From positions 93,641 to 157,640 of the forward strand of contig JAKPEE010000069.1 of the NCBI GenBank assembly GCA_029552125.1: a stretch of DNA of 64,000 nt. Reading direction: 5' to 3'. Shown here in pieces: positions 1 to 64,000 of this stretch; the stretch's first letter is position 1; each line of letters opens with the position of its first letter. The translations under genes were made by a program, and so were the position numbers. The notes under the pieces were generated by a model. That model was not told where the DNA came from. It saw only the letters and a program-made list of their open reading frames with translations, and searched no databases. The stretch is from Bacillota bacterium (GTDB taxonomy: Bacteria; Bacillota; Dethiobacteria; DTU022).

Positions 1-787
1 CCGGGTTAACTGCGCCTCCCTAACGGACACCCTGCTGGAAAGCGAGCTTTTTGGCTATACCGAAGGGGCCTTTACCGGGGCCAAAAAAGGAGGGAGGAAG
101 GGCTATTTTGAAGAGGCCCACCAGGGCACCCTCTTCCTGGACGAAATCGGGTCCATGAGCCTGGAAGCCCAGGCCCGGCTGCTCAGAGTGCTGCAGGAGG
201 GTGAAATAGTGCGCGTGGGAGAATCGCGGGCCCGGGCCGTCGATGTTCGTATAATCGCCGCCACCAACGCCGACCTGGAAGAGTTGATGCAGCAGGGCCT
301 TTTCCGCAAGGATCTTTATTACCGCCTCAACGTGTTCCCCATACACCTGCCTCCGCTTAGAGAAATTCCTGAAGATATACCCCTGCTAGCCGATTATTTT
401 ATTCATCGCTACGGCCAGGAATACGGCCGCCTGGCCGTTGCGGCTGCCCCTTCCGTATATAAGCGCCTCCAGCAATATGACTGGCCGGGCAATATGCGCG
501 AACTGCAAAACGTTATTTCACGGGCCTTGATTAATCTGGGGCGAGATCAATCGGTCATTAAAGAAGAACACCTGCTAATCCCCTTTGCCGCTGCCCCGAA
601 GCCTAAAGGCGAAGGCATTACCTACAGCGGCGGCTCCCTGAAGCAACTGCAGCAGGCCTGGGAAAAAGAGTTGATTGAACAGGTGCTGATGCAGTGCGGC
701 GGCAACAAAACTGAAGCTGCCCGCCGGCTCCAGATTTCACTGCGCAGCCTTTATAACAAACTTGAACGCTACCGCTCCGGCGATTAA
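1..787 (+). CDS. Sigma-54-dependent Fis-family transcriptional activator, C-terminal part only; the gene starts upstream of the window.
   Basis: The frame is open from position 1. The translation contains the GAFTGA motif (ESELFGYTEGAFTGA), the AAA+ sigma-54 interaction domain (GTLFLDEIG, RVIAATN) and a C-terminal Fis-type HTH (NKTEAARRLQISLRSLYNKL). Confidence 0.85.
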   Translation, partial: RVNCASLTDTLLESELFGYTEGAFTGAKKGGRKGYFEEAHQGTLFLDEIGSMSLEAQARLLRVLQEGEIVRVGESRARAVDVRIIAATNADLEELMQQGLFRKDLYYRLNVFPIHLPPLREIPEDIPLLADYFIHRYGQEYGRLAVAAAPSVYKRLQQYDWPGNMRELQNVISRALINLGRDQSVIKEEHLLIPFAAAPKPKGEGITYSGGSLKQLQQAWEKELIEQVLMQCGGNKTEAARRLQISLRSLYNKLERYRSGD

Positions 788-882
788 AAGTCGATTCCCG
801 CTTCCTCAATCCTTCCCCGTTCAACCGGCCCTGCCACGGCCAGGTTATTTTTTTACCGGCTGTTGTCAAAAGATTCAGAAGA

Positions 883-899
883 TGGCATGTCAATTGCAA
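883..899 (+). promoter_or_regulatory. Sigma-54 (-24/-12) promoter upstream of the leucine dehydrogenase and 2-oxoacid oxidoreductase operon.
   Basis: TGGCAT-N5-TTGCA at 883-898 matches the TGGCAC-N5-TTGCW consensus with exact spacing, about 40 nt upstream of the ATG at 940. A sigma-54 activator gene lies immediately upstream. Confidence 0.6.
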
Positions 900-939
900 T
901 ATTGTTTTTTGAATTTTTCAGCTAAAGGGGAGGAGAGCG

Positions 940-2004
940 ATGCCAGGATATTTCTCTGCCATGGAGAAACAGGGCTTCGAAGAACTGCTCTTTGCCCACG
1001 ATGCTTCAACAGGCTTAAAGGCTGTTATCGCCATCCATAGCACTATTCTTGGCCCGGCCCTGGGCGGCACCCGGATGTGGCCCTATCCCACCGAAGAAGC
1101 GGCGGTGAACGATGTCATGCGCCTGGCCAGGGGGATGACCTACAAGGCGGCCATGGCGGACCGGGATCTGGGAGGCGGCAAAGCGGTAATCATCGGGGAC
1201 CCCTGCCGCGACAAGAGCGAGAAGCTTTTACGGGCGTACGGGCGTTTTGTAGATAAACTGGGCGGCCGTTATATTACCGCAGAGGACATGGGGATTGGCG
1301 AGAAGGACCTGGACTGGGTCCGCCAGGAGACGGCCCATGTGTTAGGGGATTCCAGCCAGGGCAGCCCCTCGCCCTTTACGGCTTACGGTGTATGGCGAGG
1401 GATCAAAGCCTCCGCCCGGGACGCCCTGGGCAGCGATTCGCTTGAGGGATTGACGGTGGCGGTGCAGGGGCTGGGAGGCGTTGGAAGCAGGCTCTGCGAA
1501 TACCTGGCCGGAGAAGGAGCCCGTTTAATCGTGGCGGATCTTGACCCGGAAAAAGTTAAAGGGGCGGTCTCCCGGTGGGCGGCGAAAGCCGTAGCTCCAG
1601 AAGAGATCCATGCCCGGGAGTGTGATATTTTTGCGCCCTGTGCGGCCGGAGGGATCATTAATGAGCTAACCATTCCGCAGCTTAAGTGCCGCATTGTGGC
1701 CGGGGCCGCCAACAATGTGCTGCAGGACAGGGCCTGCGGCGCTGGACTGATGAACCGCGGCATACTCTATGCGCCCGATTACGTCATCAATGCCGGTGGC
1801 CTGATTTACGTTGATTCCATACGGCTCGGCCTGAAAGATCCCGATGAGATTCGCCGGGTGGTGGGTCGCATTGAACAAAGACTTACGCACATTTTTAAAC
1901 GTTCAGCCGCGGAAAAACAGCCCCCGGAAGTTGTGGCCGATTTGATGGCTGAAGAGCGGCTGCAGAGCGGGGCTAAAGCCGCCCCAACTGAAACCTGGGC
2001 CTAG
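940..2004 (+). CDS. Glu/Leu/Phe/Val dehydrogenase family protein, most likely leucine or branched-chain amino-acid dehydrogenase.
   Basis: 354 aa with family motifs (GGxK catalytic region GGGKAVIIGDP, Rossmann motif GLGGVGS). The RBS AAGGGGAGGAG precedes the ATG at 940. Confidence 0.85.
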   Translation: MPGYFSAMEKQGFEELLFAHDASTGLKAVIAIHSTILGPALGGTRMWPYPTEEAAVNDVMRLARGMTYKAAMADRDLGGGKAVIIGDPCRDKSEKLLRAYGRFVDKLGGRYITAEDMGIGEKDLDWVRQETAHVLGDSSQGSPSPFTAYGVWRGIKASARDALGSDSLEGLTVAVQGLGGVGSRLCEYLAGEGARLIVADLDPEKVKGAVSRWAAKAVAPEEIHARECDIFAPCAAGGIINELTIPQLKCRIVAGAANNVLQDRACGAGLMNRGILYAPDYVINAGGLIYVDSIRLGLKDPDEIRRVVGRIEQRLTHIFKRSAAEKQPPEVVADLMAEERLQSGAKAAPTETWA

Positions 2005-2019
2005 GTGTGCAAAATTCTG

Positions 2020-2056
2020 CAAGCAAATATTTGCAAATTGCAGATATTTGCAAGGA
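2020..2056 (+). promoter_or_regulatory. Dyad/palindromic element between the dehydrogenase and oxidoreductase genes, probably a regulator-binding site.
   Basis: GCAAATATTTGC is a perfect 12-nt palindrome. It overlaps TGCAA-A-TTGCA and a repeated ATATTTGCAA half-site. It is not a canonical sigma-54 site because there is no GG at -24. Confidence 0.3.
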
Positions 2057-2065
2057 GGGGTACAG

Positions 2066-2656
2066 ATGAACGGCATGACCGAATTTCGGCTGCACGGGCG
2101 GGGCGGCCAGGGTATTGTGGCCGCGGCGGCGGTTTTTGCCGAAGCAGTATTTCGGGAAGGCCGCTATGCCCGGGCCTTTTCCCTGTTCGGCGCGGAGCGG
2201 CGCGGCGCGCCGGTAACAGCTTTTATCCGGGTCAGCGACAGCCCGCTCATGCCCCGCTGCCGCGTTTACCGTCCTGATTATGTCGCCGTCCTTGACGTTA
2301 CCCTCGGCGGCTCCGCCGTCCGCTCCGGATTAAAGGAGGGAGGCGCGCTGTTAATCAATGCCCCGGACAGCCAAAACGCAGCCAGCCTGATGGAGGAGCT
2401 GAACCCGGACGGCGCCATTAAGCTCTACACGGTTAACGCCACGGCCATTGCCGTAAAACATAACTTAACCATCGGCGGTTTTCCCATGGTCAACACAGTG
2501 ATCATTGGCGCCCTGGCGCGTATATGCGGCCTGGCCGGCCTGGCCAGCATTGAGGAGGCCGTAGCCAGGCGGGTTTCCTCCCGGCGGGAAGACAATCTCA
2601 AGGCAGCGGCGGAGGGCTTTGCGGCGGTACGGGAGGTGAGCGGCCATGAACGGTGA
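2066..2656 (+). CDS. 2-oxoacid:ferredoxin oxidoreductase gamma subunit (PorG/VorG-like).
   Basis: The N-terminus MNGMTEFRLHGRGGQGIVAAA is typical of gamma subunits. RBS AGGAGG at 2053-2058; ATG at 2066. Confidence 0.85.
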   Translation: MNGMTEFRLHGRGGQGIVAAAAVFAEAVFREGRYARAFSLFGAERRGAPVTAFIRVSDSPLMPRCRVYRPDYVAVLDVTLGGSAVRSGLKEGGALLINAPDSQNAASLMEELNPDGAIKLYTVNATAIAVKHNLTIGGFPMVNTVIIGALARICGLAGLASIEEAVARRVSSRREDNLKAAAEGFAAVREVSGHER

Positions 2657-4190
2657 ACAGATCCTGGAAATGGAGAAAATCTACTTGAATGTTGTCCCCA
2701 GCACGGCCAATAAAACCGGGGAGTGGAGGCTGCTTACTCCCACCCGGAAGGAAAAAATCTCACCCTGCCGCCAGGGGTGTCCCCTGGGGGGAGAAATACC
2801 GGCCTGGCTAAATGCGATCAAAAGAAACAACTGGGCTGAAGCCTGGGAGATTATGCAGCGGAAAAACCCCTTCCCGGCCATAACCGGCCAGGTCTGTTTT
2901 CACCCCTGTACAGCAGAATGCAACCGGCGCAACCTGGACGAGGCCATCAATATCCCCGCCATGGAGCGGGCCCTGGGGCTGTGGAGACTGCAGAACTGCC
3001 GTCCTGCAGCGCCGCCTCGCCGGGTGGAGGGAAAGATCGCTGTCGTCGGTTCCGGGCCGGCGGGTTTAAGCTGCGCCTATTATCTCAACCGTGCCGGTTA
3101 CCGGGTAACAGTAATCGAACGGGCCCCGGTGGCCGGAGGCCTTCTGGCCCTGGGCATCCCCTCCTACCGCCTACCGCGGGAGATCTTGCAGCAGGAGCTG
3201 CAACTGCTGCAGGAAGAGGGCGTTCAATTTGTCCTGAACTGCTCCGTGGGGCGGGATATGGAGATTTCACGCTTATATGATGATTATGACCAGGTCTTCC
3301 TGGCTACGGGAGCCGCTCTCTCCCGCATGCCATCGCTTCCGGGAGTAAAACTAAACGGTGTCTGGAGCGCCCTGGATTTTTTACAACAGGTAAACCTGGG
3401 CCGTACCCTGGAGATCCAGAACCCGGTGGCGGTGGTGGGCGGCGGCAACGCCGCCATTGATGCGGCCCGCTCCGCCATGCGGATTAAGGGTATCGACCGG
3501 GTCACTGTTCTTTACCGGCGCACTAAGGAGGAAATGCCGGCGGATCCGGAAGAAGTGGCCGCGGCCGCCGCGGAAGGCGTCCAGTTTGTATTCAACGTTA
3601 CGCCCCGTGAATTGAAGGGAGAGCAGGGCCGCCTGGTAGAGGCAATTTTAAACCGCAGCCATACTTCCGGTGAAAAACTAATTATTGACCGGGATACCGA
3701 GCTGCGGATTTACTGTAAAACTCTGATTTTTGCGGTAGGACAGGAGCGCGACTGGAGCGTTTTCGGGACGCTGCACCGGGAGATTCGCCTCTGTGCCGGA
3801 GGCGATCTGATTAGCGGCCCGGCGGCAGTACCGCAGGCCATTCAAGCGGGGCGCATCGCTGCCGAGGCCCTTGCCGCACAGTTGGAAGGAAAGCCCGGCC
3901 CTGATCCCAGCCCCCCGGAAAGCGGCGCCGTAACATTCGAGGAGCTTCACCTGGCCGCCTGGCCCGGCCTGGCGGCCCGGGGGCGCCAGGAAGATCCTTC
4001 CGCCGAAGCGGAAAGGTGCCTGGGGTGCGGCACCTGCAACTCCTGCGGCATCTGTTACCTCTTCTGCCCCGATGTGGCCGTAACCCCGGATCAAGGCCGC
4101 TACCTGTTTGATCTCAATTTTTGCAAGGGCTGCGGCATCTGCGCCCGGGAATGCCCGGCCAGGGCCCTCATGATGGAAGGAGGCTGGTAG
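2646..4190 (+). CDS. Fusion protein: GltD-like NAD(P)H-dependent oxidoreductase fused to the delta (2x[4Fe-4S]) subunit of a 2-oxoacid:ferredoxin oxidoreductase.
   Basis: N-terminal Cys clusters (CRQGCPLGG, CFHPCTAEC) and the FAD/NAD Rossmann motifs GSGPAGLSCA and VVGGGNAAIDAA match glutamate synthase beta-chain-like proteins. The C-terminus CLGCGTCNSCGICYLFCP...CKGCGICARECP is a PorD-type ferredoxin. RBS GGGAGGTGA precedes the ATG at 2646, which overlaps the gamma stop. Confidence 0.8.
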   Translation: MNGEQILEMEKIYLNVVPSTANKTGEWRLLTPTRKEKISPCRQGCPLGGEIPAWLNAIKRNNWAEAWEIMQRKNPFPAITGQVCFHPCTAECNRRNLDEAINIPAMERALGLWRLQNCRPAAPPRRVEGKIAVVGSGPAGLSCAYYLNRAGYRVTVIERAPVAGGLLALGIPSYRLPREILQQELQLLQEEGVQFVLNCSVGRDMEISRLYDDYDQVFLATGAALSRMPSLPGVKLNGVWSALDFLQQVNLGRTLEIQNPVAVVGGGNAAIDAARSAMRIKGIDRVTVLYRRTKEEMPADPEEVAAAAAEGVQFVFNVTPRELKGEQGRLVEAILNRSHTSGEKLIIDRDTELRIYCKTLIFAVGQERDWSVFGTLHREIRLCAGGDLISGPAAVPQAIQAGRIAAEALAAQLEGKPGPDPSPPESGAVTFEELHLAAWPGLAARGRQEDPSAEAERCLGCGTCNSCGICYLFCPDVAVTPDQGRYLFDLNFCKGCGICARECPARALMMEGGW

Positions 4191-4191
4191 C

Positions 4192-5334
4192 ATGCCTGTG
4201 GAGTTAATCACCGGCAACCAGGCTGCGGCCCTGGCGGTGCAGCGTGCCGGAGTGGAACTGGTGGCCGCTTATCCGATTACGCCCCAGACAGCGATCGTGG
4301 AAACCCTCGCCAGCCTGCATGCGCAGGGTGAATTAAAAGGCGAATTCGTCAGCGTGGAATCGGAATATGCCGCCCTGGCCTGCTGCAGCGGCGCTGCGGC
4401 AGCAGGGGCAAGGGTTTTTACCGCCACTTCATCGCACGGCCTGGCCTACATGCATGAAATGATCCACTGGTGCGCCGGGGCGCGCTTTCCCATCGTCATG
4501 GCCGGCGTGAACCGGGCCCTGGGCGGACCGTGGTGCCTCGATCCCGATCAGGGCGACAGTCTCAGCCAGCGCGATACCGGGTGGCTGCAACTTTATTGCT
4601 CCAGCGCCCAGGAAGTTTTCGACACCATTATTCAGGCTTACGCCCTGGCCGAAAAAATTATGCTGCCCTGCATGGTTATTTACGACGGTTTCTATATTTC
4701 GCATACCTACGAGACCGTGGATATACCGGACAGGGAAGAGGTGCAGCGTTTTCTGGGCCCGCCCTCTTTCGCCGCCCAGGTTCAGCCAGGCTTACCGGCC
4801 AACCTCCACGGTTTAAGCACCGGCGAAACGCAGGCCAAACTTGTCCGCGAGCGGCACCGCACCATGAAGGAAGCTCTGGCGGTATTAAAAGAGATTAATG
4901 CCCGTTTTGCCGCCGCCTTTAACCGGAAATACGAACCGGTGGAAGCGTATTTCCCCGGGAAAATAAAAAATGTGGTCGTGGCTGCCGGCGCCTGCGCTGA
5001 TACTGTGCGCTGGTGCCTGCCCCGGCTGGCCGATACCGGCTTGATCAGGTTGAAAGCTCTCCGGCCTTTTCCGGGAGAAGAAATTAGCCTGCTTCTGGAA
5101 AAACAGAAGATCGAGCGGATCGTAGTGGTGGATCGCAACTGCTCAACCGGCATGGGCGGCATCCTGGCCCAGGAGCTTAAAGCAGCCCTGTACCCCCTTA
5201 ATTCTCCTCCCGCCGTTTATGATTTGATCCTGGCCGGAGGGATTGATTTTACGCCGCAAATGCTGCAGCGGCTGCTGGCCCAGCGCGAACCGCACCGCGG
5301 CTTTGCTGAAATCTGGGGGGTGGATTTACTGTGA
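4192..5334 (+). CDS. 2-oxoacid:ferredoxin oxidoreductase alpha subunit.
   Basis: 380 aa with PorA/VorA-like motifs (YPITPQT, EYAALACCSGAA). RBS GGAAGGAGG. Confidence 0.85.
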   Translation: MPVELITGNQAAALAVQRAGVELVAAYPITPQTAIVETLASLHAQGELKGEFVSVESEYAALACCSGAAAAGARVFTATSSHGLAYMHEMIHWCAGARFPIVMAGVNRALGGPWCLDPDQGDSLSQRDTGWLQLYCSSAQEVFDTIIQAYALAEKIMLPCMVIYDGFYISHTYETVDIPDREEVQRFLGPPSFAAQVQPGLPANLHGLSTGETQAKLVRERHRTMKEALAVLKEINARFAAAFNRKYEPVEAYFPGKIKNVVVAAGACADTVRWCLPRLADTGLIRLKALRPFPGEEISLLLEKQKIERIVVVDRNCSTGMGGILAQELKAALYPLNSPPAVYDLILAGGIDFTPQMLQRLLAQREPHRGFAEIWGVDLL

Positions 5335-6218
5335 ACAGTAAGATTAATTTTATACAGCCGGAATATCTCCATTCCGGCCACTACGCCTGCCCCGGATGCG
5401 GGGCGGCCCTGGCGGTGCGCTACCTGGCCAGGGCCCTCGGCCCGGACCTGGTAGTGGTCATTACCGCTTCTTGCTGGAGCATCATTGCCGGAATGCCCCC
5501 CCTGTCGGCGTTAAAATGCCCGATTTTACACTGTCCTTTCCCCAGTGCCGGCGCTGTTGGCAGCGGGTTAAGGCGCGGGCTGGATTTGCGCGGCAAGCAC
5601 AGCACCACCGTGCTAGTCCTGGCCGGAGATGGGGGGACTTTTGATATCGGGCTGCAGGCCCTCTCCGGAGCGGCCCAGCGCAACGAAAATTTTATCTTTG
5701 TCTGCTACGATAATGAAGCTTATATGAATACGGGTATTCAAACCAGCTCCGCCACGCCTTTCGGCGCCCACACCACTACCGCCCCCTATCCCTTGTTTAA
5801 AAAGGGCGCTAAGAAAGATATTATGCACATCATGGCCGCTCACGGCATTCCTTACGCCGCCACGGCCACGGTGGCTTTTCCCGGCGACCTGGAGCAAAAA
5901 TTCAGGCGGGCCCGGCAAATTGAAGGTTTTCGCTTTATTCATATTTTGTCTCCATGCCCTCCGGGCTGGGGCGCCGATTCCGCCGATACGGTGGAGCTAT
6001 CCCGCCTGGCCGTGGAAACAGGGTTTTTCCCGCTCATGGAAATATTTGAAGGCGGGGCGCCGGTGCTGACATACCGCCCGGAAAAGAGAGTTCCCCTGGA
6101 GCAATACCTGAAGCTGCAGCGGCGCTTCCGGCCCCTGGAACTGCAGCAAATTGAGACCCTGCAACAGGGCGTTGATGAGGAATGGGAACGCTTATTAAAG
6201 GCGGCCGGACCTGTATAA
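5331..6218 (+). CDS. 2-oxoacid:ferredoxin oxidoreductase beta subunit (TPP-binding).
   Basis: CPGCG motif near the N-terminus and the TPP-binding GDG...N region. The GTG start overlaps the alpha stop. Confidence 0.85.
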   Translation: MNSKINFIQPEYLHSGHYACPGCGAALAVRYLARALGPDLVVVITASCWSIIAGMPPLSALKCPILHCPFPSAGAVGSGLRRGLDLRGKHSTTVLVLAGDGGTFDIGLQALSGAAQRNENFIFVCYDNEAYMNTGIQTSSATPFGAHTTTAPYPLFKKGAKKDIMHIMAAHGIPYAATATVAFPGDLEQKFRRARQIEGFRFIHILSPCPPGWGADSADTVELSRLAVETGFFPLMEIFEGGAPVLTYRPEKRVPLEQYLKLQRRFRPLELQQIETLQQGVDEEWERLLKAAGPV

Positions 6219-6244
6219 GCAATTGAAGTAAAGTTTTCCCCTCC

Positions 6245-6286
6245 TGGCCCGGTCCCGCCTGGTGCGGGCCGGGTCTTTTTAACTGA
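6245..6286 (+). terminator. Rho-independent terminator after the oxidoreductase operon.
   Basis: A GC-rich hairpin (CCCGGTCCCGCC...GGTGCGGGCCGGG) is followed by TCTTTTT. Confidence 0.55.
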
Positions 6287-6404
6287 GTACACCGGTATTA
6301 ACTAAAACCTCTGGAAATATTTTAGAATAATAATAAATTTTATAATTGAAACAGCAGGATTTTTTTAGCCGAAAGCAGAAGATACAAACCATAACAATGA
6401 GGAG

Positions 6405-7259
6405 GTGAGCGATTTGCGCGAGATTACAGCCGCTGAAATTGCGGGACATGTGGCCGAAATGTGTCAGGAAGCAAATCTTTATCTGGGCGAAGAGATGGAA
6501 CAGGCTTTAAAACGATCCCTGGAAGTTGAAGAATCACCCACGGGCAAAGAAGTACTGCAGCAGTTAATCGAAAATTTGGAAATTGCCCGCAAAGAGCAAA
6601 TACCTATCTGCCAGGATACGGGATTTGCCGTTTTTTTTGTGGAATGGGGCCAGGATGTTCATCTGACCGGAGGAACCCTGGAAGAAGCGATTAACGAAGG
6701 GGTCCGCCGGGGCTACCAGGAAGGCTATTTACGCAAATCCATCGTGGGCGACCCTCTTTATGACCGTAAAAACACCGGAGACAATACCCCCGCCGTGATT
6801 CATACCACCATTGTTGCCGGTGACAGGGTCAAAATTGCCTTTGCACCCAAGGGTGGAGGCAGTGAAAATATGAGCACGGTGAAAATGCTGAAGCCTGCCG
6901 ACGGGGAAAAAGGGGTCATCGATTTTGTGGTCAACCACATTAAAGCGGCCGGACCTAATCCCTGCCCGCCCATCGTTATCGGTGTGGGTATTGGCGGCAC
7001 CTTTGACAAAGTGGCGGTTCTGGCTAAGAAGGCTCTGCTGCGCCCGGTAGGACAGCCTCATCCGGATCCGGCCTACGCCGCCCTGGAGCAAAAAATACTT
7101 AAAGAAATCAATAAGCTGGGCATTGGACCCCAGGGTTTTGGCGGTCGCGTGACCGCTCTGGCGGTACACATCGAAACCTTCCCCTCCCATATCGCCAGCC
7201 TGGCGGCGGCAGTGAATATCAACTGCCATGCCTGCCGCCACCTGGAAAGAGAGATCTAA
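6405..7259 (+). CDS. fumA: Class I (Fe-S) fumarate hydratase, alpha (N-terminal catalytic) subunit.
   Basis: Matches the Fe-S hydro-lyase alpha-subunit family (CQDTGFAVFFVEWG, GIGGTFDK, NINCHACRHL). The start is uncertain: GTG at 6405, or TTG at 6414 with a better spacer to GGAGG. Confidence 0.85.
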   Translation: MSDLREITAAEIAGHVAEMCQEANLYLGEEMEQALKRSLEVEESPTGKEVLQQLIENLEIARKEQIPICQDTGFAVFFVEWGQDVHLTGGTLEEAINEGVRRGYQEGYLRKSIVGDPLYDRKNTGDNTPAVIHTTIVAGDRVKIAFAPKGGGSENMSTVKMLKPADGEKGVIDFVVNHIKAAGPNPCPPIVIGVGIGGTFDKVAVLAKKALLRPVGQPHPDPAYAALEQKILKEINKLGIGPQGFGGRVTALAVHIETFPSHIASLAAAVNINCHACRHLEREI

Positions 7260-7281
7260 GGGGAGGAGACTGAAACGGCTA

Positions 7282-7330
7282 CAGGAGACAAGAGCTAGGA
7301 GATTGTAGCCGGGTTTGGTTTTCTGAAGGG
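7282..7330 (+). terminator. Hairpin plus U-rich tract inside the fumA-fumB spacer; a possible attenuator or weak terminator.
   Basis: GGCTACA-N20-TGTAGCC is followed by GGGTTTGGTTTTCTG. Confidence 0.3.
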
Positions 7331-7485
7331 AATGCAGAATCCAGAAGCCAGAATTCAGAAGAAAAGCATGGGAGACAGGGAGACAGGATTCTCACATCCA
7401 ACCTCTCACTTCCCACATCTCATAAGCGCGGCATGCCGCCTTGCAGTACAAGACTTAATTGAAGAGCATGAAAGGAGGAAGTCAG

Positions 7486-8040
7486 GTGGAGTTGAAACGT
7501 TTGCAAGCGCCGCTTAGCGACGAAGACGTGCTGCAGCTCAAAGCCGGTGATAATGTTTTAATCAGCGGGGTTATCTATGCGGCACGGGATGCGGCCCATA
7601 AGAAACTGGTGGAGCTGATGGATAAAGGGGAGCCGCTGCCCGTTGACCTGCAAGGCCAGATTATCTACTACGTCGGCCCGACCCCGGCCAAACCGGGGCA
7701 GCCAATCGGGTCAGCCGGGCCAACTACCAGCGGGCGCATGGATGCCTACACTCCGCGCATGCTGGAACACGGCATGAAAGCCTGTATCGGCAAAGGGCTG
7801 CGTAACAGTGCGGTTAAAGAAGCCCTGATCAAATATAAGGGAGTGTACCTGGCGGCGGTGGGAGGCGCCGGAGCGCTGCTTTCCAAGCGCATCGTCTCCA
7901 GCGAAGTAGTGGCCTACCCGGAACTGGGTGCCGAAGCGATTCGCCGCATGGAAGTGAAAGACTTCCCCGCCACGGTGATCAACGATGCGTACGGTAATGA
8001 CCTCTATGAAGAGGGAGCCAGGCAGTACCGCATTGAATAA
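7486..8040 (+). CDS. fumB: Class I fumarate hydratase, beta (C-terminal) subunit.
   Basis: Conserved beta-subunit region (GPTPAKPGQPIGSAGPTTSGRMD). RBS AAGGAGGAA plus a 5-nt spacer, then GTG at 7486. Confidence 0.85.
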   Translation: MELKRLQAPLSDEDVLQLKAGDNVLISGVIYAARDAAHKKLVELMDKGEPLPVDLQGQIIYYVGPTPAKPGQPIGSAGPTTSGRMDAYTPRMLEHGMKACIGKGLRNSAVKEALIKYKGVYLAAVGGAGALLSKRIVSSEVVAYPELGAEAIRRMEVKDFPATVINDAYGNDLYEEGARQYRIE

Positions 8041-8154
8041 AAGGGAGCATTATCTTTCAGGAATTCAGAAACCAAATAATCAGAATAACTACTATGGCCA
8101 TTTTAAGCTGGACCTGAGGAGAGTTCCAAAAACATCTGAAAGGTGGTTTTCGGG

Positions 8155-9498
8155 ATGACCGTCAACAAGGAAGAACTACTGGCCAAGGCGAAGAAACCGG
8201 CTCAGGAGGCCATGCGCCTACACCCCTTTTATAAAGGGAAAATAGAGGTAAACCTGAAAAGCTGTGTCCGCAATATAGACGACTTTGCCATCTGGTATAC
8301 CCCCGGCGTGGCTGAACCGTGCAAAGCCATTGCCCGGAATAAAGAAGATGTTTACAAGTACACCAATAAGGGCAATTTTGTCGCCGTTGTTTCCGATGGG
8401 ACGCGGGTGCTGGGTCTGGGCGATATCGGCGCCGAAGCGGCCATGCCGGTGATGGAAGGGAAAGCGCTGCTGTTTAAATACTTAGGGGGCGTGGATGCTT
8501 TTCCGATCTGCGTGGACACTAAAGACCCGGAAGAGTTGATTAAATTTGTCAAGCTGATGCAGCCCTGTTTCGGCGGCGTCAACCTGGAGGATATCGCCAG
8601 CCCCAAGTGTTTTGAAATTCTCGATCGCCTGCGGGCGGAATGCCATATTCCCGTGTGGCATGACGATCAGCAGGGCACAGCCATGGTCAACCTGGCCGGC
8701 CTGTACAACGCCCTGAAAATTGTGGGCAAGAAGATTGATCAGATCAACGTGGTGATGCTCGGTTCGGGAGCGGCCAATATTTGCACCGCCCGCCTGCTGA
8801 TCGCCGCCGGCGTTGATCCGGGGAAAATCGTCATGTGCGACAGCAAGGGCACCCTGCACAAGGGGCGCGTTGAACTGAAAGAGACGCACCCGGCCAAGTG
8901 GGAGCTTTGCCTGAAGACCAACGCCGCGGGCCTGGTCGGCGATGCGGCGGCGGCGTTCGAGGGTAAAGATGTGGCCATCTGCCTGTCCACACCCGGTCCT
9001 GATACGGTGAAAAAAGAGTGGGTGGCCAGTATGGCCAAGGACGCCATCGTCTTCGCCTGCGCCAACCCCATTCCTGAAATCTGGCCCTGGGAAGCCCAGG
9101 AAGCAGGGGCGAAAATTGTCTCCACCGGCCGTTCCGACTTCCCCAACCAGGTCAATAACTCCCTCGGTTTCCCGGCCATATTCCGCGGCGTCCTCGATGT
9201 CCAGGCCTCAACCATTACCGACAATATGTGTATTGCCGCGGCACAGGAGCTGGCCGCCTGCGCGCCCGACGGCGGGATGAACCCGGAAAAAATATTGCCG
9301 ACCATGGACATGTGGGAAGTATTCCCCCGGGTAGCCACGGCCACAGCCCTGAAGGCCATTGAAGAGGGCGTAGCCCGGCTGAAGCTGAGCCGCGATGAAA
9401 TTTACCGGAAAGCGGAAGAGACGATCCGCCGCGCTCAGGAACAAACCCGATGCGCGATGGAACACGGATTTATTCCGGAACCCCCGCCCGGGGAATAG
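8155..9498 (+). CDS. NAD(P)-dependent malic enzyme of the short prokaryotic type.
   Basis: Malic-enzyme motifs (FAIWYTPGVAEPC, VVSDGTRVLGLGDIGA, NVVMLGSGAAN). RBS AAAGGTGG; ATG at 8155. Confidence 0.85.
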   Translation: MTVNKEELLAKAKKPAQEAMRLHPFYKGKIEVNLKSCVRNIDDFAIWYTPGVAEPCKAIARNKEDVYKYTNKGNFVAVVSDGTRVLGLGDIGAEAAMPVMEGKALLFKYLGGVDAFPICVDTKDPEELIKFVKLMQPCFGGVNLEDIASPKCFEILDRLRAECHIPVWHDDQQGTAMVNLAGLYNALKIVGKKIDQINVVMLGSGAANICTARLLIAAGVDPGKIVMCDSKGTLHKGRVELKETHPAKWELCLKTNAAGLVGDAAAAFEGKDVAICLSTPGPDTVKKEWVASMAKDAIVFACANPIPEIWPWEAQEAGAKIVSTGRSDFPNQVNNSLGFPAIFRGVLDVQASTITDNMCIAAAQELAACAPDGGMNPEKILPTMDMWEVFPRVATATALKAIEEGVARLKLSRDEIYRKAEETIRRAQEQTRCAMEHGFIPEPPPGE

Positions 9499-9513
9499 AC
9501 AAGGAGGAAAATC

Positions 9514-10194
9514 ATGCGCGACGGCATAGGAACAGTTGATATCTATGTCATGGGCAAGCAGTACCGGGTCCCGGAAACCCTGACCATACTGGAAGCCATG
9601 GAGTATGCCGGTTACCAGATGAAGCGCGGCTGCGGCTGCCGGGCCGGTTTTTGCGGCGCCTGCGCCACCGTCTACCGTATCGCCGGGGACTTTGAACTGA
9701 AAGTGGGACTGGCTTGCCAGACCAAAGTGGAGCAGGGGATGTACCTGGCCCAGATCCCTTTCTTTCCGGGACGCAAGGCCATTTTCAACCTGGAAGAAAT
9801 CAAGCCCTCGGTGGCCGATTTCGCCCAGCTCTACCCGGAGGTCTTCCGCTGCCTGGGCTGCAGCTCCTGCACCAAAGTCTGCCCCCAGGATATTGACGTG
9901 ATGCAGTATATTGCCTATATTCAGCGCGGTGATTTCGCCAAAGCAGCGGACCTGTCCTTTGACTGCCTGATGTGCGGACTTTGCGTCTCACGCTGTCCCG
10001 CCCACATTGTCCATTACAATGCCGCTCTGACCTCTCGCCGTCTCTACAGCCGCTATCTGGCCAAACCCGATGCTTTCCTGGCGGAGCGGGTCCGGGAGAT
10101 TGAAAACGGCGCCTTTGACGCCGAGCTGCAGGAGCTAATGGAATCCAGCCGGGAGCGGCTGCAAGAGCTTTACAACAGCCGTGAAATCGAGTAG
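9514..10194 (+). CDS. Succinate dehydrogenase/fumarate reductase iron-sulfur subunit-like protein (SdhB/FrdB-like).
   Basis: 2Fe-2S motif CGCRAGFCGACA, then CLGCSSCTKVCP and CLMCGLCVSRCP. RBS AAGGAGGAAAATC precedes the ATG. Confidence 0.75.
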   Translation: MRDGIGTVDIYVMGKQYRVPETLTILEAMEYAGYQMKRGCGCRAGFCGACATVYRIAGDFELKVGLACQTKVEQGMYLAQIPFFPGRKAIFNLEEIKPSVADFAQLYPEVFRCLGCSSCTKVCPQDIDVMQYIAYIQRGDFAKAADLSFDCLMCGLCVSRCPAHIVHYNAALTSRRLYSRYLAKPDAFLAERVREIENGAFDAELQELMESSRERLQELYNSREIE

Positions 10195-10220
10195 CAGGCT
10201 TAAGAGAGGGAGGTAGCACA

Positions 10221-11822
10221 ATGGCATATACACCGCAGTTGCGCGAGTTGATGAAAAAAGTTGAAGAAACCCGGCCTTCCCGGGTAGGCAACCCTTTCCC
10301 CCGCATGACCCCCGAGGAGAGGCAGGAGGTCCTGAAAAAATTTCACCCCGATTATAACGAGGAGGGCTTCCGTGAAATAAGGGTCGGCGTGGATAAGGGG
10401 AAGCGCATGCCCACAGAGATGGCCGATGTGATCGAAGCGTACAGCCGCCTTAAAGGGGTGGCCCTGGACCTGAACACTTTTGACTACGATGTGGATGTAT
10501 TGATCATCGGCGGCGGCGGCGCCGGTGCCTCGGCTGCCCTGGAGGCCCAGGCCGCCGGCGCGGAAGTGCTTCTGGTAACCAAGCTGCGTTTCGGCGACGC
10601 CAATACGATGATGGCCCAGGGGGGTATCCAGGCTGCTGACAAGCCCAACGATTCCCCCGGGATTCACTACCTGGACGTGGTCGGGGGCGGGCGCTTTGAG
10701 AACATCCCTGAACTGGCCCGGGCGCTGGTCATGGATGCTCCCCTGGTGATTGCCTGGCTGGAAAAATTAGGAACCATGTTTGATAAAAAAGAAGACGGCA
10801 CCATGATCACGATCCACGGGGGCGGCACTTCACGCAAGCGCATGCACGCGGCCCGCGATTATACCGGGGCGGAAATTATGCGCACCCTTAGAGACGAGGC
10901 CTATAACCGCGGCATTAAGGTTATTGAATTCTGCCCGGCGGTGGAGCTGCTCCTGGATAAACAGGGCCGGGCTGCCGGCGCGGTGCTCTACAACCTGGAA
11001 ACAGAGCAGTATTATATCGCCCGGGCCAAAACGGTAATTATCGCCACCGGCGGTTCGGGGCGGCTGCATTACCGGGGCTTCCCCACCAGCAACCACTACG
11101 GCGCTACTGCCGACGGGCTGGTCATGGGCTACCGGGCCGGGGCGAAAACGATCTATGCCGATTCGATCCAGTATCACCCCACCGGAGGGGCCTACCCGCC
11201 CCAGCTTTTAGGGCTCCTGGTTACCGAAAAAACACGGGGGCTCGGAGCGACACCCCTGAATGTTAAAGGCGAGCAATTTGTCTACCACCTGGAGACCCGG
11301 GACGTGGAATCGTCGGCCATTATCCGCGAATGCAAGGAGCGCAAACTGGGCGTACCGCTGCCCACAGGAATTGATGCGGTCTGGCTTGATTCCCCCTTGA
11401 TCGAACAGATCCACGGCGAAGGCACCATTGAGCGCCAGTTGCCGGCGATGCTGCGCCAGTTCGCCCGCTTCGGCGTTGATATTCGCAAAGAGCCGATGCT
11501 GATTTACCCGACCCTGCACTACCAGAACGGGGGGCTGCTGATCAACGAAAACGGCCAGAGCACCATCGAAAACCTCTATGTGGCCGGAGAGACAGCAGGC
11601 GGTATTCACGGCACCAACCGGCTCATGGGCAACTCCCTGCTGGACATTCTTGTTTTCGGCCGCAGGGCGGGACGCCATGCCGCAGCCAAGAGCAAAGAAA
11701 TGGCCGCACCTGAAGGGCTGAACCTGGATCACCTGGAACAATACCACCGGGAGCTGGATCAGGCCGGCATTGGAGCGGAGCGCGTTTCTCCGATGCTGCT
11801 GCCCCGCTACACCCACCGTTAA
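10221..11822 (+). CDS. FAD-binding flavoprotein of the fumarate reductase/succinate dehydrogenase/L-aspartate oxidase family, with an N-terminal extension of about 85 aa.
   Basis: Dinucleotide-binding motif VLIIGGGGAGASAALEA and the FrdA/SdhA-like RLMGNSLLD near the C-terminus. RBS GGGAGGT. Confidence 0.75.
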   Translation: MAYTPQLRELMKKVEETRPSRVGNPFPRMTPEERQEVLKKFHPDYNEEGFREIRVGVDKGKRMPTEMADVIEAYSRLKGVALDLNTFDYDVDVLIIGGGGAGASAALEAQAAGAEVLLVTKLRFGDANTMMAQGGIQAADKPNDSPGIHYLDVVGGGRFENIPELARALVMDAPLVIAWLEKLGTMFDKKEDGTMITIHGGGTSRKRMHAARDYTGAEIMRTLRDEAYNRGIKVIEFCPAVELLLDKQGRAAGAVLYNLETEQYYIARAKTVIIATGGSGRLHYRGFPTSNHYGATADGLVMGYRAGAKTIYADSIQYHPTGGAYPPQLLGLLVTEKTRGLGATPLNVKGEQFVYHLETRDVESSAIIRECKERKLGVPLPTGIDAVWLDSPLIEQIHGEGTIERQLPAMLRQFARFGVDIRKEPMLIYPTLHYQNGGLLINENGQSTIENLYVAGETAGGIHGTNRLMGNSLLDILVFGRRAGRHAAAKSKEMAAPEGLNLDHLEQYHRELDQAGIGAERVSPMLLPRYTHR

Positions 11823-11836
11823 AAGGAGCGCCTTAA

Positions 11837-13009
11837 ATGCTCAAGGGGCTGCAAGTGCTGGATCTGACACGGCTGCTGCCGGGGCCGCTGTGTACCATGC
11901 TGCTGGCTGACTACGGCGCCGCAGTAATTAAAGTGGAAGATCCCTTTTCCGGCGATCCAACCCGCGCGGTGGGAGATCCGGTTGGCGGGATGGGCTCCTT
12001 TTTCCGGCAGCTTAACCGCAATAAAAAAAGCATCTGCCTTAATTTAAAGACGGCGGCGGGAAAAGATATTTTCCGCCGCCTCGTTTCGCGCAGCGACGTG
12101 CTGGTGGAGGGCTTCCGCCCGGGGGTAATGCAGCGCCTTGGCCTGGATTACGAGTCGTTAAAGGAGATAAACCCAGGCCTTGTTTATGCTTCCATCTCCG
12201 GCTACGGCCAGGAGGGCTCCTACCGCCACCGTGCCGGTCACGATATAAATTATGCGGCCCTCTCCGGGCTTCTGGGCTTAAGCGCCGCCCCGGGCGAAGG
12301 TCCGGTAATGCCGGCGGTGCAGGTGGCCGATATAGCCGGGGGTTCTTTAATGGCGCTGGCGGGGATTTTAATGGCCCTTCTGGCCCGGGAACAAAGCGGT
12401 GCCGGTGCTTACGTGGACGTTTCCATGACGCGGGGCCTTCTGCCCTGGCTCACTTATGCGGCTTCATACTTAAAGCATCCGGAAGCTTTGCCGCGGCGCG
12501 GCAGCGGCCATATTACCGGTGCCTTTGCCTGTTACAACCTCTACGAGACCGCCGACGGAAAATACATGAGCCTGGGAGCCCTGGAGCCGGCATTCTGGCA
12601 AAACTTTTGTACCGCCGTAAACAGAACCGACTGGATTCCGCTGCAGTTTGATGAATCAGTGCGGGAAGAGCTGATCAAAGAAGTGCAGGCTCTATTTAAA
12701 GAGAGGACGCGCGATCAGTGGGTGCAATTTTTCAGTAATGGCGATGCCTGCTGCGAAGCGGTCCTGGATCTGCCCGAAGCGGTGGCGCACCCCTTGAGCC
12801 GGGAGCTGGGCTTCTGGATCAATGCTTCTGCGGAAAGGGGCTCACCGGAGCTTCAGCCCGGTTTCCCCCTGCTTTTTAACGGCAGCGCCGGAAGTTTGCG
12901 CCTACCGCCGCCGCGCCTGGGCGAGCATACCGCGGAGATTTTGCACGAGCTGGGTTATGCGGAACATACCATTAAAAACCTGGCCAAAGAAGGCATCATC
13001 AACAGTTAA
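11837..13009 (+). CDS. Family III CoA-transferase (CaiB/BaiF family).
   Basis: LQVLDLTRLLPGP, VIKVEDP and GYESL-type motifs are typical of family III CoA-transferases. Confidence 0.85.
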   Translation: MLKGLQVLDLTRLLPGPLCTMLLADYGAAVIKVEDPFSGDPTRAVGDPVGGMGSFFRQLNRNKKSICLNLKTAAGKDIFRRLVSRSDVLVEGFRPGVMQRLGLDYESLKEINPGLVYASISGYGQEGSYRHRAGHDINYAALSGLLGLSAAPGEGPVMPAVQVADIAGGSLMALAGILMALLAREQSGAGAYVDVSMTRGLLPWLTYAASYLKHPEALPRRGSGHITGAFACYNLYETADGKYMSLGALEPAFWQNFCTAVNRTDWIPLQFDESVREELIKEVQALFKERTRDQWVQFFSNGDACCEAVLDLPEAVAHPLSRELGFWINASAERGSPELQPGFPLLFNGSAGSLRLPPPRLGEHTAEILHELGYAEHTIKNLAKEGIINS

Positions 13010-13063
13010 AAAGATACCGGGGGGCTGCCCTTTAGACAATCCCCCTTCTACTGCGGGGCCTTA

Positions 13064-13780
13064 TTACAGTTCCATGGCCGGGTTTTCGCGGTGTACAAAA
13101 CCGGTTTTGACCCGGCAGTGAAAGAGCTCTTCCAGGAGCGCGGCCAGCCTGTCCCGGGCCTCTAGGACTGCCGTTTCATTAATCCCGCGAAAGCCGTCGA
13201 TGGGGAAGAAAATGTTGCGGCACTGCGGGGTAATTTTGCCGTCTTCGCCCTGGCGCCAGATCCAGCGGCGGGTTTTAACCCGGTTCCCACTGGCATAGAC
13301 CAGTTCACCCGGATCGGGCGGCTCGTTTTCTCCGCCGCCAAAAGGAATGAAAATATCCCCGGGCTCGCTGAAGCGCAGCTCTATGTCCCCGGAAAAGCGA
13401 TCCATGTCGTGGGCCCCGATGGGCAGATGGTAAAGCAGCGAAAAGGCATTGGCCAGGTCCACGGCATTGTTAATCGAGGGCGGAGCGCCTCCCTTGGCCA
13501 CTCTTTGGGCCAGCGCCTCGATGGAGGAAGGATATTTATTGGGATTGTATCCCAGGGTGCGAAAGGCTTCGCGATAAGGGAGAATGGCCGGGTGCTCTTT
13601 AATCTTGCCGCTTTGGAAATCTTGCGCCGCCCGGGCCGTGGCTTCCTGCAAAATAGCCGCGATTTCCGGGCGGGAGGTGCGGTTATCCACCTCCCGGGCG
13701 GTAACCACGCCGAAACAGGCGTCTTTAAGGATGGCAAATACCTTTGCTTGCACAGTAAATCTCACTATTTTCAACCCCAT
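13064..13780 (-). CDS. B3/4 domain-containing protein (tRNA-binding-like domain).
   Basis: 238-aa ORF that resembles conserved B3/B4-domain proteins from memory. The start is uncertain. Confidence 0.55.
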   Translation of the reverse strand: MGLKIVRFTVQAKVFAILKDACFGVVTAREVDNRTSRPEIAAILQEATARAAQDFQSGKIKEHPAILPYREAFRTLGYNPNKYPSSIEALAQRVAKGGAPPSINNAVDLANAFSLLYHLPIGAHDMDRFSGDIELRFSEPGDIFIPFGGGENEPPDPGELVYASGNRVKTRRWIWRQGEDGKITPQCRNIFFPIDGFRGINETAVLEARDRLAALLEELFHCRVKTGFVHRENPAMEL

Positions 13781-14029
13781 TTCCTGCCGGGCCCGGCTGA
13801 TAACCGGGCGTAAACATTTAGAAACGACAAGGCCGGCTTAAAATTAATTCGCTGCTACTTCTGCATTACCTGCCTGGCTATGATCTCCCCTTGTTCATGC
13901 TCCGGCGCTCAGCGGCTTTGCTTCTTCCCAAACCCTGAATATGCTCCGGCCCTTTCCGATCACTATTTTTTACCTGCAGCGGGTAAACTAAGTTATAACA
14001 AGCATATTTTTTACGGATGAGGTGGTTAA

Positions 14030-14203
14030 ATGGCGCGCACTTTTGAAATTGGCGGGCTAAAGGTTACCCGCCACGTGGATAAAAGTGAAATTAATGCCTT
14101 TGTCGCCGGGCTTCCCCCGGAAAAGAGAGCGGATCTCAAAGAAATGCTGCTGGCGCTCCATGAAAAGGGGTTAATTACTATTGAAGAAAAGCTTTTACAT
14201 TAA
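14030..14203 (+). CDS. Small hypothetical protein of 57 aa, not in the supplied ORF track.
   Basis: RBS GAGGTGG plus a 6-nt spacer, then ATG at 14030. An uninterrupted frame (MARTFEIGGLKVTRHVDKSEINAFVAGLPPEKRADLKEMLLALHEKGLITIEEKLLH) runs to TAA at 14201-14203 in an otherwise empty intergenic region. Confidence 0.35.
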   Translation: MARTFEIGGLKVTRHVDKSEINAFVAGLPPEKRADLKEMLLALHEKGLITIEEKLLH

Positions 14204-14248
14204 GGGCAGCCATAAACAGATTCTGCTGCCGCCTGGAAAAATTAATAG

Positions 14249-14277
14249 TTTACCGGCGTACAGGTACGATCTATAAT
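14249..14277 (+). promoter_or_regulatory. Sigma-A-type promoter driving a probably leaderless nth mRNA.
   Basis: TTTACC-N17-TATAAT, with the ATG of nth 8 nt after the -10 element. No SD is present. Confidence 0.4.
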
Positions 14278-14284
14278 ATAAAAT

Positions 14285-14941
14285 ATGTTTAGCCGTAACC
14301 ATGAAGAGGCAGAAGCAAAACGAATCCACACTATTTTTACACTGCTTGAGCAGCTCTATCCCGGAGCGCAAACAGCCTTACACTTCGCGAACCCGTTTCA
14401 ACTTCTCGTAGCCACGGTGCTGTCCGCCCAGACTACGGATGAACAGGTGAACCGTATTACGGCGAAACTGTTCCCCCGGGCGGGTTCGCCGGAAAAGCTG
14501 GCCAGAATGGAGCGGGCGGAACTGGAGCGCTACCTGCAAGGCTGCGGGCTTTTCCGGCAAAAAAGCCGTTTTTTAATTGAAGCCAGCCGTATTATTGTCG
14601 AAAAACATGGAGGTAAAGTGCCCGATACCTTTGAAGCCCTGGTGGCGCTGCCCGGCGTGGGCCGGAAAACCGCCAATGTTATTTTAAGCAACGCTTTTAA
14701 CAAGCCCGCCCTGGCCGTGGACACCCATGTCTTTCGCGTCGCCCGTCGGCTGGGGCTGGCTGCCGGCAAGAAAGTGGAGCAGGTTGAAGAAGAGCTAAAG
14801 GCCTTACTGCCGCCGCATGAATGGGGCAGGGTTCACCACCGCCTTATTGCCCATGGCCGCCGTATCTGCAAAGCCTTACAACCGCAATGCGGCGACTGTC
14901 TACTGGGACCATGTTGTCCGTCCAGGCATATAAGATCATAG
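14285..14941 (+). CDS. nth: Endonuclease III (DNA glycosylase/AP lyase).
   Basis: HhH-GPD motif (LVALPGVGRKTANVIL) and the C-terminal Fe-S loop Cx6Cx2Cx5C (CKALQPQCGDCLLGPCC). Confidence 0.85.
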   Translation: MFSRNHEEAEAKRIHTIFTLLEQLYPGAQTALHFANPFQLLVATVLSAQTTDEQVNRITAKLFPRAGSPEKLARMERAELERYLQGCGLFRQKSRFLIEASRIIVEKHGGKVPDTFEALVALPGVGRKTANVILSNAFNKPALAVDTHVFRVARRLGLAAGKKVEQVEEELKALLPPHEWGRVHHRLIAHGRRICKALQPQCGDCLLGPCCPSRHIRS

Positions 14942-14992
14942 GTTGGCACATGCGAAAACTGGTACACTATGAGGATCCGGAGGAGGGGTCAA

Positions 14993-17437
14993 ATGGCCTG
15001 GAAAAAACTGAAAAAAGAGGATTTAAAATATCACTGCGATCCGTTTCTTCTACCGTATGACACTACGGCGGAAGTGCCGCCGCTGGAAGGCATGATTGGG
15101 CAAGAACGGGCGGAGCGGTCCATGGAATTCGGATTGAAGGTAAAAAGGCACGGCTACAATATCTTTATGTCCGGAGCCACCGGCACCGGAAAATCCAGCT
15201 ACGCCCGCGCCATTATCGCCAAAATTGCGGCGGAGGAACCGCCGCCCGATGACTGGTTGTATGTCTACAATTTTGACAATCCCGGGGAACCGATCGCCCT
15301 AAACCTGCCTGCCGGGACCGGGGTGGATTTTTGCCGCCAGGTGGAAGAGCTGCTGGAAGAACTGCATCAGGCTATCCCCAAGGCATTTGACGGGGAGGAG
15401 TATGAGCGGCAAAAGGCGGCTTATGTCAAGGAATACCAGGAAGTGCGCTCCGATTTGCTGGAGGAATTGAATAAAGCGGCGCAGGAGCAAGGTTTTTCTT
15501 TAAAAAGGACCAGTTCGGGCTTTATTACCGTGCCCCTCATTGACGGCGAGCAGGTTGGAGAAGAAGAATACAGCAAACTGGACCAGTCGGTTAAGGATGA
15601 GCTCGAGCGAAAGTCAACAGAGGTCCAGTTGAAAGCGATGGAAATTATGCGCCGGGTCCAGGCGGCGGAGCGTGAATTAAAAGAAAAATTCAAGCAACTG
15701 GATCAGCGTATCGCCCTGGCCGCCACCGGGCATCTATTTAATGAGCTGCTGGAAAAATACAGCGCTTACCCGGCCGTGCAGAAATATCTTAAAGCTTACC
15801 AGGAAGATGTCCTCTCCAACCTGCACGAGTTCAGGGGAGAAGATGATGAGCAGCAGCAGTTACCTTTGCTGTGGCTGCGCCGCCAGAGCCAGGAGCAGAC
15901 AAACATCCGCTACCGGGTTAATCTGCTGGTGGATAACCGGGATACAAAGGGAGCGCCGGTCATATACGAGGCCAATCCCTCCTATTACAACCTGCTGGGC
16001 CGGATGGAATATGAGAATCGCTTCGGCATGGTTTTTACCGATTTCTCCATGATTAAAGCCGGGGCGCTGCACCGCGCCAACGGCGGCTACCTTATTCTAC
16101 AGGCCAAGGATGTGCTCGGCGGACTGCAATCCTGGGAAGTGCTGAAAAGAGTGCTCAAAACCCGGGAAATACGCATTGAAAACATGGGGGAACACTATGG
16201 CCTCATTACCATGTCCACATTGCGGCCCCAGCCGATTCCGCTGCAAATTAAAGTAGTGATGATCGGCAGCCCCTTGCTCTATCAACTCCTCTATTACTAT
16301 GACGAAGATTTTCGCAAGCTGTTTAAAATTAAAGCGGACTTTGATGTGGAGATGGATCGGGTTGCCGAGAATACTGTCAAGATGGCCGGTTTTATTGCTT
16401 ACCACTGCAAGCAGCAGCAACTGCGCCATTTTGATCGCTTTGCCGTGGCCAGGGTGGTGGAATACAACGCCCGGCTGGCAGATCACCAGGAAAAGCTGAG
16501 TACCCGCTTTAACGAAATTGTAGAGCTGCTCTGCGAAGCCGACGCCTGGGCGGAGCTGGAAGGGCTGGAACAGGTTGGCGCGGCACAGGTGGAAAAGGCC
16601 GTGGCTGAAAAGATCTACCGCTCCAACAAGTACGAGCAGAAGCTGCTGGAAGCAATTGATAAAGAACAGATTTTGCTGGACCTGGAGGGGGAAAAGGTCG
16701 GACAGATTAATGCCCTTTCAGTAATTGACCTGGGGGACTACCAGTTTGGCCGGCCTTCCCGCATCACCGCCAATACCTACCTTGGGTGCCGCGGCATTAT
16801 CAATATTGAACGGGAAAGCCAGCTCAGCGGGCGCATCCATGATAAAGGCGTTTTAATCCTCAGCGGCTTTTTAGGATTGCGCTTCGGCCGCCTGGTCCCG
16901 CTAAACCTCTCGGCCACCTTATGCTTTGAACAGTCATACTCGGGGGTGGAGGGCGACAGCGCCTCCGCCGCGGAGCTGTTTTGTTTGCTTTCCAGCCTGG
17001 CGGACGTTCCCCTAAAACAGGGGCTTGCCGTAACCGGCTCGGTCAACCAGAAGGGGGAGATTCAGCCGGTGGGCGGGTTGAACAGTAAAATCGAAGGGTT
17101 TTACGAGGCCTGTAAACGTAGAGGGCTAACCGGTGCGCAGGGAGTACTGATCCCGGTGCAAAATCAAAAAAATCTAATGTTAAAAGATGAAGTGCTTGAG
17201 GCGGTAGAGCAGGGCCGCTTTCACATTTACTGCATCTCCACCGTCGATGACGGGCTGGAGCTTTTAAGCGGCCTCCCTGCCGGGGAGTTGCAGGAAGACG
17301 GGCAGTTCCCGCCGGGAAGCTTTAACTACAAAGTGCTGCAGCGGCTGCGCCAGTTTAATGAAGCCCTGCGCGCGGAAAAAGAGCAGGAGGATAGCGGTGA
17401 GCGGGGCAAGGGACCGGAACGTGGAGGCAGCCACTGA
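14993..17437 (+). CDS. Lon-like ATP-dependent protease (AAA+ ATPase plus a C-terminal Lon S16 protease domain).
   Basis: Walker A GATGTGKSS, a Lon protease Ser-Lys dyad (EGDSASAAE...VGGLNSKIEG) and RBS GGAGGAGGGG before the ATG at 14993. Confidence 0.75.
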   Translation: MAWKKLKKEDLKYHCDPFLLPYDTTAEVPPLEGMIGQERAERSMEFGLKVKRHGYNIFMSGATGTGKSSYARAIIAKIAAEEPPPDDWLYVYNFDNPGEPIALNLPAGTGVDFCRQVEELLEELHQAIPKAFDGEEYERQKAAYVKEYQEVRSDLLEELNKAAQEQGFSLKRTSSGFITVPLIDGEQVGEEEYSKLDQSVKDELERKSTEVQLKAMEIMRRVQAAERELKEKFKQLDQRIALAATGHLFNELLEKYSAYPAVQKYLKAYQEDVLSNLHEFRGEDDEQQQLPLLWLRRQSQEQTNIRYRVNLLVDNRDTKGAPVIYEANPSYYNLLGRMEYENRFGMVFTDFSMIKAGALHRANGGYLILQAKDVLGGLQSWEVLKRVLKTREIRIENMGEHYGLITMSTLRPQPIPLQIKVVMIGSPLLYQLLYYYDEDFRKLFKIKADFDVEMDRVAENTVKMAGFIAYHCKQQQLRHFDRFAVARVVEYNARLADHQEKLSTRFNEIVELLCEADAWAELEGLEQVGAAQVEKAVAEKIYRSNKYEQKLLEAIDKEQILLDLEGEKVGQINALSVIDLGDYQFGRPSRITANTYLGCRGIINIERESQLSGRIHDKGVLILSGFLGLRFGRLVPLNLSATLCFEQSYSGVEGDSASAAELFCLLSSLADVPLKQGLAVTGSVNQKGEIQPVGGLNSKIEGFYEACKRRGLTGAQGVLIPVQNQKNLMLKDEVLEAVEQGRFHIYCISTVDDGLELLSGLPAGELQEDGQFPPGSFNYKVLQRLRQFNEALRAEKEQEDSGERGKGPERGGSH

Positions 17438-18191
17438 ATCAGTAGCACCGTATTCCGGTTTTGCCGCCATCTACGACTGCGTGATGGCCGGCGTCGACTA
17501 TGAAGCCTGGGCCGATTATATAACGAAGCTAATACAGCATTGGGGCGGCAATCCCCGTTTGCTCATCGATTTGGCCTGCGGCACCGGCAGCTCCACGCTG
17601 CCTTTCGCCAGGCGGGGGTATGCCATCGAAGGCATGGATCTTTCAGAAGCGATGCTGCGCCAGGCCCGGATCAAGGCAAAGCAAGAGGCCTTGCCGGTTC
17701 GCTTTTTCCAGGGCGATCTGCGCTCATTTAAGACGGATAAACAGTACGACCTGGCGCTGCTTTTTCAGGATGGCTTAAATTACCTGCTGACTGAAAGCGA
17801 GCTGGCGGCGGCACTAAAATGTATTTACCGCTGCCTTAATCCCGGAGGAATGTTTATTTTTGACCTGACCCGGCCGTCGCTGCGCGGCGGGGAGGCGAAG
17901 GGAACTGTTTACTGGGCTGACGATGAAAATTTGACATTAATCTGGCAGAGCTTTTACCGGCCCGGGGAAGGAATCTGGGAAGTAACGCTGACCGCTTTTT
18001 ACCGGGAAGAAGGCCACCAGTATTACCGCAAGTTCCAGGAAAAACATTGCGAAAGGGATTTCGAGCCCGGCCTGGTGAAGCGCCTCCTGGAAGCGGCCGG
18101 ATTTGCCGTAAAGGGCTGCTACGCGACCTTCAGCCTGGAGCCGTCAGACGGCGACAGGCCGAAGCTGACCTTTGTGGCGGAGAAGAAATAA
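17397..18191 (+). CDS. Class I SAM-dependent methyltransferase.
   Basis: SAM-binding motif LIDLACGTGSST and acidic post-I/II motifs. The start is chosen at GTG 17397 after AGGAGG; GTG at 17421 is the alternative. Confidence 0.7.
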   Translation: MSGARDRNVEAATESVAPYSGFAAIYDCVMAGVDYEAWADYITKLIQHWGGNPRLLIDLACGTGSSTLPFARRGYAIEGMDLSEAMLRQARIKAKQEALPVRFFQGDLRSFKTDKQYDLALLFQDGLNYLLTESELAAALKCIYRCLNPGGMFIFDLTRPSLRGGEAKGTVYWADDENLTLIWQSFYRPGEGIWEVTLTAFYREEGHQYYRKFQEKHCERDFEPGLVKRLLEAAGFAVKGCYATFSLEPSDGDRPKLTFVAEKK

Positions 18192-18192
18192 G

Positions 18193-18654
18193 ATGATGCA
18201 TATAGTTCTCTATGAACCGGAAATACCCCAAAATACCGGGAATATCGCCCGCACCTGCGTCATGACCGGCTCCATGCTGCACCTCATTGAGCCGCTGGGC
18301 TTCAGTTTATCCCAAAAAGAGATCCGGCGGGCCGGCCTGGATTACTGGCCGTACCTGAAATTAAAGGTCTACCCGGACTATGCTTCCCTGCGCGCCGCCT
18401 ATCCCGGCAGCCGGTTTTTTTTCTTCTCCACCCGCGGCAGTAATTATTATACTTCTGTTTCATACCGCCCCGGCGATTTTTTAGTTTTCGGGCGCGAGAC
18501 CAGCGGGCTTCCCGCGGAAATCCTGGCCAGGGAAAAACAGGTTTTGCGCATCCCCATGGTCCCCCAGATCCCGCGCTCCTTAAATCTGGCCAATACCGTG
18601 GCCCTGGTCCTCTACGAAGCCCTGAGACAGCAGGGCTTTCCGGGGATGAGCTGA
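18193..18654 (+). CDS. trmL: tRNA (cytidine/uridine-2'-O)-methyltransferase TrmL (SpoU/TrmH family).
   Basis: HIVLYEPEIPQNTGNIARTC and the SPOUT motifs LVFGRETSGL and SLNLANTVALVLYEA. Confidence 0.8.
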   Translation: MMHIVLYEPEIPQNTGNIARTCVMTGSMLHLIEPLGFSLSQKEIRRAGLDYWPYLKLKVYPDYASLRAAYPGSRFFFFSTRGSNYYTSVSYRPGDFLVFGRETSGLPAEILAREKQVLRIPMVPQIPRSLNLANTVALVLYEALRQQGFPGMS

Positions 18655-18790
18655 CAAAAAACCGTCCCTGGCGGGTATCCGGGCGGCGGCTGTCCCCTGA
18701 TTGCACCACGGCAAAACTAAAAAAAGAAAGATTAAAACAACAGTCATCAAAGCAAAGGTTTAGGCTTAAAATTAGTAGGGGAGGGAGAGG

Positions 18791-19099
18791 ATGAAAAGTT
18801 TTGGAATTATGCTGGGTTTGCTTGCGGCCCTGGCGCTGCTGGCCGCCGGGCTGCTTTTACTGCCGGAGCCGGGTTTTGATACGGCGGCAGGGCTGTTTAC
18901 CGTATTGTGGCTGCTGGTGGCCCTCTTTGCCGCTGTTGCCTTCGGCAGAGAAGCGCTGCGCCGCGAAAAGCTGAGCCGGTACCGCAAAAGCTGGCGTCGT
19001 AAAAGCCGGCGCATACCGGCGCGGTTGCCTGCCGGCCGGATGCCGCTACAATCGACGGAGGGAGAGTTTATTCGCCTGCGGGGACGGCGGTTAGATTAA
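18791..19099 (+). CDS. Hypothetical small membrane protein.
   Basis: RBS GGGAGGGAGAGG precedes the ATG. There are two predicted hydrophobic helices and an Arg-rich tail. No family was recognised. Confidence 0.4.
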   Translation: MKSFGIMLGLLAALALLAAGLLLLPEPGFDTAAGLFTVLWLLVALFAAVAFGREALRREKLSRYRKSWRRKSRRIPARLPAGRMPLQSTEGEFIRLRGRRLD

Positions 19100-19508
19100 T
19101 TACCGCTTCCCTGGCGATAAAGGCCCAGTTTACTGTGATCAGATAATCTTTTTCTTCCACACTCAGCTTGCGCTGATGAAAAAGGGCCAGGATGAGTTCA
19201 TAATCAACATTTTCAACAGGTTCGCCCACCAGCCCGGAAGAAATTTCCGTTAAAGCCTGGCGCAGGGCCAGCGCGGTAAAGGCGTTCAAATCATCATTAA
19301 GCTGAATGCTGACAGATCTGATATCCCCTTCCTGATGTTCTTCCCACAGCGACTCTATTTTCTGCAGGCGCTCCGTGGTCTCAAAAAGCTCTACCCGTAA
19401 TTTTTCTTTTTCCCAGTAGAGCTGCTCCATGGTGGAAGCATGAAAGAGGCTGACGGCTATGGCCCCGGCCAGGATACCCAGGAGCAGAGGCGATATTATT
19501 TTGCGCAC
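19068..19508 (-). CDS. YtrI-like sporulation membrane protein.
   Basis: N-terminal TM helix. It sits immediately downstream of the ytrH-like gene and is divergent from dnaE, as in the B. subtilis ytrI-ytrH/dnaE arrangement. Confidence 0.45.
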   Translation of the reverse strand: MRKIISPLLLGILAGAIAVSLFHASTMEQLYWEKEKLRVELFETTERLQKIESLWEEHQEGDIRSVSIQLNDDLNAFTALALRQALTEISSGLVGEPVENVDYELILALFHQRKLSVEEKDYLITVNWAFIAREAVINLTAVPAGE

Positions 19509-19832
19509 CTACCGCTCCGCCCCCAGGGAAAGGATAATCCAGTAGCCCAGGTGCGCGCCAAGAAAGGCACTGCAAACAACTAAAAGCTGCTTGGCCAGGT
19601 CGTGAAATTGCCGGCCAAAAACTCCGGCTTCAAAAACTTTGATCACGCCGAAGGTGCCGCCCAGCGCCGCCACCAGGGCCCATATTTTCAGCTCTCCGGA
19701 TAATTCCAGCATTGTTTTTAGCGGAGGCCGCTGGGTTATAACGGCGCCCAAAGCACCGACCAGGCTGCCGCCCAAATTCACACCGAGAGCCACGCAGAAA
19801 GTAAGAATTAAAGATTGCCAGAATTTATCCAT
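19509..19832 (-). CDS. YtrH-like sporulation membrane protein.
   Basis: 107-aa polytopic membrane protein (MDKFWQSLILTFCVALGVNLGGSLVGALG...) in conserved synteny divergent from dnaE. Confidence 0.5.
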   Translation of the reverse strand: MDKFWQSLILTFCVALGVNLGGSLVGALGAVITQRPPLKTMLELSGELKIWALVAALGGTFGVIKVFEAGVFGRQFHDLAKQLLVVCSAFLGAHLGYWIILSLGAER

Positions 19833-19985
19833 GTGCGACCGCCCCTTTTATTTGATAATTATGCCGCACGCCGGGAGGAAATACTTGCCGGGAAGGGGAA
19901 TAAAAAAGACAGAAATCAGAACCCGGAATCCAGAAGGAAACACGGAGAAAGAATAGAGTTTCTTGATCGAAGACAGACCATAGTC

Positions 19986-20015
19986 TTGCCGATTACCGCT
20001 GGTTTGCCTTATAAT
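19986..20015 (+). promoter_or_regulatory. Candidate sigma-A promoter for dnaE.
   Basis: TTGCCG-N18-TATAAT, about 140 nt upstream of the dnaE ATG. Confidence 0.35.
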
Positions 20016-20155
20016 TCATGATGCCCCGGCAGTGATTAATTCGATAAGGCACTGCTGCTATGGTTAGAAGCTGGACAACGCCGGCACTGCATCTGAGTTC
20101 CGGCTTCTGCATTCTGGATTCCCTGGAATATAACAGCAAAGGAATCGATGTAGCC

Positions 20156-23100
20156 ATGTCCGATTTCGTTCACCTCCATTGCCACACTGAATACAGCCTT
20201 TTGGACGGGGCGTCCCGGATCAAGCAGCTAGTGCAAAAGGCCGCCGCCCTTAATATGCCGGCCCTGGCCATTACCGATCACGGCAGTATGTTCGGCGTTA
20301 TTGATTTCTACCGCGAGGCTGAAAAAGCCGGGATCAAGCCTATTCTTGGCTGTGAAGTATATGTGGCGCCGCGGACCCGTTTTCAGAAAGAGGCAAAACT
20401 GGATGATTACCAGTACCACCTGATCCTGCTGGCTGAAAACGAAACCGGGTACCGCAACCTGATGCGCCTTGTCTCCGCCGCCTACGTGGAGGGGTTTTAC
20501 TATAAGCCGCGGGTGGACCGGGAACTGCTGCGGGAAAATGCAGAAGGGTTAATTGCCTTAAGCGCCTGCCTGGCCGGAGAAATCCCGACCTTGCTCATGC
20601 GCCGGGAGCTGGAAAACGCGCGCCGGCTGGCCCTGGAATACCGCGCCATATTTGGGGAAAAAAATTTCTATCTGGAGCTGCAGGATCATAGTTTGCCCGA
20701 GCAGACCGGTGTGAACCGGCTCCTCCGGCAGTTGTCCGCGGAAGAAGGAATTCCCCTCGTGGCTACCAATGATGTCCATTACCTCAACCGGGAAGATGCT
20801 GACGTCCACGACGTGCTCCTTTGCGTCCAGACGGGAAAAACAATTTACGACCCCGGGCGGCTCAAGTTCGGGTCACAGGAATTTTATTTTAAAGACAGCC
20901 GGGAAATGGCGAAACTTTTTTCAGACTGCCCCGAGGCGCTGGCCAATACGCTGCAGATCGCTGAGCGCTGCCAGGTCAATTTTAGCTTTGACCGGCTATA
21001 TTTGCCCGAATACGAATTGCCGCCGGGAGTAACCGCTGATCGCTATTTAGAGGAACTCTGTCGCGAAGGGCTGCAGCGCCGTTATGGAGAAGCAACGGCA
21101 GAACTGCAGCAACGCCTTGACTATGAACTGCAGATTATTACCCGGATGAATTATTCCAGTTATTTTTTAATCGTGTGGGATCTGATCAGCTTCGCCCGCA
21201 AGCACGGGATCCTGGTGGGCCCGGGCCGGGGCTCGGCCGCTGGAAGCCTGGTCGCCTACTGCCTCGGTATTACCAATATTGACCCCATGCGCAATAAGCT
21301 GCTGTTTGAACGTTTTCTCAATCCCGAGCGGGTAACCATGCCCGATATTGACATTGATTTCTGCGACGACAAGCGGGACCAGGTTTTGCAGTATGTTCTG
21401 AACAAATACGGGCATGACCGGGTAGCCCAGATCATTACCTTCGGCACCATGGCCGCCAGGGCGGCGGTGCGAGACGTGGGCCGGGCTCTCGGTTTTTCCT
21501 ACGGCGAGGTGGATCGTATCGCCAAGCTAATCCCCGCCGAACCGGGCATGAGCATCCCCAGGGCGCTGGAACAGGTAAAAGAGTTGCAGGAAGCGCTGCA
21601 AGACGAACGTTACCGGCAGTTGCTGGAAACTTCCCGGGCCGTGGAGGGGCTGCCGCGGCATGCCTCCATCCATGCCGCCGGTGTAGTCATCTCCCGGGAG
21701 CCCCTGGTAAATTATGTCCCCCTGCTGAAAACTACCGACGGCACCGTGGTGACCCAGTTCCCCATGGGCACTTTAGAACGGCTGGGCCTGCTCAAAATGG
21801 ATTTTTTGGGCCTGAAAACCTTAAGCGTCATGGGAGAGACGCTGGAACAAATCCGCAGGCGCCACAACCGGGAGATCACCCTGGAAGAAATCCCGCTTGA
21901 TGATCAAAAAACCTTTCAGCTTTTATCCCAGGGGGAGACCACCGGAATATTTCAACTGGAAAGCTCCGGCATGCGCAGCGTCCTGCGCGAGCTGCAGCCC
22001 AACAAGTTCGAAGACATTATTGCCGTGGTAGCCCTTTACCGCCCCGGGCCCATGGAGCAGATCCCTACTTTTATTCAAAGCAAGCACGGCAAGAAAAAAA
22101 TTCAATATCTTCACCCGGTGCTGGAGCCCATCTTAAACGAAACTTACGGCGTGATCGTTTACCAGGAGCAGATCATGGAGATTGCCGCCAAAATGGCCGG
22201 CTTTACCCTGGGCCAGGCCGACCTGCTGCGCCGGGCCATCGGCAAAAAGAAGAAAGAAATATTGGACGAGCAGCAGGAACTGTTTATTAATGGCTGCCAG
22301 CAGAACGGTTATTCGAAGAAAATTGCCACAGAGATTTACAACCTGATTTTAAAGTTTGCCTCCTACGGGTTTAATAAATCCCATGCCGCCGCCTATGCCC
22401 TGATTGCCTATCAGACTGCCTACCTGAAAGCCAATTACCCGGTGGAATTCATGGCCGCCCTGATGACCGGATACTATTCCAGCAGTGATAAAGTAGCTCT
22501 CTATATCGCCGACTGCCGCCGCCAGGGCATCAACATATTGCCGCCGGATATAAACGAAAGCGAAACCAACTTTACGGTTGTGGCCGATGACTGCATCCGC
22601 TTCGGACTGGCTGCCGTAAAAAATGTGGGGCTGGGCGCCATCGACTCCATCCTGGAGGCCCGCCGGGAGAAACCTTTTCTTTCGCTTAAAGATTTTACCG
22701 CCAGGGTCGATTTGCGCCTGTGCAATCGCAAGGTCATTGAAAGCCTGATCAAATGCGGCGCCTTTGATTCCCTGGGCGGCCGGCGCGCCCAGTACCTGGC
22801 CTGCCTGGATGAAGTACTGGCCCAGGGCCAATCGGTGCAGCGGGAAAGAGAAAACGGGCAGATCTCCATGTTTTCATTGATGGATCAGGACAGCCGGGAT
22901 GATTTGCTGCAGGACCGCCTGCCGCCTATCCCTGAATTTAGTGATAAAGAGCGGCTGGCCCTGGAAAAGGAGATGCTGGGGCTCTATATTAGCGGCCATC
23001 CCCTGGAGCAATACCGTAAATTAATGGAGCGCATGCCAAACCTGGTTCGCTGTGCCGAACTGGGCGAAGCGGGCGACAACCATATCGTTACCGTGGGCGG

Positions 23101-23560
23101 TATTGTCACCGCGGTGCGGTCTCTATATACCAAAAAAGGAAAACCGATGGCTTTTGTGCAGCTTGAGGACTTGACCGGGACTGTGGAGGTAATCGTATTC
23201 AGCGATTTATACGAAAAACAGGCGGAACTGTTCCGGGAAGACAGCTTGCTGATCATCAAGGGCCGGACAGATCTAAAAGAAGAAGAGGAGGCGAAACTTA
23301 TCGCCGAAACTGTGACACCACTGCCCCAGGAGACAAAACAGCTTTATTTAAAAATACGGGAAGGGTTGGAAATCGGCGGCCTGGTTCGCTTAAAACAACT
23401 GCTCCAGGACACCGAAGGCCAGATGCCGGTTTATCTTTACTTTGAAAAAGAAAAAAAGCTGCTGCTTTTAGAAAGAGAGCTCTGGGCCCCGGACGACGCC
23501 GCTTTTCACCAGAAACTGGAAAATTTACTTGGCCCGGGTACGGTCAGAGTTCAGGAGTAG
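20156..23560 (+). CDS. dnaE: DNA polymerase III alpha subunit.
   Basis: PHP-domain start MSDFVHLHCHTEYSLLDGA and a polymerase core of about 1130 aa with an OB-fold C-terminus. Confidence 0.9.
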   Translation: MSDFVHLHCHTEYSLLDGASRIKQLVQKAAALNMPALAITDHGSMFGVIDFYREAEKAGIKPILGCEVYVAPRTRFQKEAKLDDYQYHLILLAENETGYRNLMRLVSAAYVEGFYYKPRVDRELLRENAEGLIALSACLAGEIPTLLMRRELENARRLALEYRAIFGEKNFYLELQDHSLPEQTGVNRLLRQLSAEEGIPLVATNDVHYLNREDADVHDVLLCVQTGKTIYDPGRLKFGSQEFYFKDSREMAKLFSDCPEALANTLQIAERCQVNFSFDRLYLPEYELPPGVTADRYLEELCREGLQRRYGEATAELQQRLDYELQIITRMNYSSYFLIVWDLISFARKHGILVGPGRGSAAGSLVAYCLGITNIDPMRNKLLFERFLNPERVTMPDIDIDFCDDKRDQVLQYVLNKYGHDRVAQIITFGTMAARAAVRDVGRALGFSYGEVDRIAKLIPAEPGMSIPRALEQVKELQEALQDERYRQLLETSRAVEGLPRHASIHAAGVVISREPLVNYVPLLKTTDGTVVTQFPMGTLERLGLLKMDFLGLKTLSVMGETLEQIRRRHNREITLEEIPLDDQKTFQLLSQGETTGIFQLESSGMRSVLRELQPNKFEDIIAVVALYRPGPMEQIPTFIQSKHGKKKIQYLHPVLEPILNETYGVIVYQEQIMEIAAKMAGFTLGQADLLRRAIGKKKKEILDEQQELFINGCQQNGYSKKIATEIYNLILKFASYGFNKSHAAAYALIAYQTAYLKANYPVEFMAALMTGYYSSSDKVALYIADCRRQGINILPPDINESETNFTVVADDCIRFGLAAVKNVGLGAIDSILEARREKPFLSLKDFTARVDLRLCNRKVIESLIKCGAFDSLGGRRAQYLACLDEVLAQGQSVQRERENGQISMFSLMDQDSRDDLLQDRLPPIPEFSDKERLALEKEMLGLYISGHPLEQYRKLMERMPNLVRCAELGEAGDNHIVTVGGIVTAVRSLYTKKGKPMAFVQLEDLTGTVEVIVFSDLYEKQAELFREDSLLIIKGRTDLKEEEEAKLIAETVTPLPQETKQLYLKIREGLEIGGLVRLKQLLQDTEGQMPVYLYFEKEKKLLLLERELWAPDDAAFHQKLENLLGPGTVRVQE

Positions 23561-23603
23561 AATAATCTGCTGTGCGAATGCTACCAGAAGAGAGGGATTA
23601 TTC

Positions 23604-24566
23604 ATGGGGAAAATAGCCATATTAACTAGCGGTGGAGACGCTCCCGGCATGAATGCCGCCATCCGTGCCGTGGTGCGCCAGGGGCTATACCTGGGGCTGG
23701 AGGTGTACGGGATCGAGCGGGGCTTCGCCGGCCTGGTCAGAGGAAGCGCATTTCGCCGCATGGAGATGGGCTCGGTTGCCGGGATTATTCACCGCGGCGG
23801 CACGATCTTACATACCGCCCGGGCGCCGGAATTTCTGGACGAGGCGGTGCAGCGGCAGGCCGCCCTCCGCCTGAAAAAAGAAGGGATTACAGGGCTGGTG
23901 GTCATTGGCGGCGACGGGTCATTTCGCGGCGCCATGGCCCTGGAAAAATTCGGCATTAAGACGGCCTGCATCCCCGGAACAATCGACAACGATATCGCCG
24001 GTACTGACAGCACGATCGGTTTTGATACGGCGGTAAACACGGTGCTGGACGCCATGAACCGCCTGCGGGATACGGCCACTTCCCACGAACGCTTCTTTGT
24101 GGTTGAAGTAATGGGGCGCAATAACGGCTTGCTTGCCCTGACCGCAGGCCTGGCCGGGGGGGCCGAAGCGATCCTGGTCCCGGAAATACCTTACGATTTG
24201 GAAAGCATCTGCCGGAGGCTGCGCCAGGGCATTGAGCGCAATAAAACCCACAGCCTGATCCTGGTGGCCGAGGGAGCGGCCAGCGCCTTCACCATCGGCC
24301 GGGAAATTGAAGAGAAGATGGGGCTGGAAACCAGGGTAACGGTCCTGGGGCATATTCAGCGCGGCGGCAGCCCCACCGCCGTAGACAGGATCCTGGCCAG
24401 CCGCATGGGTGCGGCAGCGGCCAGGCTGCTGTGGGAAGGCCGCGGAGGGTTAATGGTCGGTTTCAAGGGGGGCGAAATTTATCCTGTTCCGCTCATGGAG
24501 GCTTTTATAGAAAAAAAGAGCTTTCCGTCTGAGCTGTATGAGCTGGCGTTAACCCTGTCAAGATAA
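23604..24566 (+). CDS. pfkA: ATP-dependent 6-phosphofructokinase.
   Basis: MGKIAILTSGGDAPGMNAAIRAVV and GGDGS motifs. Confidence 0.9.
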   Translation: MGKIAILTSGGDAPGMNAAIRAVVRQGLYLGLEVYGIERGFAGLVRGSAFRRMEMGSVAGIIHRGGTILHTARAPEFLDEAVQRQAALRLKKEGITGLVVIGGDGSFRGAMALEKFGIKTACIPGTIDNDIAGTDSTIGFDTAVNTVLDAMNRLRDTATSHERFFVVEVMGRNNGLLALTAGLAGGAEAILVPEIPYDLESICRRLRQGIERNKTHSLILVAEGAASAFTIGREIEEKMGLETRVTVLGHIQRGGSPTAVDRILASRMGAAAARLLWEGRGGLMVGFKGGEIYPVPLMEAFIEKKSFPSELYELALTLSR

Positions 24567-24650
24567 GCACCGGTGCGGTTAAAAAAACAGAAATCTAACG
24601 CTTAATCGAGCGTCCTGGACTCAACCGGCAACAGGAGGAGGGATCTGCTA

Positions 24651-26399
24651 GTGCGACGGACTAAAATTGTCTGTACCATTGGGCCGAGCATCGATTCTGA
24701 AGAGAAAATCGCCGAGATGATCGAAGCGGGCATGGATGTGGCCAGGTTGAACCTGTCACATGGAAAAAGGGAAGAGCATCTCCGCCGGGTGGAGATGATC
24801 CGCGAGGTAAGCAGGAAACTCAAGCGGACAATAGCTATACTGGTAGACACCCGCGGTCCGGAAGTACGCACCGGCCCGTTAAAAGAGGAGAAAATAATCC
24901 TTAAAGACGGCCAGGACTTTATTCTTACCACGTCAGCGGTTACGGGAGACCAGGATCGGGTGGCGGTAACTTACCCGGGATTGCCCCGAGACCTGGCCCC
25001 GGGGCGGACCATTCTCATCGACGACGGTTTACTCCATCTGGAAGTAATAGAAATCAGTGGGGACGACATCCTGTGCAAGGTTATCCATGGCGGAGAACTG
25101 CGCAGCTACAAGGGGCTTAACCTACCGGGGACATCCTTAAGTCTGCCCGCCCTGGGCGCCGAAGACCGGGAAGACTTAAAGCTGCTTCTGGAGCAGGACA
25201 TTCATTTTATCGCCGTCTCTTTCACCCGCACCCGTGAAGATATCCTGGAAGTAAAGCGCCTGGTGGAGGAGATCCTGCCTGATACCCTGATCATCGCCAA
25301 GATTGAAAGCCGCGCCGGAATAGAAAATTTTGATGAAATTCTCGACGTTTCCGACGGGATTATGGTGGCCCGGGGAGATCTCGGCGTGGAGATCCCCACC
25401 GAAGAGGTGCCCCTGTTACAAAAGAAGATCATCTATCAATGCAACCGCAGCGGCAAACCGGTAATCATCGCCACCCAGATGCTGGATAGTATGATTCGCC
25501 ATCCCCTCCCCACCCGGGCCGAGGCCAGCGATGTAGCCAACGCCATTTTTGACGGTACCGACGCCGTCATGCTCTCCGGGGAGACGGCCATGGGCCGCTT
25601 TCCGGTGGAAGCGGTGCAAACCATGAGCCGTATCGCCCGGCGCACTGAAGAAGCGTTACGGTATAAGCAGATCCTGGAAGGCCTGGAGAAAGTCATGGCC
25701 AAGACGGTTACCGATGCCATCAGTTACGCCACCTGCCACACCGCCCAGGAGCTCGGTGCTGAAGCCATTATTACCTCGACCCAGACCGGGCAGACCGCCC
25801 GCATGGTTTCAAAGTATAGACCCCGTTCACCCATTGTGGCGGTGACATCGCGCCGCCGGGTGGCGGCGCAGTTGACCTTAACCTGGGGGGTCTATCCTGT
25901 CCTCTGCCCGCCCGTGGAATCCACCGATGAAATGTTTGCCGCCGCTACTGAAGCGGCGCTGCAGGAGCAACTGGTACGGGAAGGATCTCTGGTTGTCTTC
26001 ACCGCCGGAGTTCCCGTCGGTATTCCCGGCACGACCAACCTGCTCAGGGTAGAGACCATCGGTAAAGTGCTGGCCCGGGGGACGGGCCTGGGCAAAAGCG
26101 CCGTAACCGGTACTGCCTGCGTGGTGAAAGAAATGGCCGATCTAGACTGTCTCCAGGAAGGGCAGATCCTGGTCTTAAGATCGGCAGAAAAAGCTCATCT
26201 TCCCGCCCTGGAAAAAGCGGCGGCTTTGATTACAGAGGAGGGAGGCCTTACCTCCGGCGGCGCCATTTTGGCCTTAAACCTGCATAAACCAGCCGTTGTG
26301 GGGGTGGAGCGGGCTTTAGAGCTGATTAAGACCGGAGAACTGATCACCGTGGATGCCAAGCGGGGCCTGATTTACCACGGCCGCGCCAATGTCCTCTAA
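24651..26399 (+). CDS. pyk: Pyruvate kinase with a C-terminal PEP-utilising (mobile) domain.
   Basis: RRTKIVCTIGP and MVARGDLGVEIP motifs plus a C-terminal PEP-utilizer domain. RBS AGGAGGAGGG precedes GTG at 24651. Confidence 0.9.
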   Translation: MRRTKIVCTIGPSIDSEEKIAEMIEAGMDVARLNLSHGKREEHLRRVEMIREVSRKLKRTIAILVDTRGPEVRTGPLKEEKIILKDGQDFILTTSAVTGDQDRVAVTYPGLPRDLAPGRTILIDDGLLHLEVIEISGDDILCKVIHGGELRSYKGLNLPGTSLSLPALGAEDREDLKLLLEQDIHFIAVSFTRTREDILEVKRLVEEILPDTLIIAKIESRAGIENFDEILDVSDGIMVARGDLGVEIPTEEVPLLQKKIIYQCNRSGKPVIIATQMLDSMIRHPLPTRAEASDVANAIFDGTDAVMLSGETAMGRFPVEAVQTMSRIARRTEEALRYKQILEGLEKVMAKTVTDAISYATCHTAQELGAEAIITSTQTGQTARMVSKYRPRSPIVAVTSRRRVAAQLTLTWGVYPVLCPPVESTDEMFAAATEAALQEQLVREGSLVVFTAGVPVGIPGTTNLLRVETIGKVLARGTGLGKSAVTGTACVVKEMADLDCLQEGQILVLRSAEKAHLPALEKAAALITEEGGLTSGGAILALNLHKPAVVGVERALELIKTGELITVDAKRGLIYHGRANVL

Positions 26400-27215
26400 T
26401 CAATTCGGGGACGGTTCTTGACTTGAATTTAAAAATTAAATACGGAGTTAGAAAAAAGGATGTAAGAGTGCGTGGGGCAATAAAATCATGTTGTCGGAAG
26501 AGAATTAAAATTTTTAATTCTAATTTATGAATGAGGTGTAATGGATGATATTCGACGCGTTGAGGGAAAAAATAAAAAGTTGTCAGGAATGCAAACCCAA
26601 ACATTGTCATTGTCCTCCTTTATATTTCAAATGCAATAATCCAGATGAAGTAAAGGTAATCGTCATTAGTGAACAGCCAATGGAAACAGATAATATAATT
26701 ACCGAAGATTCTATAAAGGAGTGTTTACGAGGCGAACGCAGAGGAAGCCCGACAATAAATGATATCGCAGAACTATTTTCTGAAGAATACAAGAATAGTA
26801 TATTGAAGGACGGTGGTAAATTTTTTTGGACACACCACACAAAGTGCCCGTCCTCTAAAAGAAATAGCATACAAAAAAATTGCCCTCAGAAATGGCTAAC
26901 TAAAGAGATAACTATTTTCCCGAATCTTCAATATATTATAACTATTAGTAGTCCCGCGCACGAAGCAATCATGTCAATGGGAGGATGCAAACCTAATCTT
27001 ACAGATGCGCTTTGGAAAGAATTCGAATTAGTGATATTTAACGAACACTATGGCAAAGATATTGAGATTCCCACTATTAAAATTTGTGGTAAAGTATTCA
27101 ATTATATTTCATTACCGCATACAACGAACTGTAATCCGTTAAGTAATTTTATTCCGTACTTAAGCCCCCTTATCAGAAAGGTAGAGGAAGCTATTTGATA
27201 GTGGTATGAACTATA
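26400..27215. other. Short island that is AT-rich relative to the genome (putative horizontally acquired insert) carrying one ORF.
   Basis: Base composition drops abruptly to roughly one-third G+C by eye, against about 55-60% in the flanks. The left flank holds an 8/8 inverted repeat AATTAAAA-T-TTTTAATT. There is an orphan gene with no functional link to its neighbours. Confidence 0.5.
26545..27198 (+). CDS. Divergent Fe-S uracil-DNA-glycosylase-superfamily (family-4-like) protein.
   Basis: Collinear with the family-4 UDG layout:
- an N-terminal CxxC (SCQECKPKHC);
- a motif-A-like VIVISEQPMETD, where GEGPG would be expected;
- a Cys pair KCPSSKRNSIQKNCPQKWL, matching the family-4 pattern KCRPP...C..WL;
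- a motif-B-like SLPHTTNCNPLS, where HPSPL would be expected.
AT-rich codon usage. Confidence 0.55.
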   Translation: MIFDALREKIKSCQECKPKHCHCPPLYFKCNNPDEVKVIVISEQPMETDNIITEDSIKECLRGERRGSPTINDIAELFSEEYKNSILKDGGKFFWTHHTKCPSSKRNSIQKNCPQKWLTKEITIFPNLQYIITISSPAHEAIMSMGGCKPNLTDALWKEFELVIFNEHYGKDIEIPTIKICGKVFNYISLPHTTNCNPLSNFIPYLSPLIRKVEEAI

Positions 27216-27218
27216 AAA

Positions 27219-27659
27219 TTATCTCAAGATATCTGTCTGAGCAGCTTGAGCCAGCCTGCTCAGCCTCTCCCAGAGGTCCTGGCTGTGCTTCCGCAAAGCC
27301 ACCGGGCGCCCGGCGCGGTTTGTAAAAGCATGTTCCGTGCTGCCCCGGGCCAGGAGCTTCTCCCCGCGCCGCACTTCGTACTCAAAAATCACCCGGGTCT
27401 GCCGCAGCTCCTTGATCCTGGTAAACACGGCTACTTCATCGTCATAACGGGCCGCTGATTTATACTCGACTACTGCCCTAATCACCGGCAGGAAAAGCCC
27501 GTTTTGTTCAAATTCCAGGTACGGCAGGCCCAGCCGGCGCATATACTCTGCGCGCCCCGCCTCAAACCAGACCAGGTAGTTGGCATGGTAGACTACGCCC
27601 ATCTGATCGGTATCGGCATAGCGGACGCGGATTACGGTTTTTGACGCTTGATCGAACAC
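27219..27659 (-). CDS. Acyl-CoA thioesterase of the 4HBT/YbgC hot-dog fold family.
   Basis: VRYADTDQMGVVYHANYLVWFEAGR is the hot-dog thioesterase signature. The start is placed at the GTG preceded by AGGAGGA plus an 8-nt spacer. The track's longer N-terminus has no SD. Confidence 0.75.
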   Translation of the reverse strand: MFDQASKTVIRVRYADTDQMGVVYHANYLVWFEAGRAEYMRRLGLPYLEFEQNGLFLPVIRAVVEYKSAARYDDEVAVFTRIKELRQTRVIFEYEVRRGEKLLARGSTEHAFTNRAGRPVALRKHSQDLWERLSRLAQAAQTDILR

Positions 27660-27742
27660 GATCGGAGTCCTCCTAACCCTAAAAACGATCACTGGCCAAT
27701 AAAATATTTACCGCATCAGCCCCGTTATAATTTTCAGTAAAG

Positions 27743-29020
27743 TCACGGGCCGTCCCCGCTGGAATCCAAATCGTAGATTACCAGCCCGCTGGGCAGCTTG
27801 GGGTAGAAATAGGTTGATTTCTGAGGCATTTTTTCCCCCCGGGAAGCCCGGTCAGTCAACTCTTGTATGGGTGTGGCGTTAAGGAGAAAGGCGGCCTGCG
27901 CCTTTTGGCGGTAGATCATCTCCAAAACTTCGTACTCATCTTTGCTGTAACTGACGTGCTCTTCAAAAGCGGAAGGTTCCATATCGGTAAAAAGGGGTGC
28001 CAGCAGGCGGTTATTCAGAATGGAAACATCCAGGGTATCCTCAGCAAAATCTCCCTGAAGCAGCAGCGCCGCTTCCTCTGTGATCAGCCCAAAGGCCGGT
28101 GCAGCCGCCCCCCTGACCTTAATCTCTGCCAGAAATGATGGCAGGTCCGCGGCCCGCAGGGAGCCCCATTCCGTCACCTTAAACTTTTCGCGCGCTGCGC
28201 GCAGCAGCCCGGCTATTTGGGCCGGAGTCAATCCGCTTAAAACACGGTGCGTGGGCAGGATAACCAGGCCCGGATCGCGCAGGCTGACCAGGATTGAGAG
28301 GACGTAACCGCGTCCGGGGTGGCGTCTCAGATCGGACTCTCCAGCAAAGGCCACGGCGGTTTCATAGCGGTGGTGGCCGTCGGCGATGAAAACAGGCCGG
28401 GAAGCCATGAATTCAATCAGCCTGTTTTGCAGATCCAATTCATCCAGCGCCCAGAGGATGTGCCGCTCGGTTCCTTCGGGCATGGTTATATCACAAAGGG
28501 GAGCACCCTTCTTGACAGCGCCCATGATCTGGCCGGCTACATCGCCGGGATCTGAAAAAAGCCCGAAAATGGGACTGAAATTGGCGCGGCAGTGCCTAAG
28601 CAACTCAAGGCGGTCCGACTTTGCTTTCCGATGGGTCTCTTCATGGGGCAGTACAGTTTTGTGATCGTAGGGCTCCGCCTTTAAAGCGGCAACCAGCCCC
28701 GTGCGCCTATAGGTGTTTTCACGGTAGGTAAATGTTTGTTCATATATGTAGAATACTTTCTTCTCTTCCCGGCGCAGCACCCCCTCGTTCAACCACCTTT
28801 GCCAGGTGCCGGCGGCCCTGGTATAACGGTTGTTGGCCGCGGAATCGTTTCCGCCGCTGTATCCGTATTCCAGCCGGATGATATTGTAAGGGCTGCGGCG
28901 ATAATAAATGGCCTGTTCTTCGGGTTTAATCACATCATATGGTGGAGTAATCACGGCACCGAGATCGCCTGTCAAATATTCATTATAACGAATACCTCTG
29001 AACGGTAAAATTGTAGCCAA
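27743..29020 (-). CDS. DUF1015 family protein.
   Basis: Conserved DUF1015 blocks (ILPFRGIRYN, IADGHHRYETA). Start reassigned to TTG at 29020, preceded by GGAGGGAGG, giving MATILPFRGIRY. Confidence 0.75.
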   Translation of the reverse strand: MATILPFRGIRYNEYLTGDLGAVITPPYDVIKPEEQAIYYRRSPYNIIRLEYGYSGGNDSAANNRYTRAAGTWQRWLNEGVLRREEKKVFYIYEQTFTYRENTYRRTGLVAALKAEPYDHKTVLPHEETHRKAKSDRLELLRHCRANFSPIFGLFSDPGDVAGQIMGAVKKGAPLCDITMPEGTERHILWALDELDLQNRLIEFMASRPVFIADGHHRYETAVAFAGESDLRRHPGRGYVLSILVSLRDPGLVILPTHRVLSGLTPAQIAGLLRAAREKFKVTEWGSLRAADLPSFLAEIKVRGAAAPAFGLITEEAALLLQGDFAEDTLDVSILNNRLLAPLFTDMEPSAFEEHVSYSKDEYEVLEMIYRQKAQAAFLLNATPIQELTDRASRGEKMPQKSTYFYPKLPSGLVIYDLDSSGDGP

Positions 29021-29284
29021 CCAAGACAGCCTCCCTCCTGCATGCAAAGAAATCTTATAATAAATAAAGGGGCTTTGCAACTGCATCTTCACCCCATCAG
29101 GATGCTTTCTTCCGGCTGCGCCGGTCCGGGCAGTTTAACCATTTAACCGGATCAATTGCGCCTCGCCTCGGTACGCCGCATCCATATTTTGCTGATTCTT
29201 TCCTGGGCTGGCTGAGTATAGGTAATTTAAAATTAGGTCAAAATAGCTTAGGCCTTTAGATCATGTGCCGGAGAGGTGGAGATA

Positions 29285-31489
29285 ATGCAAGTCGGGATAC
29301 CCCGGGTATTATCTTTTTTCTATTATTTTCCTTTCTATAAAACATTTCTTGAAGAGATCGGCTGCCGGGTTATCCTCTCCCGGCCCACCAGTTCCCGCAC
29401 CCTGGAAAACTTGTCGCTTTGCCCCACCGATGAACCATGTATCTCGGTAAAGCTGGCTTTCCCCCACTGTGCCGAACTGCTGGAGCGGGGCGTGGAGCGG
29501 TTGTTTTTACCCACCTTGGTTAGTGCCGACCGTTACAGTTTTTATTGCCCCAAGCATATAGGGCTGCCGGCCATGATCCGCAGCGGGCTGGATCTGCCCC
29601 GTGATTTTGTGATCGCACCGGAAATAAACTGGCGTTTAGATCCCTCCCGCAGCATGGAGGCCCTTTTCGAAGCAGGGCGCAGGCTGGGGGCCTCCCGAAA
29701 AGTGGTGCAGGACGCTTTTTACCTGGCCTGGCGCTTCCAAAGTTATTTTACCCGTACGGCCGTACAGCAACGGTTGACTTATCCGCAAGCTCTGGAAAAA
29801 CTGGCCGGGGTACCCTTTTTTCATCGCCGCAGGCCTTATAACCCGCGGGCTGTCTTTAACGCCGCTTTGCGGGTCGGTGTCGTGGGCCATAGCTATATTC
29901 TTTACGACTTGATCGGCCACAACCTGGTGGAGCGGCTCAAAGAGCATGCCACTGTGCTGGTGCCGGAAATGGTGCCCCGTCGGGAGATACGGCGCTCCCT
30001 GGAAGAGGCAGTTTACGGTAAAGAACTGTGGAGTTTTGAACAGATTATTCTGGGAAGCGCCCTCTACTGGCTTAAAACAAGGGCGGTCGATTGTTTAATT
30101 CTAATTGGCCCTTTTGAGTGCGGGCCGGAAGCGGTTATTGAAGTGTTTCTGGAAGAAGAAGCGGAAAAACACGGGGTGCCGCTGTTAATTTTAACGGTTG
30201 ACGAGCAGACCGGGGAAGCCGGCCTGGTGACCCGGCTGGAGGCGTTTCTGGATACCGCCGCTGAGGCGGCGCAATGGAGGCGGGACCCCGGGCACCATCA
30301 GCGGCAGCACACCGGCAGCACAAAGCCCGCCAGATTCCTACCCCCGCCGCTGCCGGAAAAGAGAGTCCTGGGGTTCCCCACAATGGGCCACCTGAGCATC
30401 GCCCTGGCCACAATTTTTGGGGGCGATCTGGTCAACACCATCGGCCCTCTGCCGATTACCAGGCGGACGGCAGAACTGGGCGCGGAGCTCACTCCGGAAT
30501 TTATCTGTTATCCGATGACGGTAACCATCGGCCAGATGCGCCAGTGCCTTGAAGCAGGGGCAAATACCCTGATCATGGTCGGCGGGAAAGGGCGCTGCCG
30601 CCTGGGCTGGTATGCCGAGTTGCAAGAAGCGCTGTTGAAGCGGGCCGGATATGAATTTGAAATGGTGACCATTAATTCGCCGCTGCCGCTGCAGCAAAAT
30701 TACCAGCCATTTGTCGAAGCCATAAAACAAATACTGGGACATCTGCCGCCTCAGAAACTGCTCTACAGCGCTCTACTGGGCTATGCCAAAGCGGCTGCCG
30801 CCGAAAAAGCCGAGGCGGCCCTTTATGCCTTGCGAGCCAGGGAAAAAAGGCGGGGGGAGGCTGACCGCTGTTTCAAGAGGCTGGAGCGATCGCTAAAGGA
30901 GGCCGCCTCTCTAAGCAGCATCAAGGAGGCCCTGCGCCAGTTTCAGGCGGAAACATCTGCCATCGTGCTGGCGGAGGGTCCGCCGCCTTTAAAAGTGCGC
31001 TTGATTGGAGAGATATATGCGGTCTTTGAACATTTTGTCAATCATGAAATTGCCCGGACCCTTGGCTCTCTCGAAGATATTCGCATTGAGGTGCAAACAG
31101 AGATCACTGTCTTAAACTGGTTCCGGCAAAATATATTACATACCCCCGCCTCGCTATGGCGGCACCGCCAGATCGCCCGGGCTGCCCACCCCTACCTGGA
31201 GAACCTGGTCGGGGGGCATGGGTTGGACAGCGTCGGCCTGACCGCTCTGGCACCCGGTGAGGGTATCGATGGCGTAATCCACCTGTGGCCCTTTACCTGC
31301 ATGCCGGAAATTATTGCCCAGAGTATTCTCACCAGGGTAGTACGGGAGAAAGAAATACCGCTGTTGACGGTAATAGTCAACGAGCAAACCGGGGAAGCCG
31401 GCCTGCAGACCCGGATAGAATCTTTTGCCCATATCTTGCAGGAAAGAAAAGCGGCAAGGGAGGAGAAGCAGACATGTCTTGCTTTCTAG
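29285..31489 (+). CDS. Activase-associated protein with two tandem DUF2229 domains (the non-ATPase partner of a 'CoA-substrate-specific enzyme activase').
   Basis: The domain is duplicated, with GPFECGPE in the first copy and WPFTCMPE in the second, each followed by an ...LL(I/T)V(D/N)EQTGEAGL(V/Q)TR(L/I)E(A/S)F block. ATG at 29285 follows the AGAGGTGGAG RBS, and the 3' end overlaps the activase gene. Confidence 0.7.
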   Translation: MQVGIPRVLSFFYYFPFYKTFLEEIGCRVILSRPTSSRTLENLSLCPTDEPCISVKLAFPHCAELLERGVERLFLPTLVSADRYSFYCPKHIGLPAMIRSGLDLPRDFVIAPEINWRLDPSRSMEALFEAGRRLGASRKVVQDAFYLAWRFQSYFTRTAVQQRLTYPQALEKLAGVPFFHRRRPYNPRAVFNAALRVGVVGHSYILYDLIGHNLVERLKEHATVLVPEMVPRREIRRSLEEAVYGKELWSFEQIILGSALYWLKTRAVDCLILIGPFECGPEAVIEVFLEEEAEKHGVPLLILTVDEQTGEAGLVTRLEAFLDTAAEAAQWRRDPGHHQRQHTGSTKPARFLPPPLPEKRVLGFPTMGHLSIALATIFGGDLVNTIGPLPITRRTAELGAELTPEFICYPMTVTIGQMRQCLEAGANTLIMVGGKGRCRLGWYAELQEALLKRAGYEFEMVTINSPLPLQQNYQPFVEAIKQILGHLPPQKLLYSALLGYAKAAAAEKAEAALYALRAREKRRGEADRCFKRLERSLKEAASLSSIKEALRQFQAETSAIVLAEGPPPLKVRLIGEIYAVFEHFVNHEIARTLGSLEDIRIEVQTEITVLNWFRQNILHTPASLWRHRQIARAAHPYLENLVGGHGLDSVGLTALAPGEGIDGVIHLWPFTCMPEIIAQSILTRVVREKEIPLLTVIVNEQTGEAGLQTRIESFAHILQERKAAREEKQTCLAF

Positions 31490-32484
31490 GAGTAGATGTC
31501 GGCAGTTTGACCACAAAAATAGTGGTGATCGATGACAGCCTGGAAGTGGTTTTTTCCGCGTACCGGCGCAATGAAGGCGGTCCTATAGAGGCCTTGCAAA
31601 AATTATTCGCTACCGCCGCCCTTCAACGCTACCCGGTTGCCGCCGCCGGGACCACCGGATCGGGGAGACACCTGGCTGCGGTCATCATCGGTGCTGATGT
31701 GGTAGTTAATGAAATTACCGCCCATGCCCTGGCCGCCAGATCGGTGGAAGAGGATGTCCAGACAGTTATCGATATCGGCGGGCAGGATTCAAAAATTATT
31801 TATCTCAAAAAAGGTGTCTCCGTGGGATTCAATATGAATACCGTTTGCGCCGCCGGAACCGGCTCTTTCCTGGATCACCAGGCAGCCAGGCTTAATATTC
31901 CCATCGAAGAATTTGGCGGCTATGCGCTGCGTTCGCGAAATCCCGCGGCCATCGCCGGGCGCTGCGGTGTTTTCGCCGAATCGGATTTGATTCACAAGCA
32001 ACAGTTGGGATACCGCAAAGAAGACTTGATTGCCGGACTGTGCCTGGCCCTGGCTAAAAATTATTTAACCAACGTGGCCCGCAACCGCAAACCCGAGCCC
32101 CTGGTCCTTTTTCAAGGCGGTGTAGCCGCCAATGCCGGGATGCGCTGGGCCCTGGAGAAACTGTTGAAAGTGGAGCTGCACATACCCAAACACTATCAGG
32201 TCATGGGCGCGCTGGGGGCGGCTATCCTGGCCCGAAATAAATTGATCGCCGGAGGTATCGGCGCCACATCTTTTCGCAGTGCCGCCGCCATCTCCGCCAG
32301 CAGCTACCAGCCCAGGGGCTTTATCTGCCATGACTGTGCCAATAACTGCGAAATTAGCGAGCTATACATTGAAGGGTTCCTGGCCAGCCGCTGGGGCAGC
32401 CGCTGCGGGAAATGGGCGGATACAGAAAGGGGCGGCAGAAAAAGTGCTGCCACAAAAAGGAAAGAAGCGGTCCACCCGCTTTAG
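31474..32484 (+). CDS. CoA-substrate-specific enzyme activase (BadF/BadG/BcrA/BcrD ATPase family, HgdC-like).
   Basis: The N-terminus MSCFLGVDVGSLTTKIVVIDD (actin-like ATPase phosphate-1 motif) and DIGGQDSKII. RBS GGGAGGAG precedes the ATG at 31474. The long upstream extension in the track is rejected. Confidence 0.8.
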   Translation: MSCFLGVDVGSLTTKIVVIDDSLEVVFSAYRRNEGGPIEALQKLFATAALQRYPVAAAGTTGSGRHLAAVIIGADVVVNEITAHALAARSVEEDVQTVIDIGGQDSKIIYLKKGVSVGFNMNTVCAAGTGSFLDHQAARLNIPIEEFGGYALRSRNPAAIAGRCGVFAESDLIHKQQLGYRKEDLIAGLCLALAKNYLTNVARNRKPEPLVLFQGGVAANAGMRWALEKLLKVELHIPKHYQVMGALGAAILARNKLIAGGIGATSFRSAAAISASSYQPRGFICHDCANNCEISELYIEGFLASRWGSRCGKWADTERGGRKSAATKRKEAVHPL

Positions 32485-32557
32485 CACCGCTGTAATTTAA
32501 GCACTACGGCGGTAAATAATGAAAATCCGGGTCAGCTTCTGCGGCGCTTCCGAAGCA

Positions 32558-32586
32558 TTGCTATTTGGTAAGAACTGTGCTATACT
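32558..32586 (+). promoter_or_regulatory. Sigma-A promoter of the rpsB-tsf operon.
   Basis: TTGCTA-N17-TATACT, followed by a leader of about 110 nt with GC-rich inverted repeats (GTTGCC...GGCAAC). Confidence 0.55.
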
Positions 32587-32696
32587 TACCGGTGGAATTT
32601 TACTACACACGCCCGCGAGAACGGTTGCCTGGTCGGCTTCGTGCCGCGGCAACATCGATGACCCGGGCGGTGGCAAACCAAAAGGAGGATCTTTAT

Positions 32697-33530
32697 ATGG
32701 CCGTCATCAGCATGAAGCAACTGTTGGAAGCAGGGGTTCACTTCGGACACCAGACCCGGCGCTGGAACCCCAAGATGAAAAATTATATCTTTACCGAACG
32801 CAACGGGATTTACATCATCGACCTGCAAAAAACCGTAAAACTTATGGAAGTGGCGTACAATTTCGTTCGCGATGTTGTTGCCGGAGGCGGCAGCATTATT
32901 TTTGTCGGCACCAAAAAACAGGCCCAGGAATCAATCAAGGTGGAAGCGGAAAGGTGCGGCATGCATTATGTTAATCAACGCTGGCTGGGCGGCATGCTGA
33001 CCAATTTCAAAACGATCCGCAACCGCATTGAACGGATGATTCAGCTTGAAAAAATGGAAACAGACGGTACCTTTGAGCGGCTGCCCAAAAAAGAGGTGCT
33101 CGTACTGCGCCATGAACATGAGAAACTGCTAAAATTCCTGGGCGGGATCAGGAACATGAGTCATCTTCCCGATGCCATCTATGTGGTCGACCCGCGTAAA
33201 GAAAAAATTGCCGTGGCTGAAGCAAGAAAGCTTAATATTCCCATAATCGCCATTGTGGACACCAACTGCGACCCCGATGAAGTCGACTATATTATTCCCG
33301 GTAACGATGATGCGATCAGGGCGGTTAAACTGATTACTTCGTGCATGGCCGACGCCGTGCTGGAAGGGAAGCGGAGCCTGGAGGCGGAAGATGAAGGCCA
33401 GGAAGAAGTAGCCTATAACGAAACCGGGGCCGGCGCAGAAGGCTCTGCGGATAGCGACGCCGCCACGGATGAGGGGGAAGCAGAAGAGGAAGAGAAAATT
33501 CAAACGGCCGAAGTGGCTGAAGATTATTAG
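32697..33530 (+). CDS. rpsB: 30S ribosomal protein S2, with an acidic C-terminal tail.
   Basis: [38 protein letters not shown]. Confidence 0.9.
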
Positions 33531-33573
33531 AACTGGTTGCTGCTTTTATTGATGGAATGAGGAGGTTGAAACG

Positions 33574-34200
33574 ATGCAGATAGACGCCAAAACTGTAAAA
33601 GCGCTGCGCGAGAAAACCGGGGCCGGCATGATGGATTGCAAAAAAGCACTGGTGGAAGCGCAGGGCAATGAAGAGAAAGCCATTGTAATTTTAAGAGAGA
33701 AAGGCCTGGCCGCCGCGGCGCGCCGCTCCGGTCGGGTTGCCAACGAGGGCATTGTCGAATCGTACATCCACCTGGGAGGCAAAGTGGGCGTCCTGGTTGA
33801 AGTAAACTGCGAAACAGACTTTGTGGCCCGCAACGAGCAGTTTCGCGCTTTTGTTCGTGAAATTTGCCTGCAGGTGGCTGCGGCCAACCCACAATATTTA
33901 AGTAAAGACGATGTCCCGGCCGGCATTCTGGAACAGGAACGGGAGATTTTACAGGCCCAGGCCAGGAATGAAGGTAAACCGGAACATGTCATCGACAGGA
34001 TCGTTGAAGGGCGTATGGAAAAGTTTTATAAGGAAAATTGCCTGCTGGAACAACCCTTCATTCGCGACCAGGAAAAAACGATTAAAGAGCTGCTGGCCGA
34101 GATTATCGCCAAGATCGGCGAAAATATTGTGATTCGCCGTTTTGCCAGGTTTGCCGTGGGTGAAGAAACGGCGGCAGAACCATCAACCGCCAATGCGTGA
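33574..34200 (+). CDS. tsf: Translation elongation factor Ts (short form).
   Basis: [28 protein letters not shown]. Confidence 0.9.
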
Positions 34201-35016
<816 letters not shown>

Positions 35017-35024
35017 TTTGCGGC

Positions 35025-35585
35025 ATGACGATCGAGGACATTTATTTGGAAGCTTCCGAAAGAATGGACAAGGCTATCGCCGCCTTACAGCGTGAGTATG
35101 CCACGGTACGGGCGGGGCGGGCCAACCCTTCCCTGCTGGACCGGATCGAGGTCAATTATTATGATACCATGACCCCGCTGAAGCAACTGGCCGGGATTTC
35201 AGCCCCGGAACCGCTCCTCCTGGTGATTCAACCCTGGGATAAAAAAGCTATTGCCGCCATTGAAAAAGCCATTCTCAAATCTGACCTGGGGCTGACACCG
35301 ACAAACGACGGCAATTTCATCAGGCTGGCCATCCCGCAGCTAACCGAGGAGAGGCGCCGCGAGCTGGTCAAATATGTGCGCAAGAAAGCAGAAGAAAGCA
35401 AGGTGGGCATCCGCAATATCCGCCGGGAAGCCAACGAAGAGATTAAGAAGTTGGAAAAAGAATCGGAAATATCGGAAGATGACCGGCGCCGCGCCCAGGA
35501 AGAGATCCAGGAACTTACAGATGAAAAAATTAAGGAAATCGACGCTATCCTGGAAAAAAAAGAGAAAGAAATCATGGAGATCTAA
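35025..35585 (+). CDS. frr: Ribosome recycling factor.
   Basis: Frr family pattern, including the conserved RRD/ANE region. Confidence 0.9.
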
Positions 35586-35685
35586 CTTTTCCACGACTAG
35601 CGGAAAAGCCCGGTCCCAGGAAATATAACGCGGGCGGCTCTCTCTAGGCAGGACATGAGGGAGCCGCTATTCGTGAAACGGTGGT

Positions 35686-36441
35686 ATGCATATGGATTCT
35701 AAAGCGCAGGAACTGGAGCTGCTGCAAAAAATTGATCGCAGCAAAATCCCCGCCCATGTAGCCATTATTATGGACGGCAACGGACGCTGGGCCCGCGAGA
35801 GGGGATTGCCAAGATCAGCCGGCCATAAACAGGGGGTAGAGACTGTAAGGGAAATAGTGCGCTATAGCAACTACCTGGGCATAAAGGTGCTAACTCTTTT
35901 TGCCTTTTCCACGGAAAACTGGAAACGCCCCCCCTGGGAAGTAAATTACCTCATGAGTTTGCCGGAACAGTATCTGCACTCAGAACTGCCTGAGCTAGTT
36001 AAAAATAATGTCAGGGTTAACTTCATCGGTGACCGCAAAAGACTGCCCCAGCAGGTCTGTGCGGCCATAGACAAAGGGCTGCAGGAAACCCGCAACAACA
36101 GTGGCATGGTTTTAAATTTTGCCCTTAATTATGGTGCCAGGGCGGAAATTGTGCAGGCAGCACGCCTCCTGGCTGAAGATGTACGCCAGGGAGTTATCGG
36201 TACTGACATAACCGAAGAGCAGTTCAGTGCCTATCTTTATACCGGGAGGCTGCAACTTCCGGATCCGGATCTGCTGATCCGGACCAGTGGAGAATATCGC
36301 CTCAGCAACTTTCTGCTGTGGCAGTTGGCTTACAGCGAGCTGTGGTTTACCCGGACTTACTGGCCGGATTTCAACCGGCTGCATTTGCTCCAGGCCATCT
36401 ATGACTTCCAGCAGCGGGAACGCCGCTTTGGAAAATCTTGA
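35686..36441 (+). CDS. uppS: Isoprenyl transferase (undecaprenyl-diphosphate synthase).
   Basis: HVAIIMDGNGRWA motif. Confidence 0.9.
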   Translation: MHMDSKAQELELLQKIDRSKIPAHVAIIMDGNGRWARERGLPRSAGHKQGVETVREIVRYSNYLGIKVLTLFAFSTENWKRPPWEVNYLMSLPEQYLHSELPELVKNNVRVNFIGDRKRLPQQVCAAIDKGLQETRNNSGMVLNFALNYGARAEIVQAARLLAEDVRQGVIGTDITEEQFSAYLYTGRLQLPDPDLLIRTSGEYRLSNFLLWQLAYSELWFTRTYWPDFNRLHLLQAIYDFQQRERRFGKS

Positions 36442-36464
36442 GTTCATGGAAAGGTGTGTGAATC

Positions 36465-37265
36465 ATGTTGCGCCTGCGCGTGCTCTCCGCACTGGTCGGT
36501 ATCCCGATTATGCTGGGAGCAATTTACCTGGGGGGACCCTGGTATACGTTTTTTCTCCTCCTGGTGGTAAACCTGGGCATGAGAGAATTCGACGCCATGC
36601 TAAAATCCAAAGGAAGCTACCTGCCGGCGATAATCGGATATGTTGGAGCAAGCGCCTTGATTATCCTGCTCTTCTTGCAGGAATTTAGCCTGGTCTTTCC
36701 ATTAATCATGATTATTTTTACCCTGCTGCTTTTAATGCAGCTAGCCCTGTTCGATAAAGTAAACTTTTGGGAATCAGCGATGCTCTTCTGGGGTATAATC
36801 TACCTGGGCGGATTATGTGGTTATATGCTGTTGCTGCGGCTGCTGCCGCAGGGTATTGTCTATACATATCTGTTATTCATCGCTGTCTGGATCCACGATA
36901 CCCTGGCCTATTTTATCGGCATCAAGTGGGGCCGCCGGAAACTGGCGCCGACCATCAGCCCCAATAAATCAGTGGAAGGATCCCTGGGGGGAGCCGCCGG
37001 TACCGTGATCCTGGCTGTGGCGGTATCGTTGCAGGCGCCGCACTTAACCGGTTTAACCTGGTTTGAGGCAGCTTTGCTCGGTCTGGGGATCTCAGTTTTT
37101 GCCCAACTGGGAGACTTGCTGGAGTCGGCTTTAAAACGAAAATTCCAGGTCAAAGACTCAGGAGCGCTGATTCCAGGACACGGCGGTATCCTTGATCGTT
37201 TTGACAGCCTGATGCTGGCCGCACCTTTTGTATATTACTTCTTTCGTTTCATAGAATTGTTTTAG
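36465..37265 (+). CDS. cdsA: Phosphatidate cytidylyltransferase.
   Basis: Polytopic membrane protein carrying the CdsA signature (SxxKRxxxxKDxxxxxPGHGGxxDRxD). Confidence 0.85.
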   Translation: MLRLRVLSALVGIPIMLGAIYLGGPWYTFFLLLVVNLGMREFDAMLKSKGSYLPAIIGYVGASALIILLFLQEFSLVFPLIMIIFTLLLLMQLALFDKVNFWESAMLFWGIIYLGGLCGYMLLLRLLPQGIVYTYLLFIAVWIHDTLAYFIGIKWGRRKLAPTISPNKSVEGSLGGAAGTVILAVAVSLQAPHLTGLTWFEAALLGLGISVFAQLGDLLESALKRKFQVKDSGALIPGHGGILDRFDSLMLAAPFVYYFFRFIELF

Positions 37266-37296
37266 ATCAAATAATTGGCGCGGTGGAGGAAAATTT

Positions 37297-38481
37297 ATGA
37301 CCAGGAATGTAGCCTTGCTTGGCTCCACCGGTTCAATCGGCCGCCAGACCCTTGAAGTGCTGGAAAACCTGGGCCCGGATTTCCGGGTGGCGGTGCTAAC
37401 GGCAAATAAAAATTATGCCTTGCTGGCCCAACAGGTGCGCCGCTATAAACCCGGCCTGGCCGTGCTCAGTGACCGGAGCGCCGCGGAAAAACTGTCCCGG
37501 GAAATTGACCCCGGCCTCTGCCGCATCGAGGCTGGCGCCGGGGCCCAGGTTCTTGCCGCAACGTGGCCTGGAGTGGACCTGGTGGTGGCGGCGCTGGTCG
37601 GATTCAGCGGCTTTGCTCCGGTGGTGGCCGCCTTGAAAGCAGGAAAAACCGTGGCCCTGTCCAACAAAGAATCCCTGGTGGTCGGCGGTGAACTGCTGGA
37701 GCGGGAAGGCTTGCTTAAGCGGGAGAAGCTTCTCCCGGTAGACAGCGAACATTCGGCTATCTGGCAATGCCTGGGAAACACTGCGGTTAGCCGGGTCAAC
37801 CGGATCTGGTTGACCGCTTCCGGCGGCCCTTTCCGGGATTGGCCCCGGGAGAAATTGTCTGCAGTGACACCGCGGCAGGCCCTGAATCACCCCAACTGGA
37901 GCATGGGGCCGAAAATTACCGTGGACTCGGCCACGCTGATGAATAAGGGTTTTGAAGTGCTTGAAGCAAGGTGGCTGTTCGGGATCGATTTGAACCGGAT
38001 TGAGGTGGTCATTCACCCCCAGAGCATTGTCCATTCCGCCGTTGAATATATCGACGGTTCGGTGCTGGCCCAGTTGGGCCTGCCGGATATGCGCACAGCG
38101 ATCCAGTACGCGCTTACCTTTCCGGACCGCAGGCCCACCAGGCTGCCCCGGTTGAATCTTTTCAACCAGAAGCTTACTTTTTACGAGCCGGACCGGGATC
38201 GTTTTCCCTGCCTTGATTTAGCTTTCCAGGCCGGAAGGAGCGGCGGCACGGCGCCGGCCTGTTTGAACGCCGCTAACGAGGTGGCGGTGGATTATTTTTT
38301 ACAAGGAAAGTTAACCTTTACCGGGATTCCTGAGGTCATTGACGCGGTATTGCAAGAACACCGTCCCGTCAGTGCGCCGGGAATGGAAGAAATCATGGCC
38401 GCGGATCAATGGGCGCGTCAAAAAGCCCGGGAATTAGTTGAAAACCCCAGGAACAGGAGTTGGTGCATATGCAAACCCTGA
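37297..38481 (+). CDS. dxr: 1-deoxy-D-xylulose-5-phosphate reductoisomerase.
   Basis: LLGSTGSIG N-terminus and Dxr core motifs. Confidence 0.9.
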   Translation: MTRNVALLGSTGSIGRQTLEVLENLGPDFRVAVLTANKNYALLAQQVRRYKPGLAVLSDRSAAEKLSREIDPGLCRIEAGAGAQVLAATWPGVDLVVAALVGFSGFAPVVAALKAGKTVALSNKESLVVGGELLEREGLLKREKLLPVDSEHSAIWQCLGNTAVSRVNRIWLTASGGPFRDWPREKLSAVTPRQALNHPNWSMGPKITVDSATLMNKGFEVLEARWLFGIDLNRIEVVIHPQSIVHSAVEYIDGSVLAQLGLPDMRTAIQYALTFPDRRPTRLPRLNLFNQKLTFYEPDRDRFPCLDLAFQAGRSGGTAPACLNAANEVAVDYFLQGKLTFTGIPEVIDAVLQEHRPVSAPGMEEIMAADQWARQKARELVENPRNRSWCICKP

Positions 38482-39488
38482 CCACAGTAATTTCAGCCAT
38501 TTTTGTCTTTGGACTGTTGATTTTTGCCCACGAGCTGGGCCATTACCTGGTAGCGCGGTTAAGCGGAGTGCGGGTTTTGGAGCTGGCCATCGGCTTCGGC
38601 CCCAAATTACTGGGCTGGCGTAAAAAAGGGATCAATTACTCGCTGCGCATCTTTCCCCTGGGCGGGTTCTGCCGGATGCTGGGCGAAAGCCCCGATGACG
38701 AGCCGGCCCCCGACAACTTCATCAAAAAGCCGCTGCACCTTCGCGCTGCCGTAATGGCCGCGGGTTCACTGATGAACCTGCTGCTGGCTCTAATCGTCTT
38801 TTTTATAATCTTCTTCTTTCTCATGGGTTTACAGAGCACCCGCCTGGAGACCGTCCTTCCCGGTTCACCGGCGCAGAGGGCCGGGCTTGCACCCGGCGAT
38901 CGGATCGTGGCCATTAACGGGGAAAAAATAAATAGTTGGGAAGATATCGTGGCGGAAGTAAGCAAAAACCCGGGCGAACAGATCGAAGTGGTGGTCAAAC
39001 GCAATGGGGAGATCAAAGATTTTACTCTCATTGCCGAGCCTGACCCGGAATCAGGACGGGGCATGATTGGCATTACCGCGGCGTGGGAAAAATACCAGTT
39101 TATGGCCTCGCTGCGGACCAGTTTGGCCAGCTTCGGAATGGTGATTAGCTCCATCTATCAGGTGGTAACCGGAAAGGCGCCCCTTGATGTTACCGGCCCG
39201 GTCGGTATTATCATGGTGGTCAATGAAGTGGCCCGGACCGGTTTTGTCAACCTGCTCTGGCTGACCGGCCTGATCAGCATCAGCCTGGGGTTGACTAACC
39301 TGCTGCCCCTGCCGGCGCTGGACGGAGGCAAGCTGTTATTCCTGCTGATTGAGGCCCTAAGAGGTAAACCTATTGATCCGGAAAAGGAAGGATTTGTGCA
39401 TTTTATCGGCTTTGCCCTGCTGATCGTGTTGATCTTGCTGGTTACTTACAACGATCTCATCCGCTGGGATATTCTCCCCGGAAAGTAG
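38469..39488 (+). CDS. rseP: RIP (site-2) zinc metalloprotease RseP/YluC.
   Basis: HELGHY zinc motif, a PDZ domain and the C-terminal LDGG motif. ATG at 38469 sits 9 nt after AGGAG. Confidence 0.85.
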   Translation: MQTLTTVISAIFVFGLLIFAHELGHYLVARLSGVRVLELAIGFGPKLLGWRKKGINYSLRIFPLGGFCRMLGESPDDEPAPDNFIKKPLHLRAAVMAAGSLMNLLLALIVFFIIFFFLMGLQSTRLETVLPGSPAQRAGLAPGDRIVAINGEKINSWEDIVAEVSKNPGEQIEVVVKRNGEIKDFTLIAEPDPESGRGMIGITAAWEKYQFMASLRTSLASFGMVISSIYQVVTGKAPLDVTGPVGIIMVVNEVARTGFVNLLWLTGLISISLGLTNLLPLPALDGGKLLFLLIEALRGKPIDPEKEGFVHFIGFALLIVLILLVTYNDLIRWDILPGK

Positions 39489-39561
39489 CATAGGCTTGTT
39501 TACCAGACGGCATATTGGACCATAATAGTATATTAAAGCAGGAGAAACGGGGGAAAATACT

Positions 39562-40659
39562 GTGCCGCTCCGGACGGAAATGTTCACCGTTGAACGCAGG
39601 CAGTCGGTGCCTGTGCGGGTCGGTACCGTAACCATCGGTGGTGGCGCGCCGCCAGTGATCCAGTCCATGACCAATACCAAAACCGCCGATACAAAGGCCA
39701 CTCTGGATCAAATTGAGCGGCTCGTCCGGGCAGGCTGTGAACTGGTGCGGGTGGCGGTTCCCGATGAAGTTGCGGCCCGCAGCCTCGGGGTCCTGGTGCG
39801 GCAGTCGCCGGTTCCCCTGATTGCCGATATCCACTTCGACGCCCGGTTAGCCCACCTGGCCCTGGAGCAGGGAGCAGCCAAGATCAGAATCAATCCCGGC
39901 AATATCGGCGGAAAAGAAAAGCTGCGCGATCTGGCCGGGGACGCGGCGGCGCGGGGGGCGGCCATGCGCATCGGTGTCAACGCCGGTTCCCTGGAAAAAT
40001 CGCTGCTTAAAAAATATGGCTCCGCTACGGCAGAAGCGCTGGTAGATTCGGCGCTGGGCTACCTGCAAGAGCTGGAAAAAGCTTCATTTAAAAACGTGGT
40101 CGTATCCTTAAAAGCATCGGATGTAATGACCACGATCAACGCCAACCGGCTTTTTGCCAGGATGACCGGTTACCCCCTGCACCTGGGGGTAACCGAAGCC
40201 GGCACTCTGGCGGAGGGAACAATCAAAGCGGCAGTGGGAATCGGCACGCTGCTGGCCGAAGGCATCGGCGACACCCTGCGCGTGTCCCTGACTGCGGATC
40301 CGGTAGAGGAAGTAAAGGTGGCCCGCCGCATTCTGCAGGCCCTGCGCCTGCGTGAATTCGGCCCGGAGCTCATATCCTGCCCGACCTGCGGGCGCTGCGA
40401 GATTGACCTGGTTGGCCTGGCCGAACAGGTGGCCGGGCTGCTGGCAGACTACCGCGGCAACTTTAAAGTGGCGGTAATGGGCTGCGTCGTAAACGGACCG
40501 GGCGAGGCCAGAGAAGCAGATGTGGGTGTTACCGCAGGGCGTAAAAAGGGGATTATCTTCCGCCGGGGCAAAGTCGTGAAAACGGTGCCCCAGGACAGGA
40601 TCCTGGAAGCGCTGCGCCGTGAGCTGGATGAGTTGGAGAAGAACCCTTCAGGCCGGTAA
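39562..40659 (+). CDS. ispG: 4-hydroxy-3-methylbut-2-enyl-diphosphate synthase (flavodoxin).
   Basis: GcpE family pattern (VQSMTNT..., C-terminal CPxCGRC). The start is either GTG at 39562 or ATG at 39580. Confidence 0.9.
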   Translation: MPLRTEMFTVERRQSVPVRVGTVTIGGGAPPVIQSMTNTKTADTKATLDQIERLVRAGCELVRVAVPDEVAARSLGVLVRQSPVPLIADIHFDARLAHLALEQGAAKIRINPGNIGGKEKLRDLAGDAAARGAAMRIGVNAGSLEKSLLKKYGSATAEALVDSALGYLQELEKASFKNVVVSLKASDVMTTINANRLFARMTGYPLHLGVTEAGTLAEGTIKAAVGIGTLLAEGIGDTLRVSLTADPVEEVKVARRILQALRLREFGPELISCPTCGRCEIDLVGLAEQVAGLLADYRGNFKVAVMGCVVNGPGEAREADVGVTAGRKKGIIFRRGKVVKTVPQDRILEALRRELDELEKNPSGR

Positions 40660-40709
40660 AATCGGTTCCCCGTTGCGGCGGGAAGAGGCAAACTCTGGGA
40701 GGTTGATCG

Positions 40710-41357
40710 TTGAATACGGCGGCAATAGTACCTGCCTATAACGAAGAAAAAACCATCGGCGCCGTTATCGATGTACTGACCGGATGCAGCCTCATTGATC
40801 AGGTCATTGTGGTCAGCGATGGCTCTACCGACCGCACCGTGCGCGTGGCCCTGGGCTTCGAAAATATAGAAGTAATCGAGCTATTGGAAAACAGGGGCAA
40901 AGGCGGAGCCATTAAAGCAGGCATGGATCATACCGACGCCAAAGTCCTGCTTTTCCTGGATGCTGATTTAATCGGTTTAAAGCAGGCCCATATTACGGCA
41001 CTGCTGCAACCGGTCCTCAGGGAGCAGGCGGCCATGACTATCGGCGTTTTTGAGAAGGGGCGGGTAGCCACGGATATTGCCCAGAAGATGGCACCCTTTC
41101 TGTCCGGGCAAAGAGCTCTCAAAAGAGAGTTGTTGGAGCAGATCTCCGATTTTGACCTTTCACGTTTCGGAGCGGAGGTGGCGCTGCACCACTACGTGGA
41201 AGAACAAAACCTCCCGGTGCTCCAGGTAGCCCTGCCCGATCTTTCTCACATGCTGAAGGAAGAAAAAATGGGCTTCTGGAAAGGTATTTCCGCCCGGGGC
41301 AAAATGTACTGGGAGATTATTAAGTACGCGGTAAAAATTAATCCCCATCCGAAATAG
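40710..41357 (+). CDS. Family 2 glycosyltransferase (DPM1/GtrB-like).
   Basis: GT-A fold motifs (VVSDGSTD, DADL). TTG at 40710 after GGGAGG. Confidence 0.7.
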   Translation: MNTAAIVPAYNEEKTIGAVIDVLTGCSLIDQVIVVSDGSTDRTVRVALGFENIEVIELLENRGKGGAIKAGMDHTDAKVLLFLDADLIGLKQAHITALLQPVLREQAAMTIGVFEKGRVATDIAQKMAPFLSGQRALKRELLEQISDFDLSRFGAEVALHHYVEEQNLPVLQVALPDLSHMLKEEKMGFWKGISARGKMYWEIIKYAVKINPHPK

Positions 41358-41502
41358 TTAAACAAAAAGATTCCTTTCTCTTGCCTTTTCAGGGGATTTA
41401 TGATATTTTTAATTATAGCTGTTGACGTTTTTTGGATGAAGGGTGGGTTTTCCCACTCTTTCCTGTTAATGGAGGGACTTTTCATTTAAGGAGGATTACT
41501 AC

Positions 41503-41964
41503 ATGCCCCAGAAGGATATAAAAGCGCAGGTGCTCGATCTGGTGGAACCTTACCTGGAGCAGCAGGGCGTGGAGCTGGTACACCTGGAATACCGTTCCGG
41601 ACGGCGCGCGCATCTCTGTTTATACATCGATAAACCGGAAGGGGTAACCCTGGACGACTGCGAAACGGTGAGCCGCGCCATTTCGGATCTGCTTGACGCC
41701 TACGATCCGATCCCCCAGAGCTACATCCTGGAAGTTTCTTCGCCGGGTATAGAGCGGCCGCTGACTCGTGAAAAAGATTTTGAGCGCTTCCGCGGTGAAG
41801 CGGTTAAAGTGCAGACTTATGAACCGATTGACGGGAGAAGAAAGTTTATTGGAATTCTTGAAGGGATGATGGACAGTTGTGTCGCCATACGTCTGGAGGA
41901 GGGCGACCTGGTGAAAATCCCTCTGGATAAAATCAATAAAGCGCACCTCCGGTATAATCCCTGA
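41503..41964 (+). CDS. rimP: Ribosome maturation factor RimP.
   Basis: RimP family pattern (LHLCLYIDKPEGVTLDDC...EVSSPG). Confidence 0.85.
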   Translation: MPQKDIKAQVLDLVEPYLEQQGVELVHLEYRSGRRAHLCLYIDKPEGVTLDDCETVSRAISDLLDAYDPIPQSYILEVSSPGIERPLTREKDFERFRGEAVKVQTYEPIDGRRKFIGILEGMMDSCVAIRLEEGDLVKIPLDKINKAHLRYNP

Positions 41965-41994
41965 GGTGCCTGAGCAAGGAAGGAGGTAAGGAAA

Positions 41995-43248
41995 ATCAAA
42001 ACGGTAAACAAAGAGCTATTTGCCGCGCTGGAGATACTGGAAAAAGAAAAGGGAATCAGCAAGGAGGTTCTTTTCGAAGCCCTGGAAGTGGCCCTGGTTT
42101 CCGCGTATAAGCGAAACTTTCAATCATCACCCAACGTGCGCGTGGTTGTGGATCGGGAAACCGGCGATATCAAAGTTTACGCCCTGTTAACCGTGGTGGA
42201 AGAGGTGGAAAATCCCCGGCAGCAGGTTGAGCTGTATGAAGCCCGGGTCTACAATCCCCGCTGCCAGATCGGCGACGAGATCGAAATGGAAGTTACGCCG
42301 AAAGAATTTGGGCGCATTGCGGCGCAAACAGCCAAACAGGTCGTAATCCAGCGCATCAGGGAAGCAGAGCGGGAGCTGATTTATGAAACTTTTATTGATC
42401 GGGTTGAGGATATTGTCAACGGCCCGGTGCAAAGGTTTGAGCAGCGCAATGTGATTATTGACCTGGGCAAAGTTGAGGCCATTTTACCCGCTGAAGAGCA
42501 AATCCCCCGCGAGCGCTACCGCCAGGGAGAGCGGGTAAAAACATTTATCAAAGAAGTGCGGAAAACCAGCAAAGGCCCCCAGGTAATTGTATCGCGGACC
42601 CATAACGGTTTTTTAAAGCGGCTTTTTGAAATAGAAGTGCCCGAAATTTATGAAGGCATCGTGGAAATCAAGTCGGTGGCCCGTGAACCGGGGCAGCGTT
42701 CCAAGATTGCGGTCTGGTCCAAGAACAAGGATATTGATCCCGTGGGTGCCTGTGTCGGCCCCCGCGGTACCAGGGTGCAGGCCATCAGCAACGAGCTAAA
42801 AGGCGAAAAAATAGACATTATTAAATGGAGCGAGGATAAAGAGGAATACATTGCCGCGGCATTAAGCCCGGCCAAAGTAGCGGCGGTGGAGCTGCACACC
42901 GAAGAGAAGAGGGCCACGGTGATCGTGCCTGACAATCAACTGTCCCTGGCTATCGGTAAAGAAGGGCAAAATGCCCGTCTCAGTGCCAAATTAACCGGGT
43001 GGAAAATCGACATCTGCAGCGAATCGCAAATTGCCCAGCAGCGCCTCTCTTCTCTGGGCCTGGGCACCATCGAGGAGGAACCTTCTGCTGAAACCAATTC
43101 CGGGAACGGGGTTGAGGAATCTGTGGAGACCGCGGCACAGCCGGCGGAGCAGACCGGACCGGAGCAGTCCGAACCGGAGGACGTAGGAGCAGCTCTCCCT
43201 GAAGGCTCCGGGGAGAAAGGCGGGGACAGCGATGATCAAACCGCGTAA
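41995..43248 (+). CDS. nusA: Transcription termination/antitermination factor NusA. The conserved N-terminus lies upstream of the first canonical start at GTG 42088.
   Basis: The in-frame upstream sequence KTVNKELFAALEILEKEKGISKEVLFEALEVALVSAYKRNF is the conserved NusA N-terminus. It is preceded by a strong RBS, AAGGAAGGAGGTAAGG, but has no ATG, GTG or TTG. ATC at 41995 or an ACG/ATG ambiguity at 42001 would be the start. S1 and KH domains follow. Confidence 0.8.
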   Translation: MKTVNKELFAALEILEKEKGISKEVLFEALEVALVSAYKRNFQSSPNVRVVVDRETGDIKVYALLTVVEEVENPRQQVELYEARVYNPRCQIGDEIEMEVTPKEFGRIAAQTAKQVVIQRIREAERELIYETFIDRVEDIVNGPVQRFEQRNVIIDLGKVEAILPAEEQIPRERYRQGERVKTFIKEVRKTSKGPQVIVSRTHNGFLKRLFEIEVPEIYEGIVEIKSVAREPGQRSKIAVWSKNKDIDPVGACVGPRGTRVQAISNELKGEKIDIIKWSEDKEEYIAAALSPAKVAAVELHTEEKRATVIVPDNQLSLAIGKEGQNARLSAKLTGWKIDICSESQIAQQRLSSLGLGTIEEEPSAETNSGNGVEESVETAAQPAEQTGPEQSEPEDVGAALPEGSGEKGGDSDDQTA

Positions 43249-43516
43249 AATACCGCTGCGCATCTGCCTCGGCTGCTCTGAAAAAAAACCGAAAAGGGAA
43301 CTGGTGCGCATTGTCCGTACTCCCCAGGGCGAAGTGGTTCTGGATCTGACCGGAAAGAAAGCAGGCCGCGGCGCTTACATCTGTCCGAACAGCGAATGTC
43401 TGAAAAAAGCGCTTAAAGGCAAGCGGCTGGAAAAGAATTTACAACATCCCCTTTCTCCGGGCGTAGTGGATGAAATTATAGCGTACCTGGAAGCTCAAGA
43501 AAGAAGCGAGGCTTAA
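43232..43516 (+). CDS. YlxR-family (DUF448) RNA-binding protein.
   Basis: IPLRICLGC...GRGAYIC pattern and its position between nusA and infB. Confidence 0.75.
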   Translation: MIKPRKIPLRICLGCSEKKPKRELVRIVRTPQGEVVLDLTGKKAGRGAYICPNSECLKKALKGKRLEKNLQHPLSPGVVDEIIAYLEAQERSEA

Positions 43517-43567
43517 ATCTAGCCGCTGGAATGAAGCAAGGAGGGCTTATAAATGGAGGTGTTTTAA

Positions 43568-45655
43568 ATGGGAAAAGTGCGGGTATATGACCTGGCGAAA
43601 GAGCTGGGCACAACCAGTAAAAAACTGATTGAAGTCATGGAAAGCATGAACATTGAGGTCAAGAACCACATGAGCACCCTGGAGGAAGAACAGGCCCAGC
43701 AGGTTATCGCCATTCTTACCGGGCAGGCTGACACGGAAAAAGCTCAAGCAAAAGAAGAACCGGCAGCAGTAGAGAAAAAAGCGCCGCCGCCTGCCCCGGC
43801 TAAAAAAAGAGAGAAAAAAGAGAAAGGCAAGCCGCGCGATAAGGGATCCGAGCCGGGGCGGAAAGCCCGCAAGGCTTACGAAGAGCACAGGCGTCCAACT
43901 GATAAAGCCAAGCGGCCGCAGCTCAAGCTGGAAGGCCAGGTAACCGTGGCTGAACTGGCTGCCCATCTGGATCTGACCCCGGCCCAGTTGATTACCCAGT
44001 TGCTGGATCTGGGCATTGTGGCCAATATCAACCAGGAGCTGTCACCGGATGTCATTGAGCTAATCGCCAGCGAATATGAGGTGGAAGTAAACTACGTGGC
44101 GGATCCGGTTGAAGAAGACCTGCTGTCCGGGGAAAAAGATCCGGATCAAAAGCGGATCCCCCGCATCCCCGTGGTGACGGTTCTTGGCCACGTTGATCAC
44201 GGCAAAACATCGCTGCTGGACGCTATCCGCCACGCCAATGTCACCGCCGGCGAAGTGGGCGGCATCACCCAGCATATCGGCGCCTACCAGGTGGAAGCGA
44301 AAGGTAAAAAAATTGTATTTCTTGACACGCCGGGGCATGAAGCTTTTACGGCCATGCGTGCCCGGGGAGCCCAGATTACCGATATTGCCATTCTGGTGGT
44401 GGCAGCGGACGACGGAGTAATGCCGCAGACCGTGGAAGCAATCAACCACGCCAAAGCGGCTGAAGTTCCGATTATTGTCGCCTTGAATAAAATTGACAAA
44501 CCGAGCGCCAATCCGGATCGGGTCAAACAGCAGCTTACAGAGCACGGGCTGGTTCCGGAAGAATGGGGTGGCGATACTATCTGCGTCCATGTCAGCGCCC
44601 TCAAAGGCGAAGGCCTGGATGAGCTGCTGGAAATGATCTTGCTGGTAGCCGAAATGAGCGAACTGTATGCCAACCCGGATAAAGCGGCTAAGGGAACCGT
44701 GATCGAAGCCAAGCTGGATCGGGGCCGCGGGCCGGTAGCCACTGTCCTGGTACAGGATGGGACGCTGCGCACTGGAGATCCGATTATCTGCGCTACCATC
44801 TCCGGCAAAGTGCGGGCCATGATTAACGATAAAGGAGAGCGCATTAGCGAAGCCGGCCCTTCCACCCCGGTGGAAATTCTAGGCTTAAACGATGTGCCCA
44901 TGGCCGGAGATCGCTTTCAGGTGGTCAGCGACGATCGCATCGCCAGGCAGGTGGCGGAAAAGCGCTCTTTAAAAATCAAGGAGGCAACCCAGAAGTCACA
45001 GCGGATCACCCTGGACGATCTGTTCAAGCAGATCCAGCAGGGAGAAATCCGGGAGCTTAACCTGATTATCAAGGGCGATGTTCAGGGCTCCGTGGAAGCC
45101 CTGCAGGATGCACTGCTCAAGCTGGGCCTGGAGGATGTAAAAATCAAGGTGATTCATACCGGGGTCGGCTCGATTAATGAGTCGGATGTGATGCTGGCCT
45201 CCGCATCGAACGCCATTATCATTGGATTTAACGTTCGTCCCGACAGCAATGCCCGCAAACTGGCGGAACATGACCAGGTCGACATTCGCCTCTACCGCAT
45301 TATTTATGAAGCCATAGATGATATCAAAGCGGCGGTGGCCGGGCTGCTAAAACCTGAATTCAAAGAAAATGTGCTGGGGCAGGCGCAGGTGCGCCAGGTC
45401 TTTAAGGCCTCCCGGCTGGGCAACATCGCCGGCTGCTATGTCACGGAAGGGAAAATTACCCGTAACGCCTCGATCCGTCTCATTCGTGACGGTGTGGTGG
45501 TGCACGAGGGCCGCATTGCCTCCCTGAAACGATTCAAAGACGACGCCCGCGAAGTATTAAACGGTTTTGAATGCGGCATCTTGCTGGATAACTTTAACGA
45601 TATCCACGAAGGTGACATCATCGAAGCATTTGTAATGGAGCAGATTGCACGATAG
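43568..45655 (+). CDS. infB: Translation initiation factor IF-2.
   Basis: [14 protein letters not shown] start, a GTPase domain ([22 protein letters not shown]) and a C-terminal beta-barrel. Confidence 0.9.
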
Positions 45656-45688
45656 TGGCAACGCCTCTTGACAGGAGGAATAATGATC

Positions 45689-46048
45689 ATGTCGGAAAAC
45701 AGGGTTCGCCGGGTTGCCGAACAGATTAAAAAAGAAGTAAGCCAGATCATCCGCAGCGAAATCAAGGATCCCCGGATCGCCTCCCTGGTCAGTGTAACCG
45801 AAGTTCGGGTTTCCCGGGACCTGAGCTATGCTACCATTTATGTCAGCGTGTACGGGAGCGAGGCCGAAAAGCGGGAAACTTTTAAAACGCTTTGGCGCGC
45901 TTCCGGTTTTATCCGCAGCGAGATTGGCAAGCGCATCCGGCTGCGGCGCACCCCGGAGATAAATTTCGCCGAGGACAGCTCTATGGAATACGGGGCGCGC
46001 ATTGATGAGGTTTTGAAAACATTGCATGAGGAAAAGCAGGATCAATGA
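45689..46048 (+). CDS. rbfA: Ribosome-binding factor A.
   Basis: RbfA family (RVAEQIKKEVSQII). ATG at 45689 sits 9 nt after AGGAGGA. Confidence 0.85.
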   Translation: MSENRVRRVAEQIKKEVSQIIRSEIKDPRIASLVSVTEVRVSRDLSYATIYVSVYGSEAEKRETFKTLWRASGFIRSEIGKRIRLRRTPEINFAEDSSMEYGARIDEVLKTLHEEKQDQ

Positions 46049-47025
46049 ACGATCGGGATGAGATTATCAAGATTTTACGAGAGCAGCAACGCTTTAGCCT
46101 GGCAGCCCATGTCTTGCCGGACGGAGACAGTATCGGTTCGCTGCTGGCTCTTGGTGAAGCCCTGGCCAGGGCCGGAAAAGAGATAAAACTATTTTCGCCG
46201 GGAAAAGTCCCCCAAAAATATACCTTCCTGCGGGGCAGCGAGAAGATAGCCGCCGCAGGCCTGGTGCTGCAGCCAGACACCGTAGTGATCGCCCTGGACA
46301 GCAGCGATCCGGAGCGCCTGGGCCCCTTTGCCGAAACAATCAAGCAGGCGCGCTGCCTGATTAATATCGATCATCATGTCACTAATGTCCGCTACGGCAC
46401 CTTAAACCTGGTCGAGCCCGAGGCTGCGGCCACCGGCGAGATTATTTACCGCCTGCTGGCGGATATGGGCATACCCTTGACGGAGAGTATGGCTGAAGCG
46501 CTTTACGTGGCCATCGCCACCGACACCGGCTCTTTTAAGTTTGAAAATACCACCCCGGCCACGCATCGCACCGCCGCGGCGCTGCTGGAGCACCAGATCA
46601 ACCCTGCTGTCCTCTCGCAGCGGGTCTTTGACGAACGGCCCCTCTCTTACTATATATTGTTAAAAGAGGCGCTCTCTTCCCTGGAGCTGCACGGCGACAA
46701 CCGCATTGCCCTGATCACGGTCAGCAAAGAGATGCTGGAGCGCTGCGGCACCACCGTGGAAGAAATTGACGGCATTATCAATTATACCCGGGATATCGAA
46801 GGCATCGAGCTGGGCATCCTCATCTACGTGGAAAGCCCTGAAGAGGTGAAAGTAGGTTTCCGCTCCCGGAGAGCCGATGTGAGCCTGCTGGCCCAACAAT
46901 TCAACGGAGGCGGCCATGCCAGGGCGGCCGGGTGCCGCATCCACGGAGCTTACGCTCCGGTTAAAGAAAAAATTCTTTTACAGGCACAAAAGTTGCTGCA
47001 AGAAACTGCAGGCAAAGAAGGTTGA
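46045..47025 (+). CDS. nrnA: DHH/DHHA1 phosphoesterase (NrnA-like nanoRNase/pAp phosphatase).
   Basis: DHH motifs (HVLPDGDSIGS, DHH) and the DHHA1 motif GGGH. Confidence 0.8.
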   Translation: MNDRDEIIKILREQQRFSLAAHVLPDGDSIGSLLALGEALARAGKEIKLFSPGKVPQKYTFLRGSEKIAAAGLVLQPDTVVIALDSSDPERLGPFAETIKQARCLINIDHHVTNVRYGTLNLVEPEAAATGEIIYRLLADMGIPLTESMAEALYVAIATDTGSFKFENTTPATHRTAAALLEHQINPAVLSQRVFDERPLSYYILLKEALSSLELHGDNRIALITVSKEMLERCGTTVEEIDGIINYTRDIEGIELGILIYVESPEEVKVGFRSRRADVSLLAQQFNGGGHARAAGCRIHGAYAPVKEKILLQAQKLLQETAGKEG

Positions 47026-47029
47026 CAGC

Positions 47030-47980
47030 GTGGACGGGATGATCATCCTTAATAAGCCGCACGGTGTAACCTCGCACCAGTGCGTGGCGGCAGTACGCCT
47101 GCTGGTCCCCGGCGTAAAAGTGGGACATGCCGGCACCCTGGACCCCGCGGCGACCGGAGTGCTTCCGCTTTGCCTGGGCAAAGCTACCCGCATTGTTGAA
47201 TTTTTAATGGATCAGCGCAAAGGCTACCGCGCCGGGGTACAACTGGGAGTATCTACAGATACAGAAGACGCGCAGGGTGAGGTAGTGAACCGCCAGCCGG
47301 TGCCGCCATTGGATACAGGAACGCTAAAGACGCTTTTGCAGGATCTGGCCGGTGAACAGGAGCAGGTGCCGCCGGCCTACTCGGCGGTGAAGCACCGCGG
47401 CCGGCCTCTATATTACTGGGCGCGCAGGGGTAAGCAGGTTCAAAAAAAACCCCGCCGGGTAACCATATACAGGGTGGAGCTGCTGGAGTACAATCCTTCC
47501 GGCCGGCCGCACCTGACCTTACAGATAGACTGTTCCCGGGGCACTTATATTCGCTCCCTCGCCGCGGAAATCGGCCGGCGCCTGGGCTGCGGAGCTCACC
47601 TCTGGAGCCTGGAGCGCAACTATGTGGGCCCCTTCACCCTGCAAGAAGCCGCAACCCTCGCCGAACTGCAGGAGGCGGCTGCCAGGGGCGGCCTGCAGCG
47701 CTTTATCCGGCCCATGGATCAGGCGCTGCGGCACCTGCCCGCCCTGACCCTGGATCGGAGCGCAGTACTGCATTTAAAACACGGCCGGCCGGTTGAATGC
47801 AACGGCTGCGGCGCTGAAAATCTCTCAGACCGGGCGGGCGCTCTGCCGCTGCGGATTTACGGGCCCGAAGGACATTTTTATGCCCTGGCCCGCCGGGAAA
47901 AGGCGGGGTCCAAGTCAATCCTGAAAACGGTAAAATATCTGGCCACTACTGCAGGAGAGCAAAGCGATGGAAATAATTAA
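47030..47980 (+). CDS. truB: tRNA pseudouridine(55) synthase.
   Basis: GMIILNKPHGVTSH and HAGTLDP catalytic Asp motif. GTG at 47030 after AAGAAGG. Confidence 0.85.
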   Translation: MDGMIILNKPHGVTSHQCVAAVRLLVPGVKVGHAGTLDPAATGVLPLCLGKATRIVEFLMDQRKGYRAGVQLGVSTDTEDAQGEVVNRQPVPPLDTGTLKTLLQDLAGEQEQVPPAYSAVKHRGRPLYYWARRGKQVQKKPRRVTIYRVELLEYNPSGRPHLTLQIDCSRGTYIRSLAAEIGRRLGCGAHLWSLERNYVGPFTLQEAATLAELQEAAARGGLQRFIRPMDQALRHLPALTLDRSAVLHLKHGRPVECNGCGAENLSDRAGALPLRIYGPEGHFYALARREKAGSKSILKTVKYLATTAGEQSDGNN

Positions 47981-48968
47981 TGGCATTGATCGCTGGAACA
48001 GCGCAGACAGGAGGTCCCTGACCCTGGCCCTGGGAAATTTCGACGGCGTGCACCGGGGGCATCAGGCCATCATTCGCACTGCGGTAGATATGGCCGGAGC
48101 GGCGCAAGGCCGCAGCGCAGCCCTGCTATTTGATCCTCATCCATCAATGCTGCTCAGGCCGGATCCCTCTTTCGCTTTGCTGACCGACCTGGTGGACAGG
48201 GCCGAGTTGATGGCCGGCCTGGGTCTGGATTATGTAATCGTAGAACCCTTTACCGGAGATCTGGCCGCGCTGCCGCCGGAGCGTTTTGTTGAGGATATCC
48301 TCGTCCATAAACTTGCGGTCAGCGGAGTGGTGGTGGGCTACGATTACTCATTCGGCCATGGCGGCCGGGGTAATACGGAAACTATGGCTGCGCTGGGGAA
48401 AAAGTACGGTTTTACCGTGACCATCTGCCCGGCGATCAGGTATAAGCAGAAGATCGTCAGCAGTTCGGCTGCCCGCGACCTTTTACAAAAGGGAGCGGTG
48501 GCTGAAGCGGCAGGGCTGTTAAACTATTACTTTTTCCGCCACGGCAAGGTCGTCAGGGGCAGCGGTATCGGCTCAAAAATTTTATACCCCACGGCCAATA
48601 TAGAAATCCCGGCCCGCTTGATTCAACCGGGACAAGGCGTTTACCTCACGGCGGTAGCCGGTCCGGCCGGCGGAGAACTTCTGTTTGGAGTAACCAATGT
48701 GGGGGCCAGGCCGACCTTCGCCTCCAGCGGGGCAGCGATAGAAACCCATATCCTCGATTTTCACGGCAACCTCTATGGCCGGCCCATCTGTCTCTATTTC
48801 CTGGAAAAGCTACGCGATACCAGGGCCTTCAGCTCGCCCCGCTTGTTGAAAGAACAGATCAGCCGCGATATTTTCCGGGCCAGGAAGCTTATTGACAGGC
48901 GCTACCGCCGGCAGATCGCAGAGGGCCGATCAACGCCCGGGCTGAAAGAAATAGGGGTAAAAGGGTAA
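47967..48968 (+). CDS. ribF: Bifunctional riboflavin kinase/FAD synthetase.
   Basis: GNFDGVHRGH (FAD synthetase) and a C-terminal riboflavin kinase domain. Confidence 0.85.
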   Translation: MEIINGIDRWNSADRRSLTLALGNFDGVHRGHQAIIRTAVDMAGAAQGRSAALLFDPHPSMLLRPDPSFALLTDLVDRAELMAGLGLDYVIVEPFTGDLAALPPERFVEDILVHKLAVSGVVVGYDYSFGHGGRGNTETMAALGKKYGFTVTICPAIRYKQKIVSSSAARDLLQKGAVAEAAGLLNYYFFRHGKVVRGSGIGSKILYPTANIEIPARLIQPGQGVYLTAVAGPAGGELLFGVTNVGARPTFASSGAAIETHILDFHGNLYGRPICLYFLEKLRDTRAFSSPRLLKEQISRDIFRARKLIDRRYRRQIAEGRSTPGLKEIGVKG

Positions 48969-48996
48969 GAATAAGTTTAGATTGGCCGCAAAACCC

Positions 48997-49025
48997 TTGT
49001 AAGTGAAAGCTTTTTCTGTTAAAAT
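48997..49025 (+). promoter_or_regulatory. Candidate sigma-A promoter for rpsO.
   Basis: TTGTAA-N17-TAAAAT. Confidence 0.45.
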
Positions 49026-49116
49026 TTTTAGTATTGTTGAACCGCAGGCTAGGTTTGAAGTGGCCCCGCCTTCTTACTTGGCTAAACGGCGATTATGAGA
49101 AAAGGGAGGAGCTAAC

Positions 49117-49383
49117 ATGCTGGATCAAGAAAAAAAGAAAGAAATCATTACGCGTTACCGGTTGCACGAAGCGGATACTGGTTCACCGGAAGTGCAGATT
49201 GCCCTGTTGACGGAAAGGATCAACTATCTTACCGAACATCTTAAAACTCACAAAAAGGACTTTCATTCACAAAGAGGATTACTGAAAATGGTAGGCCGCA
49301 GACGGGGACTGCTCAATTACCTGCGCGACAGCTCCCCGGAACGTTACCAGAATATCGTGAACAAGCTGGGCTTGCGCAAATAG
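49117..49383 (+). CDS. rpsO: 30S ribosomal protein S15.
   Basis: Full-length match to the S15 family. RBS AAGGGAGGAG. Confidence 0.9.
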
Positions 49384-49393
49384 GCCATTTCAT

Positions 49394-49414
49394 GCGGGGG
49401 CAACCCCGCTTTTT
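49394..49414 (+). terminator. Hairpin plus U-tract between rpsO and pnp; the classic rpsO terminator/pnp attenuator.
   Basis: GCGGGG-gcaa-CCCCGC followed by TTTTT. Confidence 0.6.
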
Positions 49415-49459
49415 ACATGGAACGTGTAGCAATGCATGACGAAGGGGGTAAGACTTGGA

Positions 49460-51613
49460 TTGGAAACATTGACCATGGAGCTGGCAGGTAGAACCCTCTC
49501 CCTGGAAACAGGCCGGTTGGCCAAGCAGGCAGGGGGCGCAGTCTTTATCCGCTATGGCGACACCGCGCTTCTGGTTACCGCAACCATGTCCAACGAACCG
49601 CGGGAAGGGATAGATTTTTTCCCGCTGACTGTAGATTACGAAGAGAGGCTTTATGCCGTGGGACGCATCCCCGGGGGCTTTATCAAGAGGGAAGGGCGGC
49701 CAACTGAAAAAGCAATCCTGAACGCCCGGTTGACCGACCGCCCTCTGAGACCGCTGTTTAACAAGGCGCTGCGCAACGCGGTCCATATTGTAGCCACAGT
49801 ATTATCGGTAGATCAGGATTGCGCCCCGGAGATACTGTCCATTATCGGAGCCTCGGCCGCTGTCTCGATTTCCAGGATTCCGTTTGACGGCCCCGTCGGT
49901 GCGGTAATCATGGGTTTAGTTGACGGTGAACCGGTGGTCAATCCCACCGTGGAGCAGTCGCGCCGGAGCAAACTACACCTGGTGGTGGCCGGAACTAAAG
50001 ATGCGGTCATGATGGTTGAAGCCGGGGCGGATGAAGTACACCGTGATGATATTTTACGCTGTATCGAAGCCGGGCATCAGGTAATCAAGCAAATTGTCGA
50101 GCTGCAGGAAGAGCTGGTCGCCCGGGTAGGCCTGCCTAAAATTGAGGTGACGGCGGCTGAACCGGATCCTGAAATGGTGGACAAGGTTTCACCTTTTATC
50201 CGGGACAGAATCAATGAAGCTCTCCGTATTCATGAAAAGCAGGAACGTGAAGAACGGCTTAACGCCATTAAGGATGAATTACTGGAAACATACGCCGAAG
50301 AATTCCCGGAGCAGGAAGCTGATTTGAAAGCGATCTTTGAAAATATCTTAAAAGAGACCCTCCGTTCGATGATCCTGAACGAAAAAATTCGCCCTGACGG
50401 CCGTTTACCGGAAGAGATCCGGCCTATTAGCTGCGAAGTATCGGTGTTGCCGCGCACCCACGGCTCGGCCCTTTTTACCCGGGGCCAGACCCAGGTCCTC
50501 AATGTTTGCACCCTGGGAGCGTTACGGGATATGCAAATCCTTGACGGGCTGGGCCTGGAAGAGTCTAAGCGGTTTATCCACCACTATAATTTCCCGCCGT
50601 ACAGCGTGGGAGAAGCCGGATTCATGCGCGGCCCCGGGCGCCGGGATATCGGACACGGGGCACTGGCCGAGCGGGCCCTGGAAAAAGTAGTACCCGGCGA
50701 AGACGCTTTTCCCTATACCATACGCCTTGTATCGGAAGTATTGGAATCAAATGGATCTACTTCCATGGGCAGCGTCTGCGCCGGCTCCATGGCCATGATG
50801 GATGCCGGCATCCCCACGGCCAAGGCTGTAGCCGGTATCGCCATGGGGTTGATTAAAGAGGGCGACCGGGTGGAAATCCTGTCAGACATCCAGGGGATCG
50901 AAGACTTCCTGGGCGATATGGACTTTAAAGTGGCCGGTACAGTTGACGGTATTACGGCGCTGCAGATGGATATAAAAATCCGCGGCCTTTCCCCGGAGAT
51001 CCTGGCCAGGGCCCTGGAGCAGGCTGACCGCGGCTACCGCTATATCATGGATAAGATGAATGAAGCCATCAGCGAACCGCGGCCGGAGCTGTCTCCCTAT
51101 GCGCCCAGGATGATCACCATGCAAATTGACGTGGATAAAATTCGCGATGTCATCGGCCCCGGCGGAAAGATCATCAATAAGATCATTGCCGATACCGGGG
51201 TAGAAATCGACGTTGAGCCTGACGGTCGCATCTTCATCGCCGCGGTAGATGTGGAGGCCGGCAACAAGGCCAGGGAAATGATCGAAGCCCTGGTAAAGGA
51301 CGTGGAGCCGGGCCAAACTTACCTGGGCAGGGTAACCCGGATAGAGAAGTACGGAGCTTTCATTGAAGTTCTCCCGGGAAAAGAAGGACTGCTGCATATA
51401 TCCAACATGGATTACCGCCGGGTAGAGAAAACCGAGGATGTGGTCAACGTCGGCGATATCCTGGAAGTAAAGGTAACCGATATTGACGAGAAGGGCAGGA
51501 TTAACCTCTCTCGCAAAGAGTTGCTGGAAAAACCGGCCGGTTATACGGAGGAGCGCCGGCGCCGCCAGGGACCGTCACGCGAACGGGATCACCGCAACCG
51601 GAGAAAACAGTAG
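49460..51613 (+). CDS. pnp: Polyribonucleotide nucleotidyltransferase (PNPase).
   Basis: Two RNase PH domains, then KH and S1. The start is uncertain: TTG at 49460 after GAAGGGGGTAAG is preferred over ATG at 49436 or 49475. Confidence 0.9.
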
Positions 51614-51646
51614 CTCTACAAATTTACTGAAGCTGAATGCTCAAAA

Positions 51647-51688
51647 GGAGCGCCCCGCATTGCGCCGGGTTCGCTTCTTTTTTATTTC
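51647..51688 (+). terminator. Rho-independent terminator after pnp.
   Basis: GC-rich imperfect hairpin (GGAGCGCCCCGCATTGCGCCGGGTTCGCTTC) followed by TTTTTTATTT. Confidence 0.5.
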
Positions 51689-51787
51689 CTAAAAGGGGGC
51701 TGTGCTTCAATTCAGAATATGCCAGTACAGATACGCATAAATATGCAGTAACGATACCCGGCAATTCTATGGGGGCGGTGCATAATA

Positions 51788-52489
51788 TTGTGGCGCAACT
51801 GGCGCAAGGCGGAGAAAATAGCCCTGATCGTCCTACTAATGCTGGGCGGATTCGCCCTGGTTTCGCTGCGAGCAAATTATCCGGCAGAACCGGAACCGGT
51901 TTACTTCGTAGAATGTAAAGCCCCGTTGGTGGCGCTTACTTTTGATACGCTCTGGAGCGGGAAAAACCTGGAGGAAATCCTTGATCTTCTGGAACGGGAG
52001 GAAGTCCGGGCCACTTTCTTTTTAAGCGGGACCTGGCTGCAAAATCATGCCGGTAAAGCTAGATTAATCCTCTCCGGCGGGCATGAAATAGGCAACAGAA
52101 CCATGAGCCAGCGTATTTTAACGGCCCTGGATCAGCAGGAACTGGTGCAGGAAATCAAAGAATTTAATGACCTGGCCGCACAAACCCTGGAATACCGGCC
52201 GCGCTTGTTCAGGCCGCCACTGGGTCTTTACAACGGGATGGTGTTAAAAAAAGCCAGGCAGCAGGGCTGCCACACTATTCTCTGGTCCATAGACTCATAT
52301 GACTGGATCAGCCTCAACAGTCAGGAGATCGTCGATCGAGTAATGGGTGCGGTGCACCCCGGGGCGATCATTGTGTTCCGCCTGGAGGCACCTTTATTAT
52401 CCCAGGCGCTGCCGGAGATAATAAAGCGGTTGCGGGAGGGCGGCTTTAAGCCCTGCACGGTCAGTGAATTACTGCAGGCGGAAGGGTAA
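51788..52489 (+). CDS. Polysaccharide deacetylase family protein (NodB homology domain), YlxY/PdaB-like.
   Basis: TFDT, RATFFLSG and HEIGNRT motifs, plus a TM anchor. Confidence 0.8.
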   Translation: MWRNWRKAEKIALIVLLMLGGFALVSLRANYPAEPEPVYFVECKAPLVALTFDTLWSGKNLEEILDLLEREEVRATFFLSGTWLQNHAGKARLILSGGHEIGNRTMSQRILTALDQQELVQEIKEFNDLAAQTLEYRPRLFRPPLGLYNGMVLKKARQQGCHTILWSIDSYDWISLNSQEIVDRVMGAVHPGAIIVFRLEAPLLSQALPEIIKRLREGGFKPCTVSELLQAEG

Positions 52490-52538
52490 GGTTAGCGTCG
52501 CCTTTGATGCAATAGATTGCTTTGGAGAGGTGAGCCGG

Positions 52539-53564
52539 ATGAAAGCGAAAGCATTCCGGGCCCGGCGCTGGTTTAAACCGGTTCTGGTTCTGGCCCTGCT
52601 GGGAGTGGCAGTTTTGCTTTTTTTTACTTTTGACGACCCCTTGCGCCGCCATTTTAGCGGAGTCAAAAAGGGGGTGCTATTGCAGAACGAACCGATGGAA
52701 GGCCTTTTTCGTTCAGAAGTGGCCGCAATAGTAGCTGAGATGGCCCGGGTCCAGGGCAGGAAGCCCGTGGATGCCTGCCTGGACGAAGCTCGCAAGGCCA
52801 TTATCCCGGAGTTAAATGGGCTCGAAGTTGATCAGGAGGCGACCATCGACCTGGTGTTAAATGCCCCGGCCGGAGCAAAACTGGAGCCGGTTTACTGCGA
52901 AATCAAGCCAGCCTTACGCTGGGAGCATTACCCTTCCCTGCCGGCTTACCAGGGAAATCCACGCAAACATGCCCTGGCCCTGATGATCAACGTGGCCTGG
53001 GGTGAAGAATATCTGCCGCGCCTGCTGCAGGTGCTGCAAAAAAACCGCAGCCGCGCCACCTTTTTCCTCACCGGGCTGTGGGCGGAAAAGAACGAAGAAC
53101 TGGTTTTCCGCATCGCCGAGGCCGGCCATGAACTGGGCAACCACGGTTATTCCGATGCAGAAGTATTTACGGAACTTGATAGCTGGGCCATATCGCGCTC
53201 GCTCCGCCAAACCAATGAAATCATTTATGATGCTGCAGGGGTATACCCCTTATGGTTTACACCGCATAAAGGCGAATTTAACGATCTAACCCTGGAGCTG
53301 GTATCCCGGCACGGCATGCGCACAATCCTGTGGACCCTCGATACAGTAGATTGGAAAAATCCCGGGGTTAAAGTAATGAAAGATAAGATCCTGGATCATG
53401 CCGCTCCAGGAACAATCATTCTCATGCATCCCACGGCAGATACGATCACTCTTCTAGAAGAGGTGCTTCCGCTCTTGCGAGAGCGCCAATTTAAAATCAT
53501 TACCGTAGGGGAACTTTTGAGCCCCTCCTGGCCCCTTTCCGGTGACGTGGGGGCGGCGCGGTGA
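52539..53564 (+). CDS. Second polysaccharide deacetylase family protein (NodB domain) with an N-terminal TM helix.
   Basis: ATFFLTGLW and HELGNHG motifs. ATG at 52539 after GGAGAGGTGA. Confidence 0.8.
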   Translation: MKAKAFRARRWFKPVLVLALLGVAVLLFFTFDDPLRRHFSGVKKGVLLQNEPMEGLFRSEVAAIVAEMARVQGRKPVDACLDEARKAIIPELNGLEVDQEATIDLVLNAPAGAKLEPVYCEIKPALRWEHYPSLPAYQGNPRKHALALMINVAWGEEYLPRLLQVLQKNRSRATFFLTGLWAEKNEELVFRIAEAGHELGNHGYSDAEVFTELDSWAISRSLRQTNEIIYDAAGVYPLWFTPHKGEFNDLTLELVSRHGMRTILWTLDTVDWKNPGVKVMKDKILDHAAPGTIILMHPTADTITLLEEVLPLLRERQFKIITVGELLSPSWPLSGDVGAAR

Positions 53565-53782
53565 CCGTAGAAGGCGGGATACTGAGGCAGGAGCAGTTTA
53601 TAGAGTCTTACCGCTAACGGGAGCCGGAACTAATGAAGGAGAGAGGAATACAGGATCTGGGAGCGTGGAGGCGGGGGCGAACCAGGGTGGGGGAGGCGGC
53701 GGAAAACAGGAGCCGGCCAGTAGCAGCGGCAATCAGGCGGGATAGAGGATTTTGAATTTCCGGCCTGCCAGGTGCCAGGAAA

Positions 53783-53791
53783 TGATATAAT
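53783..53791 (+). promoter_or_regulatory. Extended -10 element (TGaTATAAT) upstream of dut.
   Basis: aaTGaTATAATgcc lies about 40 nt before the dut ATG. Confidence 0.35.
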
Positions 53792-53832
53792 GCCATTAAA
53801 TGATCTACCATACTGGCCGGGGAGTGAAGTTA

Positions 53833-54312
53833 ATGCCGCAAAATGTTGTTAAACTGCCTGTAAAGATTGCCGCGCACGGCCGGGGGCTGCCGCTGCCCCT
53901 TTACGCCACCAGCGGCGCGGCAGGCATGGATCTGCATGCCGCCGTAACCGGGGCGGTAGTAATCGAACCGGGGCAGGTTGCCGCCATTCCCACGGGTCTG
54001 CATGTGGCCGTGCCCGGCGGTTATGAGCTGCAGATCAGGCCCCGCAGCGGGCTGGCTTTAAAAAACAAGATCGGCCTTTTAAATTCACCGGGCACGATTG
54101 ATTCCGACTACCGGGGCGAAATCATGGTCATCTTGATCAACCTGGGTTCGCAGCCCTTTACGATCAGCCGCGGCGATCGTATCGCCCAGATGGTGCTCTG
54201 CCCCATACCGCGCATCGAACTCTGCCCGGTGGAGGAACTGCCGCCAACCCCGAGAGGAGAAGGAGGAATGGGACACACCGGTCTCAGGGGTTTTTCCGGG
54301 AGTTTACCGTAG
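53833..54312 (+). CDS. dut: dUTP diphosphatase.
   Basis: [27 protein letters not shown] and DRIAQMV motifs. Confidence 0.85.
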
Positions 54313-54325
54313 AGGAGGGAGCGCT

Positions 54326-54565
54326 TTGCGCCTCAGTGAACTGGCTAAAAAAGAGCTGGTTGACCTGGATGAAGGCAGCTTTTGGGGGCCTGCCGGTAAA
54401 GCGGATTTGCTGATCGAGGAATCCAGCGGGACGATTAAATCGCTGGTGCTGGCCGGGCAAAGCGGCTTTTTGGGAATAGGTTACAGCGACGAGGTCATTA
54501 TCCCCTGGAGCAATATTGTCAAAGTAGGCAACGACGCCATTATCATCCGCCTGAAAGAAAAATAG
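54326..54565 (+). CDS. YlmC/YmxH-family sporulation protein (PRC-barrel).
   Basis: A 79-aa sequence MRLSELAKKELVDLDEGSFWGPAGKADL... in the conserved position before dpaA. TTG start after GAGGAGGGAG. Confidence 0.75.
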   Translation: MRLSELAKKELVDLDEGSFWGPAGKADLLIEESSGTIKSLVLAGQSGFLGIGYSDEVIIPWSNIVKVGNDAIIIRLKEK

Positions 54566-54665
54566 GGAGTGCTCCCGGGCGCTCATGGTGCAGAATATTA
54601 ATCCATGTTGGGGAAATAATAACCTCCATAATGCAACCTAAGCGATCAACAAGGAGGATATGACC

Positions 54666-55142
54666 ATGAGCAAAGTAGTCGTCGGTGTCTTTCACGACAG
54701 AGACCAGGCCGAGAGCGCTCTGGAAGATTTAAAAAACGAGGGCTTTGAAAAAGATATTTCTTTAGTGGCCAGGGATGAAGAAAAAGGCGGCATGAGCATG
54801 GAAAATCAAGATTTAACGGAAGGAGCGTTTACCGGGGGAGCGCTGGGCGGGATTGCCGGGTTGCTGGCCGGCGCAGGCGCCCTATTAATCCCCGGAGTGG
54901 GACCGATTATTGCGGCCGGCCCCATTGCCGCAACTTTAACCGGCGTGGTCACCGGGGGCATTGCCGGAAGCCTGGTGGACTACGGTATTCCGGAAGAGAG
55001 AGGCGAATATTATGAAGAGCAGGTCCGCCAGGGAGGGATTCTGCTTACAGTAAAATCCAGCGATGAACACATCGATGAAGCCGCTTCGATCATGAGAAAT
55101 CATGGCGCTGGAGATGTGGAGACTCACCGCTCCTCCAAATAA
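54666..55142 (+). CDS. YflT-like general stress protein with a glycine-zipper segment.
   Basis: N-terminal VVGVFHDRDQAESALEDLKNEGFEKDISLVAR and a Gly-zipper (GGALGGIAGLLAGAGALLIPGVGPIIAAG). ATG at 54666 sits 8 nt after AAGGAGG. Confidence 0.5.
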   Translation: MSKVVVGVFHDRDQAESALEDLKNEGFEKDISLVARDEEKGGMSMENQDLTEGAFTGGALGGIAGLLAGAGALLIPGVGPIIAAGPIAATLTGVVTGGIAGSLVDYGIPEERGEYYEEQVRQGGILLTVKSSDEHIDEAASIMRNHGAGDVETHRSSK

Positions 55143-55165
55143 AAGGTATATTTTTTTTAAAGCAA

Positions 55166-55207
55166 GGGGTCGTCCTGAAGTCCGTCAGGACGGCCTCTTT
55201 TTTTTTT
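55166..55207 (+). terminator. Strong rho-independent terminator.
   Basis: GTCGTCCTGA-agtccg-TCAGGACGGC followed by T11. Confidence 0.65.
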
Positions 55208-55414
55208 ACAAACAAGTTATTAAAGTGTATTAAAGGAACGATGGACACTTTTGTCTCCGGCTAATGGTCAGTAGTTCCTGCGAGAGAGTCCCCGTACTTC
55301 CCACTGTCAAGCCCAATAGCGGTCTCTCACCGCCAGGCTATCGCCCATGCCGGGCGCACCGGTAATGGGTCTGTCCTTTTCGGGCAGCCCCTTTTTATTG
55401 TCCAGGGTGCTTTA

Positions 55415-55442
55415 ACCGAAACCATCCGGGGGGCATATACTA
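55415..55442 (+). promoter_or_regulatory. Sigma-K-like promoter upstream of dpaAB.
   Basis: AC-N17-CATATACTA matches the AC / CATA---TA mother-cell sigma-K consensus. spoVFAB is sigma-K-dependent in B. subtilis. Confidence 0.4.
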
Positions 55443-55474
55443 AAACAGAATCTGGTTGAAGAGCGGCGATCCAG

Positions 55475-56356
55475 ATGCAAAGATGGAAAATTATCATCGT
55501 GGGCGGAGACCGGCGTGAAGTGGAACTGTGCCGCCTCTGGCAGGAGGAGGGGCTGGAGGTGGCGCTGGCCGGCTTTGAAAAATACCCTTCCCTGAAAAAA
55601 GCGTCAGAGGCCGATCTAGCCCAGGCCAATGTGCTGATCACCCCTCTATCCGGCATTAAAGCCCCGGGAACGGTAACGGCAGTCTATGCCGCATCTCAAC
55701 CGCTGCAAATTATGCCTATCTTAAAGAAGCCGGCCGGAAAGTACCTGCTGCTAACCGGTTCCGTGGCGCCGGAGCTGGCGCCTCATCTGCCTGACCGGGC
55801 CTACCCCGTTTTAACCGCGGACAACGCCGAGCTGGCCGCCTTAAACGCCGTTCCCACCGCCGAGGGTGCTATTCAGAAGGCCATGGAGCTGTCCGCTAAA
55901 ACATTGCACGGTAGCAACGTGCTGGTAGTGGGCCTGGGCCACTGCGGCACAGTCCTGGCCAGGATGCTGCAGGGTCTTGGGGCGAGGGTCAGCGCCGCGG
56001 TCAGGCGTCCCGAAACGGCGGCCCTGGCCGAGACCATGAATATTAAGGCTTTTTTTGTCGACGAACTTGTAGATAAGGCCGGCGATATGGATTTCATTTT
56101 TAACACGGCGCCGGCCCTACTGTTAAACGAGCCGGTGTTGAAAACTTTGCCAAAAAGCGCCATTATTCTGGATCTGGCTTCTGAGCCCGGCGGTACAGAT
56201 TTTGCTACAGCAGAAGCCCTGGGGCTGCAGGCGCTGCTGCTTCCCGGTTTACCCGGAAAGGCGGCGCCGTACACCGCCGCTGAAATTCTCTCCCGGGTTT
56301 ACCGGCGCCTGATTTCAGCAAAGATTTCTAGCTTAACCGAAGGGGGGGGAAGATAA
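55475..56356 (+). CDS. dpaA: Dipicolinate synthase subunit A.
   Basis: MQRWKIIIVGGDRRE start and an NAD-binding GLGHCG motif. The gene order dpaA-dpaB-dapA matches spoVFA-spoVFB. Confidence 0.85.
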   Translation: MQRWKIIIVGGDRREVELCRLWQEEGLEVALAGFEKYPSLKKASEADLAQANVLITPLSGIKAPGTVTAVYAASQPLQIMPILKKPAGKYLLLTGSVAPELAPHLPDRAYPVLTADNAELAALNAVPTAEGAIQKAMELSAKTLHGSNVLVVGLGHCGTVLARMLQGLGARVSAAVRRPETAALAETMNIKAFFVDELVDKAGDMDFIFNTAPALLLNEPVLKTLPKSAIILDLASEPGGTDFATAEALGLQALLLPGLPGKAAPYTAAEILSRVYRRLISAKISSLTEGGGR

Positions 56357-56949
56357 TGACATCGCTGAAAAATAAAAAAATTGGCCTAGCCATGACCGGT
56401 TCTCACTGTACCCTGAGCAATATTCTGCCGCAGGTGGAAAAATTAAAAGAAGCCGGGGCGGAACTATTTCCCATTTTCTCAGAGACGGTCCAGAGTGTTG
56501 ATACCCGGTTTGGGCCGGCGTCGCAGTGGCAGAACCGCATGGCTGCCATTAGCGGAAAACAACCCTGGCAGACCATCGTGGAGGTGGAGCCGATCGGGCC
56601 GCAAAAGCTGCTCGATTTGCTGCTAATCGCCCCCTGCACCGGCAATACCATGGCCAAACTGGCCGGTGGAATAGTTGATGCGGTAGTGTTGATGGCCGCC
56701 AAAGCTCAACTGCGCAACCAGAAACCTGTTTTACTGTTTGTTTCCACCAATGACGGCCTGGGCTTGAACGCCAAAAATCTGGCCTTGCTGATGAACACGA
56801 AACATATCTACCTGGTACCATTTGGGCAGGACGATCCGCAGGAAAAGCCCAATTCGCTTGTTTCCAATCCCGATTTAATCCTGCCGGCCGCCGCAGCGGC
56901 GCTGCAGGGCAGGCAGTTGCAGCCTGTAATCATTTGCTACAAGAAATAG
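56356..56949 (+). CDS. dpaB: Dipicolinate synthase subunit B (flavoprotein).
   Basis: KKIGLAMTGSHCT flavoprotein motif. Its start overlaps the dpaA stop. Confidence 0.85.
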   Translation: MTSLKNKKIGLAMTGSHCTLSNILPQVEKLKEAGAELFPIFSETVQSVDTRFGPASQWQNRMAAISGKQPWQTIVEVEPIGPQKLLDLLLIAPCTGNTMAKLAGGIVDAVVLMAAKAQLRNQKPVLLFVSTNDGLGLNAKNLALLMNTKHIYLVPFGQDDPQEKPNSLVSNPDLILPAAAAALQGRQLQPVIICYKK

Positions 56950-57017
56950 GTCAATGGCAATAAGAACAGCTTTTGCCAATGTTTATTTTTCTTGATATAC
57001 TTGAGGAGGTGTCCGGT

Positions 57018-57908
57018 ATGACCTCCGTACTTGGGAAAGTCATTACCGCCATGATCACCCCCTTTGACCAGCGGGGTGAAGTAAACTATGATGCGGTGGT
57101 TAAGTTAACCCGCCTGCTGATTGAAAACGGCTCCACCGGGCTGGTTGTCTCCGGAACTACCGGGGAATCTCCGGCCTTAAGCGTGGAAGAAAAGTTAAAG
57201 TTATTCAGGGTGGTGGCCGGGGCTGCAGAAAAAAAAGCCGCGGTTATCGCCGGAACCGGCGGCAATTGCACCGCCGCTTCAATAGAGTTGACCAAAAAGG
57301 CTGAGCAGACCGGAATAGACGGGATTTTGCTGGTTACCCCGTATTACAATAAACCTGACCAGAGAGGACTTTACGAGCATTTCAAAGCAGTTGCAGCGGC
57401 GACACGGCTGCCGGTAATGCTGTACAATGTTCCCGGGCGGACCGGGATTAATATGGCCGCCGAGACCACCCTTAAACTGGCGGAAATCGATAATATCGTG
57501 GCCATAAAGGAAGCGAGCGGCAACCTGGAGCAGGCGGCGCTAATTTGCAAGCAAGCGCCCCCGGGCTTCTTCCTTTATGCGGGAGACGACGCCATGACCC
57601 TGCCCCTTTTGAGCGTCGGTGCGGTGGGAGTGGTCAGCGTGGCCTCGCATCTTGTCGGGCGCAAAATTGAAAAGATGATTGACCTGTTCTGGAAGGGCGA
57701 ATATGCTGCCGCGGCGGGTCTGCACGGGGATCTTCTGCCGCTTTTCAAAGGCCTGTTTATGGAGACCAACCCGGTACCGATTAAGGCGGCCCTTAATCTA
57801 ACCGGCTTCCCCGCCGGGCCTCCGAGGCTGCCGCTGCTTCCCATGGAAGGAGAAAATTTGCGCCGCCTGGAGAAGCTACTGCGCCAAAGTAGTGTCCTTC
57901 CAGCTTAA
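57018..57908 (+). CDS. dapA: 4-hydroxy-tetrahydrodipicolinate synthase.
   Basis: ITPF, GTTGES and the catalytic Lys region (AIKEASG). ATG at 57018 after GAGGAGGTG. Confidence 0.9.
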   Translation: MTSVLGKVITAMITPFDQRGEVNYDAVVKLTRLLIENGSTGLVVSGTTGESPALSVEEKLKLFRVVAGAAEKKAAVIAGTGGNCTAASIELTKKAEQTGIDGILLVTPYYNKPDQRGLYEHFKAVAAATRLPVMLYNVPGRTGINMAAETTLKLAEIDNIVAIKEASGNLEQAALICKQAPPGFFLYAGDDAMTLPLLSVGAVGVVSVASHLVGRKIEKMIDLFWKGEYAAAAGLHGDLLPLFKGLFMETNPVPIKAALNLTGFPAGPPRLPLLPMEGENLRRLEKLLRQSSVLPA

Positions 57909-57966
57909 GCGGGAAGCGATTGAAACACTCAAATATGGAAAAAATAGCGTTGAGGAGGCCTCTTCA

Positions 57967-59679
57967 TTGCGTCGTAAATCTGGCAAAACAGAATATGTAC
58001 AGGTTATTCCCCTGGGCGGTGTCGGAGAAATCGGGAAGAACATGTTTGCGCTGCGCTACGGAGAAGAGCTAATTCTTCTTGACTGCGGATTGAAGTTCCC
58101 TGAAGAAGAGATGCACGGCGTCGATATTGTTATTCCGGACATAACTTTTTTACTGGAAAACCGCGAACAGTTGCTGGGCATTGTCTTGACCCATGGCCAC
58201 GAAGATCATATCGGCGCCGTCCCGTATGTTATCGGCGATCTGAACGTGCCCATTTACGGAACCCGCCTCACCCTGGGGCTGCTGGAACAGAAGCTGGCCG
58301 AACACGAAATCTTGCACGACGTAGTACTGCGCGAGATTACAGCGGATCAAACCTTAAAAATATCCCCCCATATAACCCTGGAATTTTTTAGGACAAACCA
58401 CAGCATTCCCGATTCCGTGGGAGTAGCTGTAGATACTCCAGCCGGTACGATCGTCTATACCAGTGACTTTAAATTCGATCATACTCCGGTGGACGGCAAG
58501 GTGACCGATTTTCATAAACTGGCCGAGCTGGGGCGGCGCGGCGTGCTGGCCGCCCTGCTCGATTGCACTAATGCAGACCGGCCGGGCTTTACCCTTTCGG
58601 AGAAAGAAGTGGGGCGGACCATTGACGATGTGTTCCGCCTGGCCGGCAGCCGCATTATTTTTGCCACCTTTGCCTCCAATATTCACCGCATTCAGCAGGT
58701 CGTCAGTGCCGCGCACCGTTACCGGCGCAAAATCTGCATTGTCGGCCGCAGCATTGTCGGTTCCGTGGAAATTGCCTCCAAGCTCGGTTACCTGGATATT
58801 CCCCCGGGGATGCTGGTAGATATCGATCAGATTAACCAGTATCCCCAGGACAAGCTGGTCCTGATTACCACCGGCAGCCAGGGTGAACCCATGTCCGCCC
58901 TGACCCGCATATCGCTGTCCGATCACCGCCGGGTAGAGATTGTCCCCGGCGACACGGTCATAATCTCCGCCACCCCCATTCCGGGAAATGAAAAGCTGGT
59001 GGCCCGCACGGTGAACAATCTTTTTCAACGGGGCGCTGAAGTTATTCACCGCTCCATTTCAGGAGTCCACGTATCCGGGCACGGCAGTGAAGAAGATATT
59101 AAATTAATGCTGAACCTGCTCCGGCCCAGTTATCTAATCCCGGTGCACGGCGAGTATCGCCACCAGTGTTATTGCGCCAAAGTGGCCGCCCAAGTGGATA
59201 TACCGCTGGAAAATACTTTCCTGGTGGAACCGGGGACAGTCCTGGAGTTTGGCGAAGGAAAAGGGAGGATCGCCGGTACAGTTGCCGCCGGGCGGGTGAT
59301 GGTGGACGGGTTCGGCATCGGTGATGTGGGTGACGTAGTCTTAAGAGACCGCCGCATTCTTGCCGAGGAAGGGATTGTGGTCATTGTGATGACCATTGAC
59401 CCCGGGCCGGGCAAACTGGTCTGCGGCCCGGAAATAATCACCCGGGGCTTTGTCTATGTCCGGGAATCGGAGGAACTGCTTGAGGAAGCAAGACAGCTTA
59501 TTATCGCCAGGATTCTTAAGCTAAGCCGGGAGCAGTTAACCGACTGGAACGCCGTCAAAGCCGGCGTACGCGATACTGCGGCTTCTTTTTTCTACGAGCG
59601 CACCGGCCGCCGCCCCATGATCATTCCCATTATTATGGAGCTTCCTGCCGGTGAAAACAGCGAAGATAATCTGGCCTAG
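57967..59679 (+). CDS. rnj: Ribonuclease J (metallo-beta-lactamase/beta-CASP RNase).
   Basis: IPLGGVGEIGKNM and HGHEDH motifs. TTG at 57967 sits 8 nt after GAGGAGG. The 25-aa extension in the track has no RBS. Confidence 0.85.
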   Translation: MRRKSGKTEYVQVIPLGGVGEIGKNMFALRYGEELILLDCGLKFPEEEMHGVDIVIPDITFLLENREQLLGIVLTHGHEDHIGAVPYVIGDLNVPIYGTRLTLGLLEQKLAEHEILHDVVLREITADQTLKISPHITLEFFRTNHSIPDSVGVAVDTPAGTIVYTSDFKFDHTPVDGKVTDFHKLAELGRRGVLAALLDCTNADRPGFTLSEKEVGRTIDDVFRLAGSRIIFATFASNIHRIQQVVSAAHRYRRKICIVGRSIVGSVEIASKLGYLDIPPGMLVDIDQINQYPQDKLVLITTGSQGEPMSALTRISLSDHRRVEIVPGDTVIISATPIPGNEKLVARTVNNLFQRGAEVIHRSISGVHVSGHGSEEDIKLMLNLLRPSYLIPVHGEYRHQCYCAKVAAQVDIPLENTFLVEPGTVLEFGEGKGRIAGTVAAGRVMVDGFGIGDVGDVVLRDRRILAEEGIVVIVMTIDPGPGKLVCGPEIITRGFVYVRESEELLEEARQLIIARILKLSREQLTDWNAVKAGVRDTAASFFYERTGRRPMIIPIIMELPAGENSEDNLA

Positions 59680-59772
59680 TTCCCGGCAATCCTTTCAAAG
59701 TATGGCGTCGTTGCCGGGAAAATACGCATTAACTATCTAATCAATCTGGTTCCCCGGCCACCAAAGATGAAG

Positions 59773-59806
59773 CGGCCCGCCTGGCCGTGCCGGCTCCGCG
59801 GGCCGC
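59773..59806. terminator. GC-rich hairpin between the convergent rnj and LPXTG-protein genes; a possible bidirectional terminator.
   Basis: GCGGCCCGC-N16-GCGGGCCGC. The flanking T/A runs are weak. Confidence 0.35.
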
Positions 59807-59833
59807 TGTTATGAAATGATTAAGCCCGGGGCG

Positions 59834-61177
59834 TTAACGGGACAACTTCCGCCGCAGCCCCAGCAGCACGGCGCCGCCGGGGATCAGGCCCAGGGCCAGC
59901 AACTCCCCAAGGGGCAGGGTTCCCCCGGTGCGGGGCAGCTCCTTCTTAGACGGCTTTTGGGGAGGCCCGGGATCGTCAGGTTTCTCTTCGGGTTCGTCCT
60001 CTGAAGCAGTAATGCTGATATCGTCCACGTAGAAGTTAATGGGAAAGCTATCCATTTCATTTTCGTTTATCCAATCATACATTGCTTCAAAATCCAGGGC
60101 TGCTCTAACGGTCAGGGTAAAAGTCTTACCCCTGTACTCAGAGAGGTCGTACTCATGATCCTGCCAGCCATGGCTATGGGAGCAGGCATAGAGGACCTGC
60201 TGATCGTCGATCAAGACTTCCAGCCAGCTATATTCATCACCGTCGAATTCAATGTCTTCAGTTCCCTCCGCGAACTCTACCAGGAAGGCCAGCTGCAGCA
60301 GGGGATCTTCCGCCCAGGCCGGCAGGGTGATCTCCTGGGCAATGGCAGCAATACCGGGGGAAGGATACATTCCCCCGCCGCCATCGCCCATGTGGGCAGC
60401 GTAATTGCCCCCGGAAACCTGGCTTCCCTGCACCGCGGGGAAGAGTCCGCTCTCGATGACGTCCCAGCCGCTGAAGTCGCCGGTTTCAAAACCGCCGTTT
60501 TCGATCAGCTCCACCCCGTCCACCTCAAGGGTGAAGTTGTCCACGTAATAATTTACGGGGTAAAGACCATCTAAAGTCCCGGTTATAATGGTCAAGGTGA
60601 AAGTATCGCCGACACCCTCCTCCAGATCATCCAGATCGTATTGGTAGGTCTGCCACCCACCGCTGTCTGCATCAATAAAGAAGATCTCCTCGCCATTGAT
60701 TAAAACTACTAAATAGTCAAATTCACTATCAGAACCGTCTACTAAGTAATCAAATTCCAGGACAAGCGGCCCTTCGGCTCCGCTGGGGATGGCCACCTCC
60801 TGCTCGATGATCGCTTCCACTGTATAATTGGGGTGCATCCGTTGGTCCCCCATGAGGGCAGCATGGTCGCCGGAATGCACCTCTTCTCCTTGCACTTCAG
60901 GGAGCATATTAATCCCGTCAACACTCCAGCCGCTGAAGTCCCCGGTTTCAAAGCCGCCGTTGACCACATATTCAATCAGCGGCCCCGCCGCCGCCGCGCG
61001 AAGCGGGCTGAACAAACCCGAAACCAGCAGTACGGACAGCAATACCGCCAATCCGGTTAAAAGGGGTGATCTAGAGCCGTAAAGATAGGAGCTTTCATAA
61101 ATTGCACCTCCAAATATGAGTTGTGGTGTATATTTTCTTTTTATAACCCGGATGTCCTTCCTGAAATGGGAGTCCAT
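59834..61177 (-). CDS. LPXTG cell-wall-anchored surface protein with two tandem carbohydrate-binding-module-like (CBM_4_9-type) domains.
   Basis: A hydrophobic signal-like segment (LLTGLAVLLSVLLVSGLFSPLRAAAAG), two repeats beginning NGGFETGDFSGW, and a C-terminal LPRTGG plus hydrophobic stretch plus RRKLSR sortase signal. The start is uncertain. Confidence 0.7.
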   Translation of the reverse strand: MDSHFRKDIRVIKRKYTPQLIFGGAIYESSYLYGSRSPLLTGLAVLLSVLLVSGLFSPLRAAAAGPLIEYVVNGGFETGDFSGWSVDGINMLPEVQGEEVHSGDHAALMGDQRMHPNYTVEAIIEQEVAIPSGAEGPLVLEFDYLVDGSDSEFDYLVVLINGEEIFFIDADSGGWQTYQYDLDDLEEGVGDTFTLTIITGTLDGLYPVNYYVDNFTLEVDGVELIENGGFETGDFSGWDVIESGLFPAVQGSQVSGGNYAAHMGDGGGGMYPSPGIAAIAQEITLPAWAEDPLLQLAFLVEFAEGTEDIEFDGDEYSWLEVLIDDQQVLYACSHSHGWQDHEYDLSEYRGKTFTLTVRAALDFEAMYDWINENEMDSFPINFYVDDISITASEDEPEEKPDDPGPPQKPSKKELPRTGGTLPLGELLALGLIPGGAVLLGLRRKLSR

Positions 61178-61451
61178 TAAAAATTTATCTATTTATTAAC
61201 TCTGGTAAATTCTACTGGTAAAAAATCCAATTAAATTCCCCTCTTAAAAGGAGGTTTCCGGGCCAACCGGGGTACACTGAAAACAGGGGCGCCCTTTGAG
61301 CGCCCGTGATAACCCGGCAAACTTTATCCTTGAGGCAGCCAGCCAGCGCCGCCGGGGCCGGGCAAAGCGGATTGATCGTGGCCGAAGGCTATTGCCGGCC
61401 CTGGTACCGGTATTTTTTAAATAGATAGTTAAAGGGATATTTGCGTATAAT

Positions 61452-61826
61452 TCACAGGTCAAGATCCGGTCCCAGATCGCGGGTGGCGACGAGGTTGGAG
61501 CCGCTGCCGGCGAAGTTTGCGACAATGATCTCGCCGCAGCGCACCGGCGCCCGGACTTTGATACGGCTTAAAGCGGCGGCTGCCTCGCGTACCAGGGTCT
61601 TGGGGATGGGGCCGTCGGTTTTGACGGGCAGTCGCGGCAGCGCCGCTCCGTCCACGGCCACGGTGCCGGTGAGAACGCGCCGCGGATCGGTGTATTCCTG
61701 GAGTGCGTATTCTTCACCGCGCCTGCACTCATGGCCGCTAACCGTTAACCCCGCCTCGCCGGGACTGACGGTCACCGTGCAGCTCAGGGGGCAGTTGATG
61801 CAGGTAAATTCACGCTTTGGATTCAT
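61452..61826 (-). CDS. DUF1667 domain protein; the small subunit of a GlpA/HcnABC-like three-gene oxidoreductase cluster.
   Basis: CINCPLSC...GHECRRGEEYA Cys motif. It overlaps the upstream oxidoreductase gene. Confidence 0.7.
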   Translation of the reverse strand: MNPKREFTCINCPLSCTVTVSPGEAGLTVSGHECRRGEEYALQEYTDPRRVLTGTVAVDGAALPRLPVKTDGPIPKTLVREAAAALSRIKVRAPVRCGEIIVANFAGSGSNLVATRDLGPDLDL

Positions 61827-63099
61827 GAACCGCTTCCCCCTTTAGCGTTACTTCAATGGTATCACCGCCGGCCAGGCCGCTTAAACGGGACGGATCCAGC
61901 GTCAGGCGCAGCATCTCCGGCGGCCTGACCATGCGCTCTTTTTTTTGCGCCAGTACTGTTCCGCGGTGCAGCGCCTGCAGGCGCACCTCCCGCTGCTCCG
62001 CCTGCACCCGGAAATAGAGATCCACGGCCTCGTCCGCGGGCAGGCTCAGGCGCTGCGGCACCACGTAGGCGATGCCTTCGCCGGCCATAACCCGTGCTTC
62101 GCCGCCGGTTTTACGGTTCCGGAGATAGCGCGCCGCGCCACGCCCGGCCCTCTGGGCCGTCAATGTGACATAATCTACCAGATCGTGCACGTGGACAACA
62201 TTCCCGCAGGCAAAAAACCCGGGAACACTGGTAGCCATATCCTGGTCCACTACCGGCCCCCCGGTGGCGGGATCAAGGGGTATCCCGGCCTGCCGGGTAA
62301 GCTCATTTTCAGGGATCAGGCCCACCGAGAGGATCAAGGTGTCGCAGGGGATAAAGCGCTCGGCGCCGCTCTGCGGCCGGCCCTTTTCATCTACGGGGGC
62401 CACGTTGACCCCTTCCAGCCTTTTTTTGCCGTGCAAAAAAGTAACGGTGTGGGAAAGGTAGAGGGGAATGGAAAAATCGTCCAGGCACTGCACCACGTTG
62501 CGGGTCAAGCCTCCGGGGCGGGGTGCGATCTCAAAAACCCCCAGCACCCGGGCTCCCTCCAGGGTCAGGCGCCGGGCCATGATTAAACCGATATCCCCCG
62601 AACCGAGGATCACGATTCGCTCTCCCGGCATAACCCCTTCCATGTTAATCAAGCGCTGCACGGCGCCGGCGGTGTAAACGCCGGCAGGGCGGTACCCCGG
62701 CAGCAGCACCTGGAAGCGGCTGCGCTCGCGGCAGCCCATGGCCAGGATGACCGCTTCAGGCTGCAGGGTTAAAAGTCCTTCCGGGTTTGCCGCGGTGAGC
62801 CGGCGTTCCGGGGAGAGGGAAAGCACCATGGTCCCGGTCAGCAGCTTTATGCCGGGGCGGCGGCGCACCTCGCGGACAAAGCGGTGGGCATATTCCGGAC
62901 CGGTCATGGAAGCCCCGAAGATAAAGTTGCCGAAGCCATCGTGGACGCACTGGTTTAAGATGCCGCCCAACTCCCGGTCCCGCTCCAGGAGAAGGATATT
63001 TTTGCAGCCGGCATCATAGGCCGCAGCAGCCGCGGCCAGGCCCGCAGGCCCGCCCCCGATGACCGCAAGTTCGGGATTTTGCTGTGTATTAATCATCAA
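61810..63099 (-). CDS. NAD(P)/FAD-dependent pyridine nucleotide-disulfide-family oxidoreductase (HcnB/OoxA-like).
   Basis: Two Rossmann motifs (AVIGGGPAGLAAA and IVILGSGDIGL). Confidence 0.75.
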   Translation of the reverse strand: MMINTQQNPELAVIGGGPAGLAAAAAAYDAGCKNILLLERDRELGGILNQCVHDGFGNFIFGASMTGPEYAHRFVREVRRRPGIKLLTGTMVLSLSPERRLTAANPEGLLTLQPEAVILAMGCRERSRFQVLLPGYRPAGVYTAGAVQRLINMEGVMPGERIVILGSGDIGLIMARRLTLEGARVLGVFEIAPRPGGLTRNVVQCLDDFSIPLYLSHTVTFLHGKKRLEGVNVAPVDEKGRPQSGAERFIPCDTLILSVGLIPENELTRQAGIPLDPATGGPVVDQDMATSVPGFFACGNVVHVHDLVDYVTLTAQRAGRGAARYLRNRKTGGEARVMAGEGIAYVVPQRLSLPADEAVDLYFRVQAEQREVRLQALHRGTVLAQKKERMVRPPEMLRLTLDPSRLSGLAGGDTIEVTLKGEAVHESKA

Positions 63100-64000
63100 T
63101 CCACCACTCCTTTTTTTGCGGCGAAGGCTCCTTGGTCCGCCGGCTAAACAGGGGTGAGCCGGGGCCGCTCTTGGTCAGCTTTTCCAGCGGTATGCCCAGC
63201 TCTCTGGCCATAAGCAGCGACACCCGGGGCATGCAGAATCCGCCCTGGCAGCGGCCCATCCCCGCCCGGGTGCGCCTTTTAACCGCATCCAGGGTGCGGG
63301 CCGGCACAGGGCGGTGCAGGGCTTCAATGATCTCCCCTTCAGTCACATGTTCGCAGCGGCAGACGATGCGGCCGTAGCGGGGGTCTTTCCTGATCAGGGC
63401 GGCGCGCTGCGCTTCGTCAAGGTTTTTAAAGTGGGTGATGTCGCGCCGGTACGGGTTAAAGTTTTCTTTTTCTTCCAGTTGCAGCCCTTCCGCGGAGAGG
63501 ATCTCCAGCACCAGTTCAGCGATGGCCGGGGCGGCCACCAGGCCCGGAGATTGAATACCGGCCACGTGGATCAGGGCGCCGAGATGGCGGGAGGGGGCAA
63601 TATGAAAATCCTCGGTATAGGTGGCGGCCCGCACGCCGGCAAAAAAAGTGATCAGGGACTGGCGGGCATTATACCCGGGCAGAAGGGGGTTAAATTTTTC
63701 TATAATACGCTCCAGCCCTTCACGCGATACCGAGGTGTCTTCCCGGTCGGGTACTTCGTAAGCGGTAGGGCCCCATTCCGGGTTGCCATCCACCGTGAGC
63801 ATGGTTCCGCCCCCCTTGGTGAAAGGATCGATCCCCAGCGCCAGTATTCCCGTGGCCATGGCGGCATGATTGGCAGTATTTTCCGCGTCAAAGATGAGCA
63901 GCTCTCCTTTGCGGGGGTGCAGGGTAAATTCCGGGGGGCCGGCCATCTCTGCCACCCGGTCGGCGTAAATCCCGGCGGCATTGATACAGTAGCGGGTTAA
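63089..64000 (-). CDS. FAD-dependent oxidoreductase (GlpA/LhgO/HcnC-like) with a C-terminal BFD-like [2Fe-2S] domain. The N-terminus lies beyond the window end.
   Basis: The frame stays open to position 64000 (...CINAAGIYAD, then the track's GTG). BFD-like CRCEHVTEGEI...GRCQGGFC at the C-terminus. Confidence 0.75.
   Translation of the reverse strand, partial: LTRYCINAAGIYADRVAEMAGPPEFTLHPRKGELLIFDAENTANHAAMATGILALGIDPFTKGGGTMLTVDGNPEWGPTAYEVPDREDTSVSREGLERIIEKFNPLLPGYNARQSLITFFAGVRAATYTEDFHIAPSRHLGALIHVAGIQSPGLVAAPAIAELVLEILSAEGLQLEEKENFNPYRRDITHFKNLDEAQRAALIRKDPRYGRIVCRCEHVTEGEIIEALHRPVPARTLDAVKRRTRAGMGRCQGGFCMPRVSLLMARELGIPLEKLTKSGPGSPLFSRRTKEPSPQKKEWWIDD

What the first reader, a model, noticed from the sequence alone, without database searches (positions are those of the whole stretch)
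26400..27215. AT-rich single-gene island encoding a divergent Fe-S UDG-superfamily protein between pyk and a thioesterase
Base composition falls abruptly from the GC-rich host level to a clearly AT-rich stretch for about 0.8 kb, which points to recent horizontal acquisition. The island contains one 217-aa ORF (26545..27198) with no functional relation to the glycolysis genes upstream or the convergent thioesterase downstream.

Read against a family-4 uracil-DNA glycosylase such as Thermus UDGa, the protein is collinear in four places:
- an N-terminal CxxC (LREKIKSCQECKPKHC) where the first two [4Fe-4S] ligands sit;
- VIVISEQPMETD where motif A ([LM][IV][IV]GEGPGxxED) is expected;
- KCPSSKRNSIQKNCPQKWL matching KCRPPxNRxPxxxExxxCxxWL, the second Cys pair;
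- SLPHTTNCNPLS where motif B (HPSPL) lies.

The catalytic Glu and the motif-B His are retained, but the surrounding residues are strongly substituted: GEGPG becomes SEQPM and HPS becomes HTT. This looks like a new subfamily, possibly with a substrate other than uracil. Modified-base or damaged-base excision and a defence or anti-defence role are both conceivable.

The left flank carries a perfect 8/8 inverted repeat, AATTAAAA-T-TTTTAATT, at about 26497-26513. The same intergenic region has a TTGACT -35-like hexamer. Orphan UDG-fold genes delivered on AT-rich DNA into a housekeeping locus are not a described system as far as I know.
Basis: partly seen in the sequence, partly recalled or inferred. 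Interest (0 to 1): 0.7.

Follow-up and report, generated by a model that had tools for sequence, protein, structure and literature searches.

The report
Acquired divergent iron-sulfur UDG-like glycosylase gene
A single AT-rich gene inserted among housekeeping genes encodes a rare, uncharacterised branch of the iron-sulfur uracil-DNA-glycosylase family whose base-reading residues have changed, which makes it a reasonable but untested candidate for an anti-phage DNA glycosylase.

Summary
Positions 26400-27218 are the only stretch of the 64 kb with GC below 0.43 (minimum 0.34, about 5 SD below the mean). The single ORF (26545-27198, 217 aa) has GC3 of 0.33, against 0.61-0.71 in its neighbours. 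The gene is missing from the same locus in 15 related genomes.

The protein is a UDG-superfamily enzyme closest to the Fe-S clades:
- AF2 model: pLDDT 90.8.
- hhalign to family 4: 98.3% probability.

All four Fe-S cysteines, the motif-1 Glu and the motif-2 His are conserved family-wide. The uracil-reading Asn is replaced by His (64 of 65 sequences), the EG doublet by EQ (65 of 65), and the stacking-Phe motif is absent.

The family is rare (about 30 clusters among 1.84 billion representatives), has no fixed partner gene and is under purifying selection. The query's clade is AT-rich wherever it is found. It often sits beside restriction, Abi, TIR-like, transposase or phage genes.

The most likely role is a stand-alone glycosylase for a non-uracil base, probably antiviral; this is inferred, not shown. 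Single-gene UDG-fold defence glycosylases (Brig1-3) are already described. This family is unrelated in sequence to Brig1. I rate it a new variant of a known kind, of moderate interest.

The parts
26400..27218 (.). AT-rich island between the pyk stop (26399) and the thioesterase stop (27219).
   Evidence: GC is 0.34-0.36 against a window mean of 0.55, and this is the only region below 0.43 in 64 kb. Nothing corresponding lies between pyk and the thioesterase in relatives L010-L014, L016 and L017.
26545..27198 (+). Gene for a 217-aa divergent [4Fe-4S]-type UDG-superfamily glycosylase.
26533..26538 (+). Shine-Dalgarno-like GAGGTG, 6 nt upstream of the ATG.
   Evidence: Read from the sequence. DNA similarity to the homolog in L002 begins at 26526, so it includes this site but nothing further upstream.
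26581..26592 (+). Codons for C13-x-x-C16, the first pair of predicted Fe-S ligands.
   Evidence: Present in 64 of 65 family sequences, the 65th being gapped at these columns. They align with C13/C16 of Thermus UDGa.
26656..26691 (+). Motif 1, VIVISEQPMETD (E43-Q44).
   Evidence: E is found in 62 of 65 and Q in 65 of 65 family sequences. The motif aligns with IVGEGPGEEED of Thermus UDGa, E41-G42.
26824..26898 (+). Motif 3 with the second Cys pair: FWTHHTKC101PSSKRNSIQKNC113PQKWL. H97 replaces the uracil-reading Asn.
   Evidence: W95, T96, C101 and C113 are invariant, and H97 is found in 64 of 65. The segment aligns with YITN80IVKC84...C100TDKWL of 1ui0.
27112..27141 (+). Motif 2, LPH192TTNCNPL (family consensus LPHPSxxNPL).
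   Evidence: H192 is present in 63 of 63 sequences. P193 and S194 are replaced by T and T only in the query and P0002. H192 aligns with H155 of Thermus UDGa.
26501..26521 (.). Perfect 10+10 palindrome, 24-44 bp upstream of the start codon. It is a candidate operator; its function is unknown.
   Evidence: I22. Reached by 1 of 2000 shuffles. Found only in contigs of this same organism. No RNA-fold signal, z = 0.01.
26406..26433 (.). Left arm of an imperfect inverted repeat that brackets the UDG-like gene plus the thioesterase.
   Evidence: (I1): 21 of 28 bases complementary, with a 9/9 core CGGGGACGG. The score is reached by 3 of 3000 random window pairs and 8 of 2000 shuffles.
27731..27758 (.). 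Right arm of the same inverted repeat. It overlaps the last codons and the stop of DUF1015.
27219..27692 (-). 4HBT thioesterase. It is of host composition but inverted relative to related genomes, and it is part of the rearranged segment.
   Evidence: GC 0.576. Pfam 4HBT. In seven relatives the ortholog follows pyk on the same strand.

Best explanation
The ORF encodes a functional, monofunctional DNA glycosylase of the UDG superfamily. It belongs to a small uncharacterised clade nearest to the iron-sulfur families (4, 5 and UdgX).

Shown:
- The fold.
- Four invariant Cys at the positions of the family-4 [4Fe-4S] ligands.
- Conservation of the motif-1 Glu and of the motif-2 His, which in family 4 stabilises the leaving base.
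- Purifying selection.
- Foreign base composition, and absence from the same locus in relatives.

Inferred:
- The enzyme flips a base out of DNA and cleaves the glycosidic bond as family 4 does.
- It reads a base other than uracil. The Asn that hydrogen-bonds uracil N3/O4 is an invariant His, the EG doublet is EQ, and the stacking-Phe motif is replaced by a helical insert.
- Its biological role is most likely that of a stand-alone, horizontally spread antiviral glycosylase that makes abasic sites in phage DNA carrying a modified base, as Brig1-3 do. The basis is that the query's clade is AT-rich wherever it occurs and often lies beside restriction, Abi, TIR-like, transposase or phage genes.

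The gene arrived as little more than a ribosome-binding site plus ORF, with no mobility gene. The local segment (gene plus thioesterase) appears to have been inverted between two short inverted repeats.
For: Fold and family:
- AF2 model with pLDDT 90.8 and pTM 0.90.
- In Foldseek against the PDB, family 4 ranks first, with 1ui1 at 7e-7 and 4zby at TM 0.65.
- The family profile hits 1ui0 at 5.7e-6 and 4zbx at 5e-5.
- 19 of 27 members reach Pfam UDG, and P0003 scores 31.2 bits against a cut-off of 24.3.
- hhalign to family 4 gives 98.3% probability over the full length.

Residues:
- Invariant positions are C13, C16, E43, Q44, W95, T96, C101, C113, E121 and H192.
- The roles of E41, G42, F54, N80, N89 and H155 in Thermus UDGa come from PMC5387724.

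Selection and integrity:
- dN/dS is 0.14.
- The gene is identical and intact in six independent assemblies.

Horizontal origin:
- Composition, and absence from the syntenic locus in L008-L022.
- Homologs have lower GC than their flanks in 16 of 38 loci by more than 0.05, and none is higher by that margin. The query's clade shows about -0.13.

Contexts of homologs:
- Type I HsdR 13 bp upstream (L091, 1162 bits) and a type IIG restriction-methylase (L128).
- HamB-like and BrxH/SngC-like helicases.
- HEPN_AbiU2, a weak hit.
- ISL3 transposase with a PD-(D/E)XK protein.
- DUF4062, and a WYL/WCX regulator.
- A phage tail module.

Precedent: Brig1, Brig2 and Brig3.
Against: - No activity, substrate or phenotype is known for any member of this family.
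- In the window itself the neighbours are housekeeping genes (dnaE, pfk, pyk, thioesterase, DUF1015), with no defence or mobility gene nearby.
- About half of the homolog contexts are also ordinary, and I could not compute a background rate for defence neighbours.
- The second clade of the family has near-native GC and occurs partly in archaeal contexts (TBP, thermosome). That would fit a resident repair enzyme.
- The query departs from near-invariant family residues at Y94F, G135S and P193T/S194T, which could lower activity.
- No PADLOC model matches the protein.
- The Fe-S cluster is inferred from the cysteine pattern only.
Confidence: 0.5

Rival explanations
1. It is an ordinary repair enzyme: a divergent family-4-type glycosylase that removes uracil or another deaminated or oxidised base from the host's own DNA, acquired horizontally as a back-up base-excision-repair function.
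For: - The closest solved structures are repair UDGs.
- The Fe-S ligands, the motif-1 Glu and the catalytic His are kept.
- Clade 2 of the family has near-native GC and housekeeping or archaeal neighbours.
- The window context is housekeeping.
- UdgX, which has the same EQ doublet, still acts on uracil (PMC10776899).
Against: - The uracil-specific Asn (N80 in Thermus; N80A lowers k2/Km by more than 40-fold, PMC5387724) is His in 64 of 65 members, and the stacking-Phe motif is missing.
- The family is extremely rare and patchy, with about 30 clusters among 1.84 billion representatives. It is absent from the same locus in relatives.
- The query's clade is strongly AT-rich relative to its hosts and is often next to restriction, Abi or mobile-element genes.
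Confidence: 0.25
2. It is a phage-derived gene, either a moron or a remnant. Its natural role would be in phage biology: superinfection exclusion by a prophage, or processing of DNA during infection. The copy in this chromosome would be a stranded fragment of a lost element.
For: - Homolog P0003 (48% identical) sits inside a siphovirus-type tail module, between the major tail protein and the tape-measure protein, and is itself AT-rich relative to that phage by -0.13.
- BFVD matches are phage COG1573 UDGs and UDG domains fused to phage DNA polymerases.
- Another homolog lies among small ORFs with an XRE-type regulator.
Against: - No relative was found in 2.9 million viral contigs or in 50,697 sequenced phages, and no PHROG family matches.
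- No other phage gene, integrase or att-like repeat accompanies the island. The flanking direct repeat is not significant, at 145 of 2000.
- A prophage moron that excludes other phages is in effect the defence explanation.
Confidence: 0.15
3. It does not act as a turnover glycosylase. It would be a DNA-binding or covalently cross-linking protein like UdgX, or an inactive decaying gene.
For: - It shares the EQ doublet of UdgX (E52-Q53) and has two adjacent His residues (H97, H98) in motif 3.
- The query has four departures from near-invariant family residues.
Against: - The UdgX signature is an extended motif-3 loop carrying KRRIH (H109). Here the segment between the motif-3 Cys and the next Cys is shorter than in Thermus UDGa, not longer.
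- dN/dS is 0.14, and the ORF is intact and identical in six assemblies.
Confidence: 0.07

Closest known systems
Family 4 uracil-DNA glycosylase (UDGa; Thermus thermophilus 1UI0, Thermotoga maritima 1L9G, Sulfolobus tokodaii 4ZBX)
   Same: It has the same alpha/beta fold and is collinear over the whole length. The four Cys sit at the [4Fe-4S] ligand positions. The motif-1 Glu, the Lys before the third Cys, the C-x-x-W-L element and the motif-2 catalytic His are all present.
   Different: - Motif 1 is [ST]-E-Q-P-x instead of G-E-[GA]-P-G.
- The uracil-reading Asn80 is His.
- The G-R-P-F-V-G stacking motif is replaced by a helical insert of about 35 residues.
- No Asn corresponds to N89.
- The loop between the third and fourth Cys is 4 residues shorter.
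- The query reaches no NCBIfam family-4 model, and other members give only weak hits (best 1e-7).
UdgX (Mycobacterium smegmatis, 6AIL), a family-4-like Fe-S protein that cross-links to DNA
   Different: There is no extended motif-3 loop with the cross-linking His109. The Asn (N91) and the stacking Phe (F65) of UdgX are not conserved here.
Family 5 UDGb (Thermus thermophilus 2D3Y)
   Different: Sequence identity is only 13%, and Foldseek ranks it below family 4 and UdgX. From my own knowledge, family 5 lacks an acidic residue in motif 1 (GLAPA), whereas this family has an invariant E-Q.
Brig1, Brig2 and Brig3: single-gene UDG-superfamily anti-phage glycosylases
   Same: All are UDG-fold proteins that work as stand-alone genes, are spread horizontally, and are found in defence islands or near mobile elements. 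Brig2 homologues are reported to lie in A/T-rich regions. That is the same genomic behaviour as the query's clade.

Membership tests
UDG superfamily (Pfam PF03167 / UDG fold) | Four-stranded parallel beta-sheet alpha/beta fold shared by all UDG families. | tested here: met
UDG superfamily (Pfam PF03167 / UDG fold) | A score above Pfam's gathering threshold for PF03167. | tested here: inconclusive
   The query itself gives no hit. 19 of 27 family members hit at E<=0.01, and P0003 scores 31.2 bits against a cut-off of 24.3. The family profile against family 4 gives hhalign 98.3%.
Family 4 UDGa | Four Cys that ligate a [4Fe-4S] cluster (C-x2-C at the N-terminus, K-C, and C-x2-W-L). | tested here: met
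   C13, C16, C101 and C113 are invariant and align with C13, C16, C84 and C100 of 1ui0. Presence of the cluster itself cannot be tested here.
Family 4 UDGa | Motif 1 G-E-[GA]-P-G with the correlated E-G/A doublet. | tested here: not met
   The query has S-E-Q-P-M and the family has [ST]-E-Q-P-x, with Q44 in 65 of 65 sequences. The significance of the doublet comes from PMC5387724.
Family 4 UDGa | The Asn of the T-N motif (N80) that hydrogen-bonds uracil N3/O4. | tested here: not met
   His is at this position in 64 of 65 sequences and Arg in 1.
Family 4 UDGa | An aromatic residue stacking on uracil, within the G-R-P-F-V-G motif (F54). | tested here: not met
   The motif is absent and the region is a non-homologous helical insert. 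Conserved aromatics at positions 82 and 93 might substitute, but I could not inspect model coordinates.
Family 4 UDGa | The motif-2 His (H155) in H-P-[SA]. | tested here: met
   H192 is present in 63 of 63 sequences. The family consensus is HPS, while the query has HTT.
Family 4 UDGa | A match to the curated NCBIfam models TIGR00758 / NF040953. | tested here: not met
   The query gives no hit at E<=10. 10-11 of 27 members give weak hits, the best at 1e-7.
Family 4 UDGa | Uracil-specific excision from single- and double-stranded DNA. | not testable with these tools
   This needs a biochemical assay.
UdgX | An extended motif-3 loop (KRRIH) with His109 that cross-links to the abasic site. | tested here: not met
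   UdgX has a 9-residue insertion after V-K relative to Thermus UDGa. This family has a 4-residue deletion in that segment.
UdgX | The E-Q doublet in motif 1. | tested here: met
   E43-Q44 here correspond to E52-Q53 in UdgX.
Brig1 family of defence glycosylases | Sequence homology to Brig1. | tested here: not met
   hhalign of the family profile against Brig1 gives 0.3% probability. The Brig1 sequence came from supplement 1 of PMC11078745 and was machine-read from a PDF, so small errors are possible.
Brig2 / Brig3 defence glycosylases | Sequence or structural homology to Brig2 or Brig3. | not testable with these tools
   The sequences are not held in the papers' text or supplements. No Brig structure is in the PDB copies searched.
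Anti-phage defence gene (general) | Recurrent placement next to known defence genes or on mobile elements. | tested here: inconclusive
   Defence or mobile-element neighbours are seen in L091, L128/L131, L099, L124, L136, L138-140, L096, L093, L141 and L001. Other loci, and the window itself, are housekeeping. No background rate was computed, and no PADLOC model matches the protein.
Anti-phage defence gene (general) | Protection of cells against phage infection. | not testable with these tools
   This needs a plaque assay.
Horizontally acquired genomic island | Atypical composition together with absence from the syntenic site in relatives. | tested here: met
Horizontally acquired genomic island | A mobility signature: an integrase or transposase, a tRNA target, or flanking direct repeats. 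| tested here: not met
   The neighbouring ORFs include no integrase or transposase. There is no tRNA in the 64 kb. The flanking direct repeat is not significant, at 145 of 2000.

The most novel reading that the evidence does not exclude
The [ST]EQP / YWTH..KC clade would be a fourth, independent lineage of stand-alone antiviral DNA glycosylases, and the first to keep a [4Fe-4S] cluster. Its invariant His, in place of the uracil-reading Asn, would select a modified phage base that Brig1-3 and the Dag enzymes do not cover, for example a hypermodified pyrimidine or a modified purine.
Probability: 0.3. Interest if true: 0.65.

Novelty: new variant of a known kind. Interest (0 to 1): 0.45.

Why it matters
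If the inference holds, this is an undescribed branch of the iron-sulfur UDGs with a rebuilt base-recognition pocket. It could supply a glycosylase with a new specificity, useful for mapping or editing modified bases. It would also extend the recently discovered principle that bacteria turn repair glycosylases against phages with modified DNA to the Fe-S clade and to anaerobic digester communities. The invariant Asn-to-His and EG-to-EQ changes give a direct, testable handle on how specificity evolves within one fold. If the enzyme turns out to remove only uracil, the finding reduces to a rare, horizontally moving variant of family 4.

Tried and rejected
- Direct searches with the query alone found nothing informative: Pfam, NCBIfam, PADLOC and PDB sequence search. 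The assignment needed homologs.
- A scan of viral contigs with the family profile, tblastn against sequenced phages and plasmids and PHROGs were all negative. I therefore rejected 'typical phage or plasmid gene'.
- The flanking 15-nt direct repeat (26424 / 27207) is not better than chance, at 145 of 2000. I rejected it as a target-site duplication.
- The TTGACT hexamer has no -10 partner, and no sigma-70-like promoter or intrinsic terminator was found between pyk and the gene. A dedicated promoter is not established, and read-through from pyk is possible.
- The upstream leader shows no RNA structure signal, z = 0.01, and there is no Rfam family or tRNA in the whole window.
- No empty site was found. 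All six other assemblies of this organism carry the island.
- P0021 (2296 aa, nine matched stretches) is a repetitive adhesin-like protein and a spurious hit. The N-terminal extension of P0036 is a mis-called start, not a fused domain.
- The AFDB fold library was not available.
- Brig2 and Brig3 sequences could not be obtained.
Full report
OBSERVATION. GC drops from 0.55-0.62 to 0.34-0.36 across about 26400-27215. In 650-bp windows this is the only part of the 64 kb below 0.43: the minimum is 0.340, against a mean of 0.552 and SD of 0.041, which is about 5 SD. GC3 of the gene is 0.326, against 0.61-0.71 in dnaE, pfk, pyk, the thioesterase, DUF1015 and DUF2229.

WHAT THE PROTEIN IS. On its own the query matches nothing in Pfam, NCBIfam, PADLOC or the PDB sequences. 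An exhaustive phmmer search of 1.84 billion cluster representatives found 33 proteins at E<=1e-3, of which 16 are at E<=1e-10. The word-indexed search of 5.8 billion proteins found only three. One hit, P0021, is a spurious repetitive protein. This is therefore a rare family.

An alignment of 27 full-length members (A1) has ten invariant positions: C13, C16, E43, Q44, W95, T96, C101, C113, E121 and H192. The evidence for the family assignment is as follows:
- 19 of the 27 members reach Pfam UDG (PF03167) individually. P0003 passes the gathering score, 31.2 bits against 24.3.
- The profile hits the family-4 structures 1ui0 (5.7e-6) and 4zbx (5.1e-5).
- AlphaFold2 with this alignment gives a confident model, pLDDT 90.8 and pTM 0.90.
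- Foldseek ranks family 4 first.
- A profile-profile alignment to four family-4/UdgX sequences gives 98.3% probability and is collinear from residue 1 to 217. I took those sequences from PDB search output, so they are verified.

ACTIVE SITE. According to PMC5387724, the uracil pocket of Thermus UDGa is formed by E41, G42, E47, F54, N80 and H155. [quoted passage not shown] H155 stabilises the leaving base; H155S lowers k2 by more than three orders of magnitude. N89 positions the water. The E41-G42 doublet is a correlated hallmark of the family.

Mapping through, with counts over 65 non-redundant family sequences, gives the following.

| Thermus UDGa | This family | Conservation |
|---|---|---|
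| C13, C16 | C13, C16 | 64 of 65, the 65th gapped |
| C84, C100 | C101, C113 | 65 of 65 |
| E41 | E43 | 62 of 65 |
| G42 | Q44 | 65 of 65 |
| N80 | H97 | 64 of 65 |
| K83 | K100 | 63 of 65 |
| R90 | R106 | 51 of 65 |
| N89 | variable position | no Asn |
| H155 | H192 | 63 of 63 |

The G-R-P-F-V-G segment that carries F54 has no counterpart. It is replaced by a mostly helical segment of about 35 residues, with conserved aromatics at positions 82 and 93. In short, the catalytic scaffold is kept, while every residue that reads uracil has been changed in a way that is fixed across the family. This is the basis for inferring an active enzyme with a non-uracil substrate.

The query's 'HTT' is a derived state. 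59-60 of 63 sequences have HPS, and only the query and P0002 have HTT. The query also carries Y94F and G135S. The extra cysteines C21 and C23 are not conserved.

SELECTION. Against the 67%-identical homolog P0002, dN/dS is 0.14. The gene is intact and at least 99.8% identical in six assemblies from other samples, which include biogas-fermenter metagenomes.

LOCUS HISTORY. The nearest species-level genomes are uncultured Syntrophomonadaceae/Bacillota MAGs, with pyk 64-68% identical. None of 15 related loci encodes a relative of the protein near pyk.

In seven of them the 4HBT thioesterase follows pyk directly on the same strand. L010 shows pyk(+) thioesterase(+) DUF1015(-) DUF2229(+). The window shows pyk(+) UDG-like(+) thioesterase(-) DUF1015(-). 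The thioesterase has host composition, so it is the ortholog, but it is inverted.

An imperfect inverted repeat (26406-26433 and 27731-27758) brackets exactly the segment holding the new gene and the thioesterase. It has 21 of 28 complementary bases and a 9/9 core. Its score is reached by 3 of 3000 random window pairs and 8 of 2000 shuffles. This fits an inversion between short inverted repeats after, or together with, the insertion, but it is not proof.

DNA similarity to the homolog in L002 covers only 26526-27201, which is the ribosome-binding site plus the ORF. There is no integrase, tRNA or significant flanking direct repeat. The way the gene entered is unknown.

REGULATORY FEATURES. A GAGGTG ribosome-binding site lies 6 nt before the ATG. 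The palindrome at 26501-26521 has perfect 10+10 arms. It is unlikely by chance (1 of 2000), unique to this organism, and not an RNA structure. I regard it as a candidate operator with no assigned function. TTGACT at 26418-26423 has no -10 partner. No promoter-like or terminator-like site was found between pyk and the gene, so read-through from pyk is possible.

FAMILY BEHAVIOUR ELSEWHERE. A pattern scan of metagenome contigs returned 48 loci, nearly all of which carry the hallmarks [ST]EQ, YWTH..KC and HPS. Homologs have lower GC than their flanks. The median difference is -0.04, with 16 of 38 below -0.05 and none above +0.05.

Two clades are visible:
- The query's clade (YWTHHTKC) has a large deficit, typically -0.13 to -0.18.
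- The YWTH[FY]IKC clade is close to its hosts, at about -0.03. Some of its contigs carry archaeal genes such as TBP and a thermosome subunit.

There is no conserved partner gene. Immediate neighbours include:
- a full-length type I HsdR (L091),
- a type IIG restriction-methylase (L128/L131),
- HamB-like and BrxH/SngC-like helicases (L099, L124),
- HEPN_AbiU2, a weak hit (L136),
- an ISL3 transposase with a PD-(D/E)XK protein (L138-140),
- DUF4062 (L096),
- a WYL/WCX regulator two genes away (L093),
- an XRE regulator and a weak SIR2 match (L141),
- a phage tail module, in which the homolog is an AT-rich moron (L001).

Other loci, like the window itself, hold ordinary metabolic genes. I could not compute a background rate, so the association with defence is suggestive only. 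No relative was found in viral contigs, sequenced phages, plasmids or PHROGs.

COMPARISON WITH WHAT IS KNOWN. The protein works like, and descends from, the Fe-S UDGs. It fails the defining sequence features of family 4: the G-E-G/A-P-G motif, N80, the F54 motif and the curated models. It also lacks the extended cross-linking loop of UdgX, although it shares UdgX's E-Q doublet.

- Brig1 is a UDG-fold, single-gene defence protein that excises alpha-glucosyl-hmC (PMC11078745).
- Brig2 targets thymidine hypermodifications, and its homologues lie near mobile elements and in A/T-rich regions (bioRxiv 10.1101/2025.10.29.685425).
- Brig3 excises 5hmC (PMC13160076).

MECHANISM AND RIVALS. The best-supported reading (confidence about 0.5) is a stand-alone, horizontally spread Fe-S glycosylase that excises a non-uracil base, probably from phage DNA, and leaves abasic sites. 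The fold, the conserved residues, purifying selection and foreign origin are shown. Activity, substrate and the antiviral role are inferred.

The rivals are a divergent repair UDG (0.25), a phage-derived moron or remnant (0.15), and a non-turnover or decaying protein (0.07).

VERDICT. It is a new variant of a known kind: an uncharacterised Fe-S UDG clade that behaves genomically like the Brig-type defence glycosylases. Interest is moderate (0.45). It is a well-defined candidate with clear experiments to run, but the concept is no longer new and no function has been demonstrated.

Noticed in passing
window 26400-27760; compare L010:2131-2632 and L011:6746-7165: The 4HBT thioesterase is inverted relative to seven related genomes, where it follows pyk on the same strand. 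An imperfect inverted repeat (26406-26433 / 27731-27758) brackets the inverted segment. Its right arm is the 3' end of DUF1015 ('GDGP*'), and its left arm reads 'GDGS*' just after the pyk stop.
   Followed up: partly
L008:3923-4975, L009:3959-5026, L011:7173-8258, L012:5508-6593, L013:7207-8259, L014:1991-3043, L015:7249-8313, L017:7632-8684: Most related genomes carry a gene of about 350 aa ('IVYHPDYLLHT...', which I recognise by eye as histone-deacetylase/AcuC-like) between the thioesterase or pyk and DUF1015. It is missing in the window and in L010. The pyk-DUF1015 interval is therefore variable in this lineage.
   Followed up: no
window 26429, 26505, 26828 (ends of contigs L006, L007, L142, L143): Short contigs from four independent assemblies of the same organism break inside the island, and two of them (L142, L143) end at exactly the same base, 26828, just after a T7 run. 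This could reflect low coverage of AT-rich DNA or strain heterogeneity at the island.
   Followed up: no
L001:536-1829: In a phage contig, the 48%-identical homolog and an unannotated 204-aa ORF sit together between the major tail protein and the presumed tail chaperones and tape-measure gene. The homolog's GC is 0.13 below that of the phage. The arrangement looks like a two-gene moron.
   Followed up: partly
L102-L134 (the YWTH[FY]IKC clade): A second clade of the family has nearly host-like GC. Neighbouring genes on some of these contigs include archaeal TBP and a thermosome subunit. The family therefore spans bacteria and archaea and may be resident in some lineages.
   Followed up: partly
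L002:502-1674: The closest homolog (67% identical) lies 50 bp downstream of a 390-aa DUF4238 protein with a SEC-C motif. That protein has no known function and gives only weak PADLOC 'E2' hits.
   Followed up: partly
window 1-64000: No tRNA gene and no Rfam family reach threshold anywhere in the 64 kb. Milder GC dips occur near 13700-14450 (0.45) and 6150-6950 (0.47).
   Followed up: no
window 27198-27219: The stop codons of the UDG-like gene and the convergent thioesterase are only 20 bp apart, and no terminator-like hairpin was detected. Convergent transcripts would overlap.
   Followed up: no
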